Of a stretch of 64,000 bases of DNA, positions 1-64,000 are shown one piece after another. The stretch covers positions 2,656,001 to 2,720,000 of the forward strand of contig OZ244852.1 in the NCBI GenBank assembly GCA_965220965.1, given 5' to 3'. The DNA is from Candidatus Marinacidobacterium sp. (GTDB lineage Bacteria; Acidobacteriota; Vicinamibacteria; Marinacidobacterales; Marinacidobacteraceae). A program made the position numbers and the translations under genes. Position 1 is the stretch's first letter; every line of letters starts with the position of its first letter. Below the pieces are notes generated by a model. That model was not told the origin of the DNA. It did no database searches and was given only the letters and a program-made list of their open reading frames with translations.

Positions 1-200
1 TGATCCAGCGCCACACCAAGGCGAACCCGCGTCAGAACATCAAGGGCGGGATGGTGCAGCGGGAGGCGCCGATCGCGGTGAGCAACGTGATGCTCATTGA
101 CCCCGAGACGAACCTCCCCACGCGGATTCGTCGCTCCACGCTCACGGACGGCCGCAAGGTGCGGGTCAGCGTCCGTTCCGACGGGGTGATCGACAAGTGA
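1..200 (+). CDS. rplX: 50S ribosomal protein L24 (5'-truncated by window edge)
   Basis: Manual translation [34 protein letters not shown]...DGRKVRV; TGA 198-200 overlaps the rplE GTG; canonical spc operon order. Confidence 0.93.
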
Positions 201-745
201 GCCGCATCCGCGATCAGTACCGCGACCGGATCGCCGGCGAGTTGCGCGAACGGCTCGCGATCGCCAACGTCAACGCGATTCCGAAGATCACCAAGGTCGT
301 CGTCAACATGGGGGTCGGTGAAGGCGCGCGCGAGCACAAGTTCATCGATGCCGCGGTGAGCGATCTCCGGGCCATCACCGGTCAGCAGCCGGTGGTCACC
401 CGCGCCCGCAAGTCCATCGCGAACTTCAAGATCCGCGATGGGATGCCGGTGGGGGCCCGGGTGACTCTCCGCGGCGTGCGGATGTACGAGTTCATCGACC
501 GCCTGATCAACATCGCTCTCCCCCGGGTGCACGATTTCCGCGGCGTCCCGGAGCGCGCCTTCGACGGGCGGGGGAACTACACCCTGGGGTTGACCGACCA
601 GTCGGTCTTCCCCGAAATCGATTACTCGAAGATCGAGAAGACCCGGGGGATGAACATCACGATCTGTACGACCGCCGGCCAGGACGATCACGCGCGCGAA
701 CTGCTTCGCGCCTTCGGGATGCCGTTCGCGCGGCGCGAAGACTGA
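197..745 (+). CDS. rplE: 50S ribosomal protein L5
   Basis: [33 protein letters not shown] motifs. Confidence 0.98.
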
Positions 746-764
746 TTGGGCTCGGGAGAGGACC

Positions 765-950
765 GTGGCGAAGAAATCACTGATTGCCAAGGCGAAGGCG
801 AAGCCCAAATTCCGGGTCCGCAAGTACAACCGCTGTCTCAGTTGCGGCCGCCCACGCGCCTACCTGCGCAAATTCGGGCTCTGCCGCCTCTGCTTTCGCA
901 AACTGGCCCTCGCCGGCGAGATTCCCGGCGTGATCAAGGCGAGCTGGTAG
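765..950 (+). CDS. rpsN: 30S ribosomal protein S14, short zinc-binding (type Z) form
   Basis: 61 aa; [26 protein letters not shown]; ends KASW; GAGG upstream of GTG. Confidence 0.98.
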
Positions 951-959
951 GAGCCTCCC

Positions 960-1355
960 ATGTGGTCTGACCCCATCGCCGACATGCTGACCCGCCTCCG
1001 GAACGCGGTCCGGGCCCGGCACGATTTCGTCGAGATTCCCGCTTCGGGTCTGAAGCAGGAAATCGCCCGCATCCTTCACGACGAGGGATACGTGGACGGC
1101 TGGGAGCGCGTCCCCCGCCCGCCGCAGGATGTCCTGCGGATCCGGATCCGCCGCCTGCCCGGCAATCGGGATGCGCTGACCGGTCTGAAGCGGGTCTCCA
1201 AGCCGGGCGCCCGGGTGTACGCCTCGAGCGCCGGCATCACGAAGACGCAGGGCGGTCTCGGCATCACCGTGCTCTCGACGTCGCGCGGCGTGATGACCGG
1301 ACGGCAGGCGCGCGAAATCGGCGTCGGCGGCGAGGTCCTTTGCCGGATCTGGTGA
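960..1355 (+). CDS. rpsH: 30S ribosomal protein S8
   Basis: [14 protein letters not shown]; SKPG-RVY; LSTSRGVMT; GGEVLC. Confidence 0.97.
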
Positions 1356-1389
1356 ACGCCGGCGCGAGTCGAGGTCCGAAGGAAGAACG

Positions 1390-1923
1390 ATGTCCCGTAT
1401 AGGCGCGAAGCCGATCCCGGTTCCGTCCGGGGTTTCCGTGGCGATCGAGAGCTCCCGGGTCCAGGTCAAGGGGCCGAAGGGCGCGCTCGCTTCGCCGATC
1501 CCTCCCGGCGTCGAGGTTCAGCAAGAGGATTCGGTTCTGACCGTGTCCCTGACGGACTCCTCGGGCGATCGGGCCATGTGGGGCCTCGCTCGCGCCCTCC
1601 TCGCGAACGCGGTGACCGGAGTCTCGACCGGGTTCCGGAAGGAGCTCGACATCGTGGGCGTCGGCTACCGCGCCCAGGTGAAGGGCCGCTCCGTGACGTT
1701 CGCGCTCGGATACTCGCACCCCATCGAATTCCCCCTGCCGGAGGGCATCGAGGTGCAGGTGGAGAAGAACACCCACATCGTGGTCTCCGGATACGACAAG
1801 CAGGTGGTCGGCGAGGTCGCCGCCCGGATGCGGGCGTTGCGCAAGCCCGACCCCTACAAGCACAAGGGCGTTCGCTATACCGGAGAGCGCCTCATCAAGA
1901 AGGCCGGCAAGACCGGCGCCTGA
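1390..1923 (+). CDS. rplF: 50S ribosomal protein L6
   Basis: MSRIGAKPI; GVGYRA; LGYSHP; [13 protein letters not shown]. Confidence 0.98.
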
Positions 1924-1955
1924 GGCCCCTTCGCAAGAGCACCCGGGAGACCGAC

Positions 1956-2309
1956 ATGCCGAACCGTCCCCGCCGCGATGTGCGGCGGCGCATCCACGCC
2001 CGGATCCGCCGGAAGGTCGTGGGGACCTCCGGGCGCCCGCGGCTGGCCGTCTTCCGGTCGCTGAAGCACATCTACGCCCAGGTGATCGACGACGCCGCCG
2101 GACGCACGCTGGCCTCGGCGGGAAGCCGCGAGCCCGGGATGGGCGCCGGCGGTAACGCCCAGGGCGCCTCCGCGGTGGGGACGGCCCTCGCCGAGCGGGC
2201 GCGCGCGGCGGGCATCGAGACGGTGGTCTTCGACCGGGGCGGGGTGAAGTACCACGGGCGGGTCAAGGCGCTCGCCGACGCGGTGCGTGAAGGAGGCATC
2301 CGGTGCTGA
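1956..2309 (+). CDS. rplR: 50S ribosomal protein L18
   Basis: C-terminal part of track ORF 1578..2309; ATG 1956 after GGAGA; [37 protein letters not shown]. Confidence 0.96.
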
Positions 2310-2866
2310 GCATGGATCCCTCGGGACGCCGTCCCGGGCGCGGACCCCGCAACACCCAGCTCGAGCGGACGGGAGATCCCGACCTCAAGGACAAGGTGGT
2401 TTCGATCAACCGCGTCACCAAGGTCGTGAAGGGCGGCAAGAACCTGTCCTTCTCCGCCCTCGTCGTGGTGGGCAACGAGGACGGCCGGGTCGGATTCGGC
2501 CTGGGCAAGGCCCGCGAGGTTCCGGCGGCGATCAAGAAGGGGATCGAGATCGCCAAGAAGAACATGACCGACATCCCCCGCGAGGGCTCCACGATCGCTC
2601 ACGAAGTCGTGGGGATCTTCGGCGCCGGCCGCGTTCTGCTGAAGCCCGCGTCGAAGGGGACCGGCGTGATCGCCGGCGGGCCGGTCCGGGCGGTCATCGA
2701 GCTCGCCGGGATCCGCGACATCCTGACGAAGTCGCTCGGGACGGCGAACCCCAAGAACGTGGTGGAGGCCACGATGGCCGGGCTGCTGTCGCTGCGCTCC
2801 CGCAAGGGCGTGGCGGAGCTTCGCGGCAAGGATGTCAGCCACATCGAGGCCGAGATCCGCGCGTAA
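2303..2866 (+). CDS. rpsE: 30S ribosomal protein S5
   Basis: [29 protein letters not shown]; AGGAGG at 2291-2296. Confidence 0.97.
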
Positions 2867-2880
2867 CGAGGACAACCGTC

Positions 2881-3129
2881 ATGACATCCACTGGCGCCGG
2901 CGCGGCCTCCGGGTCGCCGGCGATCATCGTGCAGCAGGTGCGCGGACTCGCCGGGTCCACCCGCGCCCAGCGGAACGTCGTCCGCGGGCTCGGACTGCGA
3001 CGGATCGGCCACACCGTGACCCGCCCGGACAACCCGATGACTCGGGGGATGGTGGCCCGGGTGCCCCATCTGGTCCGGATCGTGGAGTCCGATCCGTCGT
3101 CCGCCGACGCCGGAAGGAGCGAGTCGTGA
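2881..3129 (+). CDS. rpmD: 50S ribosomal protein L30 with short N- and C-terminal extensions
   Basis: [11 protein letters not shown]...[30 protein letters not shown]; lies between rpsE and rplO. Confidence 0.92.
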
Positions 3130-3661
3130 GTCTCCACGAGCTGAAGCCGCCCGAGGGGGCCGTCCGGCCCAGAAAGCGCCGTGGCCGCGGTCCCGGTTCG
3201 GGGACCGGAAAGACCGCCGGGCGCGGACACAAGGGCGCCCGTTCCCGTTCCGGGTACTCGCTTCGCCGCGGGTTCGAGGGCGGCCAGATGCCGCTCATCC
3301 GCCGCGTCCCGAAGCGGGGCTTCACGAACATCTTCCGTCAGGAGTACGAGGTGGTGAACCTGACGGACCTCGCCCGCTTCAGCGAGGGCTCCGTCGTCTC
3401 GGAGCGCGAGCTGGCGGAGGCGCGCCTGGTGCGCGGCGTCCGGGTGGTCCCCCGCGGCCCCGATGACGAGCCGCGGCTGGTCCGCCGCCGCGGGTTCCGG
3501 GTGAAGGTTCTCGGCGACGGCGAACTCGACCGCCGCCTCACGGTCCGCGCGCACGCCTTCAGCGCCGCCGCCCGCCGCAAGATCGAGGCGGCCGGTGGCG
3601 CGGCGGAAGTTCTTCCGGTGGGGGCGGGCGCCCCCGACACGACTCCGGACGAGGACGGTTC

Positions 3662-3665
<4 letters not shown>
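3126..3665 (+). CDS. rplO: 50S ribosomal protein L15
   Basis: GTG 3126; [44 protein letters not shown]. Confidence 0.96.
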
Positions 3666-5044
<1,379 letters not shown>

Positions 5045-5064
5045 GCATTCCGGGAGATCCCAAG

Positions 5065-5646
5065 ATGCGCGCGGTCATCCTGCTCGGCGCTCCCGGCGCC
5101 GGCAAAGGGACGCAGGCGGAGCGTCTGGCCGCGGAGCTCCGCCTTCCGCACATCTCCACCGGGGCGATCCTGCGCCAGGCCGCCTCCGAGGGGACGCCGC
5201 TGGGCCTCGAGGCCAAGCGGATCATGGAGGCGGGGGAGCTGGTGAGCGACGCCCTCGTGCTCGGGATCGTCGAGGAGCGCATCGGCGCCGCGGACTGTCG
5301 CGAGGGCTTCATTCTCGACGGCTATCCCCGGAACCGGGCGCAGGGCGAGGCGCTCGATGCGCTGCTGGACCGGATCGGAGCGGAGACCCTGGTCGTCAAC
5401 ATCGAGGTTCCCACCGCGGAGCTCGAGGCCAGGATTCGCGGGCGCCGTCAGGAAGGGGGCCGCGATGACGACTCCGAGACCGCGCTCCGTCGTCGTCTCG
5501 CGGTCTACGAGTCCGAGACCCGCCCGCTTCTCGACCACTACGTGGGCCGGGTGACCGGCATCGCCGGGGTCGGCTCGCGGGACGATGTCTTCGGGCGGAT
5601 CCTGGAGGCGGTCCCCGGGGTTGCAGTGGGAGCCGGGTCCCGATGA
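5065..5646 (+). CDS. adk: Adenylate kinase, short-LID type
   Basis: ATG 5065; LLGAPGAGKGTQA, HISTG, FILDGYPRN, R-DD; no long LID domain. Confidence 0.96.
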   Translation: MRAVILLGAPGAGKGTQAERLAAELRLPHISTGAILRQAASEGTPLGLEAKRIMEAGELVSDALVLGIVEERIGAADCREGFILDGYPRNRAQGEALDALLDRIGAETLVVNIEVPTAELEARIRGRRQEGGRDDDSETALRRRLAVYESETRPLLDHYVGRVTGIAGVGSRDDVFGRILEAVPGVAVGAGSR

Positions 5647-6437
5647 TCGCGCGAACGGACGCCGAGCTGGACAAGCTCCACCAGGCGAACGCCATCACCG
5701 TGGAAACGCTCGAGCTTCTCTCCCGCACCGTGGAGCCCGGCATGACGACGGCGCACCTCGACCGGGTGGCGGCGAAGAACCTCAGGCGTCACGGCGTCAA
5801 GTCGGCGTTCAAGGGGTACCAGGGTTTTCCGGCGACGCTGTGCGTTTCGGTGAACGATGAGGTCGTCCACGGCATCCCTTCGCGCTGGCGGCGTCTCCGG
5901 GACGGCGACATCGTGAGTCTCGACTTCGGGTGCATCGTGGACGGCTACTACGGGGACAACGCCATGACCGTGCCGGTCGGGACGGTCGACTCCGAGACGG
6001 CCCGTCTGCTCGAGACCACCGAGCGCGCGCTCCACGCCGGCATTGCGGCGGCGCGTCCCGGGAGTCCGGTCTCCGCCATCGGCTACGCGGTATCGGATTT
6101 CGTTCGGAGCGAGGGCTTCTCGATCGTCCGCGAGTACGGCGGGCACGGGATCGGCACGAGTCTCCATTCGGACCCGTTCATTCCCAACTTCGGGGATCCG
6201 CGCCAGACGACCCGGCTCGTCGCCGGCGGGGTCATCGCCATCGAACCGATGGTGAACCGGGGTGGTCCCGCGGTCCGCGTGAAGCGGGATCGCTGGACGG
6301 TGGTCACGAAGGACGGCAGCCTGTCGGCCCATTTCGAGCGCTCCATCGCCATTACGGATGACGGCGCCTGGGTCCTCGCGGAGCCCCGCGGGGGCGGCGG
6401 CGAGCCGGAGCAGACAACCCGCGGAGGCGGAGCATGA
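5643..6437 (+). CDS. map: Type I methionine aminopeptidase
   Basis: [35 protein letters not shown]. Confidence 0.97.
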
Positions 6438-6655
6438 CGAAGGAAGGCGCGATTTCCGTGGAGGCCACCGTGATGGAGCCTCTGCCGAACGCGATGTTCC
6501 GGGTCAAGCTGGACAGCGGCGACCACAAGGTGCTCGCTCACGTGTCCGGCAAGATGCGGAAGAGTTTCATCAAGGTGCTGCCGGGCGACCGGGTGCTCGT
6601 GGAGCTGTCGCCCTACGACCTGAGTCGCGGCCGCATCGTCTACCGGTGCAAATAG
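6434..6655 (+). CDS. infA: Translation initiation factor IF-1
   Basis: [33 protein letters not shown]. Confidence 0.98.
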
Positions 6656-6685
6656 CTGCGGTTCGGGGCCCAGGAGGGAACGGTC

Positions 6686-6799
6686 ATGAAGGTGCGCACA
6701 TCGGTTCGCAGGATCTGCGCCAAGTGCCGGATCATTCGCCGCCGGGGAGTCGTGCGGGTGATCTGCGAGAACCCCAAGCACAAGCAGCGTCAGGGGTGA
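6686..6799 (+). CDS. rpmJ: 50S ribosomal protein L36 (absent from ORF track)
   Basis: Manual translation [37 protein letters not shown]; AGGAGG upstream. Confidence 0.97.
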
Positions 6800-6867
6800 T
6801 CGGGATGACTGCAGCCATTTCGCGCCGACGGGACGGCTCCCCGCGGGCGACCTGAGGAGGAGCTTCC

Positions 6868-7227
6868 ATGGCGAGGATCGCAGGCGTGGACCTGCCGCGC
6901 GGCAAGCGGATCGATGTCGGTCTGACCTACATTTACGGAGTCGGCGCCTTCCGCGCCGGCCGGGTGCTGGAACAGGCCGGAATCGAACCGGGCCGCCGGG
7001 TCAGCGAGTTGACCGAAGAGGAAGTCAGCCGCATCGGAAGGATCGTGGAAGCCGAAGGCAGCGTCGAGGGAGACCTCCGCAAGCGGCTTTCCATGGATCT
7101 CAAGCGGCTCATGGACATCGGCTGCTACCGCGGCCTCCGCCACCGGCGCGGCCTGCCGGCGCGGGGACAGCGGACCAAGACGAACTCCCGCACGCGGCGA
7201 GGTCCGCGGCGCGGGATGCGGCGTTAG
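6868..7227 (+). CDS. rpsM: 30S ribosomal protein S13
   Basis: [31 protein letters not shown]. Confidence 0.98.
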
Positions 7228-7248
7228 CGCGAAACGGAACTACAGGAC

Positions 7249-7647
7249 ATGGCGAAGAAAAAGGCGAAACGCCGCACCGGCAAGAAGCGCGAGAGGCGCA
7301 CCCTGACCGCCGGCGTGGTCTCGGTTCAGGCGACCTACCACAACACGATCATCACGTTCGCCGATCCGGCGGGCAACGTCGTGTGCTGGTCGAGCGCCGG
7401 AGCCCAGGGCTTCAGCGGCTCCCGCAAGCAGACGCCGTTCGCCGCCCAGCAGGCGGCGGGGGCGGCCGCCCGCGAGGCGCGGACGCTGGGCTGCACCCAT
7501 GTGGAGGTTCGGGTCAAGGGGCCCGGCTCCGGGCGTGAAGCCGCGATCCGCGCGGTGGCCGCCGCCGGGATCGAAGTGAAGTCCATCCGGGACGTCACCC
7601 CGATCCCCCACAACGGCTGTCGCCCGCCCAAGAAGCGACGGAACTAG
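7249..7647 (+). CDS. rpsK: 30S ribosomal protein S11
   Basis: [38 protein letters not shown]. Confidence 0.98.
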
Positions 7648-7657
7648 GAGAAGCGAC

Positions 7658-8290
7658 TTGGCGAGATACCGAGGCCCCGTCTGCCGGCTGTGCCGGCGGG
7701 AAGGGGCGAAGCTGTTCCTGAAGGGCGAGCGCTGTCTCACCCCGAAGTGCGCCATCGACAAGCGGAACTTCGCTCCCGGCGCCCATGGCAAGTCCCGGCG
7801 CAGCCGGGTTCAGGGCTACGGGCTGCAGCTCCGCGAGAAGCAGAAGGCGAAGCGCGTGTACGGCGTGCTCGAGCGTCAGTTCCGGCTCTATTTCGAGCAG
7901 GCCGAGCGCCAGCGGGCCGTTACCGGCACGTATCTGCTCCAGCTTCTGGAGCGGCGGCTCGACAACACGGTCTACCGGCTCGGCCTCGCGCCTTCGCGCG
8001 CCGCGGCCCGGCTGTTCGTGCGACACGGCCACGTCGAACTGAACGGCAGGCGGGTGGACATTCCCTCCTGCATCGTGAACCAGGGCGACGTGATCAAGGT
8101 CGCGGAGAGGACCCGCAAGAAGGACTTCTTCAAGCAGCTTCTGGAGGCGGCCGAGGGGCGGACGGTCCCTGACTGGCTCGAAAGGGAGGCCGAGGACCTG
8201 GCCACCGGTCGCGTGACGGCGCTCCCCACCGGGGACGACCCGCAGCTCAAGATCCGCGAGCAGCTCATCGTCGAGCTGTACTCGCGGTAG
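7658..8290 (+). CDS. rpsD: 30S ribosomal protein S4 (Cys-containing N-terminus)
   Basis: TTG start; CRLCRREG, LREKQK, LERRLDN, IVELYSR. Confidence 0.98.
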   Translation: MARYRGPVCRLCRREGAKLFLKGERCLTPKCAIDKRNFAPGAHGKSRRSRVQGYGLQLREKQKAKRVYGVLERQFRLYFEQAERQRAVTGTYLLQLLERRLDNTVYRLGLAPSRAAARLFVRHGHVELNGRRVDIPSCIVNQGDVIKVAERTRKKDFFKQLLEAAEGRTVPDWLEREAEDLATGRVTALPTGDDPQLKIREQLIVELYSR

Positions 8291-8300
8291 GAAAGACCCA

Positions 8301-9272
8301 GTGACGAACGACGGAATTCTGGAACTCCAAAGCCCCCGGGGGCTGAATGTCGAGGAGAGCACCGATGTCTACGGCCGCTTCTCCGCATCTCCCTTCGAGC
8401 GCGGCTGGGGAGTCACGGTCGGGAACGCCCTGCGGCGGATGCTGATCGCCTCGATCGAGGGGGCCGCCGTGACCGCGGTCCGGTTCGAGGGAGTCCAGCA
8501 CGAGCTCTCGACGATCCCCGGGGTCAAGGAAGACACCCTCGACATCATCCTGAACATCTCCCGGGTGCCGCTCCGGGTCCACGGCGATGAGCCGAGGACG
8601 ATCCATCTGAGCGCCAGCAAGCCCGGAGCGCTGACCTCCGGCGCCATCCGGACGGATCCCAACGTGGATGTCCTCGACCCGGACGTGCACATCGCCACGA
8701 TGACCCAGCCGGGCAACCTGGAAATCGAGATGCGCGTCCGCAACGGTCGCGGCTACGTCACGGCGGAACGGAACCGCGAGCGGGAAGAGAACCTGGATGT
8801 GGGTTACATCCCGGTGGACTCCTCCCATTCGCCGGTGCGCCGGGTGAACTTCAAGGTGGAGCCGGCCCGGGTGGGCCAGGACACCGACTTCGACAAGCTG
8901 GTGCTGGAAGTGTTCACGAACGGCGCGGTCGGGCCGCAGGAAGCGATGGGCACCGCCTCGCGCCTGCTCCGGGACATGCTGGGCATCTTCGGCGGCGGCG
9001 ATGACGAGATCCTCGACGGGATTCCGGTCTCCGACGACCAGAAGGCCTTCGAGAAGTACCGCGAGGTCCAGATCGACGAGTACGCGCAGCAGCTTTCGGT
9101 GCGCGCCTACAACGGGCTGCGGAACGCCGGCATCGAGACGCTGGGCGATCTCGTCCTGAAGAGTGAACGGGATCTCCTGCGCGAACGCAACATCGGCCGG
9201 AAGAGCATCGAGGAGATCCAGCGGATCCTCGGACCCCTGAATCTCAGGCTCGGAATGGGAGGCGGCGACTGA
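8301..9272 (+). CDS. rpoA: DNA-directed RNA polymerase subunit alpha
   Basis: PFERGWGVTVGNALRR, GRGYV, SPVRRV, CTD LSVRAYNGL...NIGRKS. Confidence 0.98.
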   Translation: MTNDGILELQSPRGLNVEESTDVYGRFSASPFERGWGVTVGNALRRMLIASIEGAAVTAVRFEGVQHELSTIPGVKEDTLDIILNISRVPLRVHGDEPRTIHLSASKPGALTSGAIRTDPNVDVLDPDVHIATMTQPGNLEIEMRVRNGRGYVTAERNREREENLDVGYIPVDSSHSPVRRVNFKVEPARVGQDTDFDKLVLEVFTNGAVGPQEAMGTASRLLRDMLGIFGGGDDEILDGIPVSDDQKAFEKYREVQIDEYAQQLSVRAYNGLRNAGIETLGDLVLKSERDLLRERNIGRKSIEEIQRILGPLNLRLGMGGGD

Positions 9273-9273
9273 G

Positions 9274-9627
9274 ATGCGCCACCGTCTCGCGCACCGCAAG
9301 CTGGGCCGGAGTTCGGCCCACCGGCGGGCGCTCCTCCGGAACCTCTCGGCGACCCTGATCGAGCACGGTCACCTGCGGACCACGCTGGCCAAGGCCAAGG
9401 AAGTGCGCCCCTTCGTGGAGCGGCTGGTGACGCTCGGCCGCCGGACGGATCTCCACGCCCGGCGCCGGGCGCTTCAGATCCTTCCCCGGAAGGCCATCGT
9501 GGCCCACCTCTTCTCCGAAGTCGGCCCGAAGTTCACCGATCGCCCCGGCGGCTACACGCGGATCCTCAAGCTCGGACCACGCAAGGGAGACGGCGCTCCC
9601 ATGGCCCGCATCGAGTTCGTCGACTGA
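9274..9627 (+). CDS. rplQ: 50S ribosomal protein L17
   Basis: MRHRLAHRKLGR, RPGGYTRILKLGPRKGDGAPMA. Confidence 0.98.
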   Translation: MRHRLAHRKLGRSSAHRRALLRNLSATLIEHGHLRTTLAKAKEVRPFVERLVTLGRRTDLHARRRALQILPRKAIVAHLFSEVGPKFTDRPGGYTRILKLGPRKGDGAPMARIEFVD

Positions 9628-9663
9628 CGCGAGGGCGCCCCTGATCGGGGTTGCCCGCCCGCG

Positions 9664-9694
9664 CCGGGAGCGGCGTTCGTCGCTCCCGGTTTCT
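9664..9694 (+). terminator. GC-rich hairpin between convergent rplQ and EF-G paralogue; probable terminator
   Basis: CCGGGAGCGG-cgttcg-TCGCTCCCGG followed by TTTC. Confidence 0.6.
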
Positions 9695-11757
9695 CAGTCC
9701 TTCGAGCGGTGCGCCTCGATGAGCTGCTTCGCGAGGTTGGCGGGCACCGGCTCGTAGTGCGAGAACTCCATGTGGAAGCCGCCGCGGCCGCCGGTGAGTG
9801 AGGTCAGCGTCGGTTCGTAGGTGAGCATCTCCGCCATCGGCGCCTGGGCCTGGATGGCGGTCTTGTCTCCCTTCTTGTCCATCCCCTGCGTCCGGCCGCG
9901 CCGGGCGTTCAGGTCCCCGAGCACATCTCCGGTGGCGTCATCCGGAACGGTGATCTCGACCGACATGATGGGTTCGAGCAGCGTCGGCCGGCACTGCGCC
10001 ATCGCGTCCTTGAACGCGAGCGAGGCGGCGATCTTGAAGGCGATCTCGGAGGAGTCCACCGCGTGGAACTTCCCGTCGAAGACGGTGGCCTTGAAGTCCA
10101 CGACCGGGTACCCCGCCAGGTAGCCCTTCTGCCTCGCCTCCTGGAAGCCCTTTTCGATCGCGGGGATGAACTGGCGCGGGATCGCGCCCCCCACGATCTT
10201 GCTCTCGAACTGGAAGTCCTCCCCGCGCTCCAGGGGCTCGACCCGCACGTGGCAGTCGGCGAACTGCCCGTGTCCCCCGGTCTGCTTCTTGTGGCGGCCG
10301 TGCGCTTCGGCCGAAGCCGTGATCGTCTCCCGGTACGGGACCCGCGGCGGCTTCAGGTCGACCTCGACGCCGTACTTGCGCTTGAGGCGCGAGACCACGA
10401 TCTCGATGTGAAGCTGTCCGGTTCCCGAGAGGCGCAGTTCCTGGTCCCGTTCGAAGCGGAGCGTGAGGTCCTCCTCGGCGAGCCGGTTGAGCGCCTGGGA
10501 GATCTTCTCCTCGTCGCCGCGCGAACGGGGCTCGATGGCGAAGCTGATGACCGGGTGGGGAACCTCGGGTCGGACGAAGCGGATCCCGTCCTCGATCGCG
10601 AGGGTGTCTCCGGTCGCGGTGTCCTTCAGCTTGGCGAAACACCCCAGGTCGCCGGCGGCCAGCGACGTCACCGCCTCCAGGTTCTTGCCGTTCATCAGGT
10701 TGACGCCGCCGATCCGCTCCATCGTCCCGTTCGTCAGGTTCCGGAGCGGCTCGTCCGCGGTGAGCGTCCCGGTCATGACCCGGAAGAGGCTGAGCCGTCC
10801 CGCAAAGGGGTCGGCGATGGTCTTGAACACGTAGACCCGGGGGGATTCGTCGGCGGAGACCGCGCATTCCGCCGGCTCCCCGTCCGCGGAGACGCCGCGG
10901 GCGGGGCCGCGGCCGGCCGGCTCGGGGGCGACGCCGGCGATCAGGTCGAGGAGCGCCGCGGCGCCGATGTTCCGGGCGCCAGAGGTGGCCACCACCGGAA
11001 AGATCTCGCGGGCCGCGACGCCCTTGCGCAGTCCCTCGACCATCTCCTCCGCGCTCAGTTCGCCCTCGTCGAAGAACCGCTCCATGAGCGCTTCGTCGGA
11101 TTCGGCGATCATCTCCATGAGCTCCGAACGGGCTTCCTCGGCCGCCTCCCGGAGTTCGTCCGGAACGTCCCCGACCTCGGGCGTCCGGGCCTCCGGCCCG
11201 GGTCCGCTCACCGCCTTCATCCGGATCAGGTCCACAACGCCGGAGAACCCGGACTCGCTGCCGATGGGCAACTGGACCGGGATGGCGGTCCTGCCGAAGG
11301 TCTCCTGGATCCCGGCGACCGCCCGGTTGAAGGAGGCGCGATCCCGGTCCAGCCGGCTGACCGCGAAGATCACCGCGGCCTTCCCCGCCTCCGCGAAATT
11401 CCAGACGCGCTCGGTGTTCACGCCGACTCCGTCCACGCCGCAGACCGAAATCAGCGCGGTGTCCGCGGCCGGCATGGCGAGCCGGGCCTCGGTGAGGAAG
11501 TTGCTGTAGCCCGGCGTGTCGAGCAGATTGATCTTGGCGCCCTCCCACTCGCAGCGGGTCAGGGCGGCGCTCAGGCTGTGCCCGCGCGCGATTTCGTCGT
11601 CATCAAAGTCGGTGACCGTGTTGCCCTCTTCGACGCGCCCGAGGCGGGTCACGGCGCCGGCGCTGTAGAGAAGCGCCGAGACGAGGGTCGTCTTGCCCGA
11701 TGTGCCGTGGCCGGCGACGGCGAGGTTCCGGATGTCGGCGGTCTGGGTGTGGCTCAT
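9694..11757 (-). CDS. Elongation factor G-like protein (EF-G2 paralogue)
   Basis: AGHGTSGKTTL, DTPGY, YRETI, KKQTGGHGQF, DSSEIAF; 687 aa; outside the str operon. Confidence 0.93.
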   Translation of the reverse strand: MSHTQTADIRNLAVAGHGTSGKTTLVSALLYSAGAVTRLGRVEEGNTVTDFDDDEIARGHSLSAALTRCEWEGAKINLLDTPGYSNFLTEARLAMPAADTALISVCGVDGVGVNTERVWNFAEAGKAAVIFAVSRLDRDRASFNRAVAGIQETFGRTAIPVQLPIGSESGFSGVVDLIRMKAVSGPGPEARTPEVGDVPDELREAAEEARSELMEMIAESDEALMERFFDEGELSAEEMVEGLRKGVAAREIFPVVATSGARNIGAAALLDLIAGVAPEPAGRGPARGVSADGEPAECAVSADESPRVYVFKTIADPFAGRLSLFRVMTGTLTADEPLRNLTNGTMERIGGVNLMNGKNLEAVTSLAAGDLGCFAKLKDTATGDTLAIEDGIRFVRPEVPHPVISFAIEPRSRGDEEKISQALNRLAEEDLTLRFERDQELRLSGTGQLHIEIVVSRLKRKYGVEVDLKPPRVPYRETITASAEAHGRHKKQTGGHGQFADCHVRVEPLERGEDFQFESKIVGGAIPRQFIPAIEKGFQEARQKGYLAGYPVVDFKATVFDGKFHAVDSSEIAFKIAASLAFKDAMAQCRPTLLEPIMSVEITVPDDATGDVLGDLNARRGRTQGMDKKGDKTAIQAQAPMAEMLTYEPTLTSLTGGRGGFHMEFSHYEPVPANLAKQLIEAHRSKD

Positions 11758-11991
11758 GCTCCTCCCTTCACGGGGGCTGGTTCGATCGCCGGGAGGGCGC
11801 CCTTCGCCCTCGCCGGGAAATGGGGTCTGGACGGTTCAAACCCCGGAACGCCAAGCCGCAAGGGCGGCCGAAACGCAACCTCCGATCCTACCATTCCGGG
11901 GGCCGTTCGCGGGCCGCCACGGATTCCCGGAAGGGACAGGCTGCTAGGCTCTTCCCGGGGCTTCGGTGGGGGCGCCGGACCCCCGAATCAC

Positions 11992-12969
11992 GTGCCGTCT
12001 CGGACCCGCTTCCTCCGGGGAGGTCGCCGCCAGCCGGTGGCGCTCGCTTTCCGGCGCGGGGGACTGGTGGCCCGGACGGTGGACGGCCGCTGGACCTGGA
12101 CCCATCTGGCCGCCGACTTCCTGAACCCGTCGCCGACGGACCCGAACCTCGCCTCGTCCGCCGAAGCGGCGCGGTCGGTGGTGGCGACGCTCGGGAGGCT
12201 GGAAGACGGGGTTCCCTTCAACGAAGCGGTCGTCGCGATCCCGGACCGCGCGGCGCACGCCGCCCTGACGGACCAGGCTGGCGCCGGCGGCCTGCGCCGG
12301 CTCCGCAGCGATCTGGTGGCCGCCCTCACCGCCAGCGCCGGCCCGACTCCCGCGGCGATCGATCGCCGGTTCCGCTTCGGGGCGCTCCCCAGCGGACCGC
12401 GTCGGCGTCGGTCGGTTCTGGGCGCGGTCAGCGGCGCCTCGGTGGTTCATCAGTACGAGACGGCGGTGGAAGCGGCCGGACCGGCCGTGCGCTGGGTGGA
12501 CGCGGTGAGTCTCGCGGTCCTCCCCGAGTGGCTGGCTTCCCCCGCGTCGGCGGCCTGGCGGGCCCTGGCGCTGCTCCACCCGCGTCACTTCGTTCTGGTC
12601 GTCGCCGAGGGTTTCCGGTTGACCGGCTTCCGGATGCGCCTCCGGGCCCGGCTGGACCCGGACCCGGTGGTGCTGGCGGCGCGCCGGTTGGCCGCCGACG
12701 GCGCCGCTCCCGGGTTCGCCGTCTGGGGCGACGGCGCCGGGGCGGTTGCGGAGCGCCTCGGCGAAGCGGGAATCACCGTGGACGAAGTTCGCTCGGCTTC
12801 GCCGCCCTCCGAGGGCGGTCCGGCGCTCTCTCCCGTGCTGGACGAGTCGCTCCAGGCGCTCCTCCGGCGGGTGGGCGCGAGGCCGGCGCCGCTCTCCGGA
12901 GCGCCGGTCCCCTCCACCGAGCGAGTCGAGGCGCCGCCGATCTCACCGCGGGCGGCGGCCGGCCCATGA
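11992..12969 (+). CDS. Divergent PilM/GspL-like protein
   Basis: 3' part of track ORF 10063..12969, GTG 11992; VVAIPD and VVHQYETAVEAAG..VRWVDAVSLA patterns recall PilM-like proteins; first of an overlapping three-gene run. Confidence 0.5.
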   Translation: MPSRTRFLRGGRRQPVALAFRRGGLVARTVDGRWTWTHLAADFLNPSPTDPNLASSAEAARSVVATLGRLEDGVPFNEAVVAIPDRAAHAALTDQAGAGGLRRLRSDLVAALTASAGPTPAAIDRRFRFGALPSGPRRRRSVLGAVSGASVVHQYETAVEAAGPAVRWVDAVSLAVLPEWLASPASAAWRALALLHPRHFVLVVAEGFRLTGFRMRLRARLDPDPVVLAARRLAADGAAPGFAVWGDGAGAVAERLGEAGITVDEVRSASPPSEGGPALSPVLDESLQALLRRVGARPAPLSGAPVPSTERVEAPPISPRAAAGP

Positions 12970-13517
12970 AGCGCGTTCCTCCGGGGATCCAGCTCGGAAA
13001 GACGAACTCCCCGGTTCTGCTTCGCGCGGCGTCCGCCGCCGTCGGACTCGCGTTGCTCGCCGGGCTGGGCGGAGCCGTTTCGCTCTGGCGCGGCGCTGCG
13101 GCGCTCCGGGCGATCGAAATGGAAGGATCCGGAGCGGTTTCCGGCCTCCCCATCGATGCCCCCGCCGCTCTCGACCTGATTCGCGTCGGGGAAACCGCGG
13201 CGCTGCTCCACGTCGGGGCTGGCGGGAACGCCCCCCGGTTCGGAGCGGTGCTGGACGTTCTGGGTGACGCCGCGCCGGACGGTCTGCGGATCACCGGGAT
13301 CGAACTGCGCCCGGGCGCCGAGCCGGGGATCGTGGAGGCTTCCATCGCCGCCGAGGCGCCGGACTCCAACCGGATCGCCGCCTTCCTCGCCGCGCTGGCC
13401 GGTCTCGATCCGGTGCGATCCACCCGGGAGATTCAGGAGAGCCGCGCCACCGGCGGCGCCGCGACGGTCCGGGTGAGCCTCCGCTTCGACGCCGGCGCCG
13501 GGGACGGAGTTCGCTGA
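12966..13517 (+). CDS. PilN-like bitopic membrane protein
   Basis: ATGA overlap with upstream gene; one TM, then LDVLGDAAPDGLRITGIEL...IAAFLAAL PilN-like core. Confidence 0.6.
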   Translation: MKRVPPGIQLGKTNSPVLLRAASAAVGLALLAGLGGAVSLWRGAAALRAIEMEGSGAVSGLPIDAPAALDLIRVGETAALLHVGAGGNAPRFGAVLDVLGDAAPDGLRITGIELRPGAEPGIVEASIAAEAPDSNRIAAFLAALAGLDPVRSTREIQESRATGGAATVRVSLRFDAGAGDGVR

Positions 13518-14449
13518 TGGTGGATCCCCGCTTCCGCGTTCGTCTCCTGCTCCTGCTCCTCTTCGGGTCCGGGGCCTGGCTCCTCTGGCGGGAGTCGGGA
13601 GAGCTGTCCTCCCGGGTCGCGGCGGCGCGCGCCGGCCGGGATGCGGCCTTGCGCGCCGGGCTCGCCGAGCGCGAGCGGGTCGAGGCGGAGCAGCGCTTCG
13701 CCCGGCTAGCGGAGGCTCTCGCCGCCCGGGAGACGCCGCCGACGAGTCCCGCCGGGCTCCGCGACGGCCTTCTCGCCGCCGCCCGTTCTTCGGGAGTCGA
13801 TCTCGCCAGTTCGCGGGTGCAGCCGCTCCTCCGGCCGCCCGACGGGACCCGCGGCGCCGAGGCCCGGCTGACCGCGGAGGGCGACGGCGCGTCGCTTCGG
13901 CGCTTTCTGAACGCGGTGGAGGGGAGGGGATGGCCCCTTCGCGCCGACCGGGTTCAGTTGGCGCTCCGCTCCGCCGAACGCGGGGTTCTCAGCGCCACGT
14001 TCACGGTCCTCTGGCCCGACCCGGCGACCACGATCACCGAATCCGGGGCCGCCCGCCTGGCGGCCGACCCGCGCATCGATCGGCTCGTCGACTGGCTGGC
14101 CGCCCGCCCCGACGCGGTTCCTTCCGGAGGATCGCCGGGGGCGCTCCAGGAGGGTGGGGAGACCCCCGATCCGGTTCTTCTCGCGGGAGACGCCGATCCG
14201 CCCGGGAGAGGCTCCCCGGGCGCCGCGCCACCGGTCGCCGACTTCGCCTCCCGTCTTCCCCGTCTCCACGGGTTCGTCGAGGTCGGGCCCGGCGACCCGG
14301 TCCGCGCCGCTCTTTCCTACCGGGGAATGCTGAATCTGGTCGCCGTGGGGGAGCGCCTCGGCGAGTACGTGGTCGTGGAGCTCACGCCTTCGGACGCCGT
14401 CGTTCTCGCCCATCCCGACGAGCCCCCGCTCCGTCTGACGCTGCGTTAG
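13517..14449 (+). CDS. PilO/GspM-like protein with C-terminal PilP/GspC-like domain
   Basis: N-terminal TM, coiled coil, LTAEGD..SLRRFLNAVE; Pro-rich linker; C-terminal LHGFVE...VAVGERLGEYVVVELTP. Confidence 0.5.
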   Translation: MVDPRFRVRLLLLLLFGSGAWLLWRESGELSSRVAAARAGRDAALRAGLAERERVEAEQRFARLAEALAARETPPTSPAGLRDGLLAAARSSGVDLASSRVQPLLRPPDGTRGAEARLTAEGDGASLRRFLNAVEGRGWPLRADRVQLALRSAERGVLSATFTVLWPDPATTITESGAARLAADPRIDRLVDWLAARPDAVPSGGSPGALQEGGETPDPVLLAGDADPPGRGSPGAAPPVADFASRLPRLHGFVEVGPGDPVRAALSYRGMLNLVAVGERLGEYVVVELTPSDAVVLAHPDEPPLRLTLR

Positions 14450-14459
14450 CAGAGGCCGG

Positions 14460-15110
14460 TCATCCGGGGCTGCGCTCCCGGGCGGCGCGGAGTTTCGCAA
14501 GCTCCTCGCCGAGTTGCGCCTGCTCGGCGCGGAGGCGTGGGAGGTCGAGCGCGCTCCCGAAGGCGTTGGGGTTTCTCGGGGCGTACGGCAGCCCGCTCGC
14601 TCCCATGCGATTCAGGGCGGCCTCGATGTCCAGCAGCCGCTCTTCGATCTCCGATTCGCGGCGCCGGGCCTCCTCCGGCGTGAGCCCCTCGGAGGAGACC
14701 CGCTCCTCCGCATCCGGCGGCGCTCCTTCCCGGAACTCCCGCTCGCCTCCCTCGTCCGGGGACGGTCCGGCGCCGGGCCCGTCCGGGCGGACGGTGGGGC
14801 TGGACGGGGCCGGGGGGCCTTCTGCGTCCCGGGCCTCCAGCGCCGTGTCGTCATAGCGGGCCGCCGGGCCGTGGGCGGCGCGGCTCGCGAGGATGCGGGC
14901 GCGATTCCGGCGGGCCGCCTCCACCAGCGTCGCAGCGACGGGCGCCGGCTGGCCGATCGCCGGGACCGGCGCAGCGAGCCCGCCGGCGGCGAGCGCCGCG
15001 AGCAGGAGGATCCGTCTATGCGACGGGGTTGCCGAAACGGTCCCGGAGAACGTACGGCGGGAGTCCGTAGTCCTCGCGGAACATCTGGGTGCGAACGGAG
15101 CCGGTGGCAT
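14460..15110 (-). CDS. Hypothetical exported protein (start uncertain)
   Basis: Signal-peptide-like RRILLLAALAAGGLAAPVPAIGQ; Pro-rich linker; C-terminal coiled coil; the listed ATG overlaps the upstream gene by 95 nt. Confidence 0.55.
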   Translation of the reverse strand: MPPAPFAPRCSARTTDSRRTFSGTVSATPSHRRILLLAALAAGGLAAPVPAIGQPAPVAATLVEAARRNRARILASRAAHGPAARYDDTALEARDAEGPPAPSSPTVRPDGPGAGPSPDEGGEREFREGAPPDAEERVSSEGLTPEEARRRESEIEERLLDIEAALNRMGASGLPYAPRNPNAFGSALDLPRLRAEQAQLGEELAKLRAARERSPG

Positions 15111-16260
15111 GGCGCGCCAGGTCCCTCCCGGTGAGCAGATAAACGACGGTGGGGCAAAGGTCGCGCCGCATGACCATCTCGGGGAAGACGGCGCCCCGGC
15201 GGAAGTCGGGGCCGACTCCGAGCGTCCAGACGTTGTGGGCGTAGTAGTTCCCCTGGGAGTGGTGGAGCTGTCCGTAGACGTTCACCTCGTCGTCCCGGCC
15301 GCACTCGGGCCGGAGCAGGATCGAGGTGGTCTCCGCCAGGTAGGGGTCGTTCCGGATGAACGCCCAGAGATTGCCGACGAGCTCGTCGGTTGCGGCGATG
15401 TGCCGCCGGTACTGCTCGTAGTCGGTGTCGTAGTCCCAGAAGCCGGCGTCGGCGTGGGCGTCGTCCAGCGCCAGCATCTGGATCGTGATCAGCTTCGGAC
15501 GGAATTCCGACAGCAGGTGCTTCGCGATCTCGAAACACTGGCCGTCTCCGAGCGGAACCTCCCGGTCCACGAGCGAGGTGCGCGTCGACGCGGGCAGGTG
15601 GATCCGCCGCGCGCGGGCGTCCGCGATCCAGTCCTCGAGGTCGGCCAGCGTGCGCTCCGTGTGGCCCAGCCCCGGCTCGATGTTCGCCCCGACCAGATCG
15701 GCGGGCGAGCGGCGCTCCTCCTCGTGGAACACCTTGTTCATGGTGAGCGAGTTCGCTCCGAACTCGAGACCGCCTTCCGGGTGAGCGCTCCAGTGCTTGC
15801 GGTCGTAGACCCAGGAGCGGTAGTAGCTGACGCCCTGGAGCATCCAGAAGTCGTTCGGGGACCCGCCGAGTTCGCGTCGCGCCATCTCGGTCCAGGTGGG
15901 GTAGCGGGGGTGCTCGGAGACGGTCTCCCGGCCGGTGATCATCTCGGTGTACATGTAGCCGTGGAGGTTCGCGGTCTCGCCGAAGTCCTCGGTGAACACG
16001 CTGCCTTCGGCCATCATCCGCGCCATGTGCGGGGCGTGCGCCGGATCCTCCACCGTGTCCTTCTTGCGGCAGCCGTTGCCGTAGAGGATCACCACGAGGT
16101 GTTTCGTCCTCAGGCTACGGTCCGGGACGAGCGCCTCCCGTTCCGCCGGAGTCGCGAGGGCTCCGGGCGCCGCGGCGCCGATCGCCGCCGCGCCGGCGGC
16201 GCCCAGAAACGCCCGCCGATCCGGCAGCGTCTTCCAGGCCGTCTTCCGGTCCTCGTTCAT
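15016..16260 (-). CDS. Tat-exported hypothetical protein, probable alkaline-phosphatase-superfamily fold
   Basis: DRRAFLGAAGAAA twin-arginine motif; HLVVILYGNG, LDDAH, RPECGRD, HH motifs. Confidence 0.7.
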   Translation of the reverse strand: MNEDRKTAWKTLPDRRAFLGAAGAAAIGAAAPGALATPAEREALVPDRSLRTKHLVVILYGNGCRKKDTVEDPAHAPHMARMMAEGSVFTEDFGETANLHGYMYTEMITGRETVSEHPRYPTWTEMARRELGGSPNDFWMLQGVSYYRSWVYDRKHWSAHPEGGLEFGANSLTMNKVFHEEERRSPADLVGANIEPGLGHTERTLADLEDWIADARARRIHLPASTRTSLVDREVPLGDGQCFEIAKHLLSEFRPKLITIQMLALDDAHADAGFWDYDTDYEQYRRHIAATDELVGNLWAFIRNDPYLAETTSILLRPECGRDDEVNVYGQLHHSQGNYYAHNVWTLGVGPDFRRGAVFPEMVMRRDLCPTVVYLLTGRDLARHATGSVRTQMFREDYGLPPYVLRDRFGNPVA

Positions 16261-17756
16261 TCCCGCCTCCGGTCGCCGGCTCCGTTTCCGTCCCCCAGGA
16301 AATCCACGAACAGATCGCGCACTTCCTCATCGCGCACCGGGTTCAGGTTCCGGTAGTTCCGGGCGCGGTCCGACAGGTTGACCCGGGAGACCCGGTAGCG
16401 GCCGCTCTCCCGCCAGGGCTCCAGCTTCAGGGCCCCGCGGAACACGTTGGGCTGCGGGACCAGCGAGGGCCGGTTCAGCGGCGGGTTGCGGCTCTCCAGC
16501 TCCACCCGCACGAGGTCGGCGCCGCTCGGGCTCTGGAACGAGACGTAGACCCGGTCCACGCCGCTCAGGTCGTCCTCCACCAGCGCCGCGACCGGGATCG
16601 TCTCGCCGGCGGGCGCCTGACGGAGCGGAAGCTCCAGCGCCAGCAGGACCGGCGGTTCGTCGTCCTGCTTCGCCGGATCGGCCTCCACCTGGACCGCAGC
16701 GTCCCGCAGCGAGGGATGGGTTGCGGCGAAGAGCAGCGCCTGGTTCCGCGCCGCGTCGTAGAGCTCCAGCTTCTGCATCGACCAGGTCCCGCCCTCGTAC
16801 CACTCGGGGATCGTGAAGGCCCCGAGGAACCGTCCCGGCCGCCGCGCATCCCCGATGAGGTCCACCCGCACCCGCCGGGTCTTCGACGGGCTCTCGAACA
16901 CCGCCCGCGCCTGGGTGGGGCCGGCGAGGTCGTCCTCGGCGAAGGCCTCCACCCGGATCGCCTCCCCGGGACCCACCGCGGGGGTGAGGACCCCGATCGA
17001 GGTCAGCGTGGGCGGGGTGAGGTCGGCTTCCGGGTTCTCGCTCACCACGAAATGCGACGGCGTGCCGTCCGGGGCGCGCATCACCGGGTTGAACTCCGTC
17101 GAGTACGCCTTCTTGCGGCCGTATTCGTCGGTGATCATCGTGGAGCCGATGTTGTAGCGGCCTCCCGGGTGGTGGCGGTCCACCTTGCCCCGCCCCAGGT
17201 AGAGGTTCCGGTTGGTGGCGTGCGGCTTGAAGTTCACGTAGACCACCGCCGCGCGGCCATGGTCCTGGCTCCAGAACTCGGCCACGAAACGGCGGCCCTT
17301 CTCGAACGCCGGCTCGACCCGGGCGATCGCCCGCACCGTGTCGCCGGGGTCGACCGCGAGGTCGATGACCCGGAGCTCGGTGAGCGCCACCGAGCGGTGC
17401 TCGCCGCTCAGGTCTCCCTGGGAGAGCTGCGTTCCCCGGCGGCGGTACTGGAACACCTCGGGGATGTAGTCCTCGTCGGCGACCCCGAGCTGGCCGGTCA
17501 CGTCGGCGCTCGCCGGCTCCGTCCCGAGCGTGACGTCCTCGAGAACCCCAAACGGGTAGGCGGCCGGATCCCGCTCCTCGGCGGGCGCCTCGGCTTCGGC
17601 GGGCGGCCGTTCCTGCGGCTGGCCTTCCCGGGAGAACGCGGCGCCCGCGCCTGATGCGAGGATCGCGGCGGCAAGGATCGGGGGGAAGCCCACCGGGAGG
17701 AGCGCCGGCGTCCGCCCGGACCCCAGGGGCGAGGACGACCTCACACTCCGCTCCAC
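16257..17756 (-). CDS. Exported protein with three Ig-like repeats
   Basis: Signal peptide; repeats PP-L...PGE-I-V-A--EDDL-G...F-SPS...G-W/Y...D-ARN. Confidence 0.75.
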   Translation of the reverse strand: MERSVRSSSPLGSGRTPALLPVGFPPILAAAILASGAGAAFSREGQPQERPPAEAEAPAEERDPAAYPFGVLEDVTLGTEPASADVTGQLGVADEDYIPEVFQYRRRGTQLSQGDLSGEHRSVALTELRVIDLAVDPGDTVRAIARVEPAFEKGRRFVAEFWSQDHGRAAVVYVNFKPHATNRNLYLGRGKVDRHHPGGRYNIGSTMITDEYGRKKAYSTEFNPVMRAPDGTPSHFVVSENPEADLTPPTLTSIGVLTPAVGPGEAIRVEAFAEDDLAGPTQARAVFESPSKTRRVRVDLIGDARRPGRFLGAFTIPEWYEGGTWSMQKLELYDAARNQALLFAATHPSLRDAAVQVEADPAKQDDEPPVLLALELPLRQAPAGETIPVAALVEDDLSGVDRVYVSFQSPSGADLVRVELESRNPPLNRPSLVPQPNVFRGALKLEPWRESGRYRVSRVNLSDRARNYRNLNPVRDEEVRDLFVDFLGDGNGAGDRRRE

Positions 17757-17927
17757 GAACCCACGCTTCCGATCCCGTGTTCCCGCAATCGGGACCGAAT
17801 CGTCAATATATCATCCGCTCCGGCGCTCCACCGGACCCGGCGCACTCCGGCCGGACGCGCCCCCCGGTCCTTCCCCGGGCTTCCCGGAAACTCCCGCGCC
17901 GACCCATTCGGAGGACCACGTCGGACG

Positions 17928-19235
17928 ATGCCGCTCTTTGCCCGCCGTTTCGGCCACATGGGGACCGAGAACGCCTTCAAGATCGGGGAGGACATGGCGC
18001 GGGCGCGCGCCCGCGGCGTGGACGTGATCCCCTTCACGATCGGCGAGCCGGACTTCGACAGCGCACCGCACATCAACGAAGCCGGGATCGCCGCGATCCG
18101 CGCCGGAGACACCCACTACACCGATCCCGCCGGCATCCCGCCGCTGCGCGAGGCGCTCGCCGCCCATGTCTCGCGCACCCGGGGCATCGAGGTGACTTCC
18201 GACCGGATCATCGTTCTCCCCGGCGCCAAGCCGGCCATCGGCTACACGATGATGGCCTACGTGGATCCCGGCGACGAGGTCATCTACCCGAGCCCCGGGT
18301 TCCCGATCTACGAGTCCTGGGTCACCTACCTCGGCGGCGTCCCGAAACCGCTCGTGCTGCGCGAGGAGCGCGGCTTCTCCTTCACCGCGGAGGATCTGGA
18401 CCGGCTCCTGACGCCGAAGACCAAGGTCCTCATGCTCTGCTCCCCCTCGAACCCCACCGGCGGGGTCCTGCCCCGGAGCCTTCTCCTCGAGGTCGCCGAA
18501 CTGGTGCGGGAACGCGGTCGGCCGGACATCCGGATCTACTCCGACGAGATCTACGAGCACATCACCTTCGACGGGTTCGAGCACACCTCGATGGCCTCGC
18601 TGCCGGGGATGGAGCGCTCCACGATCATCGCCAGCGGCCACTCCAAGGGATTCGCGATGACCGGCTGGCGCCTCGGCTGGTGCGTGCTCCCGACCGCGGA
18701 GGAAGCGCTCCGCTTCAAGCAGATCAACATCAACACCGTGAGCTGCGTGCCGCCCTTCATCCAGCAGGCGGCCCGCGAGGCGCTCGAGAACCCGCTCACC
18801 CGGGGCGTCGTCAGCGACATGGTCGCGGAGTTCCGCCGCCGGCGGGACTACGTGGTTCCGGCGCTGAACGCCATCCCCGGCGTGACCTGCGCCAACCCCC
18901 TCGGGGCCTTCTACGTCTTCCCGAACATCACCGGGGTCTGCGACGACCTCGGCGCCACCGCCGCGTTCGACGCCTTCCCGGACGAGGTGAAGGCCAGGAC
19001 GAGCCCGGCGACGCTGGTGTCCCGCTTCCTCCTTTACTACCACGGCGTCGCCCTGGTGGATCGCCGCAGCTTCGGCGTCCTCGGAAGCGAGGGCCAGAAC
19101 TTCCTGCGGCTCTCCTACGCCGCGGACATGGACTCGATCCGCGAGGGCGTCAGCCGGATCGCCCGCGGGGCCTCCGACCGGGACGGCTTCGCCCGTTTCC
19201 TCGCCGACGAGACCGCCGTTGGAGTCGCAGCATGA
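17928..19235 (+). CDS. PLP-dependent aminotransferase class I/II
   Basis: IGEPDF, SPSNPTG, SDEIYE, SKGFAMTGWRLG, GAFYVFPN. Confidence 0.95.
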   Translation: MPLFARRFGHMGTENAFKIGEDMARARARGVDVIPFTIGEPDFDSAPHINEAGIAAIRAGDTHYTDPAGIPPLREALAAHVSRTRGIEVTSDRIIVLPGAKPAIGYTMMAYVDPGDEVIYPSPGFPIYESWVTYLGGVPKPLVLREERGFSFTAEDLDRLLTPKTKVLMLCSPSNPTGGVLPRSLLLEVAELVRERGRPDIRIYSDEIYEHITFDGFEHTSMASLPGMERSTIIASGHSKGFAMTGWRLGWCVLPTAEEALRFKQININTVSCVPPFIQQAAREALENPLTRGVVSDMVAEFRRRRDYVVPALNAIPGVTCANPLGAFYVFPNITGVCDDLGATAAFDAFPDEVKARTSPATLVSRFLLYYHGVALVDRRSFGVLGSEGQNFLRLSYAADMDSIREGVSRIARGASDRDGFARFLADETAVGVAA

Positions 19236-20254
19236 GCCTGTTCTTCGTCACCCGCCGCATCCCCGAAGCCGGGCTCGCCATTCTCCGGCGCGCCGGCGAG
19301 GTCGAGGTCGCCCCCACTCCCGACGGCGCCGCCACCCCCCGGGAGCAGGTGCTCGATGGCGCCCGCCGGGCGGATGTCCACGTGTCGCTCCTGACCGAGG
19401 CGGTGGATCGCGAGCTCATGGAGCAGGGGCCGCAGCTCCGCGGGATCGCCAACTACGCGGTCGGCTTCAACAATGTGGATGTGGCGGCCGCCACCGAGCT
19501 GGGTCTTCCGGTCTCGAACACCCCGGGAGTTCTCACCGACTCGACCGCCGACCTCGCCTGGGCGCTCCTGATGGCGGTGGCCCGGCGGGTGGTGCCCGCC
19601 GATCGCTACATGCGCGAGGGCCACTACCGGATCTGGGGGCCGTCGCTCATGCTGGGGGCCGACGTGAGTCCGGGAGGGGATGAGCGCCGGAAGGTCCTCG
19701 GCGTCGTCGGCTTCGGGCGGATCGGACAGGGCATGCACCGCCGCGCCCAGGGCTTCGACATGGACGTGCTCGCCTTCGACCCGCCGATGAAACACCTCAT
19801 CGAGGCGCGGGACGACGTGGAGTACGCCGAGTTCAACGATCTGCTGGCGCGCAGCGACTTCGTCACGATCCACACCGACCTGAATCCCTCGACCCATCAC
19901 CTGTTCGGGGCGGACGCGTTCGCCCGGATGAAGGAAACCGCCTTCGTGATCAACACCGCGCGCGGTCCGGTGATCCACGAGGCGGCGCTGGTGGAGGCGA
20001 TCGAATCCGGCCAGATCGCCGGCGCCGGGCTGGACGTCTTCGAGCACGAGCCCGACGCCCACCCCGGGCTCGCCCGTTCCGACAAGGTCGTCATGCTCCC
20101 GCACATCGCGAGCGGCAGCGTGGCCACCCGCGACCGGATGGCCACGATGTGCGCCGACAACGCGGTCGCGCATCTCCGGGGAGAGCGGGCGCCGAACTGC
20201 GTGAACCCCGAGGTGTACGAGACGGAGGCGTGGCGCCGGCGGGCGCGTCGCTGA
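19232..20254 (+). CDS. D-2-hydroxyacid dehydrogenase (glyoxylate reductase / D-glycerate dehydrogenase family)
   Basis: ATG 19232 in track ORF 17654..20254; AVGFNNVD, NTPGVLT, GFGRIG, NTARG, LDVFEHEP, PHIAS. Confidence 0.93.
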   Translation: MSLFFVTRRIPEAGLAILRRAGEVEVAPTPDGAATPREQVLDGARRADVHVSLLTEAVDRELMEQGPQLRGIANYAVGFNNVDVAAATELGLPVSNTPGVLTDSTADLAWALLMAVARRVVPADRYMREGHYRIWGPSLMLGADVSPGGDERRKVLGVVGFGRIGQGMHRRAQGFDMDVLAFDPPMKHLIEARDDVEYAEFNDLLARSDFVTIHTDLNPSTHHLFGADAFARMKETAFVINTARGPVIHEAALVEAIESGQIAGAGLDVFEHEPDAHPGLARSDKVVMLPHIASGSVATRDRMATMCADNAVAHLRGERAPNCVNPEVYETEAWRRRARR

Positions 20255-20304
20255 AGAAGATCCGGTGAGCCGCCCCGCAGACGCCGGGCGGTGAGGGCGG
20301 CGGC

Positions 20305-21780
20305 GTGACTCCGACGTTCGTCCTGGTCACCACCGGCTTCTACGTCCTGGGGCTGCTCCTGCTGGGGCTGATCGCCTCCACCCGGGTCCGCGACGCCGCC
20401 GACTTCGTCGTCGCCGGGCGCCGTCTGGGGCTGGGCCTTTGCACCTTCACGCTCTTCGCGACCTGGTTCGGCGGGGGAACCCTGATCGGCGCGGCGGGCG
20501 CCGCCTACGGCGGGGGCCTGAACGCGGTTGCGGCGGATCCCTTCGGCGCCGCGCTGTGTCTCCTGCTGGCGGGGGCCTTCTACGTGCGGCTGCTGCGGCG
20601 GCTGCGGCTCCTCACCGTCCCCGACTTCTTCCGCCGGCGTTTCGGGCGGGCCGCCGAGGTTCTCGCCGCCGTCTCGCTGTTTCCCGCCTACATCGGCTGG
20701 GTGGGGTCCCAACTCGTCGCCGTGGGGACCGTGCTCTCCGCGATGGCGGGGCTTCCGTTCCTGACCTCGGTCCTGGTCGCGACCGGGATCGTCCTCGTCT
20801 ACACCGTGCTCGGCGGGATGTGGGCCGTCGCCTTCACCGATTTCTTCCAGGCGCTGGTTCTGATCGCGGCGATCGCGATCCTGCTGCCGCTGGTCGTCGG
20901 CGACGCCGGCGGCGTGGCGGTGGTCCTCGACCGCCTTCCCGAGGCGAAACTGCGCTTCCTGCCCACCGGGGGCCTGCTCGAGTGGTGCCTGTTCGTCCAG
21001 GCCTGGCTCATCATCGGGATCGGGAACCTGCCCGGCCAGGACCTGATGCAGCGCGCCCTCGCCGCGAAGGACGAACGGGTGGCGCAGTGGGGCGCCTACT
21101 TCGGGGGGCTCCTCTATCTGGGCGTCGGGCTGATCCCGGTTGCGCTCGGCCTGGTCGGGACGCTCGTTCTTCCGGGCCTCGCGAACCCGGAGGAGATCGT
21201 CCCGCGTCTCGCGCTCGAGTACCTGCCGCCGGCGGGCCTCGCGCTCTTCCTCGCGGCGCTCTTCTCGGCGCTCATGAGTTCCGCCGACAGCGGTCTGCTG
21301 GCCCCGGCGAGCGTCTTCGGGCAGAACGTCCTGCCGCACCTGCGCCGCGCCGCGCCGGGGCCGAAGACGGTGCTGCGCGCGACCCGCCTCGCGGTGGTGG
21401 CCTTCTGCGGTCTGGCGCTGGCGGTCGCGCTGGTGTTCGGGAGCGTTTACACCCTGATGGTGGAGTCCTGGACCGCGATGATGGTCGCGCTCTTCGGGCC
21501 GCTGACGCTCGGCATGTACTGGAAGCGGACGAACGCGCCGGGCGCGGTCGCCGGAATGGTGGCCGGCCTCTCGGTCTGGCTCGGTCTGGTCGTCGTCGGC
21601 CCCCGACTCGCGGCCGAGCTTCCGAACGCCCTGATCGCGACCGGCGCCTCGATCCTCGCGGTCCTCGTGGTCTCCCGCGTCACCGGACGCTCGCATCCAC
21701 CGCGGCCGCTCACCGATGACTCCGGGGCGCCGGTGGAGCAGGCCGGCCGGTTCGGCGTTCTCCCGCTTCGACCTGGGTGA
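20305..21780 (+). CDS. Sodium:solute symporter family protein
   Basis: DFVVAGRRL, ATWFGG, YTVLGGMWAVAFTD, QDLMQR, SALMSSADS; many TM helices. Confidence 0.93.
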   Translation: MTPTFVLVTTGFYVLGLLLLGLIASTRVRDAADFVVAGRRLGLGLCTFTLFATWFGGGTLIGAAGAAYGGGLNAVAADPFGAALCLLLAGAFYVRLLRRLRLLTVPDFFRRRFGRAAEVLAAVSLFPAYIGWVGSQLVAVGTVLSAMAGLPFLTSVLVATGIVLVYTVLGGMWAVAFTDFFQALVLIAAIAILLPLVVGDAGGVAVVLDRLPEAKLRFLPTGGLLEWCLFVQAWLIIGIGNLPGQDLMQRALAAKDERVAQWGAYFGGLLYLGVGLIPVALGLVGTLVLPGLANPEEIVPRLALEYLPPAGLALFLAALFSALMSSADSGLLAPASVFGQNVLPHLRRAAPGPKTVLRATRLAVVAFCGLALAVALVFGSVYTLMVESWTAMMVALFGPLTLGMYWKRTNAPGAVAGMVAGLSVWLGLVVVGPRLAAELPNALIATGASILAVLVVSRVTGRSHPPRPLTDDSGAPVEQAGRFGVLPLRPG

Positions 21781-22460
21781 TGCCCCGTCCCCGCGCCGCG
21801 TTTCGCGTCCTCCCGACGGCCCCCGGGCACGCCGGGCCGCTGGCTGCGCTCCAGGCGATCATCTTTCCCGATCTGGCCGCCTCGGAGCGCTTCGGAGCGG
21901 AGCACTACCTTCGCCACCTCGACGTCTTCCCCGACGGCCAGTTCGTCGCGGTCCCGGAGGATGATCCGGGCCGCCCGGTCGCCGCCACGACGACGCTCCG
22001 CGTCCACTTCGATTTCGACGCAACGAATCACACGTTCCGGGAAGCCATCGGCGGCCTCGGTCTCGAGGCCCATCGCCCGGACGGTCCCTGGCTCTACGGC
22101 GCGGACCTCGGCGTCCATCCCGACTGGCGTCGCCGGGGAGTCGCCCGCGCCCTCTACCAGGCCCGCCGGGACGCCGCCCGGCGACTGGGTCTGCGGGGCG
22201 AGATCATCGTGGGTCTGCTGAACGGCTACGGCGCCGCCGCCGACCGCATGACGGCGGACGCCTACTACCAGGCGCTCCTCGCCGGCGACCTGACCGACCC
22301 GACGGTCTCGGTGCAGATGCGGCTCGGGTTCCGCCCCCGCGGCCTGCTTCCCGGCTACGTGGCGGACACCCGCTGCCGCGGATTCGGCGTGCTCCTCGTT
22401 CGCCCGCTCTCGCCCCGCGCCGTCGGCTCGGCGGATTCAGAAGACCGGGACGCGCAATAG
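21777..22460 (+). CDS. GNAT family N-acetyltransferase
   Basis: LYGADLGVHPDWRRRGVARALY acetyl-CoA-binding motif. Confidence 0.85.
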   Translation: MMPRPRAAFRVLPTAPGHAGPLAALQAIIFPDLAASERFGAEHYLRHLDVFPDGQFVAVPEDDPGRPVAATTTLRVHFDFDATNHTFREAIGGLGLEAHRPDGPWLYGADLGVHPDWRRRGVARALYQARRDAARRLGLRGEIIVGLLNGYGAAADRMTADAYYQALLAGDLTDPTVSVQMRLGFRPRGLLPGYVADTRCRGFGVLLVRPLSPRAVGSADSEDRDAQ

Positions 22461-22540
22461 ACTTGGAGCGCTGTCCCCGCGAAGGGAACCCGTCCCTTCC
22501 GTGAGCCGTTTCCTTACGGAGACCGAAGCGAACCGAAGCG

Positions 22541-23770
22541 ATGAATTCCCGACCATCCGACCGCCTCTCCGAACTCCGGATCAAGGAAGAGCATCGGGGA
22601 TCCCGGCCGATCGCGCTGATCACCGCCGGGATCGGAGCGCTCGTCATCGCCGCCGGGGCGGTCGCGGGCGTTCTTCTGCTGCGGTCCGGAACCGAGATCC
22701 CGGAGGTCCGGACCGCCAGGGTGCGCTCGGTGAGCATGTCCGTCGGGTCCACCGTTCTCAACGCGAGCGGCTACGTGACCGCCCGGCGCCAGGCCACCGT
22801 CTCCTCCAAGATGGCGGGCCAGATCACCGAGATCCTGATCGAGGAGGGAATGGAGGTCGAGGCGGGGCAGGTGCTCGCCCGCCTCGACTCCTCGAACCTG
22901 ACCCGCAGCCTTCGCCTCGCGGAGGCGCAGGCGGCGGCCGCGGAAAAGGCCGTCGCCGAGATCGAGGCCCAGTTGGCCGAGGCGGTCCTGCGTCAGGAAC
23001 GGACCCGGCGTCTCGTCGGGGAAGCCGTGCTCGGCCAGGCGGACCTCGATTCGGTGAACGCCGAAGTCGCGACGCTCGAGGCGCGGATCGAGCGCCAGCG
23101 GGCCGACATCCTCGCCTCGGAACGCTCGGCGGACGTGATCCGGCAGCAGATCGACGACACCGTGATCCGCGCGCCCTTCGACGGCGTGATCACCGCCAAG
23201 AACGCGCAGACCGGCGAGATGATGTCGCCGATCGCCGGCGGCGCCGGATTCACCCGGACCGGGGTCGGCACCATCGTGGACATGGACTCCCGCGAGATCG
23301 AGGTGGACGTCAACGAGGCCTTCATCAACCGCGTCTCGCCGGACCAGCCGGTGGAGGCGGTGCTCGATTCCTACGAGGACTGGTCGATCCCGGCGCGGGT
23401 CATCGCGATCATTCCGACCGCTGACCGGGACCGGGCCACCGTCCGGGTCCGGATCGCATTCGAGGAACTGGATCCGCGTATCCTGCCGGACATGGGCGTG
23501 CGGGTGAGCTTCCGCACGACGGAGATCGAGGAAGCGGAGGCCCCCGAAGGGCTTCTGGTTCCGGCCGCCGCGGTGTTCGAGGACACCGGCCGCGACCTGG
23601 TGTATCTGGTCCGCGATGGGCGGGTCCAGCGGCGCGCGGTGCGGCTCGGCGACCCCTCGGGGTCCGATCTCTACGTGCTCTCCGGGCTGGTGGAGGGCGA
23701 CCGGGTCGTTGTGAGTCCCCCGGAGGGGCTCGCCGACGGGCTCGAAGTCCTGGAAGCGCCGGCGTCCTGA
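22541..23770 (+). CDS. Efflux membrane-fusion (periplasmic adaptor) protein
   Basis: N-terminal TM, lipoyl-like halves (EEGMEVEAGQVLARLD; IRAPFDGVI), coiled coil. Confidence 0.93.
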   Translation: MNSRPSDRLSELRIKEEHRGSRPIALITAGIGALVIAAGAVAGVLLLRSGTEIPEVRTARVRSVSMSVGSTVLNASGYVTARRQATVSSKMAGQITEILIEEGMEVEAGQVLARLDSSNLTRSLRLAEAQAAAAEKAVAEIEAQLAEAVLRQERTRRLVGEAVLGQADLDSVNAEVATLEARIERQRADILASERSADVIRQQIDDTVIRAPFDGVITAKNAQTGEMMSPIAGGAGFTRTGVGTIVDMDSREIEVDVNEAFINRVSPDQPVEAVLDSYEDWSIPARVIAIIPTADRDRATVRVRIAFEELDPRILPDMGVRVSFRTTEIEEAEAPEGLLVPAAAVFEDTGRDLVYLVRDGRVQRRAVRLGDPSGSDLYVLSGLVEGDRVVVSPPEGLADGLEVLEAPAS

Positions 23771-23807
23771 TCGGGCCACCAGGCGGTCCCCACACAAGGA
23801 GAATCCC

Positions 23808-24530
23808 ATGAGCGAACAGGAGACGGCCGGGGAACCCCGCCCGATGGTGGAGGTCCGCGGAGTCCACCGCACCTTCCGGCGAGGCAAGACCGCGGTTCCG
23901 GTCCTTCGCGACCTCGACCTGACGATCGCCGAAGGCGAGTTCGTGGCCCTGATGGGTCCCTCCGGCTCCGGAAAGTCCACGCTGCTGAACCTGATCGCCG
24001 GGCTGGACCGGCCCGACGGCGGCGAGGTCGTCGTGGGCGGTTCCCCCATCCACCAGATGTCGGAACGGCGGCTCGCCGCCTGGAGGGCCCGCAACATCGG
24101 GTTCGTCTTCCAGTTCTCGAACCTGCTCGCCGGGCTGAACGCCTCGCGGAACGTCGCGCTTCCGCTGCTTCTGACCTCGTTCTCCGGCGCCGAGCGGCGC
24201 AACCGGGTCAACATCGCGCTCGAGATCGTGGGCCTCGCCGATCGCGCCGCGCACCGGCCCCGGGAGCTGTCCGGCGGTGAGCAGCAGCGGGTCGGGATCG
24301 CCCGCGCGCTGGTGAACGACCCGGCGCTCCTCGTCTGCGACGAGCCCACCGGTGACCTGGATCGCCGCACCAGCGGCGAGGTGCTCGACCTGCTCGTGGC
24401 GCTCAACCGCGATCACCAGAAGACGATCCTCATGGTGACGCACGATCCGGAAGCGGCGGCCCGCGCATCCCGCCTCCTCCACATGGTGGACGGCCAGTTG
24501 TCGGCGGTCGCCGAGGACATCGCCGCATGA
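23808..24530 (+). CDS. ABC transporter ATP-binding protein (LolD/MacB-like)
   Basis: GPSGSGKST, LSGGEQQRV, DEPTGDLD, VTHD. Confidence 0.96.
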   Translation: MSEQETAGEPRPMVEVRGVHRTFRRGKTAVPVLRDLDLTIAEGEFVALMGPSGSGKSTLLNLIAGLDRPDGGEVVVGGSPIHQMSERRLAAWRARNIGFVFQFSNLLAGLNASRNVALPLLLTSFSGAERRNRVNIALEIVGLADRAAHRPRELSGGEQQRVGIARALVNDPALLVCDEPTGDLDRRTSGEVLDLLVALNRDHQKTILMVTHDPEAAARASRLLHMVDGQLSAVAEDIAA

Positions 24531-25690
24531 GTTCCTTCACGCTCGTGAGCGCCGCGCTTCGGCGGAAGAAGACGCGGACCTTCCTCACCTTCTCGTCGGT
24601 GGTGTTCGCGTTCCTGCTGTTCGGCGTGCTGTCGATGCTGGAGTCCGCCTTCTCGATGGGGGTCGAGATCGCGCGGGAGGACCGGCTGGTCGTCCGCCAC
24701 CGGGTCTCGCTGTTCCAGTTGCTGCCGCAGTCCTACGAGGCGGACATGGAGGAGGTCCCCGGGGTCGTGGACGCCATGCACATGACCTGGTTCGGCGGGG
24801 TCTACCAGGACCCGGCGAACTTCTTCATGCAGTCGCCGGTGGAGCCCGCCGAGTTCCTCGCCATGTATCCCGAGTACACGGTGTCCGACGAGGCGAAAGC
24901 GCGGTGGATCGCGACCCGGGATGGCGCGATCGTGGGCCGGGCCACCGCCGAGCGGTTCGGCTGGGAAGTCGGCGACCGCGTTCCCATCCAGCCCACGATC
25001 TGGTTCCTCGAGGGCCGTCCCGACACCGACGCCTGGGAGTTCGAGATCGTCGGCATCTACGAGACGACCGTCGAAGGCGGAGACCAGACCCAGATGCTCT
25101 TCCGCTACGACTACTTCGACGAGGCGCGATCCTACGGTCGCGGCCAGGTCGGCTGGTATGCGGTCCGCGTCGCCGACCCGGATCAGGCGGCCGCGGTCGC
25201 GAACGCGATCGACGCCACGTTCCAGAACTCGGCGGCCGAAACCAAGAGCGAGCCCGAGGGGGCCTTCGCCGCCGGTTTCGCCAACCAGGTGGGCAACATC
25301 GGGCTGATCGTCCGGTCGGTTCTGGCCGCGGTGTTCTTCACGATCCTGCTGGTCGCCGGCAACACCATGGCCCAGTCGGTGCGGGAGCGGGTTGGCGAGA
25401 TCGGGCTGCTCAAGGCCATCGGCTTCACCGGCGCCCGGGTGCAGCGGCTGATCCTCCTCGAATCGGTCGTTCTGGTGACGACCGCCGGATTCCTCGGCAT
25501 GATGATCTCGGCGGGGGTCGGCCAGGGGATGGCGGCGGCCCTCTCGGCCTACCTGCCCGGACTGGTCCTTCGCCCCGAGGACCTGCTGCTGGGCCTCGGC
25601 CTCGCGGTGATCACCGGTCTGGTGGTCGGCGTCTTCCCGGCGCGCCGCGCGATGAGAGCGCCCACCGCGTTCGCGCTCCGGCGGTTGTAA
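24527..25690 (+). CDS. ABC transporter permease (MacB/FtsX family)
   Basis: TM1, large periplasmic domain, three TMs; ERVGEIGLLKAIGF. Confidence 0.92.
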   Translation: MSSFTLVSAALRRKKTRTFLTFSSVVFAFLLFGVLSMLESAFSMGVEIAREDRLVVRHRVSLFQLLPQSYEADMEEVPGVVDAMHMTWFGGVYQDPANFFMQSPVEPAEFLAMYPEYTVSDEAKARWIATRDGAIVGRATAERFGWEVGDRVPIQPTIWFLEGRPDTDAWEFEIVGIYETTVEGGDQTQMLFRYDYFDEARSYGRGQVGWYAVRVADPDQAAAVANAIDATFQNSAAETKSEPEGAFAAGFANQVGNIGLIVRSVLAAVFFTILLVAGNTMAQSVRERVGEIGLLKAIGFTGARVQRLILLESVVLVTTAGFLGMMISAGVGQGMAAALSAYLPGLVLRPEDLLLGLGLAVITGLVVGVFPARRAMRAPTAFALRRL

Positions 25691-25703
25691 GGGGACCCGG
25701 CTG

Positions 25704-26900
25704 ATGCGACTCGCCTCCTTCCTTCGCCAGTGCCAGGCGGTGACGGTCTACAACCTCTCGACGGTGTGGCAGCGCCGCAGCATCTCGCTCGTCGCCGTCT
25801 TCGGCATCGCGGCCGTCGCCGGCGTGCTGGTGGCGGTGCTCTCGATGGCCGCCGGGTTCCGCCAGGTGGTCACCGGCCAGGCGCGGGACGAGGTGGCCGT
25901 CGTCCTGCGGGGGGGCATGACCGCGGAGACCTCGAGCATCCTCTCCCGCGAGGACATCCAGGTCCTCGAGGCGGCGCCCGGCGTGGCGCGCGGGCCCTCG
26001 GGCCTGCTCGTCTCGCCCGAGCTCTTCGTCATCATCGACCGCCAGAAGATCGGGGTCGGCACCGACGCCAACGTCCCGTTGCGGGGCGTCGAGCCGAGCG
26101 CCTACGAGGTGCGCGGCGGCATCGAGGTCGTCGAGGGGCGTCGATTCGAGCCGGGCCGCAACGAGGTGATCGTCGGGGTGGCCGCGGCGGCGACCTTCGA
26201 GGGTCTGGCCGTGGGAGAGACGATCGATGTGGGCCGCGCCTCCTGGGAGGTCGTGGGCCACTTCACCGGCGGCGGAAGCCTCTGGGAGTCCGAGATCTGG
26301 ACGGACACCCGGGTTCTCCAGCAGATGTACCAGCGGGGCAATTCGTTCAACTCAGCGCTGGTGCGGCTGACCGACGCCGGGGAGTTCGAGCAGTTCCGCG
26401 ATGCGCTCGAGAACGACCCGCGGGTCAACCTTTCGGTGATGACCCAGACGACCTATCTCGCCCAGCAGTCCGAGGTGATCGAGGTCTTCATCTCGATCCT
26501 CGGATGGTTCGTGGTGGCGATGATGTCCGTCGGGGCGGTCTTCGCGGCGCTCAACACGATGTACGCCGCCGTGTCCTCCCGCGCCCGCGAGATCGCCACG
26601 CTCCGCGCCCTCGGCTTCGCCCGGCTTCCGGTCATGTTCTCGGTGGTCAGCGAGTCGGTGGTGTTCGCGCTCGTCGGCGCGCTGCTCGGCGGGACCGCCT
26701 CCTGGCTCATGTTCGACGGCTTCCGGGCCGCGACGATCAACTGGGCGTCCTTCAGCCAGGTGGCCTTCGCGTTCGAGGTCACGCCGGACCTGCTGGCGCA
26801 GGCCACCGTCCTGGCGCTCGTCATCGGCGGCATCGGCGGCTTCCTCCCGGCGGTGGGGGCCGTCCGCCGCAGCGTCGTCGGATCTCTCCGAGAGCAGTAG
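25704..26900 (+). CDS. ABC transporter permease (MacB/FtsX family)
   Basis: NTMYAAVSSRAREIATLRALGF; same topology as upstream permease. Confidence 0.92.
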   Translation: MRLASFLRQCQAVTVYNLSTVWQRRSISLVAVFGIAAVAGVLVAVLSMAAGFRQVVTGQARDEVAVVLRGGMTAETSSILSREDIQVLEAAPGVARGPSGLLVSPELFVIIDRQKIGVGTDANVPLRGVEPSAYEVRGGIEVVEGRRFEPGRNEVIVGVAAAATFEGLAVGETIDVGRASWEVVGHFTGGGSLWESEIWTDTRVLQQMYQRGNSFNSALVRLTDAGEFEQFRDALENDPRVNLSVMTQTTYLAQQSEVIEVFISILGWFVVAMMSVGAVFAALNTMYAAVSSRAREIATLRALGFARLPVMFSVVSESVVFALVGALLGGTASWLMFDGFRAATINWASFSQVAFAFEVTPDLLAQATVLALVIGGIGGFLPAVGAVRRSVVGSLREQ

Positions 26901-26913
26901 AACTACGGGCCAG

Positions 26914-26986
26914 GAATCGAAACTTGCGCTCCGCGCCAAGTTCCGATTCGAGCGTACGAATAGCGGGAGGGGGTTCCCCCCTCCCG
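26914..26986. repeat. Two adjacent palindromes (REP/MITE-like)
   Basis: GAATCG-AAACTTG-cgctccgcgc-CAAGTT-CCGATTC and CGGGAGGGGG-tt-CCCCCCTCCCG. Confidence 0.45.
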
Positions 26987-26990
26987 AACC

Positions 26991-27269
26991 CACCCCCGAG
27001 GGAGCACGAGGAACGGCGCGTGCTCCCGGCCCTGGATCAGGACAAGCCACGGAATGCGATCCGATCCAGGATCACCGTGATGATTAGCGCTGGGACCCAG
27101 TGGATAGACACGCCCAGCAACGCGGCGCTCCCACTTTCTGGGTCCACCCTCGAGGGGGGCGCGACGAACGGCGCGCGCCCGGCGGATCAGGACAGGCTGA
27201 GGAACACCAGCCGGTCGGCGATCACCAGCGCCAGCAGCGCCGGGACCCAGAGGATCGAGACCCTCAGCA
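26991..27269 (-). repeat. Diverged direct duplication of the ctaB 3' end plus downstream hairpin (copy A 26991-27119; copy B 27145-27269)
   Basis: Gap-free alignment of 27034-27119 with 27184-27269 (offset 150 bp), about 60/86 identical by hand count; both stop codons followed by related hairpins. Confidence 0.85.
27037..27147 (-). CDS. Putative 36-aa membrane peptide, or pseudogenic copy of the CtaB C-terminal helix
   Basis: GTG-start ORF MDPESGSAALLGVSIHWVPALIITVILDRIAFRGLS*; 16/27 aa identical to the CtaB C-terminus. Confidence 0.35.
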   Translation of the reverse strand: MDPESGSAALLGVSIHWVPALIITVILDRIAFRGLS

Positions 27270-28083
27270 CCCGGCGGGCGTCCGGGACGCTCCGGCCCCG
27301 AAAGAAGCGGATCGCGGCGGTCAGCGACCACATCCCGAGGCCGATCGCGCCCCCGAAGTAGACGGCCCCGGTCAGCCCGAGCGCCGTCGGCCACAGGCTC
27401 GCCACGACCAGGACGGCCGCGGATCCCACGATCCAGAGCGCGGTGGCGAGCCCGGAGGGATCGGCGGAGGGAAGCATCCGGAAGCCGCCCCGCTCGTAGT
27501 CCTCCCGGTGGATCCACGCGATGGCCAGCGCGTGCGGCATCTGCCAGGCGGCGAGGATCGCGAAGGTGGCGGCGCCTCTCCAGCCGATCGCCCCGGTCGC
27601 CGCCGTCCAGCCGCAGAGCGCCGGCAGCGCGCCCGGAACCGTCCCGACGAGCGTGTTCCAGGTCGAGCGGGACTTCAGCGGGGTGTAGACGGCCAGGTAG
27701 AGAACGACGCTGGCCATCGCCAGCGTCGCGGTGAGCGGGTTGACCAGCAGCGCCAGCAGGACGCCCCCGGCGCCGGCGAGCCCGATTCCCAGCCAGAGCG
27801 CCGCGCCTGGCGAGAGCCGACCCGACGGCAGCGGCCGGCTGCGGGTGCGCCGCATCCGCGCGTCGCGGTCCCGCTCCGCCCAGTGGTTCAGCGCCCCCGC
27901 CCCGGCGCTCGCGAGCGCGATGCCGGGGAGGAGAAACACCAGTCGGACGAGGTCCGGGGGGCCGGGAGCGAGCAGGAATCCAAGCGCCGCCGCCAGTGCG
28001 ACCAGCAGCGTGATCTCGGGCTTCGCCAGCTCGACCAGCGGGCGGAGGCCGGGGCCCCCGCCGCCCGCAGCGCTCCCGGTCAG
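27187..28083 (-). CDS. ctaB: Protoheme IX farnesyltransferase (heme O synthase); probable CTG start
   Basis: ELAKP, LNHWAERDRDARMRRTRSRPLPSG, YTPLKSR, WQMPH, DYERGGFRML; no ATG/GTG/TTG between the dcp stop and TM1. Confidence 0.9.
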   Translation of the reverse strand: MTGSAAGGGGPGLRPLVELAKPEITLLVALAAALGFLLAPGPPDLVRLVFLLPGIALASAGAGALNHWAERDRDARMRRTRSRPLPSGRLSPGAALWLGIGLAGAGGVLLALLVNPLTATLAMASVVLYLAVYTPLKSRSTWNTLVGTVPGALPALCGWTAATGAIGWRGAATFAILAAWQMPHALAIAWIHREDYERGGFRMLPSADPSGLATALWIVGSAAVLVVASLWPTALGLTGAVYFGGAIGLGMWSLTAAIRFFRGRSVPDARRVLRVSILWVPALLALVIADRLVFLSLS

Positions 28084-30203
28084 TTCAGCCCGCGTCGCCG
28101 CAGCAGCGGCTCCACTTCGGCGTCGCGGCCGCGGAAGGTCCGGAAGAGATCCATCGCCTCCACGCTGCCGCCCTTCGACAGCAGCGTGGCGCGGAAGTGG
28201 TCCCCGTTCTCCCGCATCAGTCCTCCGTTCTCGCGGAACCACTCGACGGAGTCGGCGTCGAGCACTTCGCTCCAGATGTAGGAGTAGTAGCCGGCGGAGT
28301 AGCCGCTTCCCCAGATATGGGAGAAGTAGGTGCTGCGGTAGCGCGGCGGAACCGGAGGGAACGCCACGCCGGCGGCCTCGAGCGCCGCCTCCTCGAAGGC
28401 GAGCGCGCTGGCCGCGTCCGGCGTCTCCCCGGGAGCGAGCTGGTGCCAGGCGAGATCGAGCAGGGTGGCCGCCAGGTACTCGGTCGTGGCGAAGCCCTGG
28501 TTGAAGGTCCGGCTCTCGAGAACCCGGTCGAGCAGTTCTCCCGGGATGGGCTCGCCGGTTTCGTGGTGGACCGCGTAGTTCCGGAGCACCTCCGGCCAGG
28601 TCGCCCACATCTCGTTCACCTGCGACGGGTACTCCACGAAGTCGCGCGGGACCGAGGTTCCGGAGAAGGTCGGGTACTCCACCGCCGAGAAGAGTCCGTG
28701 GAGCGCGTGCCCGAACTCGTGGAACAGCGTGATGACCTCGTCGAAGGTGAGCAGGGTGGGCTCTCCGTCGGGGGGCTTCGGGACGTTCAGATGGTTCGCC
28801 ACCACCGGCTGCGTCCCCATCAGGCCCGACTGCGACACGTAGGAGTTCATCCAGGCGCCGCCGCGCTTCGAAGGACGGGCGTAGAAGTCGGCGAGGAAGA
28901 GGCCGAGCGAGGTCCCGTCCTCTTCGAACACTTCCCAGATCCGCACATCCGGGTGGTAGACCGGGAGCTCGGGCCGCTCCTCGAAGCGCAGCCCGTAGAG
29001 CTGCGTGGCGGCGAAGAAGGCGCCGTTGACCAGGACGCTGTCCATTTCGAAGTAGGGGCGAAGCTCGGACTCATCGAAGGCGTACCGCTCGGCGCGGAGC
29101 TTCTCGGTGTAGTAGTCCCAGTCCCACGCGGCGATCTCGATCTCGTCGCCGAGGCTGGACGCGAGCGCCTGGAGGTCGGCGGCCTCCCGGCGGGCGTTCG
29201 CCACCGCCCGGGGGGCGAGGTCGGCGAGGCGCGCGTTGACCGCATCGGCGGTCTGCGCCGTCTGCTCCTCGAGGATGAAGGCGGCGTGATGGGGGTAGCC
29301 GAGGAGATCGGCCCGCTCGGCCCGGAGTTCGGCGATCCGGGTGATGACCTCGCGGTTGTCGAACTCCCCGCCGCGGCTGCCGCGCCCCAGCGAGGTCCGC
29401 ATGATGTGCTCCCGGAGCGTTCGGTCCTCGAGCGAGGAGAGCGCGGGCTGGCCGCTGGTGTTCAGGAGCGGGAGGACGAATCCTTCGAGATCTCGCGCCT
29501 TCGCGGCCTCGGCGGCCGCCGCGATCTGGCCCTCGGAGAGCCCGGCGAGCTCCTCCTCGGTGTCCACCACGATCCGGGAGGCGTTCACCTCGTCGAGAGT
29601 GTTCTGGTTGAACCGGGCGCCCAGCGAGGCGAGTTCGCCATTGATCTCCCGCATGCGGGCCTGCCCCGCCTCGTCCAGCCGGGCGCCGGCCCGCACGAAG
29701 TCGCGCCGGTAGCGCTCGATCAGCCGGATCGCCTCGGGGCTGAGCCCCAGGTTCTCCCGGTCCTCGTAGAGCGCCTCGACCCTCGCGAAGAGCGCCGGGT
29801 TCAGCAGGATGTCGTCGGAGTGGGCCGCCAGCTTCGGCGCCATCTCGGCGCGGATCTCGTTGATCGCGTCGTTCGTGTCCGCGGACGCCAGGCTGAAGAA
29901 CACCCGGGCGACCCGGTCGAGGAGCTGTCCCGACCGTTCGAGCGCCACGATCGTGTTGTCGAACGTGGGAGAGTCCGCCTCCGAGGCGATCGCTCCGATC
30001 TCGGCGATCTGCTCCTCCATCCCCCGCTCGAACGCCGGGCGATAGTGGTCGTTCGTGATCCGGTCGAAGGGCGGAAGCCGGTAGGGCAGCGGGCTCTCGG
30101 CGAAGAACGGGTTCTCGGACATGGACGGCTCGGGGGCGCCCGTCTCACCGCACCCCGCGAAGAGCGCGGCGACAACGGCGATCGGGAGGCTGGAACGAAG
30201 CAT
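28080..30203 (-). CDS. dcp: M3 family metallopeptidase (peptidyl-dipeptidase Dcp-like), lipoprotein signal
   Basis: HEFGHALH, DFVEYPSQ, GYSAGYYSYIWSEVLDAD; lipobox LFAGC. Confidence 0.94.
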   Translation of the reverse strand: MLRSSLPIAVVAALFAGCGETGAPEPSMSENPFFAESPLPYRLPPFDRITNDHYRPAFERGMEEQIAEIGAIASEADSPTFDNTIVALERSGQLLDRVARVFFSLASADTNDAINEIRAEMAPKLAAHSDDILLNPALFARVEALYEDRENLGLSPEAIRLIERYRRDFVRAGARLDEAGQARMREINGELASLGARFNQNTLDEVNASRIVVDTEEELAGLSEGQIAAAAEAAKARDLEGFVLPLLNTSGQPALSSLEDRTLREHIMRTSLGRGSRGGEFDNREVITRIAELRAERADLLGYPHHAAFILEEQTAQTADAVNARLADLAPRAVANARREAADLQALASSLGDEIEIAAWDWDYYTEKLRAERYAFDESELRPYFEMDSVLVNGAFFAATQLYGLRFEERPELPVYHPDVRIWEVFEEDGTSLGLFLADFYARPSKRGGAWMNSYVSQSGLMGTQPVVANHLNVPKPPDGEPTLLTFDEVITLFHEFGHALHGLFSAVEYPTFSGTSVPRDFVEYPSQVNEMWATWPEVLRNYAVHHETGEPIPGELLDRVLESRTFNQGFATTEYLAATLLDLAWHQLAPGETPDAASALAFEEAALEAAGVAFPPVPPRYRSTYFSHIWGSGYSAGYYSYIWSEVLDADSVEWFRENGGLMRENGDHFRATLLSKGGSVEAMDLFRTFRGRDAEVEPLLRRRGLN

Positions 30204-30215
30204 GGGGTTCCTCCT

Positions 30216-30299
30216 TCATCTCGACGGACGGCCCGCCGAGGCGTCAATTGTGGCGCGAGCCCGAATCCCGCGCCGCGAGCCGTTCGGCCCCGCGATCAA
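30216..30299 (-). pseudogene. Possible remnant of a zeta-toxin-like P-loop gene
   Basis: TTGA overlap with the antitoxin stop; MIAGPNGS then diverges and stops after 27 aa. Confidence 0.3.
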
Positions 30300-30553
30300 C
30301 GGGTGGTCCCGCCAGGGCGGGGAGGCGCCCGCATGGGTTCCCGGGGATCGAATTCGAGTTCGACTCCTCCGAGCGGCTCGAAGATGGCGCGGATCGCGGT
30401 TCCTTCGCCTTCCGCCCCCAGATGCTCCGCGGCGACCGCCAGATTCAGGATCCGCCGCGCCTCTTCCGCCAGCGAGACCCCGTGGCGGGCCGCCCGGACG
30501 CGCAGCCTCTCTTTCATGCGGGGGTCGAGATTCCGGATCGTCAGGTTCGCCAT
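30296..30553 (-). CDS. FitA-like ribbon-helix-helix antitoxin (orphan)
   Basis: MANLTIRNLDPRMKERLRVRAARHGVSLAEEARRIL; GAGGA upstream. Confidence 0.85.
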   Translation of the reverse strand: MANLTIRNLDPRMKERLRVRAARHGVSLAEEARRILNLAVAAEHLGAEGEGTAIRAIFEPLGGVELEFDPREPMRAPPRPGGTTR

Positions 30554-30572
30554 CGTTCGATCCTCCTGTCGC

Positions 30573-32882
30573 TCACCGCCGGAGCGACTGGCCTCTCCGC
30601 GCCTCGCGCTGCGCCTCGGCGAGCCGGCCCTGGCGGTTGTAGATGTCGGCGAGGACGAAGTGGCCGAAGGGGGCCATGTCGGGCTCGGGGTCGAGTCCCA
30701 GCCCCCGGAGCGCGGTGACCTCGGCTTCGAGGAGTTCGCCGCGGTCGAGGAGCGCCTTGGCGAGGTAGAGATGGCCCACCGCGAACTCCGGATTGGCTTC
30801 CAGCGCGAGGCGGAAGGAGGCCTCCATCCGCGCCGGGTCGCCCATCGCGCCGTAGAGCTGGGCGAGGTTGAAGTGCGAGCGGAAGTCCTTCGGGGCCGCC
30901 TCCAGCCGGGTCTCGTAGGCCTCGATGGCGCCGGCGGCGTCGCCCCGCGCCTCGAACAGCAGCGCCAGGTTGTACCAGGCGTCCGAGAGGCGCTCGTCCA
31001 TTTCGAGCGCCCGCCGGAACTCGGCTTCCGCCTCGTCGAGCCGTCCGAGGCTCAGCAGGCACTGGCCCTTCAGGTTGCGGGCCGGAGCGCGCTCTTCTCC
31101 GGTGGCTTCGAGGTGTTCCAGAACCGCCAGCGCCTCCCGGTACTCCTCGCGCGCCGCGTGGATTTCGGCGAGGTGGTAGTGCGCCTTGTTGTCGTTCGGG
31201 TCCAGTTCGAGCAGGCGCCGGTAGCCCGCCGCCGCCTCCTCGAGACGGTCCGCCAGCCGGTAGGCGTCGGCGAGCCCGAGCACCGCCGAGAGGTACTCGG
31301 GATCGAGGCCGAGGGCGTCGCGGTAGGCCGCGATGGCGTTCTCCCAGTCCTCCTCCTTTACGAAAAGGTTGCCCAGGATGAGGTGGGCCTCGAGGATGCC
31401 GGGGTCCTCTTCGAGGACGCGCCGGACCTTCGCCATGGCGTCGGCGATCCGGTCCTCGGTGGAGTCGGTCCCGGCGGCCTTGAGCAGGTTGTAGAGGACG
31501 ATCTTGTCCTTCGGATCGGCGAGCGGCTCGTCCGGGTCCACGCTTACCCGGGAAGCGCCGCCGAGGTACCCCAGCGCGGCGAGCTGGGCGCGCGTTTCCT
31601 CGTCGAGCGTCTCCGGCGCGGCGGCTTCGGCGGCTTCCGACCCGAAGTCGGCGACGACCTGGTCCAGCCGGGACTGGAGCTGGCGCACCTGCCCGGGACG
31701 GTCGGGGGCGAGGTTTCGGGTCTGGCCGGGGTCCTCGAGGATCTCGAAGAGTTCGGGGCGGGGCGCCGAGATGAAGTGGAGGAGACCGTTCCGCAGCGAG
31801 CGGAGCGGCGACCAGCCGTAGTGGTTTCTCGGATACAGGCTTTCCGAGTAGGCCCACAGCCCGAGATCGGTCTCGGTCCCGTCGAGCAGCGACAGCAGGC
31901 TGACTCCCTGGACCGGGCCCGGCGTCGGAACCCCCACCAGGTCCAGCACGGTCGGCATGAGGTCGATGCCGCGCACCTGGGCGGGAACGCGAAGGCCCCG
32001 CCGCACCTGGCGGTAAGGCGCCCGGACGAGGAAGGGAACCTGCATCGAGGCGTCGTAGATGAAGAAGCCGTGCGCGCCCTCGCGGTGGCGCCCCAGGCTC
32101 TCGCCGTGGTCGCCGATCAGCGCGACGAGCGTGTCTTCAGTGAGCCCCTGGGCGTCCAGCCAGTCGAGCAGCCGCCCCACCAGCGAGTCGGTGAACGCCA
32201 CCTCGGCGTCGTAGTCTGCTTCCGGATAGCCGGTGACGCTGGACGCCCACGGCTCGGGCGCGTCGTAGGGCCAGTGCGGGTCGTAGAGATGGATCCACGA
32301 GAAGAAGCGTTCGTCACGGACCTGGTCCATCCAGGCGAGCGCCGCGTCGAGCACGTCGTCCCCGCGGCGCTGCACCGAGTCGAGGCTGATCCGCTCGAAC
32401 TCGCGGAAGTCGAAATCGTCGTGGTAGCGGTCGAATCCCTGGTCGAGACCCCAGCGCGAGTCCACCACGAACGCGGCGACGAAGGCTCCGGTGACCCAGC
32501 CGGCGTCGCCGAGCGCCTCGGCCAGCGTCTCGGCCTCGTCCCGGAGGTAGTAGCCCCCGTTGTCCCGCACGCCGTGGAACATCGGATACGTCCCGGTGAA
32601 CATCGAGGCGTGCGAGGGCAGCGTCAGCGGGACGGTGGCGGTCGCCTGCTCGAAGAGCACGCCTTCGGCGGCGACCCGGCCGAACGCCGGGGTCTCGATC
32701 CGGTCGTTTCCGTACTGCGCAAGATGGCGCGCCGAGAGGGTGTCGAGCGTGACCACGACCACGTTCAGCGGCCGGACCGGCTCCGCTCCGCCGGGCAGTC
32801 CGGAGCAGCCCAGACTCCCCGCCGCCCAGAGCAGGAGGACCGGCGCGGCCGGCTTCCATCGGCGGGGCGGGGGCGAGGACAT
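30573..32882 (-). CDS. Sulfatase-like hydrolase with C-terminal TPR repeats, probable lipoprotein
   Basis: ATG 32882; LGC lipobox-like; NVVVVTLDTL, PLTLPSHASMFTG, HLYDPH, GDHGE, LAALGY; several TPRs. Confidence 0.9.
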   Translation of the reverse strand: MSSPPPRRWKPAAPVLLLWAAGSLGCSGLPGGAEPVRPLNVVVVTLDTLSARHLAQYGNDRIETPAFGRVAAEGVLFEQATATVPLTLPSHASMFTGTYPMFHGVRDNGGYYLRDEAETLAEALGDAGWVTGAFVAAFVVDSRWGLDQGFDRYHDDFDFREFERISLDSVQRRGDDVLDAALAWMDQVRDERFFSWIHLYDPHWPYDAPEPWASSVTGYPEADYDAEVAFTDSLVGRLLDWLDAQGLTEDTLVALIGDHGESLGRHREGAHGFFIYDASMQVPFLVRAPYRQVRRGLRVPAQVRGIDLMPTVLDLVGVPTPGPVQGVSLLSLLDGTETDLGLWAYSESLYPRNHYGWSPLRSLRNGLLHFISAPRPELFEILEDPGQTRNLAPDRPGQVRQLQSRLDQVVADFGSEAAEAAAPETLDEETRAQLAALGYLGGASRVSVDPDEPLADPKDKIVLYNLLKAAGTDSTEDRIADAMAKVRRVLEEDPGILEAHLILGNLFVKEEDWENAIAAYRDALGLDPEYLSAVLGLADAYRLADRLEEAAAGYRRLLELDPNDNKAHYHLAEIHAAREEYREALAVLEHLEATGEERAPARNLKGQCLLSLGRLDEAEAEFRRALEMDERLSDAWYNLALLFEARGDAAGAIEAYETRLEAAPKDFRSHFNLAQLYGAMGDPARMEASFRLALEANPEFAVGHLYLAKALLDRGELLEAEVTALRGLGLDPEPDMAPFGHFVLADIYNRQGRLAEAQREARRGQSLRR

Positions 32883-32889
32883 GAATCCG

Positions 32890-32951
32890 ATTATGGCGCA
32901 GACCCCGCGTAGCCCAGTGAACCCATTCCATGACATATGGGTAGTATGGGT
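32890..32951. promoter_or_regulatory. Divergent -10 boxes and putative VapB operator
   Basis: CATAAT (minus, 32890-32895) 7 nt before the sulfatase ATG; TAGTAT (32942-32947) 6 nt before the vapB ATG; inverted ACCCAT/ATGGGT (32921-32942) and repeated TATGGGT. Confidence 0.55.
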
Positions 32952-32953
32952 CG

Positions 32954-33205
32954 ATGAAGACGACGGTGGATGTCCACGACGCGCTGCTGCTGCGGGCGCG
33001 GCGCCGGGCGCTGGAGCGCGGCGGCACGCTCCGCTCGCTGATCGAAGAGGGACTCCGGCGCGCCCTGGATGAGCCTGCGTCCGGACCCTACCGGCTGCCC
33101 GACCGGAGCGTCGGCGACCCGGAGCGGCCCGACCCGCTCGCCGAGTACTCGTGGCCGGAACTGCGCCGCCTGATCCATGAGGATCGTGGAGGCCCCGATT
33201 CGTGA
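32954..33205 (+). CDS. vapB: VapB-family antitoxin
   Basis: MKTTVDVHDALL..ARRRA....TLRSLIEEGLR; GTGA overlap with PIN gene. Confidence 0.85.
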   Translation: MKTTVDVHDALLLRARRRALERGGTLRSLIEEGLRRALDEPASGPYRLPDRSVGDPERPDPLAEYSWPELRRLIHEDRGGPDS

Positions 33206-33639
33206 TCGCGGTCGACACGAGCGTTCTGGTGGATGCGCACCGCCGGGAGACCGCCTCGCACCGAGTCGCCGCCAGCGTTCTGCGCGACCTCGCCGAGGGC
33301 GGGCGGCCGTGGGCCATCCCGTGGCCCTGCGCCTACGAGTTCCTGAGCGTCGTCACGAACCGGCGGATCTGGAGCGATTCGGTTTCGACGATGGCGCAGG
33401 CCTGGGCGCAACTCGAGGCCTGGCTGGCTTCGCCCTCCCATCGCCTCCTTGGCGAGACTCCGGATTTCCCGCCCATTCTTCGCGACTTCGTGACCCGTCC
33501 GGGGGTTCGGGGGGCGGTCGTCCACGACGCGCGGATCGCGGCGATCTGTGTGGCGCACGGCGTGGATCTCCTGCTCACGCGCGACCGCGACTTCTCGCTC
33601 TTCCCGGAGCAGCGCACCCGGGACCCGCGCCGCGCCTGA
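33202..33639 (+). CDS. vapC: VapC-family PIN-domain toxin
   Basis: MIAVDTSVLV, YEFL, VHDARIAA, TRDRDF acidic PIN residues. Confidence 0.92.
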   Translation: MIAVDTSVLVDAHRRETASHRVAASVLRDLAEGGRPWAIPWPCAYEFLSVVTNRRIWSDSVSTMAQAWAQLEAWLASPSHRLLGETPDFPPILRDFVTRPGVRGAVVHDARIAAICVAHGVDLLLTRDRDFSLFPEQRTRDPRRA

Positions 33640-33660
33640 AGGCGGGCGTCTCCGGCGGTG

Positions 33661-33897
33661 CTATCCGCCGAGATAGCGGTCGTGTTCCGTCGCGAGGTCG
33701 GCCGGGCCGACCCGGAAGCGCCCGTAGGCCTCCCGGGCGCGGCGGATCAGCTCATCCCGATCGGGCTGGAACTCGTTCCGCAGCGAAGCGGCCACCGCCT
33801 CGCGCACCAGCTCCGGGACGGAGCGCGTCCCGGAGCGGGCGCGGCGCTCGAGGGCTCGCATCTGCTCGTCGGTGAACTCGACCTCGATGCGCTTCAC
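33661..33897 (-). CDS. CopG/RHH antitoxin-like protein (orphan)
   Basis: MKRIEVEFTDEQMRALERRA...SVPELVREAV; C-terminal GRFR...DL...HDRYL typical of VapB-type antitoxins. Confidence 0.75.
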   Translation of the reverse strand: MKRIEVEFTDEQMRALERRARSGTRSVPELVREAVAASLRNEFQPDRDELIRRAREAYGRFRVGPADLATEHDRYLGG

Positions 33898-33901
33898 GGG
33901 A

Positions 33902-34738
33902 TCAGGAGTCCCTCGCGGCGGCCTTGGCCGCGAAGCGGGCGAGCAGCGGGTTGAACTGGCCGGGGTGCTCCCAGAACATGAGATGCCCGCCGAACACCTC
34001 GACCTGTGAGTTGGGGCAGTGCTCCGCCAGGAACGGCCGCGCGCTCTCCGCCCAGTGCTCGGCGACGACGAAGAGCTGCGGGAGTTCGGCGTCCGCCGCC
34101 TTCGCCTCCTCGAGGTAGTTCCCGAACGCGGCGCACGCGATCAGGTTCGCGGCGATCAGCGGCGGGGTCCCGACCGACTGCTCCACGACCCACGACGTCA
34201 ACTCGGGCGTCAGGTCCTGCTGGAGCATCACGTGCTCGGCGTAGGCGGTGACCGCCGCGCGCTGCCCGGCGGCCGTCTGGACGGCGCCGAAGAAACCGGC
34301 CATGTCGGGCAGCGATCCCTCGACCCAGTCGTCCGGGTCGCTGCTCATGCCGAGCGGCGGCATGTCGATCATCACGAGCCCCGCGAGCCCGGCGGCGCCG
34401 TGGTCCCGGAGGACCTGCCACGCGGTGTAGGCGCCGGTGGACCAGCCGACCAGGGTCGGCCGCTCGACCTCCAGGTGGGCGAGCAGCTTCATGAGGTCGG
34501 CGGCGTGCCCCGAGTGGTTGTTGCCCTCCAGCGTGACCGTCGAGCGGCCGTGGCTTCTCGGGTCGAAGGCGATGACCCGGAAGGAGCGCGAGAGCGCGGT
34601 GACCTGGTGCTCGAAGACCCGGGTGGTGAAGGTCCAGCCGGGGATGAGCACGAGGGGCGGCCCCTGCCCCGCATCCTCGTAGTAGATCTCCACTCCGGGC
34701 TCGACCTCGAGCCAGGAACCGATGCGTCCGCTCGCCAT
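33902..34738 (-). CDS. Alpha/beta hydrolase
   Basis: ATG 34738 after GGAGG; GWSTG nucleophile elbow, DPRSHGRS, GGHLMF. Confidence 0.9.
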   Translation of the reverse strand: MASGRIGSWLEVEPGVEIYYEDAGQGPPLVLIPGWTFTTRVFEHQVTALSRSFRVIAFDPRSHGRSTVTLEGNNHSGHAADLMKLLAHLEVERPTLVGWSTGAYTAWQVLRDHGAAGLAGLVMIDMPPLGMSSDPDDWVEGSLPDMAGFFGAVQTAAGQRAAVTAYAEHVMLQQDLTPELTSWVVEQSVGTPPLIAANLIACAAFGNYLEEAKAADAELPQLFVVAEHWAESARPFLAEHCPNSQVEVFGGHLMFWEHPGQFNPLLARFAAKAAARDS

Positions 34739-34845
34739 GGGTTGCCTCCTGGTCCGGGCTCCGGCGCCGCCGGCGCGCGGCGCTGGAACCCGATCAGAGG
34801 GTAGCCGAGACGGGCCCACCGAGCGGCTCGAGAGCGGTCCGGAGC

Positions 34846-34875
34846 TTGACCCCCGGAAGCCGCATGGGATATAAG
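34846..34875 (+). promoter_or_regulatory. Putative sigma70 promoter for the TBDR gene
   Basis: TTGACC-18 nt-TATAAG in a locally AT-richer stretch. Confidence 0.4.
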
Positions 34876-34960
34876 CCCCTTTCCGGTTTTGCCCTCAGGT
34901 GGCCCGCCTCCCGTGGCGCGTCCTGACGGGGTTCCCGAGACCGGCAAGGAGGTTCCTTCC

Positions 34961-37780
34961 GTGCGAATCCATCGCATCCTCGCTCTCGCCGCGGTCCTCG
35001 CGCTGGCGGCCGGGGTCGCCGCCGGCCAGATCACCGGAACGATCCTGGGGAACGTCACCGACGCCCAGGGAGGCGTCCTGCCCGGGACCAGCGTGACGAT
35101 CACCTCGTCCGAGCTGCCGGGCGGGCCGCGCACCGCGGTGAGCGACTCCTCCGGCGGCTACCGGTTCCCGAACCTGCCGCCGGGCGACTACACCCTGACG
35201 GTGGAGCTCTCCGGCTTCGGGACCTACATCGAGGAGGGGCTTCAGGTCCTCGTCGGCGGGACGACCGAGCGGAACGTCGCGCTCGACCTCGCGACCGTCG
35301 CGGAGACCGTGACCGTCACCGGCGAGACGCCGGTCGTGGACACCCGGCGGTCGGGCGTCTCCACGAACTACTCCAGTGAGTACATGGAGAACACGCCGCT
35401 GCGCCGCTTCAGCTTCTTCGACTTCACGAAGAGCGCCCCCGGGATGTCGGCGACGAACCCGACGAGCGGGACGAGCAGCCGGGTCTCGGCCTTCGGATCC
35501 GGAGTGGACGAGAACAAGTACCTGATGGACGGCGTGGACTTCACCGCGCCGGTCTCGGGCGCCGCCTGGCCCTGGCCCGCCACCGACCTGATCGAGGAGA
35601 TGGAGATCGTCTCGCTGGGCGCTTCCGCCGAGCACGGGAGCGCGGCCGGCGCCGTCTTCAACGTCGTGACCAAGCAGGGGACGAACGAATTCACCGCCAC
35701 CGGCGCCGGCTACAAGCAGTTCCAGTCCATCACCTCGCAGCCGATCAAGCTGAACGCCGACGGCGAGGAGGACCCGAACGGCTGGGGCTACAACCGGGAC
35801 CGCTACGACGACTACACGATCCACGGCGGGGGCCCCATCGTGCGGGACCGGGCGTGGATCTACGCCAACTACCAGTACCAGCAGGACTGGGATACGCAGC
35901 CGGGGAACGACCCACAGTTTCCGAGGAAGTTCGGCGCCCACCGCCTCTTCTACAAGGCGACCGCGGATGTCACCCAGAACCTCAAGTTCATGCAGACCTA
36001 CCACGACGACTACTGGGTGATCCCCGCCACGCCGTCGTTCGCCCGTCCGTATGCGGCGGTCGCGACATACACCGGCCATAACCCGTCGATCGCTTTCGGG
36101 CGCCTCACCTACATCGTGAGCCCGAACACCTTCCTTGAGGGCGGCGTTTCCGGCTTCTACTCGCCGAACGACCTGAGCGAGTCGAACAATCCGGGCGTTC
36201 CGGGGACGCGCAATATCGATGACGGAAGCTGGTCCGGCGGGTACTCGTGGTACGACAAGTTCACCCAGGGGCGCACCGAGCTCAAGGGCAAGGTCAGCCA
36301 CTACGCGAACGACTGGCTCGGCGCCGACCACGACTTCAAGTTCGGCGTCCAGTACGTGATCGGGAGCCACAGCTCCCACGGCGGCTACGTGCCGGGTCCC
36401 AACTATCCCGGCGGCGTCCGCTACTACGTGAACGGCGACGGGAGCCCCTACGGGATCATCACCGGGACGACCTACAACACCGGGGGACAGTTCAAGGAGA
36501 CCGCTCTCTACGCCGAGGATCTGCTGACGATCGGGACGCGCGTCACCATCTCCGCCGGAGTCCGGCTCGACTCGGTCCGGGGGATCAGCCAGGACGTGCC
36601 GGACCTGGTGGTCAACGACCTGGCGGCTCTCACCTTCGACGACGTCGGGACCGTTTCCGGGGCCGGCGAGCAGTTCACCTGGACGAACATCGGCCCCCGT
36701 CTGGGGTTCAACATCAAGCTCGACGACGACGCCCGGACCGTGCTCCGGGGAAACTGGGGCCGCTTCTTCCGCACCGCGATCACCGGGGAGCTCAGCCCCA
36801 TCCATCCCGGTCAGGGCAGCCAGCAGGAGTTCTACTGGAACCCCGACACCGGGCGCTACGACATCGAGGGCCCCCGCTACGTGGCCAGCACCGACTTCGG
36901 ATTCGATCCGAACTCGCGGTCTCCCTACACCGACCAGATGTCCATCGGATTCGACCGCGAGCTGACGACGAGCCTCGCCTTCGGTTTCACCTACGTGCGG
37001 AAGGACCAGAACGACCTGCTCGGCTGGAACATCGAGAACGCCACCTACTCGACCGTCCCCCACACCTTCGCCAACGGGCAGACGATCGATGTCTACCCGC
37101 TGACTTCGGATCCGGACGCCCGGTTCTACCGTCTGGACAACGTGGACTGCGTGGGCGTGTCCTACCGCTGCGACCCGCTGTTCATGGACTACAACGGATT
37201 CGCCTTCGAGCTCGAAAAGCGCATGTCGAACAACTGGCAGGCGCAGGTGTCCTACGTCTGGTCGAAGACCTATGGCCTGCTCCCCTCCAGCGGGGGCGGA
37301 GCCGCGTCCAGCCAGGAGACCCGCGTGCGCAGCAGTTCGCTGGCGCGCGATCCGAACCAGTTCATCAACGCCACCGGCCACCTGCTGAACGACCGGACCC
37401 ACACCTTCCGCGTGACCGGGACCGTGATCCTGCCGTGGGATGTCCTGCTGGGCTGGAACTACGCCTACTTCAACGGGAAGCCGTGGGCCACCCATGACCG
37501 CGTCGAGCGGGATGTCCTCCCGCAGGGCGGCAGGAACATCTATCTCGAGAGCCCCGGCTCGCAGCGGCTGGACGACCAGAACCTGCTCGACCTGCGGCTG
37601 TCGAAGTCGCTCTTCCTCGGAACGCGGCGCCTCGAGATGTTCGTCGACGGGCTGAACCTGTTCAACGCCACCTCGGCGGAGGATGTGGCGTCGCAGTCCT
37701 GGGGCGTGGGAACCTTCGGTCTCGGGGACCGGTGGGTGGATCCGCGTCGGCTCATGGTCGGTGTGAAGTTCATCTATTGA
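34961..37780 (+). CDS. TonB-dependent receptor with N-terminal carboxypeptidase-regulatory-like domain
   Basis: GTG 34961 after AAGGAGG; signal peptide; GNVTDAQGGVLPG; plug NVVTKQG; GGPIVRDRAW; aromatic C-terminus. Confidence 0.93.
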   Translation: MRIHRILALAAVLALAAGVAAGQITGTILGNVTDAQGGVLPGTSVTITSSELPGGPRTAVSDSSGGYRFPNLPPGDYTLTVELSGFGTYIEEGLQVLVGGTTERNVALDLATVAETVTVTGETPVVDTRRSGVSTNYSSEYMENTPLRRFSFFDFTKSAPGMSATNPTSGTSSRVSAFGSGVDENKYLMDGVDFTAPVSGAAWPWPATDLIEEMEIVSLGASAEHGSAAGAVFNVVTKQGTNEFTATGAGYKQFQSITSQPIKLNADGEEDPNGWGYNRDRYDDYTIHGGGPIVRDRAWIYANYQYQQDWDTQPGNDPQFPRKFGAHRLFYKATADVTQNLKFMQTYHDDYWVIPATPSFARPYAAVATYTGHNPSIAFGRLTYIVSPNTFLEGGVSGFYSPNDLSESNNPGVPGTRNIDDGSWSGGYSWYDKFTQGRTELKGKVSHYANDWLGADHDFKFGVQYVIGSHSSHGGYVPGPNYPGGVRYYVNGDGSPYGIITGTTYNTGGQFKETALYAEDLLTIGTRVTISAGVRLDSVRGISQDVPDLVVNDLAALTFDDVGTVSGAGEQFTWTNIGPRLGFNIKLDDDARTVLRGNWGRFFRTAITGELSPIHPGQGSQQEFYWNPDTGRYDIEGPRYVASTDFGFDPNSRSPYTDQMSIGFDRELTTSLAFGFTYVRKDQNDLLGWNIENATYSTVPHTFANGQTIDVYPLTSDPDARFYRLDNVDCVGVSYRCDPLFMDYNGFAFELEKRMSNNWQAQVSYVWSKTYGLLPSSGGGAASSQETRVRSSSLARDPNQFINATGHLLNDRTHTFRVTGTVILPWDVLLGWNYAYFNGKPWATHDRVERDVLPQGGRNIYLESPGSQRLDDQNLLDLRLSKSLFLGTRRLEMFVDGLNLFNATSAEDVASQSWGVGTFGLGDRWVDPRRLMVGVKFIY

Positions 37781-37797
37781 TGGCCTGAGTCATCCGC

Positions 37798-37830
37798 GAG
37801 GCGGGGGCCGCGAGGTCCCCGCCTCTTCTC
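37798..37830 (+). terminator. Hairpin terminator after the TBDR
   Basis: GAGGCGGGGGCC-GCGA-GGTCCCCGCCTC followed by TTCTC. Confidence 0.65.
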
Positions 37831-37845
37831 CTGTACGGTTCGCCT

Positions 37846-40002
37846 GTGCCGAGACCGCGGTCGGTGGCCGTCGCCGCCGGGCTCGCCTTCCTCGCTGTGG
37901 CGGGCGTAGCGGTCGCCCAGGGCCCCGACCGCCCGGCGCGGGCGCCGCTCGCCGAGGCGCGGTTCCGGGACGGCATGCAGGCGGTCGCCCGGCGCGATCA
38001 TGACCGCGCCCTCGAGTTCTTCCGGCACGCGCTCGCGCTGGATCCCGCCCACGACGGCGCCCACTTCTACGCCGGGCTCGCCTACCTCCAGCGCGGCTAC
38101 ACCAGCCTTCGGCTCGCGGACCACCACCTCTCCCGGGCGATCGCGCTCGACGACTCGAACCCCCGCCGACGTCACTGGCGCGGGATCGCGCGCCTCCGCC
38201 TCGGTGAGTTCGCCGCGGCCACCGCCGACCTCGAAGCCGTGCTCGAGCGCGAGCCGGACAGCCCGGCGACGCTTCGGGCGCTCGGCGCGGCGCTGCTGCG
38301 GCTCGGGGCCCCCGGGCCGGCGGCGGCGGCGCTGCGGCGGGCCATCGACCTCGAACCGGAGCTGCTCGAACCCCGCTGGAACCTGGGCGTCGCCGCCCGC
38401 CGTTCCGGCGAGCACCCGGCGGGGCTCCCGGAGAGCCACCGGCTGGATCTCCCGGCGCCGGATCCCGGACCCGCGCAGTCCCCCATCCGCTTCGAGGAAG
38501 TCTCGGCGGCCTCCGGGATCGAGCGCTGGTCCCGGGGCCGCGGCAGCGGCTGGGCCGACGTGGACGGCGACGGCGACCTCGACCTGTTCGCCCTCGGCAT
38601 CCGCGACCCCCACGCGCTTTACCGGAACGACCTCCTCGAAACCGGCGACCCGGTGTTTGCGCCGGTGGCCGCGGAGGCCGGCCTGCTCGACCCCCGCGGC
38701 GGCTGGTCGGCGCTCTTTTTCGACTACGACCGCGACGGCGACCCCGATCTCCATGTGACCCGCGACGGCTGGGACGGCCGCGACCGGAACAGCCTCTTCC
38801 GCAACGACGGCGGACGGTTCGAGGACGTCGCCGTGGCGGCCGGCGTGGCGAGCCCGCGCGACGCCTTCACCGCGGCGGTTGCGGACGTGAACCGCGACGG
38901 CTGGCTCGACCTCTACGTGGCGAACGGGGTGGCGACCCCCGGGGGTTCGCCGAACGAGCTCTTCCTCGGCGCCCCTGGCGGCCGCTTCCACGAACGGGGC
39001 GAGGCCTTCGGGGTGGCGGATCACGGGCGCTCGGTGGGGTCGGCCTTCGGGGACTACGACCGGGACGGCTGGCCCGATCTGCTCGTCGCCAACTTCTTCG
39101 GGGGCCCGGCGCTCTACCGGAACCTCGACGGGGTCGGGTTCCGCGAGGTGACCGGGTCGGTCGGGCTCGAGGCGCCCCACGAGGCGTTCGTCGGCTTCTT
39201 CTTCGATTACGACAACGACGGCTGGCTCGACATCTTCGTCGTCGGGTTCACCTCCGACATGGAGACCGCGCTCCGCAGCCAGCTCGAAGGCCGGGCCGTC
39301 CACCAGGGAAGCCGCCTCGCGCTCTACCGGAACGACCGCGACGGGACCTTCACCGACGTGACCGAGGCCGCCGGCCTCGCCTGGAACCTCGGCGCGATGG
39401 CCGCCGCCTTCGGCGACTACGACAACGACGGCTGGCTCGACCTGTTCATCGGCGCGGGCGCGCCTCCCATGGAGCGCCTCGAGCCGAACCGGCTGTTCCG
39501 GAACCTCGGCGACGGAACGTTCGCCGATGTCAGCGTCTCGGCCGGAGTGGACGACCTCGGCAAGGGGCATGGCGCCGCCTTCGCCGACTACGACCACGAC
39601 GGCGACCTCGACCTGTTCGTTCCGGTCGGGGGCGCGTTCCCCGGGGATCGCCAGCGCAGCGTCCTCTATCGGAACCCCGCCTCGCAGATGGCGACGCCGA
39701 ACCACTGGCTCCATGTTCTCCTCCGGGCCACCACGCTCCACCCCGACGCGGTCGGGGCCGAGGTCCGGCTTCGCGTCGAAGGGTCGGACGAGGCGCGCGT
39801 CCAGGTCCGGGAGGTCGCCATCGGCGGCGGTTTCGGGATCACCCCGAGCCCCATCCTCGAGTTCGGCCTCGGATCCCGTGACCGCGCCGCCGAGATCGCG
39901 ATCCGCTGGCCCGGGGGAGCACACCGGGTGTTGCGGGACATCCCCGCCGACCAGCGGATCCTGATCCGCGAGGACGAGCCCGGCTACCAGGTCCTCCGCT
40001 GA
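37846..40002 (+). CDS. TPR + FG-GAP/VCBS repeat + ASPIC/UnbV-like (CRTAC1-family) exported protein
   Basis: Signal peptide; N-terminal TPRs; repeated DYDNDGWLDL motifs; C-terminal FGLG...IRWP. Confidence 0.88.
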   Translation: MPRPRSVAVAAGLAFLAVAGVAVAQGPDRPARAPLAEARFRDGMQAVARRDHDRALEFFRHALALDPAHDGAHFYAGLAYLQRGYTSLRLADHHLSRAIALDDSNPRRRHWRGIARLRLGEFAAATADLEAVLEREPDSPATLRALGAALLRLGAPGPAAAALRRAIDLEPELLEPRWNLGVAARRSGEHPAGLPESHRLDLPAPDPGPAQSPIRFEEVSAASGIERWSRGRGSGWADVDGDGDLDLFALGIRDPHALYRNDLLETGDPVFAPVAAEAGLLDPRGGWSALFFDYDRDGDPDLHVTRDGWDGRDRNSLFRNDGGRFEDVAVAAGVASPRDAFTAAVADVNRDGWLDLYVANGVATPGGSPNELFLGAPGGRFHERGEAFGVADHGRSVGSAFGDYDRDGWPDLLVANFFGGPALYRNLDGVGFREVTGSVGLEAPHEAFVGFFFDYDNDGWLDIFVVGFTSDMETALRSQLEGRAVHQGSRLALYRNDRDGTFTDVTEAAGLAWNLGAMAAAFGDYDNDGWLDLFIGAGAPPMERLEPNRLFRNLGDGTFADVSVSAGVDDLGKGHGAAFADYDHDGDLDLFVPVGGAFPGDRQRSVLYRNPASQMATPNHWLHVLLRATTLHPDAVGAEVRLRVEGSDEARVQVREVAIGGGFGITPSPILEFGLGSRDRAAEIAIRWPGGAHRVLRDIPADQRILIREDEPGYQVLR

Positions 40003-40059
40003 CGGCGCGCCCGGGCGGGTGGCCGAACGCACCGGCCGAGCGGGTAGGATCGCCGCCCG

Positions 40060-41610
40060 ATGCACGCCCTGCTCGACCGTCTCGGCCTCGGCGACGGCGC
40101 CCCCGGCGCCTGCCACGGACCGGAGTCCTGGATCCTCACCGACGAGGCCCCGCTGGTCTCGACGAACCCCGCCACCGGCGAGCCGATCGCCTCGGTCATT
40201 CCGGCCGACCCCGCCACCGCCGACCAGGTGGTGGCCGCGGCGCGCGACGCCTTCGTCTCGTTCCGCGAGCTGCCCGCCCCGAAACGGGGCGATCTGGTCC
40301 GCGACCTGGGGAACGCGCTCCGCGAGGACAAGGAGCCGCTCGGGGACCTGATCTCGCTCGAGGCGGGGAAGATCCGGGCCGAAGGACACGGCGAAGTCCA
40401 GGAGATGATCGACATCTGCGACTTCGCGGTGGGTCTGTCGCGCCAGCTCTATGGCCTCACGATGGCGTCCGAGCGTCCCGGCCACCGGATGTTCGAGCAG
40501 TGGCACCCGCTCGGCCCCATCGGCGTGATCACCGCGTTCAACTTCCCGATGGCGGTCTGGTCCTGGAACGCCGCGATCGCCGCGGTGTGCGGCGACCCGG
40601 TCGTGTGGAAGCCGTCGGAGCACACCCCGCTCTGCGCGATGGCGGTCCAGAACATCGCGAACCGGGTTCTCGACGACCACCGGCTCTCCGGCGTCTTCAA
40701 CCTCGTCGTGGGGGGCGGCGCGGTCGGGGCGGCGCTCGCGTCGGACCGTCGGCTGCCCCTCGTTTCCTTCACCGGCTCGACCCGCACCGGACGGCGGGTC
40801 GCCGTCGAGGTCGCCGGGCGACTCGGGCGGTGCCTTCTCGAGCTCGGCGGCAACAACGCCGTCGTGGTCACCAAGAACGCCGATCTCGACCTTGCGGTCC
40901 GGGCGATCCTGTTCGGCTCGGTGGGGACCACCGGACAGCGCTGCACCACGACGCGCCGCGTCCTCGCCGACCGCGAGATCGCCGGGGCGCTGACCGAGCG
41001 TCTGCGGGCGGCGTACGCCCAGGTCCCGATCGGAGACCCCCTCGATCCCGCGACCCTCGTCGGACCGCTGATCGGCGAGTCCGCGGTCGAGGCGATGGAG
41101 GAGGCGCTCCGCCGCGCGGTAGCCGAGGGCGGAACCGTCGTCTGCGGCGGGGGGCGGCGGCCCGACATCGGGCCGAACCATGTGGATCCCGCCGTCGTCC
41201 GGATGCCCGCCCAGACCGGGCTGGTCGCCGAGGAGACCTTCGCGCCGATCCTCTACGTGCTCGAAACGGACTCGCTCGAGCAGGCCATCGGCCTCCACAA
41301 CGATGTGCCGCAGGGCCTGTCCTCCGCCATCTTCACCGACAGCCTGCGCGAGGCCGAGACGTTCCTCTCGAGTCGGGGCTCCGACTGCGGGATCGCGAAC
41401 GTGAACATCGGCACCTCGGGCGCCGAGATCGGGGGCGCCTTCGGCGGCGAAAAGGACACCGGGGGCGGGCGCGAGTCGGGCTCTGACGCCTGGAAGGCCT
41501 ACATGCGCCGCCAGACGAACACCGTGAACTGGTCGCGCGATCTGCCGCTCGCCCAGGGGATCGAGTTCGGGCCGTCGCCCGGGACCGGAACACAGGGAGA
41601 AGCAGGATGA
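40060..41610 (+). CDS. Aldehyde dehydrogenase, ALDH7 / piperideine-6-carboxylate dehydrogenase-like
   Basis: GEVQEMIDICDFAVGLSRQLYG, ELGGNNA, GQRCTT, GRESGSDAWKAYMRRQT. Confidence 0.93.
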   Translation: MHALLDRLGLGDGAPGACHGPESWILTDEAPLVSTNPATGEPIASVIPADPATADQVVAAARDAFVSFRELPAPKRGDLVRDLGNALREDKEPLGDLISLEAGKIRAEGHGEVQEMIDICDFAVGLSRQLYGLTMASERPGHRMFEQWHPLGPIGVITAFNFPMAVWSWNAAIAAVCGDPVVWKPSEHTPLCAMAVQNIANRVLDDHRLSGVFNLVVGGGAVGAALASDRRLPLVSFTGSTRTGRRVAVEVAGRLGRCLLELGGNNAVVVTKNADLDLAVRAILFGSVGTTGQRCTTTRRVLADREIAGALTERLRAAYAQVPIGDPLDPATLVGPLIGESAVEAMEEALRRAVAEGGTVVCGGGRRPDIGPNHVDPAVVRMPAQTGLVAEETFAPILYVLETDSLEQAIGLHNDVPQGLSSAIFTDSLREAETFLSSRGSDCGIANVNIGTSGAEIGGAFGGEKDTGGGRESGSDAWKAYMRRQTNTVNWSRDLPLAQGIEFGPSPGTGTQGEAG

Positions 41611-42374
41611 CGAACGCGTGGAGGAGCGCCCCTTTCGGCGCCATGGTCGCCGGGCTGCTTGCGGTCGGCTGTCAGGGCGGCGTACCGGCGGGCGGAGAGG
41701 TCGCCGGGCCCTCCGCCGCCGAGTCGCTGATCGAGCGCTCCATCGCTTACCACGATCCCGGCGGAAGGTGGGACACCGCGGAGATCCGGCTGCGGATCGC
41801 CGAATCGCGGCCCGGCGGGGAGACGCGGACGACGGAGATCCTCATGGCGCCCGGAGCGGGGACGATGAGCGTCCAGCGGGAGACCGCGGCCGGAGCGATG
41901 GCGTTCGAGGTCGCCGGAGAAGAGGTCCGGTCGTCGTCGGCGCCTCCGGACCCGGAGGCCGGCGACGGGGCATCCGCCGGACCGGGGCTCGACGACGCGC
42001 AGGTCCTGCGCCTCCGGAACTACTACCTCTACCTGTGGGGTCTTCCGATGAAGCTGCGGGACCCGGGGACGATCGTGGCGCCCACCCCCGAGCCCGAGGT
42101 CTACGACGGTCGGCAGACGCTTCGGGTTCGGGTGACCTACGACCCCGAGGTCGGCGGAGACACCTGGTACTTCTATTTCGACCCGGAGAGCGCCCGTCTC
42201 CTCGGGTATCGCTTCTACCACGACGAGGCGGCGAACGACGGCGAGTACATCCACCTGAGCGGAGAGATCGAAGGCGGCGGACTCCGGCTGCCCGCCCGCC
42301 GGGAGTGGTTCACCCACCAGGGAGACGAGTTCCTCGGCGCGGACGAAGCGGTCTCGCTCTCGGTTTCCGGCTGA
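41607..42374 (+). CDS. Hypothetical lipoprotein (DUF6503-like)
   Basis: Lipobox LAVGC; SIAYHDP, RNYYLYLWGLPMKLRDPG; family name recalled, not searched. Confidence 0.7.
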   Translation: MTNAWRSAPFGAMVAGLLAVGCQGGVPAGGEVAGPSAAESLIERSIAYHDPGGRWDTAEIRLRIAESRPGGETRTTEILMAPGAGTMSVQRETAAGAMAFEVAGEEVRSSSAPPDPEAGDGASAGPGLDDAQVLRLRNYYLYLWGLPMKLRDPGTIVAPTPEPEVYDGRQTLRVRVTYDPEVGGDTWYFYFDPESARLLGYRFYHDEAANDGEYIHLSGEIEGGGLRLPARREWFTHQGDEFLGADEAVSLSVSG

Positions 42375-42394
42375 TCGGTCATCCGGGGAGCGCG

Positions 42395-43903
42395 ATGCTC
42401 GCGCCGACTCTCGCGCTCGGCCTCCTGCTCCCGGCGCCGGGGCTCCTCCAGGAGCGGACGGCGCGCCCCGCCGAGATCGAAGCGCGATCGTTGATCGAGG
42501 CGCAGGATTTCGCCGGAGCGCTCGAAGCGCTGGAGGGGGCCGTCGCGGCGTCCGGCGCGCCCGCCGAACTCCATCGACTGCTGGCCGAGGCGCACGTCGG
42601 GCGCCTCGACTATCCGGCCGCCGTCGCCGCGCTCGCCCTGGCGCCCCGGGACGCGCCAACTCTGCGGCTCGAGGCGCGTCTGCTGGCGATGCTCGGCCGG
42701 GATGACGAGGCGCGGCGAAGCCTCGAGGAACTCCAGGCCCTCGCCGACAGGGACCGGGCGGCGGATCTGGAAGTCGTCTCGCAGTTGCGGCAATCCGGCC
42801 TGGTCGAGGAGGCGGGACGGCTCCTTGGTTCGCCGGCGCCGGACGAGCCGCTGGCCGCAAGGCTCGAGCGGGGACGGCTCCACGCGGCGCGCGGCGACTG
42901 CGAGGGCGCAGCGCCCTTTCTCGAGGCGGCGGCCACCGCCTCGGAGGCGCCCGCCGGCGCCGCCTCCGAGTTGGGGCGATGTCTGGCGCGCCTCGGCCGC
43001 CGCGCCGACGCCGCGCCCTGGCTGCGGCGCGCCATGGCGGAGGACCCGTCGGACCGGGCGGCCCGCTTCCGGCTCGGGCAGCTCCTGCTCCAGGACGAGG
43101 ATCCGGACCGGGTCTTCGAAGGACAGCGACTCCTCACCGGGTACGAGGCGGACCGCCTCCGCGAACGGCGGCGCGCGCTCCTTTTCGCCGCCGTCCTCGG
43201 CGCGGCGCCCGGGAACGGGCCGGCCGACGCGTCGCTCGGCGCCGGGATGGACGCCGCCGACCCCGCCATCTGGGTCCAGCTTCTCGGGCTGTTGCTCGAC
43301 CGGGCGGACGCCGATGCCGGCGAGCGCGCCGAGGCCGCCCGCATCCTCGCCGCCGCTTCGGCCCGCTTCGGGGACGATCCCGCGCTCCGGATCGCCCGCG
43401 CCCGTCTGCGCCTTGCCGAGGGGCGGCCGGCGGCTGCCGTGGAGGCGCTCTCCGGGCTCATCCCCACCGACGGGACGTCGCTTCGGGGGGCGTCGCTCAG
43501 CGCCGCCCGCTGGCTTGGCGAGGCGCACCTCCGTAACGGTGCGCCGGGTGAGGCGGCGGACCTCCTGGCGCGGGTTCTCGCCACCCTGGGTGAGGGCGCT
43601 TCGCCCCGGATCCGGTCGGCCGCCGCCACCGCCTTCGCCATGAGCGGCGATCCGGATCGCGCGCTCGCCGAGTTCGACCGGGTTCTCGCGGCGGCCGCCG
43701 GAGTCGCGCGGGCCGGGCCGCTGACCGACAGCGCGTTCGTCCTCGAGATGCTGGGGCGCGGCGGCGAGGCCGAGATCCGCTATCGCGAGGCCCTCGTCAC
43801 CGACCCCTCCCACGCCCCCGCCCGGGAGGCTCTCGCCGATCTCCTCCGCCGCACCGGGCGCGCCGACGAAGCCGCCGCGCTCCTTCGACCGCGCGGCGGC
43901 TGA
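42395..43903 (+). CDS. Exported TPR-repeat protein
   Basis: ATG 42395 after GGAG; signal peptide; Ala/Leu-rich TPR-like helices. Confidence 0.75.
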   Translation: MLAPTLALGLLLPAPGLLQERTARPAEIEARSLIEAQDFAGALEALEGAVAASGAPAELHRLLAEAHVGRLDYPAAVAALALAPRDAPTLRLEARLLAMLGRDDEARRSLEELQALADRDRAADLEVVSQLRQSGLVEEAGRLLGSPAPDEPLAARLERGRLHAARGDCEGAAPFLEAAATASEAPAGAASELGRCLARLGRRADAAPWLRRAMAEDPSDRAARFRLGQLLLQDEDPDRVFEGQRLLTGYEADRLRERRRALLFAAVLGAAPGNGPADASLGAGMDAADPAIWVQLLGLLLDRADADAGERAEAARILAAASARFGDDPALRIARARLRLAEGRPAAAVEALSGLIPTDGTSLRGASLSAARWLGEAHLRNGAPGEAADLLARVLATLGEGASPRIRSAAATAFAMSGDPDRALAEFDRVLAAAAGVARAGPLTDSAFVLEMLGRGGEAEIRYREALVTDPSHAPAREALADLLRRTGRADEAAALLRPRGG

Positions 43904-43915
43904 GCCGACGCGTTC

Positions 43916-45277
43916 TCAGGGGTCGGTCGCCGGGGCGCGGGCCGTCGCGAGAAGGGCGTTCAGCTCGGTCCAGCGCTCGCGGGCCACCACGAGCGCCCGC
44001 GCGTCGTCCTCCCGCAGCGCGTGGACCGGGCCCGACGAGCGAACCGTCAGGCGCACCGTCTCCGAGGTCGCGGCGCCGCCGTCTTCGGCCTCGGTGACGG
44101 TGAGCGTCCAGCGGTCGCCCTCGGAGGGGAGCCCGGCGTCCGCCACCGCCTCGGCGTCCGTCGAGTTCAGGGCGTAGAGGAAGTCGTCGACGGCCGTCCC
44201 GTCCACTGTCACCGGGTCGGCGGTCTCCTCTTCCAGGGTCCACTCCCGCCTCTCCTCCCCGTCGCTCCGGAGGAACGCGAGGGCCTCCCCGGGAGCTTCG
44301 ATCCTGACCTCGAGAGCGCGGAACGCGGCGAACCGGAACACCCGGAGCGAACGGACTCCGGCGAGCCCGTCGCGGACCGCCGCTTCCAGATCGTCGAACA
44401 GCGCGTCGGCGACGACCGCGACGTCTCCCTCGCCCGCCCGGACGAAGACCCCGGGCGGCGAATCGCTCCGGTCGCCGAACCGGAGGGTCACCGAGGTCGG
44501 CGTTTCCTCGGTTCCGGTGACCAGATCCAGCTCCGCGGTGAGCCGCGGCGCGCCGAAGCCGGCGTCGCTGTCCGGGTCTTCGGACCGGGGCCCCAGCATC
44601 CGCGCGTCGAGCACCTGGTCGGCGAGGGTGGCGGCCTCGAAGGGGTCGGCGAGGAAGCGGAACGGCTGGAGGATCCGCCAGACGCCGTCCTCGCGCGCGA
44701 GCTCCACGGTCTCCCCGTCCGAACCCAGGCTGAGACGGCGGGCGGCGGGGGAGTCGAGGCGGAAGAGACGCTTGTCCCGGAAGTCCCAGGCGGCGCGGTC
44801 GAAATTGTCCCGGGCGAAGGCCGGGACCACGAGGACCGCGTCCCCGGAGCGGAGGTAGCGGTTGCCGGGCGCGGGGGTCTCCTGACCGAAGCCGACTTGC
44901 TGCGCGCCCTCGGCCGCCTCGATCTCGACGCTCAGCCCGGGCGGAGCGAGTCCGAAGCGAGCGAGGTCGTCGCCCGCCGGGAGCTCCCGTTCGGAACGCA
45001 GCGACTCGATGTTCTGCAGCAGGAGGTCGACCTCCGAAGCGTCCGCGGGGACCGGAGGCCCCTCGCCCTCGGCGACGACCCAGCCCCCGTCAGCGCGGGT
45101 GAGCCGCACCGTCGGCGCGTCCGGTCGCGCGATCGAGGCGGCGAGGACCTCGTCCGCCGCGACGTCGAAGACCGGCGTCCCCTCGGCTTCGGAGTCGGGC
45201 TCGCCGCGCTCGAACAGCAGGATCCAGCCGAGGACGAGGAGCGCCGCCGCCAGCGCAACGAGGGTGCTGCGTCGCAA
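43916..45277 (-). CDS. DUF4340-type membrane-anchored protein (Gld-like ABC system accessory)
   Basis: N-terminal TM; repeated LARFGL..P / FRDKRLF / W-helix units; downstream of GldG-like gene. Confidence 0.8.
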   Translation of the reverse strand: MRRSTLVALAAALLVLGWILLFERGEPDSEAEGTPVFDVAADEVLAASIARPDAPTVRLTRADGGWVVAEGEGPPVPADASEVDLLLQNIESLRSERELPAGDDLARFGLAPPGLSVEIEAAEGAQQVGFGQETPAPGNRYLRSGDAVLVVPAFARDNFDRAAWDFRDKRLFRLDSPAARRLSLGSDGETVELAREDGVWRILQPFRFLADPFEAATLADQVLDARMLGPRSEDPDSDAGFGAPRLTAELDLVTGTEETPTSVTLRFGDRSDSPPGVFVRAGEGDVAVVADALFDDLEAAVRDGLAGVRSLRVFRFAAFRALEVRIEAPGEALAFLRSDGEERREWTLEEETADPVTVDGTAVDDFLYALNSTDAEAVADAGLPSEGDRWTLTVTEAEDGGAATSETVRLTVRSSGPVHALREDDARALVVARERWTELNALLATARAPATDP

Positions 45278-45284
45278 CCGCCTG

Positions 45285-46811
45285 CTACCTGCGCGACCAC
45301 CAGACCGCGATGCCCCAGACCAGCCAGAAGCCGGGCAGGAACACCAGGCTGAACAGCACGGTGTTCCGCACCTGCGCCGCGGTCATCGTGATCCGCCGGT
45401 CTCCCGGGTCGCGCGGGCGGATCGCGATCAGGTCCTCGTCCTCCGCGAGCCAGTTCACCATGTTGAGGAAGAGGTCGGCGTTGCCGAGCGGCGCCAGCGC
45501 CAGGTTGTTGCCGACGAAGTCGGAGTCGCCGACGATCACCAGTCGGCCTTCGGGCCCGTCCGCCGCTCCCCCATCCGGGTCGCCGGCGCCCAACGCGTCG
45601 GCCTCGCCGACGGCGTCCACGGGCTCGGCCTCGGCCTCCTCGCTCTCGCCCGGAGGACGGACGGTGACGGCGACGGCCAGCGTCAACGGGCCGGCGCGGT
45701 CCTCATCGTCCGGAATGACCTCGCCGCTCTCGAGCTCCTCGCCGTTGCGCTCCCCCCAGCTCGCCTCGGAACTCAGCACGAGCTCGTGGACCTGGATCCC
45801 TTCGGGACGGTCCTCGAACTCCACCGGGATGAGGCTCTGCGCGAGCGGGAACACGGTGGCCGCCGTCTCGAAGCCGCGCGTAATGGCGTGGAATCCGTAG
45901 GAGGCGGCGAGCGGGACCTCGATCCCGAACCCGAAGAGCTGGCCCACCCCGCTCGCATCGAGGACGACATCGCCCGCCGGCGGCGCCCCGAACTCGCTGG
46001 CCAGGTCCAGCAGCGCCACGCGGTTGTCCTCGAGGTCCGGCGGATCCGGAGGATCCAGCAGCAGCATGACCTTGCCGCCGGAGCGGACATGGTCCGCGAG
46101 CGCCTCGGCCTCCGCCGGGAGCAGATCCAGCCGCGGACCGGCGACGATCACGACGGCGGCGTCCTCCGGGAGCGCGACCGCCCCCGCCTCGACCGAGGCG
46201 AGGAGCTGGAGTTCATCGACCTCGTAGTTGGATTCCTCGAGGCGCGACCGGATCGCGGAGAGCCCGCCGGCGCCGGTCTCCTCGAGTGACGGCTCCTGGT
46301 GGCCGCTCGTGAAGTAGACCTTCTTCGTTTCTCCCTTGAGCAGGCGCACGATGGCGTTCGTGATGTCCTGTTCCTGCGGGGCGGCGACCCTTTCCTGACG
46401 GTCGCCGGCTTCCACCACGACCGTCCCGAAGGGGATCCCGGCCTCCGCGGTCGCCTGGTATCGCCGGGCCCGGACCGGCTCCGCCTCGGGGTCGATCACT
46501 TCCCAGGCGATCCGGTCGCTGGCGTCGGCGTAGGACTCGAACAGCTCGATCGTCGGGCCGGCGGCGCGGGGTTGATCGAGGACGACGAGCCGGATCTCGC
46601 GGTCCAGGTCTCCCAGGATCCCGAGCGTCTGCGGCGCGAGGCTGTAGATCCCCTCGCGGGTCGTGTCCCAGGACGCGTTCCGGCGGTTCCCGACGTAGTT
46701 CACTCCGACGACGACCGCGAGCAGGAGAAGCGCGGTGGCGCCCAGATTCGCCCCCTCGCGGGCGTTTCGCCCGGAGAGCGCGGTTCGCAGCCGCCCGAAG
46801 AGACGCCTCAC
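45285..46811 (-). CDS. GldG-like ABC transporter auxiliary component
   Basis: WDTTREGIYSLAPQT, VYFTSGHQE, RLVIVGDSDF, NADLFLNMVNWL; GTGA overlap gives start 46811. Confidence 0.88.
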   Translation of the reverse strand: MRRLFGRLRTALSGRNAREGANLGATALLLLAVVVGVNYVGNRRNASWDTTREGIYSLAPQTLGILGDLDREIRLVVLDQPRAAGPTIELFESYADASDRIAWEVIDPEAEPVRARRYQATAEAGIPFGTVVVEAGDRQERVAAPQEQDITNAIVRLLKGETKKVYFTSGHQEPSLEETGAGGLSAIRSRLEESNYEVDELQLLASVEAGAVALPEDAAVVIVAGPRLDLLPAEAEALADHVRSGGKVMLLLDPPDPPDLEDNRVALLDLASEFGAPPAGDVVLDASGVGQLFGFGIEVPLAASYGFHAITRGFETAATVFPLAQSLIPVEFEDRPEGIQVHELVLSSEASWGERNGEELESGEVIPDDEDRAGPLTLAVAVTVRPPGESEEAEAEPVDAVGEADALGAGDPDGGAADGPEGRLVIVGDSDFVGNNLALAPLGNADLFLNMVNWLAEDEDLIAIRPRDPGDRRITMTAAQVRNTVLFSLVFLPGFWLVWGIAVWWSRR

Positions 46812-47578
46812 CCGCGCCACCGGCGGGACCGGATCGACTCCCGCGTGAGGAACAGCCAGAACCCGGCGAAGGTCAGGTAGAACACGATGTCGCGCGTTGC
46901 GATCACGCCGCGGGCGAAGTCCGACATGTGCCCGGTCACCGACACGTAGGCCAGCGCCGCCCGCGCCCCGCCGCCCCCCTGGTCGGCGAACTCGACCAGC
47001 CAGAGGACGAGGAGCGCGCCGAGGCTCAGCAACCCGGCGACGATCTGGCTGCGGGTGAGGCTGGAGAAGAAGAGCCCGAGCGCGAGGACCGCGGCGCCGA
47101 ACAGCGTCAGTCCGAGATAGGCGGCGAGCACCGGGCCCGGGTCCGGCTGGCTGAACCAGAACAGGACGGCCAGATGGAACAGGGTGAACCCCAGCATGAC
47201 CAGATAGAGCGCGAACGCGCCCAGGAACTTGCCGAGGACGATCTGGGTGTCGGTCACCGGCGCGGTGAGGAGGAGCTCGAGGGTTCCTGCGCGGACCTCC
47301 TCGGAAATCGCCCGCATCGAGAGCAGCGGGGCGAAGAACAGCACGAGGATCGCGGCGCTCGCCAGCAGCCAGCGGATCAGGTCGTGGTTCACGTGGAGGT
47401 CGCCGCCGGAGAATCCGCCCATCTGCGCCGTGCGCATCCCGGCCTCCACGAAGTTCGCGAGGAAGTCGCTGAAGAAGTAGCCGAACAGGAAGGCGAACAC
47501 CCCGAAGAGCACGAACGCCACCGGCGAGGCGAGCGCCGCGGTGAAGTCGCGGCGCGCGATCGTGAGCGCGTTCCTCAC
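46808..47578 (-). CDS. ABC-2 type permease (GldF-like)
   Basis: GTG 47578; SMRAISEEVRAGTLELLLTAPV; about six TMs. Confidence 0.9.
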   Translation of the reverse strand: MRNALTIARRDFTAALASPVAFVLFGVFAFLFGYFFSDFLANFVEAGMRTAQMGGFSGGDLHVNHDLIRWLLASAAILVLFFAPLLSMRAISEEVRAGTLELLLTAPVTDTQIVLGKFLGAFALYLVMLGFTLFHLAVLFWFSQPDPGPVLAAYLGLTLFGAAVLALGLFFSSLTRSQIVAGLLSLGALLVLWLVEFADQGGGGARAALAYVSVTGHMSDFARGVIATRDIVFYLTFAGFWLFLTRESIRSRRWRG

Positions 47579-48555
47579 GCTTCCGGCGCCTCCTCGGTGG
47601 TGAGCTCGAGGAAGATCTCCTCGAGACTGGCCTCCGCGCGCCGCAGTCCGAGGAGCGGGAACCCGCCGTCCAGCAGCGCCCGCGCCAGGTCGGAGCGCCG
47701 GTCGACGCCCGCCGTCTCGACGCGGAGCAGCCGGCCGCCCTCGGCGGTTGCTGCGCCGGTGGTCACCGCCAGGACTCCCGGAACCGCTTCGAGCGCGGCG
47801 CGCGCGGCGTCCAGCCGATCCTCCGAACCGGGATCCGGGGTCTCGAGCTCGACGACCGCGCCGCCCTCGCGCGCCGCCCCCATCCGGGAGGCGAGCGCCT
47901 CGGGAGCGTCTTCGGCGCGCAGGCGGCCCCGGCTGATGATCACGACCCGGTCGCAGGTCACTTCCACCTCGGGCAGGATGTGGGTCGACAGCACGACGGT
48001 CCGCTCGCCCGCGAGCTCCCGGATGAGGCGCCGGGTCTCGTGGATCTGTTTCGGGTCGAGCCCGGCGGTGGGTTCGTCGAGGACCAGAACCGCGGGGTCG
48101 TGGACCAGCGCCTGAGCGAGTCCGACGCGCTGCCGGTAGCCGCGGCTCAGCCGCCCGATGATCCACTCCCGGACATCTCCGAGCGCGCACCGCTCGACCG
48201 CCCGGTCCACCGAGGCGCGGATCGCGCTTCGGGGCGTCCCCCGGAGCCGCGCCGCGAACCGGAGGTAACCCTCGACGTCCATCTCCGGATAGAGCGGCGG
48301 GGTCTCCGGCAGGTAGCCGATCTGGCGCCGGGCGGAGACCGGGGCCTCGGAGAGGTCCTCGCCGCCGATCAGGACCCGTCCGGAGCTCGGCGGCATGAAG
48401 CCGGTGAGGACCCGCATCGTGGTGGTCTTTCCGGCCCCGTTGGGACCGAGGAAGCCCAGCACCTGGCCCCTGGGAACGGTGAAGCTGAGATCCGCGACGG
48501 CGAGGTGCGCGCCGTACCGCCGGGACACCCGGTCCACGACGATGACGGGATCCAC
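47575..48555 (-). CDS. ABC transporter ATP-binding protein (GldA-like)
   Basis: GPNGAGKTT, LSRGYRQRVG, DEPTAGLDP; likely GTG at 48555. Confidence 0.93.
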   Translation of the reverse strand: MDPVIVVDRVSRRYGAHLAVADLSFTVPRGQVLGFLGPNGAGKTTTMRVLTGFMPPSSGRVLIGGEDLSEAPVSARRQIGYLPETPPLYPEMDVEGYLRFAARLRGTPRSAIRASVDRAVERCALGDVREWIIGRLSRGYRQRVGLAQALVHDPAVLVLDEPTAGLDPKQIHETRRLIRELAGERTVVLSTHILPEVEVTCDRVVIISRGRLRAEDAPEALASRMGAAREGGAVVELETPDPGSEDRLDAARAALEAVPGVLAVTTGAATAEGGRLLRVETAGVDRRSDLARALLDGGFPLLGLRRAEASLEEIFLELTTEEAPEA

Positions 48556-48654
48556 GGAGTGTCGGAGAGCCTGATTCCTGCCGCGCGCGCCGGCGTGCTG
48601 CGAGTCCACCGGGCGGCCAGCCAGTCTATACTCGGTGGAAGCTCGCCCCGAACC

Positions 48655-49272
48655 ATGTGGATCCGTCGTTCCTTCGTGTCAGGGCTCGCGCTCTCCGCCG
48701 CCCTCGGGGCCGCGGCGTTCGGAACCGTCGCCTGCACCGACCAGGCCGCGAACGCGGTGGCGGCGCGGCTCGAGTTGACGGACCTGGTCGCCTACTGGGC
48801 GGTCCGCGGCCGGGACTCCGAGGGGAACAACTACATCCGGCCGACGGTGCGGTTCCGGGTCCGGAACACGAACGCCGAGCCGGTGGAGTACATCCAGGTC
48901 ATGAGCGTGTTCCGTCGCGAGTCGGCGCCGGAGGAGGCGTGGGGCACCGGGTACATCCACTCGGTCCACGAGGCGCCGCTGGCGCCCGAGGAGGAGAGCC
49001 CCGAGCACACGCTGCGCGCCGACTCGAACTACCTTTCGCAGGGCTCCCCGGAACGCATGTTCGAGAACGCCCTCTGGGAGGATGTCGAGGTCGAGCTCTT
49101 CGTCCGCGTCGGGGCCTCGAGCTGGGTGACCCGCGGGAAGACCGTGGCGCTGCGCCGCCTCGGTCCGCCGGGCGTCGAGAAGTACCTCGAACCCATCGAG
49201 GACGAGCCGATCTACCACGAAGCCGGTCGGGAGCCGGAGACGCCCCCGGGCCCCGGCGACGGGTCGCGGTAG
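48655..49272 (+). CDS. Hypothetical lipoprotein
   Basis: ATG 48655; RRSF then hydrophobic stretch and VAC lipobox; TATACT upstream. Confidence 0.7.
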   Translation: MWIRRSFVSGLALSAALGAAAFGTVACTDQAANAVAARLELTDLVAYWAVRGRDSEGNNYIRPTVRFRVRNTNAEPVEYIQVMSVFRRESAPEEAWGTGYIHSVHEAPLAPEEESPEHTLRADSNYLSQGSPERMFENALWEDVEVELFVRVGASSWVTRGKTVALRRLGPPGVEKYLEPIEDEPIYHEAGREPETPPGPGDGSR

Positions 49273-49287
49273 CCGGCCTCGCCGCGT

Positions 49288-50436
49288 TCAGCGGCAGCGG
49301 CGGGCGTGGTCGTTGACCACGAACCGGTCCGTCATCCCCGAGATGTAGTCCGCGACGACGCGTTCGCGGGACGACGGGCCGATGCGCCGCCGGAAGTGCG
49401 GGGGCAGATCGTCGGGGTGTTCCAGGTAGTGCCCGAAGAGGTCGGGGAAGAGCCGCGTCCCGGCGGCGGCCGCCGCGACGACGCGCGGATGGCGGTAGAG
49501 CTTCTCGTGAAGGACGGTCTTCAGCTCCTGCAGTTCGCGTTCGCGCGCCGGCGGAATCGCTGCGAGCGGTTCCCCGCCAGCCCCTGAGGACGCGCGCCGG
49601 TCGGCGCCCGCCGTCTCGGCGCCGGAGGCCTCGATCCGGCGTCCGGTCTCCTGGATGAGGGCCGAGGCGAGGTCGCCGATCACCCCGCGCAGCAGGCTGC
49701 GCACCGCAACCCGCCGGCCGTCGCGGTCGAGCGCCCGGTCGCCGGGCCAGTGGCGGCGAAACAGCGCGGCCGCCTCGAGGTCCCCGACGTGGATGAGTCG
49801 CGACGCGAGCCCGTCCTCCATGTCGTGCGCGCTGTACGCGATCTCGTCGGCGAGGTCGGCGAGCTGGGCCTCGATCGGCGGCGAGGCGAAGCCGGCCAGA
49901 TCGTCCGGGGGATCGGTTCGGCGGCTGGAGTGCAGGAAGATGCCGAGGCGGGTCTCGCGGGTCAGGTTCAGTCCGGCGAACGCCGGGTAGGCGCGCTCCA
50001 GTTCGTCCACGATCCGGTAGGACTGGAGGTTGTGCTCGAACCCTCCGTGGTCCGCCATCAGGTCGTCGAGGATCTCTTCCCCGGCGTGGCCGAAGGGCGT
50101 GTGGCCGAGGTCGTGGGCGAGCGCCACCGCCTCGGTGAGGTCCTCGTTCAGCCGAAGCGCGCGGGCCGCGGTGCGCGCGATCTGGGCGACCTCGAGCGTG
50201 TGGGTGAGGCGGGTGCGGAAATGGTCGCCTTCGTGGTTGATGAAGACCTGGGTTTTGTACTGGAGCCGGCGGAACGCGCTCGAGTGGATGATCCGGTCCC
50301 GGTCGCGCTGGAAGTCGGTCCGGGCGGGGTCCGGCGGCTCGGGGTGACGCCGGCCTCCCGATCGGGCGGCGAAGCTCGCCGCCGGCCTCAGGCGGCGGAC
50401 TTCCTCGTCGTGGAAGAACGCGCGCGTCGGGGTCAA
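49288..50436 (-). CDS. dgt: dGTP triphosphohydrolase-like HD protein
   Basis: RDRDRIIHSSAFRRLQYKTQVF, RTRLTHTLEV, HDLGHTPFGHAGE, DYISGMTD. Confidence 0.93.
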   Translation of the reverse strand: MTPTRAFFHDEEVRRLRPAASFAARSGGRRHPEPPDPARTDFQRDRDRIIHSSAFRRLQYKTQVFINHEGDHFRTRLTHTLEVAQIARTAARALRLNEDLTEAVALAHDLGHTPFGHAGEEILDDLMADHGGFEHNLQSYRIVDELERAYPAFAGLNLTRETRLGIFLHSSRRTDPPDDLAGFASPPIEAQLADLADEIAYSAHDMEDGLASRLIHVGDLEAAALFRRHWPGDRALDRDGRRVAVRSLLRGVIGDLASALIQETGRRIEASGAETAGADRRASSGAGGEPLAAIPPARERELQELKTVLHEKLYRHPRVVAAAAAGTRLFPDLFGHYLEHPDDLPPHFRRRIGPSSRERVVADYISGMTDRFVVNDHARRCR

Positions 50437-51396
50437 CTAACCAGGAGCGTAGTAGCCGAGCTTGGTGCGGACGCGCAGGTCAGGACGGGTCGTCTGGACC
50501 ACGATGCGGCGCCAGGCGCCATCCTGCCGGGGATTGTTCGAGATGTAGCCCACGTTGTACTGGCTCTTGAGTTCTTCGGCGATGCGGTCGTACACCGACT
50601 CGAGCTCCGCCAGCTCCGCCGGGAAGTACCACTGCCCCCCGGTCTCTTCGGCGAGGTTCCTGAGGACATGCTCCGCTTCGGAGAACCGGCGGCCGCGGCG
50701 GCGCTCGGTGTTCTGGAGCGAGATCGTGTAGATCACGACGTCGGTGTCCTTGGTCAGCTCGAGCACCTGCTCGAAGGTGACGAGCGAGCTGGTGTCGCGG
50801 CCGTCGGAGAGCAGGATGATCGCCTGCCGCCGCGCCTCCATCCGCTGCCGCTCGAGCGAGCGGAGCGAGATGTACATCGCGTTGTGGAGCTTCGTCGTCC
50901 CTCCCGCCTGCGTCATCCGGATGGCGCGCTCGAGGTGGGTGTGGTCGCTCGTGAAGCGCTGCAGGATGTGGGCCTGGCTCCCGAACTCGACGATCTGCGC
51001 CGCGTCCTCGTCGCGCAGCGTCTGGGTGAACCGGACCGCGGCCTCCTGGGCGAAGCTCATCTTGTCCACCATGCTCGCCGAGGTGTCCATCAGCAGGACC
51101 ATCCGGATGGGGAGGTCCTCGTGGGAGAACGCCGAGATCTCCTGGAGGATGCCGTCCTCGTAGACCGTGAAGTCCTCCTCGAGGAGGTCGGTCACGAACC
51201 GGTTCCGGCCGTCGGTGACCGTCACGTTCAGCGAGATCAGGTCGACGGTGACCCGGAACTGGTAGGTCTGCTGGAGGAACGCCGCGACCACCGGGGAGGC
51301 GGCGGCCAGTCCCAGGACGCCGAGCGTCGCGCCGAGGCCCGCCTGAACGCGCCGGCGCCGTCGGGAGTCCGGGGTGGCGCCGGACTGCGACAACAT
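50437..51396 (-). CDS. Exported VWA-domain protein
   Basis: Signal peptide; DTSASM MIDAS; LSDGRD; LAEETGG; RTKLGYYA. Confidence 0.88.
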   Translation of the reverse strand: MLSQSGATPDSRRRRRVQAGLGATLGVLGLAAASPVVAAFLQQTYQFRVTVDLISLNVTVTDGRNRFVTDLLEEDFTVYEDGILQEISAFSHEDLPIRMVLLMDTSASMVDKMSFAQEAAVRFTQTLRDEDAAQIVEFGSQAHILQRFTSDHTHLERAIRMTQAGGTTKLHNAMYISLRSLERQRMEARRQAIILLSDGRDTSSLVTFEQVLELTKDTDVVIYTISLQNTERRRGRRFSEAEHVLRNLAEETGGQWYFPAELAELESVYDRIAEELKSQYNVGYISNNPRQDGAWRRIVVQTTRPDLRVRTKLGYYAPG

Positions 51397-51420
51397 GGCG
51401 ATCGCCTATTCTGACGCAAG

Positions 51421-51987
51421 ATGCGGACCCCGCCCCCGATACCGTCCCAGGATGCCTCCGGCGCTTCCGCCGCCGCGGTCCTCACGGCGAGCGACGGGTG
51501 CGCCGCGGGAGTCACGCCCGACCGGTCCGGGACCATCGCCCGGCGGGCCCTCGAGGCGCTGGGTTTCCGGGTCGTGGCCTCCGCCGTCGTCCCGGACGAA
51601 CTCGAGGCGATCCGCGAGCCGGTCCGGCGGTGGGCCGAGGAAGGCGTCCGGCTCGTCGTCACGACCGGCGGGACCGGGCTCGGCCCGCGCGACCGGACGC
51701 CGGAGGCGCTCGCTCCGCTGCTGGACCGCGTTCTGCCGGGCTACGGCGAGCTGCTCCGCGCCGAGGGGTTGCGGGAGACGCCGATGGCGGTGCTGTCGCG
51801 AAGCCTCGCGGGCGCCATTGGCGCCACCCTCGTCGTCGCGCTGCCCGGGAGCCCCCGGGCGGTGGAGAGCGGGCTTCGGACGCTGGCGCCGACGCTCGCC
51901 CACGCGCTGGATCTGCTCGCCGGAAAGACGCGCCACGGGCCTCGGCCTCCGGGCCGCGGCCCGGAGAGTCCCGCCCAGGGTCACTGA
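51421..51987 (+). CDS. Molybdenum cofactor biosynthesis protein MogA/MoaB family
   Basis: TASD, DRSG, TTGGTGLGPRDRTPEA, LPGSP. Confidence 0.9.
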   Translation: MRTPPPIPSQDASGASAAAVLTASDGCAAGVTPDRSGTIARRALEALGFRVVASAVVPDELEAIREPVRRWAEEGVRLVVTTGGTGLGPRDRTPEALAPLLDRVLPGYGELLRAEGLRETPMAVLSRSLAGAIGATLVVALPGSPRAVESGLRTLAPTLAHALDLLAGKTRHGPRPPGRGPESPAQGH

Positions 51988-52044
51988 TAGAATTCGGCCC
52001 TTGCATCGCCGTTCGACGCTTCGGCGCGGCGATGTCGTGTCCCG

Positions 52045-52377
52045 ATGACTCCCGAGGATCTGAGCCGTCACAAGCAGGCGCTGCTCGACAAGAAGGCCGA
52101 CGTCGAGCGGCTGGCCCAGACGCGCGCGTTCTCCCGGACGCCTCCGCACGGCGATGACGGCGATCGCTCGATGGCCGCCAACGACGATGAGATCGTGATC
52201 CAGCTTCAGCAGAACGACGCGAAGCTGCTTCGCGCCATCGACAAGGCGCTGGCCCGGGTCGAGTCGGGCGAGTTCGGCATCTGCTCCGAGTGCGACGAGG
52301 AGATCCCCCAGCCCAGGCTCGACGCCGTTCCGTGGACCCGGGTGTGCGTGCCCTGCAAGGAACGCGAGTCGGGCTAA
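52045..52377 (+). CDS. DksA/TraR C4-type zinc finger protein
   Basis: DDGD tip motif; FGICSECDEEIPQPRLDAVPWTRVCVPC. Confidence 0.9.
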   Translation: MTPEDLSRHKQALLDKKADVERLAQTRAFSRTPPHGDDGDRSMAANDDEIVIQLQQNDAKLLRAIDKALARVESGEFGICSECDEEIPQPRLDAVPWTRVCVPCKERESG

Positions 52378-52411
52378 CGTCCGGCGGTCAGCCGTCGGGC
52401 GGCTAGCAGCT

Positions 52412-53203
52412 GTGGACCTCGGGATCCGCGATCGGGTCGCTGTCGTCGCCGCCGCGAGCCAGGGGCTCGGCCGGGCCGTCGCCGACGCGCTGGCCGCCGA
52501 AGGAGTCCGTCTCGCGATCGGCGCCCGCGGCCGGGATGCGCTCGAGGCCGCCGCCGCGGAAATCCGGAAAGCGCGCGGCGTCGAGGTCCTGGCGGTCCCG
52601 CTGGATGTGGGAGACCCCGAAGCCGCCGCGAGGTTCGTCCGGGCCGCCGAGTCCCGCTTCGGGCAGGTGGACATCCTGGTCACGAACGCCGGCGGTCCGC
52701 CGCCGACCCGTCTTCGGGACACCACGCCGCAGGAGTGGGAAGACGCGCTCGGGCAGAACCTCCTGTCCTGCGTCCATCTGGTTCGGGCGGCGCTGCCGGG
52801 GATGATCTCCCGGCGATGGGGGCGGATCCTGGCCATCGCCTCGGTGTCGGTGAAGCAGCCGGTGCCGGACATCATCCTGTCGAACACCGCCCGCGCCGGA
52901 ATCGCCGGCTTCATGAAGTCCCTCGCCAACGAGGCGGCGCCATACGGGGTCCTGGCGAACGTGCTCTGCCCCGGATTCACCCGCACCGCGCGCCTGGTGG
53001 AGCTCGCGGAACACCTCGCCGCGAAGGACGGCGTGGCCACCGACGAGATCTACGCCCGGTGGTCGCGGGACATTCCGGCCGGCCGGGTCGGCGAGCCCGA
53101 GGAATTCGCGGCGGCGGCCGCGTTTCTCGCGTCCGAGCGGGCGAGCTACATCACCGGGACGGTGCTCGCCGTCGACGGAGGCCACATCCGCAGCGTGACC
53201 TGA
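52412..53203 (+). CDS. Short-chain dehydrogenase/reductase
   Basis: AASQGLG, NAGGPP, VDGG. Confidence 0.9.
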   Translation: MDLGIRDRVAVVAAASQGLGRAVADALAAEGVRLAIGARGRDALEAAAAEIRKARGVEVLAVPLDVGDPEAAARFVRAAESRFGQVDILVTNAGGPPPTRLRDTTPQEWEDALGQNLLSCVHLVRAALPGMISRRWGRILAIASVSVKQPVPDIILSNTARAGIAGFMKSLANEAAPYGVLANVLCPGFTRTARLVELAEHLAAKDGVATDEIYARWSRDIPAGRVGEPEEFAAAAAFLASERASYITGTVLAVDGGHIRSVT

Positions 53204-53357
53204 GTTTCTCCGGCGGAGGGCGCGCGCGGAGTCGCGGGCCCGTCCTCCCGGTGGGTTTCGGCGGCGGGAGACCCCGCGGCGGTTGATACGCTCGAATCGG
53301 AATGGCGCGGAGCGCGAGAGTCGATTCCCGTCTGCTCTAGACTCCGCCGCCCCACCG

Positions 53358-55673
53358 ATGCCCGCCGCCTCCTCCGCCCCCGCGCTGATCGTCGTCGAAT
53401 CGAACGCCAAGGCGAAGACCATCGCCCGGTTCCTGGGGCGCGACTACCGGGTGCTCGCCTCCGGCGGCCATGTCCGCGACCTGCCGCGCCGCGGACTCTC
53501 GGTGGACATCGAGAACGGTTTTCGTCCGCGTTTCGAGGTCGTCCCGGACCGGGCGAAGATCCTCGACGCGCTGAAGCGCGAGGCGAAGAAAGCCTCCCGC
53601 ATCTTCCTCGCCACCGATCCGGACCGGGAGGGCGAGGCGATCAGTCACGACCTCGCCGATGAGTTCCGCGCCGCGCTCGGAAGGCGACGGGCGTCGGTGC
53701 CGATCGAGCGGATCGCCTTCCACGAGATCACCCCGCCAGCCGTCCGGAGAGCGATCAGCGAGGCGGGCGAGATCGACGCCAACAAGGTTCAGGCGCAGCA
53801 GACGCGCCGCGTGCTGGACCGGATCGTGGGCTACCGGATCTCGCCGCTGCTATCGCGGAAGGTCGGACCGAGGCTCTCGGCGGGCCGCGTCCAGTCGGTC
53901 GCGCTCCGGCTCATCTGCGAGCGGGAGCGGGAGATCCGGCGCTTCCGCATGGAGGAGTACTGGACCCTCGAGGCGCATCTCCGGACGGCGTCGGGGGACC
54001 CGCTGCTCGCGATACCCGAGGTTCCGAAGAGCCTGCCAAAGGAGCCGGCCGCCCGCGAGGAGGGCGTCGCCCGCGAAATCCAGCGCCATCTCGAGAGCTG
54101 CCGGTTCCGGGTCGACGAGATCGAGCAAAAGGAGCGCCGGGACAAGGCTCCGCCGCCCTTCATCACCTCGACGATGCAGCGGCAGGCCGCTTCGGCCTTC
54201 CGCTTCCCCGCCGCGCGCACGATGCGCACCGCGCAGGCGCTCTACGAGGGAGTGGACCTGGGGTCCGGCGAAAGGGCTGGCCTGATCACCTATCTCCGGA
54301 CCGACTCGACGCGCATCTCGCAGCAGGCCCTGACCGAGGTGCGGGAGTGGATCGGCAACCGGTACGGGGCGGACGCGGTTCCGGCGCAGCCTCACCATTT
54401 CCGCAAGCAGAAGGGGGCCCAGGACGCTCACGAGGCCATCCGCCCGACTTCGGTTCAGCGAACCCCGGAGCAACTCGCGCCGTACCTGAACGACGACCAG
54501 CGCCGGCTCTACACCATGATCTGGGAACGGTTCGTGGCCTCCCAGATGAAGCCGGCCGTCTGGCTCGACACGCGAGTAACGATCCGCGCCGAGCGGGTGG
54601 ATGGGAACCCGGCGCCCGGGATCGAGGGCTTCGGAACGGCCCCGGAGCGGCTGTTCGCCACCGGGTCGGTGCTCGCGGCGCCCGGCTACCGGGTGCTCTA
54701 CCGCGAGACCGCCGAGGATGAGGGATCCGCCGACGCGCGGGAGGGCCGGGCGAGGCTCCCGGCGCTCGCGGCGGGGCAGGAACTGAGCTCGGACCGGATC
54801 CTGCCGATCTGCCACTTCACCCAGCCGCCGAAGCGATTCAGCGAGGCGGGGCTGATCCGCAAACTGGAGCAGAACGGCATCGGAAGACCCAGCACCTACG
54901 TGCCGATCCTGCGCAAGATCAAGGATCGCGAGTACGTGCGAACCAGGGCCCGGGTGTTCATCCCCACCGAAGTGGGAATGCTCGTCTCCGATCTGCTCTC
55001 CGGGTGTTTCGACGACCTCTTCAACGAGCGCTACACCGCGGCGATGGAGGAGAACCTCGACCGGATCGAGCAGGGCGACGCCGACTTCGAGGGCACGCTG
55101 ACCTCGTTCTACCGCGATTTCGTGGCGGACCTCGACCGGGCGGTCGTGCAGATGCCCCGGGTGAAGGGTCTTCCCACCGCCGAGGCGTGCGATCAGTGTG
55201 GTCGCAGCCTCGTCCTGCGCTGGAGCGGCGGCGAGAAGTTCCTCGGTTGCGAGGGGTTCCCCGAGTGCCGCGGAAGCCGGAGCCTTGGGGAAGGCCTCGA
55301 CGAGGCGGCGGATGACGCTCCGGTGTGCCCGGAGTGCGGCGCGCCGATGGCGGCGAGGCGCGGACGCTTCGGGGCGTTCCTCGGATGCAGCCGCTACCCG
55401 GAGTGCCAGACCATCCTGAAGCTCCGCGATGGACGGCTGGTGCCGCGCAAGCCGCCCGAGCCGGTCGACGGCCAGTGCCCCGAGTGCGGGAAGGGGCTCG
55501 TCCGCCGCCAGGGGCGGCGCGGACCGTTCGTGGGCTGCAGCGGCTTTCCCGCCTGTCGCTACATCCAGCCGCGACCCGGCGGACGGAAGAAGAAGGCCTC
55601 GCGGAAGCGGACGACGCGTTCGGCCGCCACCGCCTCGCGCGGCGGCCGCCGACCAGGAGCGCCGGCGCCTTGA
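53358..55673 (+). CDS. topA: DNA topoisomerase I
   Basis: LIVVES, GHVRDL, ATDPDREGEAI, SAGRVQS, LITYLRTDS, AHEAIRPT; three C-terminal zinc ribbons. Confidence 0.97.
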   Translation: MPAASSAPALIVVESNAKAKTIARFLGRDYRVLASGGHVRDLPRRGLSVDIENGFRPRFEVVPDRAKILDALKREAKKASRIFLATDPDREGEAISHDLADEFRAALGRRRASVPIERIAFHEITPPAVRRAISEAGEIDANKVQAQQTRRVLDRIVGYRISPLLSRKVGPRLSAGRVQSVALRLICEREREIRRFRMEEYWTLEAHLRTASGDPLLAIPEVPKSLPKEPAAREEGVAREIQRHLESCRFRVDEIEQKERRDKAPPPFITSTMQRQAASAFRFPAARTMRTAQALYEGVDLGSGERAGLITYLRTDSTRISQQALTEVREWIGNRYGADAVPAQPHHFRKQKGAQDAHEAIRPTSVQRTPEQLAPYLNDDQRRLYTMIWERFVASQMKPAVWLDTRVTIRAERVDGNPAPGIEGFGTAPERLFATGSVLAAPGYRVLYRETAEDEGSADAREGRARLPALAAGQELSSDRILPICHFTQPPKRFSEAGLIRKLEQNGIGRPSTYVPILRKIKDREYVRTRARVFIPTEVGMLVSDLLSGCFDDLFNERYTAAMEENLDRIEQGDADFEGTLTSFYRDFVADLDRAVVQMPRVKGLPTAEACDQCGRSLVLRWSGGEKFLGCEGFPECRGSRSLGEGLDEAADDAPVCPECGAPMAARRGRFGAFLGCSRYPECQTILKLRDGRLVPRKPPEPVDGQCPECGKGLVRRQGRRGPFVGCSGFPACRYIQPRPGGRKKKASRKRTTRSAATASRGGRRPGAPAP

Positions 55674-56641
55674 CGCCGGGGGCCGGATCCCGTCCGGCCC
55701 CCCGGCGGTCCGCCTCGCTCGCCGCCCTGACCGAGGCGTTCCTCGGCGATCTCGAGGAGCGCCGCGGCGCGTCGGAGCAGACCGTCCGCGCGTACGCCGC
55801 CGACCTGGCCCAGTTCCTCGCCTTTCTGGAAGAGCCGTCAGAAGGCGATCGGGGCGCGGACAAGGGACAGCCTTCGCCCGGGGACGTGGACGTCCACCGG
55901 CTGCGCGGGTGGCTGGCGTCGCTTCACGGGCGCGGGCTCTCCCGGACCACGGTGGCGCGCAAGCTGGCTGCGCTCCGGTCCTTCTACCGGTTCCTGGCCC
56001 GGTCCGGCGCCGCCGACTCCGACCCAGCCCGCGGGCTCCGGGCGCCCCGGTTGCCGGCGCGGCTCCCGGCCAGGGTCGAAATGGAGGAGGTCGAGGCCCT
56101 GCTCCACGCCCCGGACCCCGGCGAGCCGCTCGGCGCCCGCAATCTGGCGATGCTGGAGCTTCTCTACGGGACCGGAGTGCGGGTCTCGGAACTCGTGGGA
56201 CTCGACCTGCCCGACGTGAACCGCCGGGGACGGATCCTGCGCGTCCTTGGCAAGGGCGGGAAGGAACGCGTCGTTCCGTTCGGCGAGGTGGCGGATGACG
56301 CCCTCGGGCTGTACCTGGCCGCACGAGGCGAGCTGGTCTCGCGCGAGGGCGACGCGCTGGCGCTGTTCCTGAACCACCGGGGCGGGCGGCTCTCCGACCG
56401 GGCTGTCCGCAATGTCGTCCGGCGCTATCTCGGAGAGGCCGGGCTTCAGCGGCTCGCAGGGGTCGTCACCCCCCACACCCTGCGCCACGCCTTCGCGACC
56501 CACCTGCTCGACCGGGGCGCGGACCTGCGCGCGATCCAGGAGCTGCTCGGGCACGCCGATCTCGCCACGACCCAGAAGTACACCCACATCTCGACGACCC
56601 GGCTCATGGAGGTCTACTCCCGCTCCCACCCGCGCGACTGA
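55670..56641 (+). CDS. xerC: Tyrosine recombinase XerC-like
   Basis: TTGA overlap with topA; RVSE, GKG, HTLRH, LGH, TQKY catalytic set. Confidence 0.88.
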   Translation: MTPGAGSRPAPRRSASLAALTEAFLGDLEERRGASEQTVRAYAADLAQFLAFLEEPSEGDRGADKGQPSPGDVDVHRLRGWLASLHGRGLSRTTVARKLAALRSFYRFLARSGAADSDPARGLRAPRLPARLPARVEMEEVEALLHAPDPGEPLGARNLAMLELLYGTGVRVSELVGLDLPDVNRRGRILRVLGKGGKERVVPFGEVADDALGLYLAARGELVSREGDALALFLNHRGGRLSDRAVRNVVRRYLGEAGLQRLAGVVTPHTLRHAFATHLLDRGADLRAIQELLGHADLATTQKYTHISTTRLMEVYSRSHPRD

Positions 56642-56659
56642 GCGTCCGGAGGAGCGCAG

Positions 56660-57901
56660 TCAGTACTTCGGGATGGTGGCGCGGCCAGCGGGAGCGGCGA
56701 AGAGCCGGCGGTAGCGAGCGATCTCGCCCGGCGATCCGGTGCTCTTGCCCGGGTTGTCGCTGAGCTTCACCAGCGGACGGCCGTTCGCGGCCACCGGCTT
56801 GACCACCAGCGAGAGGGTTGGCGCTCCGCAGTCGTTGGTGAGGTTCGTGCCCCAGCCGAAGGCGACCGAGGCGTGGTCCGCGAACCGCGCGTGCAGGTCG
56901 AGGATCGTTCCCGGCTCGAGGCCGTCGCTGAACACCAGCGCCTTCTCCCGGGGGTCCACGCCGTTGTCGCGGAACCAGCCGATCACCGCCTCGCCGAACT
57001 CCTCCGGGTCCCCGGAGTCGTGGCGGACGCCGAGGAATCTCCGCGCCCGGTCTCCGGCGGCGTCGGCGAAGTAGCTCGGAGTTCCCCAGGTGTCCGTCAG
57101 GAACACCGAGAACGGCGCTCCGTACTCGTCCCACCAGGCGTCCAGCATGCGTCGCTGGGAACCCCGGACCGCTTCGTCATCCGGGCCTCCGAGCACGGCG
57201 CCGACCATGAAGATCTCGTGGGCGATCGTGCCGACGGGACGGAGGCCGTTCTCGCGCGCCGAGAGGACGCAGGACGTGCCCGTGAACTGCTCCGGCAGCT
57301 CACCGGCGAGGCGGCCCTCCAGCTCGAGCTGCCAGTCGCGGGAGAAACGCCGGCGGGTTCCGAACGAGGCGAAGCGCAGGGTGGGCCGCTCGCGGAGCTG
57401 ATGGATCTTCGCCGCCAGTCGGTCCCGGCCGAGCTCCAGGGCCTCGTCGAGCGCCCCGGCCCCCCCGGCGGCGATCGTGGCGCGGGAGATCATCTCGCTC
57501 AGGGTGGAGAGGATCAGCGTCTCCCACAGGATGACCGCCGGCCAGCACCCCTCGGTCTCCACCTCGAGTTCCGCGCCCCGGGCCTCCACCCGGAACTCCG
57601 GGAGCCGGAGGCCGGCGAGGAAGCCGAGGAAGTCCCCCTCGAACATGCCGCGGGGCTCGAGGTTCCGGAGAAAGTCGAGTTCCGCGGGTCGGAACGAGAG
57701 GTCGCGCACCGCTTCCAGAGCCTCGCGAAGGGCCTCCGGGGGCGCCAGCGCGCCGAGGTCGGCGCCCGGGGTCCGGCAGATCAGCCGGTACCGGACGCTG
57801 ACCTCGGAGTGCCGACGGAAGACGAACTGCCCCATCGTGAACTTGTAGAAGTCCACATCGAGGAGCGAGGAGACCGGAGGGGCCTCCGGTCGCGACTTCA
57901 G
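56660..57901 (-). CDS. pncB: Nicotinate phosphoribosyltransferase (start CTG 57901 or GTG 57919)
   Basis: SLLDVDFYKFTM, FGTRRRFS, GTIAHE, RHDSGDP, FSDGL, KLSDNPGK. Confidence 0.92.
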   Translation of the reverse strand: MKSRPEAPPVSSLLDVDFYKFTMGQFVFRRHSEVSVRYRLICRTPGADLGALAPPEALREALEAVRDLSFRPAELDFLRNLEPRGMFEGDFLGFLAGLRLPEFRVEARGAELEVETEGCWPAVILWETLILSTLSEMISRATIAAGGAGALDEALELGRDRLAAKIHQLRERPTLRFASFGTRRRFSRDWQLELEGRLAGELPEQFTGTSCVLSARENGLRPVGTIAHEIFMVGAVLGGPDDEAVRGSQRRMLDAWWDEYGAPFSVFLTDTWGTPSYFADAAGDRARRFLGVRHDSGDPEEFGEAVIGWFRDNGVDPREKALVFSDGLEPGTILDLHARFADHASVAFGWGTNLTNDCGAPTLSLVVKPVAANGRPLVKLSDNPGKSTGSPGEIARYRRLFAAPAGRATIPKY

Positions 57902-58938
57902 TCCGGGAATCCGGGCCACTCCCCGGGGGGCGTTCCGGTCTGAACGATCCGCATCCCGGAGCGCTCGAAGTCCCGGAACGCCTCGTCGGCGGCGTCGGTG
58001 AAGTCCGAGCCGGGCGCGACCACCGGAGAGGTCGCGTCCTCGAGCAGGTACACCCGGCCGGCGAGGCCGCCGGATCCGTCGGGGTCCCGGCGGGCGATCT
58101 CGTCGCGCAGATCGGCGACCGTCCAGGCCACGCAGTGGCTCTTCGCCTGCCCGGCGACGATCAGCGCGTCGAAGTCGAGGAGGCGGTCGAGCAGCTTCCG
58201 GTTCGGTTCGGCGATGGGCGCTCCGTCGGGGCCCTCGAGCACTTCGGGCCGCAGCACCGAGTAGTTCTCGGTGAGCGGGTTCAGGCCCTTCGTTTCGAAG
58301 ACTGGCTGTGCGGACCGGGCGATCGTGTGGAAGAACACCGCTTCCTCGATCGCCGGGACGACGGCGTGTCCGGCGCCGCCGAGCATGGCGTGGTAGGGCC
58401 AGATGACGAGCACGTACTTGCCCTGGGCCTCGAGGCGGCGGCAGTAGTGCAGCGCGTGCCGGGCCAGTTCGGCCTCGTCGAGCCCGGCGGCCGCCGCCGC
58501 CTCGGGATTCACCCGGAAGCGTCCCGATTCGAGGTCTTCCGCGGTGATCGGGGTGTACGGCGCGGGGTTCGCGCCCCCGGCGTCCAGAAAGAAATGCGGG
58601 TGGAATACCTGGATCGCCGTGTGGGTGTCGAGGGTGAGAACGATTTCGGTGATCCGGCCGAGCTCGCGGTAGAGGAACTGGCAAAGTCGCCACGAGTCCC
58701 TGACCGCTCCGAGGCCCGACCGTCCGCCCACGAACAGTTCGCCTCCGGGGAGACAGAAGGTGTTCTGGCAATCCACCAGCAGGAGCCCGATGCGGGCGGC
58801 GTCGGTGGCCGCCGGGGTGATCCCGTGCGTTCGGGCCCACCCGCGGGCCGCTTCCGCCCGTTCCTGGTAGGGGACGCGGTAGAGCCGCCCGACCCGCTCG
58901 CCGTCGAAGAAGTCCGGGATCGGAAGCGGTTTCGCCAT
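57898..58938 (-). CDS. Long nicotinamidase/isochorismatase-family cysteine hydrolase
   Basis: LLVDCQNTF, TLDTH, WPYH, ETKG, AKSHCV triad motifs; directly upstream of pncB. Confidence 0.85.
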   Translation of the reverse strand: MAKPLPIPDFFDGERVGRLYRVPYQERAEAARGWARTHGITPAATDAARIGLLLVDCQNTFCLPGGELFVGGRSGLGAVRDSWRLCQFLYRELGRITEIVLTLDTHTAIQVFHPHFFLDAGGANPAPYTPITAEDLESGRFRVNPEAAAAAGLDEAELARHALHYCRRLEAQGKYVLVIWPYHAMLGGAGHAVVPAIEEAVFFHTIARSAQPVFETKGLNPLTENYSVLRPEVLEGPDGAPIAEPNRKLLDRLLDFDALIVAGQAKSHCVAWTVADLRDEIARRDPDGSGGLAGRVYLLEDATSPVVAPGSDFTDAADEAFRDFERSGMRIVQTGTPPGEWPGFPD

Positions 58939-59020
58939 GCGCTGGATGAGGCCCGCCGCTCCCCGGGGAGGGGCTGGAGGCCGCCACGCAAACCCCCCGG
59001 AGACGCAGTGACGGGACTAG

Positions 59021-60340
<1,320 letters not shown>

Positions 60341-60379
60341 TCGACTGGCGCGCAACGGTGTAGCGCGCCGCCGGGGCGT

Positions 60380-60841
60380 TCACTTCTCCAGCGAAGTGAA
60401 ACCCTTCCAGCCGGGGAGCGCCGCGGCCTGCCGGACCCAGTCGGCGAGCTGCTCCTCGTCGAACTCGCCCTCGTGGATGTTGAACCAGCGCGCGTCCGGA
60501 TCCTTGCCGACCCCCGGCGGAAGCGGCCGCAGCGACTTGCCTTCGAAAAACGTCACCTTGATGTAGCGGGCGAAGACGTGGGTGTTCAGGAACCACCCCT
60601 GTCCCTCGACGCCGTAGAAGGGCGAGTTCCAGCGCACGGCCTTGCGGACTCCCGGGACGGTGCGCTCGATGAGTTCGTCCAGGCGCCGGCCGATCCCGCT
60701 CTTCCAGCCCGGCATCGCGGCGATATAGGCCTGCACCGGGGCGTCGCCGTCCGCCTTGGCGATCTGGGGGTTGCCCCCCGAGAGCAGCACCGGTCCCCCT
60801 TCGGCCGTGGGAGCGGGCGGCCTCGACGTTCGCCTGGGCAT
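60380..60841 (-). CDS. DUF1801 (YdhG-like) domain protein
   Basis: LLSGGNPQIAKADGDAPVQAYIAAMPGWK, KAVRWNSPFYG; GGAGG upstream. Confidence 0.8.
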   Translation of the reverse strand: MPRRTSRPPAPTAEGGPVLLSGGNPQIAKADGDAPVQAYIAAMPGWKSGIGRRLDELIERTVPGVRKAVRWNSPFYGVEGQGWFLNTHVFARYIKVTFFEGKSLRPLPPGVGKDPDARWFNIHEGEFDEEQLADWVRQAAALPGWKGFTSLEK

Positions 60842-61025
60842 GGTTCCCTCCGTTGCGGGTCAGAGTCTCGCATAGCGAGGGTCATCCGGTCGCCGAGGTT
60901 CTCTACGATCGGGACGCGGGTCGACTGACTCGAACCTGACGGGCGCGACGAGCCCGTCCGCGGCCCTTCGAGGCCGGTCCGGACTGGCGCCGACTCACGC
61001 CAGCCGGTGACCGAGGGCTACCGCG

Positions 61026-61113
61026 TGGCGGAGGGAGGGGGATTCGAACCCCCGGACCCTGGCGGGTCAGTGGTTTTCAAGACCACCGCCTTCGTCCGCT
61101 CGGCCATCCCTCC
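61026..61113 (-). tRNA. tRNA-Ser (TGA)
   Basis: GGAGGGA acceptor stem, anticodon loop CT-TGA-AA, long variable arm, GGTTCGAATCC, encoded CCA. Confidence 0.96.
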
Positions 61114-61155
61114 GATATCGGACCGGCTGCGGGGGCCGGGACTCGTGGACTCGAT

Positions 61156-62100
61156 CTAGGGCTTCGGGAGCGCGGCGAGCATCTGTTCGGCGGTCGCCGC
61201 GGCGACGCTGCCGGGCTCGACCTCGATCGCCATGTTGAGGTGCTCGGCGGCGGTCTCCAGGTTCCCCTGGTTCAGGTACACCATCGCGATCTGGAGGTGC
61301 GGCTCCGCCCAGTCGAGCTTCCGCTCGGCGGCCACCTCGTAGTACTCGATCGCCTTGTCCATCTCGCCGTTCTGGAAATAGATCTGTCCGACGTTGAACG
61401 GGATCACTTCGTCATCCGTCGAGTTGACGGCCTGCTCGAAGTATCCGACGGCCTCGTCGAGGTCGCCGGCCCCGACCGCGATGTTCGCCATCGAGACGAG
61501 GGCCCCGGCGTGCGCGGGCTCCTGGTCGAGGACGATCTGGTAGGCCGCCTTGGCCTCGTCCATCCGGTTCAGCTCGCGCAGGACCGCGCCGCGGTTCAGA
61601 TTGATCTGGTAGACCGTGGGATCGGCGGCCAGGATTTCGTCGTACTTGACGAGCGCCTCGTCAAACCGGCCGGCGGTGTGGAGCTCCTGCGCCTCGGCGA
61701 GCAGACCTCCGCCGGTTCCCGCCGACCGCCCCATCTGGGCCCGCTCCAGGACCAGATCCATGTCCGGGTTCTGCCCGGCCTGACGCATTGGCGCCTGGTA
61801 GTTGTAGGGCATGAACCCGGGCGCGGACGCGGAGAAATCGTAGGTGCGGCTCCGGAACCCGAGGATCGCCCAGCGACCCCGGTCGTCCGTCGTCGCCTCC
61901 AGCACGCGGGCCGAATCGCCGGCGCTCGCGGTGACCGTGGCGCCCTCGATCGGGTTGCCGTCCTGGTCCTTCACGGTCCCCGAGACGCGACCGGTGCCCA
62001 TCTGGGCCAGGGCGGTTGTCGCGAGCAGGGTCAGCGCCAGGCCAGCGCCGAACGAGGCTCCGGCGACGCGCCGGATCCGGGTTTCCTGGTTCATGGTCAT
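61156..62100 (-). CDS. Exported protein with carboxypeptidase-regulatory-like domain and TPRs
   Basis: ATG 62100 after GGAGA; signal peptide; [20 protein letters not shown]; TPR repeats. Confidence 0.85.
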
Positions 62101-62175
62101 CGGGTCTCCTCCCGCTCGCTCACGGTCGCTCATGAGGCCGACCGAAGGCTCGGCATCCGGCCAGCGCGCCCCGGC

Positions 62176-62249
62176 TGGCTGGGAAGCAGGGACTCGAACC
62201 CCGATTCCACGGTCCAGAGCCGTGTGTCCTGCCATTGGACGACTTCCCA
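62176..62249 (-). tRNA. tRNA-Gln (CTG)
   Basis: TGGGAAG/CTTCCCA acceptor stem, CT-CTG-GA loop, GGTTCGAGTCC, CCA. Confidence 0.96.
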
Positions 62250-62346
62250 TAGCTGCCCGGACCCTGAAGGATAGCAGCAGGCGCCGCCGCCCCCCGCCGA
62301 GCGAGGTACCATCCGGCGGCGCGCGGAGCTTGCCCGAATCGTGCCT

Positions 62347-62433
62347 GGAGAGGTGCTGGAGTGGCTGAACAGGGCTGCCTGCTAAGCAGTTGCGCGGGGA
62401 ACCGCGCCGAGGGTTCGAATCCCTCCCTCTCCG
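62347..62433 (+). tRNA. tRNA-Ser (GCT), CCA not encoded
   Basis: GGAGAGG/CCTCTCC acceptor stem, CT-GCT-AA loop, long variable arm, GGTTCGAATCC; followed by CCG. Confidence 0.94.
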
Positions 62434-64000
62434 CCGGGCCTCCGAGGTCCGGACTCCGGTCCCGGGCCGCCGCGCTCCTCGCCTTCGCCTGGCTCGGGGC
62501 CGGAGCGCCGGCTCTCGCCCAGCCGGGCGGCGGCGTTGATGGAGTCGTGGTGGACGCCACCGGCGGCGTGCTGCCCGGCGCCCGGATCACCCTCGTTCTC
62601 GTCGACCGCGGGCTCGAGCGCCGGCAGACCGCCGGGCCCCTGGGCCGGTTCGGTTTCGCCGGTCTGCCGCCGGGTCTCTACCGGATCACCGCCGACCATC
62701 CCGGATTCCAGAGCGGTCCTCCGGCCGATCTGGTGGTCGACGCCGGATCCGTCGTGGAGGTGGAGCTGCGGCTCGCCGTCGCCGGGATCGTCGAGAGCGT
62801 GTCGGCGATGTCCCGACGACCGCTGGAGCTGCGGGGCGCCGGGGTGCGGGAGACGGTCGACCGCCCGGTTCTCGAGGACCTCCCGAACTCCCGGGACATC
62901 TGGACGGTCCTGGAGCAGACGCCGGGGATCCTGATGGACAAGGTGAACGTCGGGGGCGCCGAGAGCGGCCAGCAGTCGCTGTTCTCCGCCGCCGGCTCGG
63001 CGTGGACCCAGAACCGCTACGTCCTGAACGGAGTCAACGTGACGGACCCGGGAGCGATGGGCGCCGCCATCGCCTACTTCACCTTCGACAGCTTCGAGGA
63101 GGTGGAGGTCTCGACCGCCGGACACCGCGCCGAGATCGCGACCCCCGGCGTCTTCCTGAACATCGTGACCCGGAAGGGCGGGAACGACTTCGCCGGGAGC
63201 GGGGCCTTCTTCTGGGAGCACGAGCGGTTCCAGTCGGAGAACCTCGATGACGCGCTCCGCGCCCGCGGCGTGGGGCAGGCGAACCGGCTCAAGGCGCTCT
63301 ACGACGGCTCGCTCGACCTCGGCGGGCCGCTGCGGCGGGACCGCGCGTGGTTCTACCTGAGCGCCTCGCGGTTCCGGGTGGAGCCCTACCTGCCCGGGTT
63401 CTTTCTCGAATCGGGCGCTCCGGGAGTCGACCTGACCCAGCTCGACAACCTGCTGGCGCGCGCCTCGGTCGAGGTCGCCGAGGGTCACGAGGTGGGGTTT
63501 TTCTTCTACCGGAACCGGAAGTTCCGGCCCTACCGGGGGGCCAGTCTCTTTCGTCCCCGACCCGAGACGACGTTCCATCAGGACTCCACGACGACCCTGG
63601 CCCAGCTCAACTGGTCCGCGGTCCTGGATGAATCGCTGCTCCTCCAGGCCCGGCTCAGCCTGGTGGACCTCTATTTCCCCTACGGGGCCCAGCCGGACCG
63701 GGCCCCGCAGGTCTCCCGCTGGGAACTCAACCGGGGCGTCTGGTACGGAGGATCGGGGACGAACACCGTCTACGAGCGGGATCGGCTCGAGGCGAACGCC
63801 ACCGCCACCTGGTTCCGGGACGGCCTCTTCGGCGCCACCCACGAATTCAGGGCGGGCTTCGAGGCGAGCCACAACCCGACGCGGACCACGCATGACCTCT
63901 TCGGGGGGATCCTCTACATCCACGACCGGCTGGAGCCGATCGAGGTCCGGATCTCCAACGAGCCGGTCGCCGTCCGCAACTTCACCCGGAACCTGGGCGT
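62361..64000 (+). CDS. TonB-dependent receptor, 3'-truncated by window edge; start ambiguous
   Basis: Manual translation AALLAFAWLGAGAPALAQ..GVVVDATGGVLPGARI...NVGGAESGQQS...NIVTRKGGNDF...GGPLRRDRAWF; nearest upstream in-frame GTG is at 62361, inside the tRNA. Confidence 0.85.
   Translation, partial: MAEQGCLLSSCAGNRAEGSNPSLSAGPPRSGLRSRAAALLAFAWLGAGAPALAQPGGGVDGVVVDATGGVLPGARITLVLVDRGLERRQTAGPLGRFGFAGLPPGLYRITADHPGFQSGPPADLVVDAGSVVEVELRLAVAGIVESVSAMSRRPLELRGAGVRETVDRPVLEDLPNSRDIWTVLEQTPGILMDKVNVGGAESGQQSLFSAAGSAWTQNRYVLNGVNVTDPGAMGAAIAYFTFDSFEEVEVSTAGHRAEIATPGVFLNIVTRKGGNDFAGSGAFFWEHERFQSENLDDALRARGVGQANRLKALYDGSLDLGGPLRRDRAWFYLSASRFRVEPYLPGFFLESGAPGVDLTQLDNLLARASVEVAEGHEVGFFFYRNRKFRPYRGASLFRPRPETTFHQDSTTTLAQLNWSAVLDESLLLQARLSLVDLYFPYGAQPDRAPQVSRWELNRGVWYGGSGTNTVYERDRLEANATATWFRDGLFGATHEFRAGFEASHNPTRTTHDLFGGILYIHDRLEPIEVRISNEPVAVRNFTRNLG

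Follow-up and report, generated by a model that had tools for sequence, protein, structure and literature searches.

The window, by which we mean the whole 64,000-nucleotide stretch of DNA analysed here, contains an intact ctaB gene specifying heme O synthase, the product of which matches TIGR01473 with 244.7 bits against a cut-off of 210.3. The gene is neighboured by a convergent MacB-type ABC operon on one side and by an M3 peptidase gene upstream, and is solitary in the sense that it lies outside any cytochrome oxidase operon, behind the Dcp-like M3 peptidase. In a genome of 70% GC its codon usage is host-like, with a CAI of 0.77 for the whole gene and 0.80 for the last 27 codons. No ATG, GTG or TTG is found ahead of the first conserved helix of ctaB (window 28081-28083, minus strand). 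Because the Met of the two nearest homologs (P0002 and P0003) aligns with a CTG-encoded Leu of ctaB, and because this candidate CTG overlaps the TGA of the M3 peptidase gene, translation of ctaB probably begins at this CTG, coupled to that of the peptidase gene. In the database the CtaB entry (P0001, 250 aa) is too short, as it begins at a later GTG.

The nearest known homologs of this CtaB are only 66-67% identical to it. In a tree of 60 rows (the CtaB of the window plus P0002-P0060, i.e. 59 of the 119 homologs used below) it groups with P0002 and P0003 on a long branch (0.53). For TopA, 35 relatives are listed at 64-81% identity, the nearest at 79-81%, after which identity drops to 48% or less, in rows whose named members include several Acidobacteriota; given this fall, the organism would appear to belong to a deep, thinly sampled lineage near Acidobacteriota. 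A comparison of CtaB with phages returned seven partial matches, all distant, and no solved relative was found by sequence.

Elsewhere in the window, toxin-antitoxin-like small genes surround a sulfatase-TPR gene at 30296-30553 (minus), 32954-33639 (plus) and 33661-33897 (minus); the set comprises a PIN-domain gene with its upstream partner, an RHH gene, and, judged by eye, a plasmid-stability-like ORF. An FG-GAP/ASPIC-UnbV TPR protein carries internal repeats at a spacing of about 210 bp (39043-39652), which are ordinary domain repeats. The topA gene is followed by a XerC-like recombinase (53358-56641), three tRNA genes lie at 61029-62433, and a strong hairpin (9628-9693, z about -4) separates convergent rplQ-like and elongation-factor-G-like genes.

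Between ctaB and the permease gene lie a diverged copy of the ctaB 3' end and a palindromic repeat (Table 1). Folding of 26901-27030 is predicted to be strong (z about -4), and no classical terminator or promoter was found in this intergenic region.

Table 1. Features of the ctaB 3' region and of the associated repeat.
Feature	Position	Strand	Match or remark
MacB/FtsX-type permease gene, convergent, closing the intergenic region	25704..26900	+	PF12704, PF02687
Dispersed palindromic (REP-like) repeat, two hairpins	26913..26994	.	78% over 82 nt with second copy, E 1e-11
Hairpin B, 9-bp stem, loop as in hairpin A	27000..27027	-	
Copy, diverged and in frame with ctaB, of the final 27 codons and the TGA	27037..27120	-	
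Unit junction; a brief CGCC resembles the ctaB sequence immediately preceding the copied part	27121..27123	-	by eye
Repeat start, truncated and degenerate (apparent spacer), holding SD-like GGGAG	27124..27148	-	register match to 26970-26989
Unit 1 of the tandem (active), made up of the final 27 codons of ctaB, the TGA, hairpin A and the shortened repeat start	27124..27270	-	105/152 columns identical to unit 2
Hairpin A behind the ctaB stop, 7-bp stem, 10-nt loop	27157..27180	-	
ctaB (heme O synthase), intact	27187..28083	-	TIGR01473, PF01040
Second copy of the repeat	53250-53328		downstream of an SDR gene

The initial annotation of this DNA had aligned 27034-27119 without gaps to the last codons of ctaB (27184-27269) at an offset of 150 bp, with 60 of 86 nucleotides identical. 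We reproduced this alignment, the local score of which is 130, against a mean of 54 (sd 10.7) and a maximum of 88.5 for random pairs (up to 300) from the window; blastn between the copies gave an E value of 1e-12 across 139 nt. The identity of the two peptides (16 of 27 residues, with the stop at the same position), the six codons listed as synonymously changed, and the hairpins with a similar CGCCGTTC loop behind both stops were also as described. The duplication is larger than the annotation had it, however, as it takes in not only the hairpin but also the start of the dispersed repeat. Homology spans a full unit of ~150 bp (27124-27270 versus 26970-27120) that holds the last 27 ctaB codons, the stop, the hairpin and the first ~25 nt of the repeat, and since it runs on through the hairpin into what looks like a spacer, the region consists of two head-to-tail units. 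In the first unit the repeat breaks off after 25 nt, whereas the second runs on into the whole element. The longest exact word common to both is 11 nt, at the stop, and five nucleotides are identical at the start of the copy. In an AlphaFold model of CtaB (mean pLDDT 96) the copied 27 residues form the C-terminal, outer part of the last helix (H264-295). Two of the seven pairs common to hairpins A and B are changed on both sides (G-C versus A-T), as would be expected if each unit had once been a working gene end.

The assignment of the spacer as a repeat start rests on its alignment in a fixed register after a shared GGTGG, in which 11 of 20 nucleotides are identical to 26970-26989 (p 0.014) and 18 of 20 agree in purine/pyrimidine class (p 1.5e-4). 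The spacer can also base-pair with the first codons of the copy (p 0.0035-0.006), as an inverted copy of ctaB arising by tandem-inversion duplication might do; we dropped this idea because the pairing is nearly as good with the active end (-24.8) as with the copy (-28.5), and because of the in-register match to the repeat.

Among 48 gene ends scored (49 genes were chosen and one was dropped at the window end), ctaB alone has a duplicate, with a protein score of 75 against 40 for the next gene; in the corresponding DNA comparison it scored 79.5 and the runner-up, which on inspection had no evident copy, 59.5. The region around the copy had no match among plasmids and phages.

The repeat itself behaves as a multi-copy extragenic palindrome: the 64 kb contain two copies, both lying downstream of a gene, and the hairpins of the first are close to perfect, those of the second degenerate. 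Rfam covariance models gave no match at gathering score in the region (best E 2.7). A search for the repeat pattern in GTDB genomes gave 30 loci, none of which extended convincingly (best E 2e-4, partial) and which we judged to be chance. The second repeat copy had three near-identical weak matches to plasmids, the one examined of which was likewise judged to be chance. GTAG/CGTC-tagged REP elements provide a reference class (PMC3733652). Like those described there, the repeat is an extragenic palindrome found downstream of genes and between convergent genes, and a GTAG within it provides the TAG stop of the permease; unlike them, it is longer (about 80 bp), has only two copies in 64 kb, and carries its GTAG 12 nt from the stem in one copy and not at all in the second. 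A GTGG precedes one stem in both copies, and no RAYT was found among the proteins scanned. On these comparisons the ~80-bp palindromic repeat seems to be undescribed. A general duplication mechanism tied to the repeat was rejected, as the second repeat copy has no gene-end duplicate beside it and ctaB alone has one among the 48 genes.

The initial annotation had also read the differences between the copies as a sign of protein-level selection, pointing to the synonymous changes. Their number does not bear this out: six are observed where 4.0-5.0 are expected (p 0.19 and 0.38, 20,000 simulations each), which is chance level and no proof of selection. Selection is indicated instead by the fit of the copy to the protein family and by the positions at which changes fall. 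We built a family profile on the final 27 residues of 119 homologs (of 4019 matches, the 120 best listed were taken, less the window's own), against which the copy scores 27.6 bits and the active ctaB end 40.5; neutral mutants of the active end with an equal number of changes average -15 to -27. The score of the copy was attained by one to three of 20,000 neutral simulations that began with an identical duplicate (p 5e-5 and 1.5e-4), and by none or one of 20,000 when two to four template switches were added (p at most 5e-5). In the seven family-conserved columns after the junction codon, four of the seven third positions differ versus none of the 14 first and second positions (p 0.006); with the junction codon included, the counts are 4/8 and 1/16 (p 0.028).

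The residues of the copy point in the same direction. Lineage-rare residues common to the copy and the active end, namely W8 (found in 2 of the 119 best homologs), V16 (in none) and S27 (in 4), argue that the copy split from the active gene inside this lineage, and G3 of the copy is the residue of the two nearest homologs. Where the copy differs from the active end it often does so in a family-typical way, with L18 present in 48, G25 in 38, I21 in 33 and I13 in 20 of the 119. Profile fit, position of the changes, shared rare residues and the compensated hairpin together indicate that the copy once formed the end of a working CtaB of the same lineage, and that it is not a decayed twin of the present gene. 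The selection so detected concerns past function only, since the data are compatible with an allele that first worked and later decayed neutrally.

The present state of the copy differs from that of a gene end in use. Its CAI is 0.33 against a mean of 0.79 over 538 windows, 0.6% of which are as low, and falls below that of all 42 true gene ends (lowest 0.53), a set that excludes one lower-scoring ORF cut by the window edge. It has seven rare codons versus one in the 27 of the active end, and its H7 and T15 (changes L7H and L15T) occur in none of the 119 best homologs. In a best-case two-phase null, in which family-compatible differences are assigned to a functional phase and 10-13 nucleotide changes are left over, a once-functional allele with 10-13 neutral changes was not rejected (p 0.23-0.56); this indicates compatibility and is no proof of neutrality, because the null was tuned to the copy and is biased towards a fit. 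The copy also contains three short perfect palindromes where 0.3 are expected (p 0.009), and its folding is somewhat stronger than that of mutated controls (p 0.03), with no significant excess over synonymous recodings (p 0.126). These features may stem from template switching that corrected palindromes, or from mild selection acting on RNA structure at the 3' end, and the most the copy would do is provide two convergent genes with further hairpins in their 3' untranslated region.

We consider it likely that the unit at 26970-27120 represents what remains of the 3' end of a second, once-working ctaB allele, either added from a sister lineage or left over from a deleted tandem paralog, so that the copy is most likely an ordinary recombination or duplication scar. 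Among the origins first proposed, this is closest to a displaced 3' end left by gene replacement or integration, which holds up as the best reading save that no integrative element lies between the copies. The second allele and the active gene would have grown apart during a time when selection acted on both, and the second allele would have contributed the last helix, the stop, the 3' hairpin and the following repeat; now untranslated behind the active gene, the copy would be drifting, as seen in its rare codons, L7H, L15T and short palindromes. By one route, DNA from a sister lineage would have entered by homologous recombination at one end and been joined illegitimately at the opposite end, this joint running from inside the repeat start to ctaB about 27 codons before the stop, such that an end was added rather than replaced. 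By the other, ctaB would have been duplicated in tandem, the paralogs would have diverged, and a deletion would have left the last 27 codons of the second. The two routes cannot be told apart from the present data.

Both routes have counterparts. A fragment that diverged under protein selection and then decays, with a microhomology deletion junction, is what is generally known of tandem-paralog remnants, from which our case differs in that no full-length second ctaB was seen in the 64-kb window. Integration that is homologous on one side and illegitimate on the other is a described process (PMC2884548), and the copy resembles the small homeologous variable segments reported there in being under 500 bp and about 25-30% diverged from the resident sequence, and in lacking long homology at one junction. 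PMC3784515 mentions a small tandem duplication of the additive kind. Neither a donor nor a paralog was found among the 119 best homologs or in peptide searches, the lineage being thinly sampled; the best homolog end, among the 60 rows compared, matches 14 of 27 residues of the copy, and 22 of the 119 best homologs match the copy better than they match the active end. Unsampled sister ctaB alleles are nevertheless to be expected, because the active CtaB lies on a long branch. A donor tract extending into the permease gene was rejected, as the permease codons are host-like right to the end of that gene.

Some observations sit less easily with a relic allele. The three palindromes and the somewhat better folding are features that a passive relic does not require, and the copy begins exactly at a TTG, in frame with ctaB. 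Bacteria usually delete useless DNA fast, so persistence of the copy needs either a recent origin or a structural role.

That TTG (27120), which lies exactly where the copied part starts and where the active gene has GTG, is the basis of a rival account in which an in-place duplication was kept because it is translated, either as a 27-aa one-helix membrane peptide or as a helix added to CtaB by read-through of its TGA, the product being one that could compete with or replace the last helix of CtaB. In favour of this account are a GGGAG 7 nt upstream of the TTG (-6.2 kcal/mol, inside the range of real genes), a frame open from the ctaB stop to the stop of the copy, conserved columns free of replacements, and a last helix that is still hydrophobic (19-residue mean 1.92, versus 2.22 in the active end). 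However, the GGGAG derives from the repeat, the copy at 53250 having it too; the predicted fold leaves three of the five GGGAG bases no more than 2% unpaired, and about 10% of random 20-mers score as well. The in-frame offset has a prior of one in three, and H7 and T15 have no precedent in the family sample. Peptide searches, which are weak below 40 aa, returned nothing usable by way of a related small protein, their single match being an RCC1-repeat protein. Read-through is less likely than a separate peptide; a UGA followed by U is a strong stop context and weighs against it. We regard the translated account as a whole as unlikely, and a 27-aa peptide from TTG 27120 likewise; about as improbable is its fuller form, in which the last helix is kept as a membrane peptide with a hairpin-hidden, repeat-derived RBS that acts by helix mimicry on CtaB or oxidase assembly. 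The 36-aa mini-ORF from GTG 27147, proposed at the outset as a peptide mimicking the helix, exists as a frame, but the peptide is unsupported because its GTG lacks a spaced SD and does not fall within the coding homology.

The remaining alternatives account for the copy by other kinds of DNA rearrangement. An integrative element that entered at the ctaB 3' end and was later almost wholly deleted would leave an attR-type fragment, as with icd/icdC at prophage e14 of E. coli K-12, where the C-terminal fragment of a gene is displaced (PMC13626634); a general rule for displaced gene ends is given in PMC12540744. As described for icd/icdC, an intact housekeeping gene is followed by a diverged, same-orientation piece of its own C-terminal end, the two differing by synonymous and conservative changes (PMC13626634). 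An end carried in by an element may have foreign codon usage. Yet the ctaB pieces are about 65 bp apart rather than 15 kb, with no prophage or integrase between them, and differ from icd/icdC also in that the copy is much less identical, that the hairpin and repeat start are duplicated too, and that the foreign-looking codons are in the displaced piece (PMC13626634). Between the units there is only the hairpin and a 25-nt fragment of the repeat, the host-like end is the active one (the reverse of a fresh integration), the region is free of phage and plasmid matches, and the sole integrase-family match among 35 proteins scanned in Pfam is the XerC-like gene 28 kb away beside topA. The copy therefore falls outside the icd/icdC class, there being no integrase-bearing element between its pieces, and we hold an attR origin to be quite improbable. 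In the open-licence literature we found no report of a relic of this kind, or of an integration or attachment site, at ctaB.

A duplication of the present ctaB end by slippage or template switching, followed by neutral decay and never selected, would account for the direct tandem layout and the chance-level synonymous count; the palindromes and an inverted echo in the spacer also suggest template switching, in which substitution clusters create short perfect inverted repeats of the kind seen in the copy (PMC5453318). Template switching alone cannot explain the family-compatible protein sequence of the copy, however, and the profile test rejects such an origin with or without switches (p at most 3e-4). 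The echo is better read as the degenerate repeat start. Switches that return upstream of the point of leaving were not observed in human-chimpanzee data (PMC5453318), which, although evidence from another kingdom, weighs against a one-step fold-back origin, and we rate this account as very improbable. Still less probable, in our estimate, is a misassembly that fused two strains: no exact word longer than 11 nt is common to the units, the copy differs from a live gene in its rare codons and odd residues, and the proteins of the window sit on a 2.88-Mb contig, which suggests a long-read assembly. Silent gene-conversion cassettes of the pilS, vls and msp2 type involve several cassettes, high-identity flanks and mosaic expressed alleles. 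The copy is indeed an adjacent, in-frame and family-compatible alternative helix, as would suit the initial suggestion of a silent cassette exchanging the last helix of CtaB, but there is one copy only, at about 69% identity, and none at any other of the 48 genes scored. The rare-codon counts, one in the active end versus seven in the copy, indicate that the active end contains no converted tract. The 11-nt longest word is shorter than what RecA uses (PMC2884548), and this suggestion we consider the least probable of all. A diversity-generating retroelement was rejected, as the 26 mismatches involve all four bases and are not adenine-specific (8 of 26 at A in the copy and 2 of 26 in ctaB); no reverse transcriptase was found among the 35 proteins scanned in Pfam.

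What the copy would mean depends on which of these accounts is true. If the 27-aa frame were translated, it would mark a route from a gene to a peptide that mimics its own last helix, of interest to the study of small proteins; the peptide would be a small regulator born from the C-terminus of its own target. If, as we think likely, the copy is instead the relic end of a second ctaB allele, it is a tidy and ordinary scar that records a second allele of a housekeeping gene, and it would illustrate that 'conserved-looking' mini-ORFs behind genes can reflect past rather than present selection.
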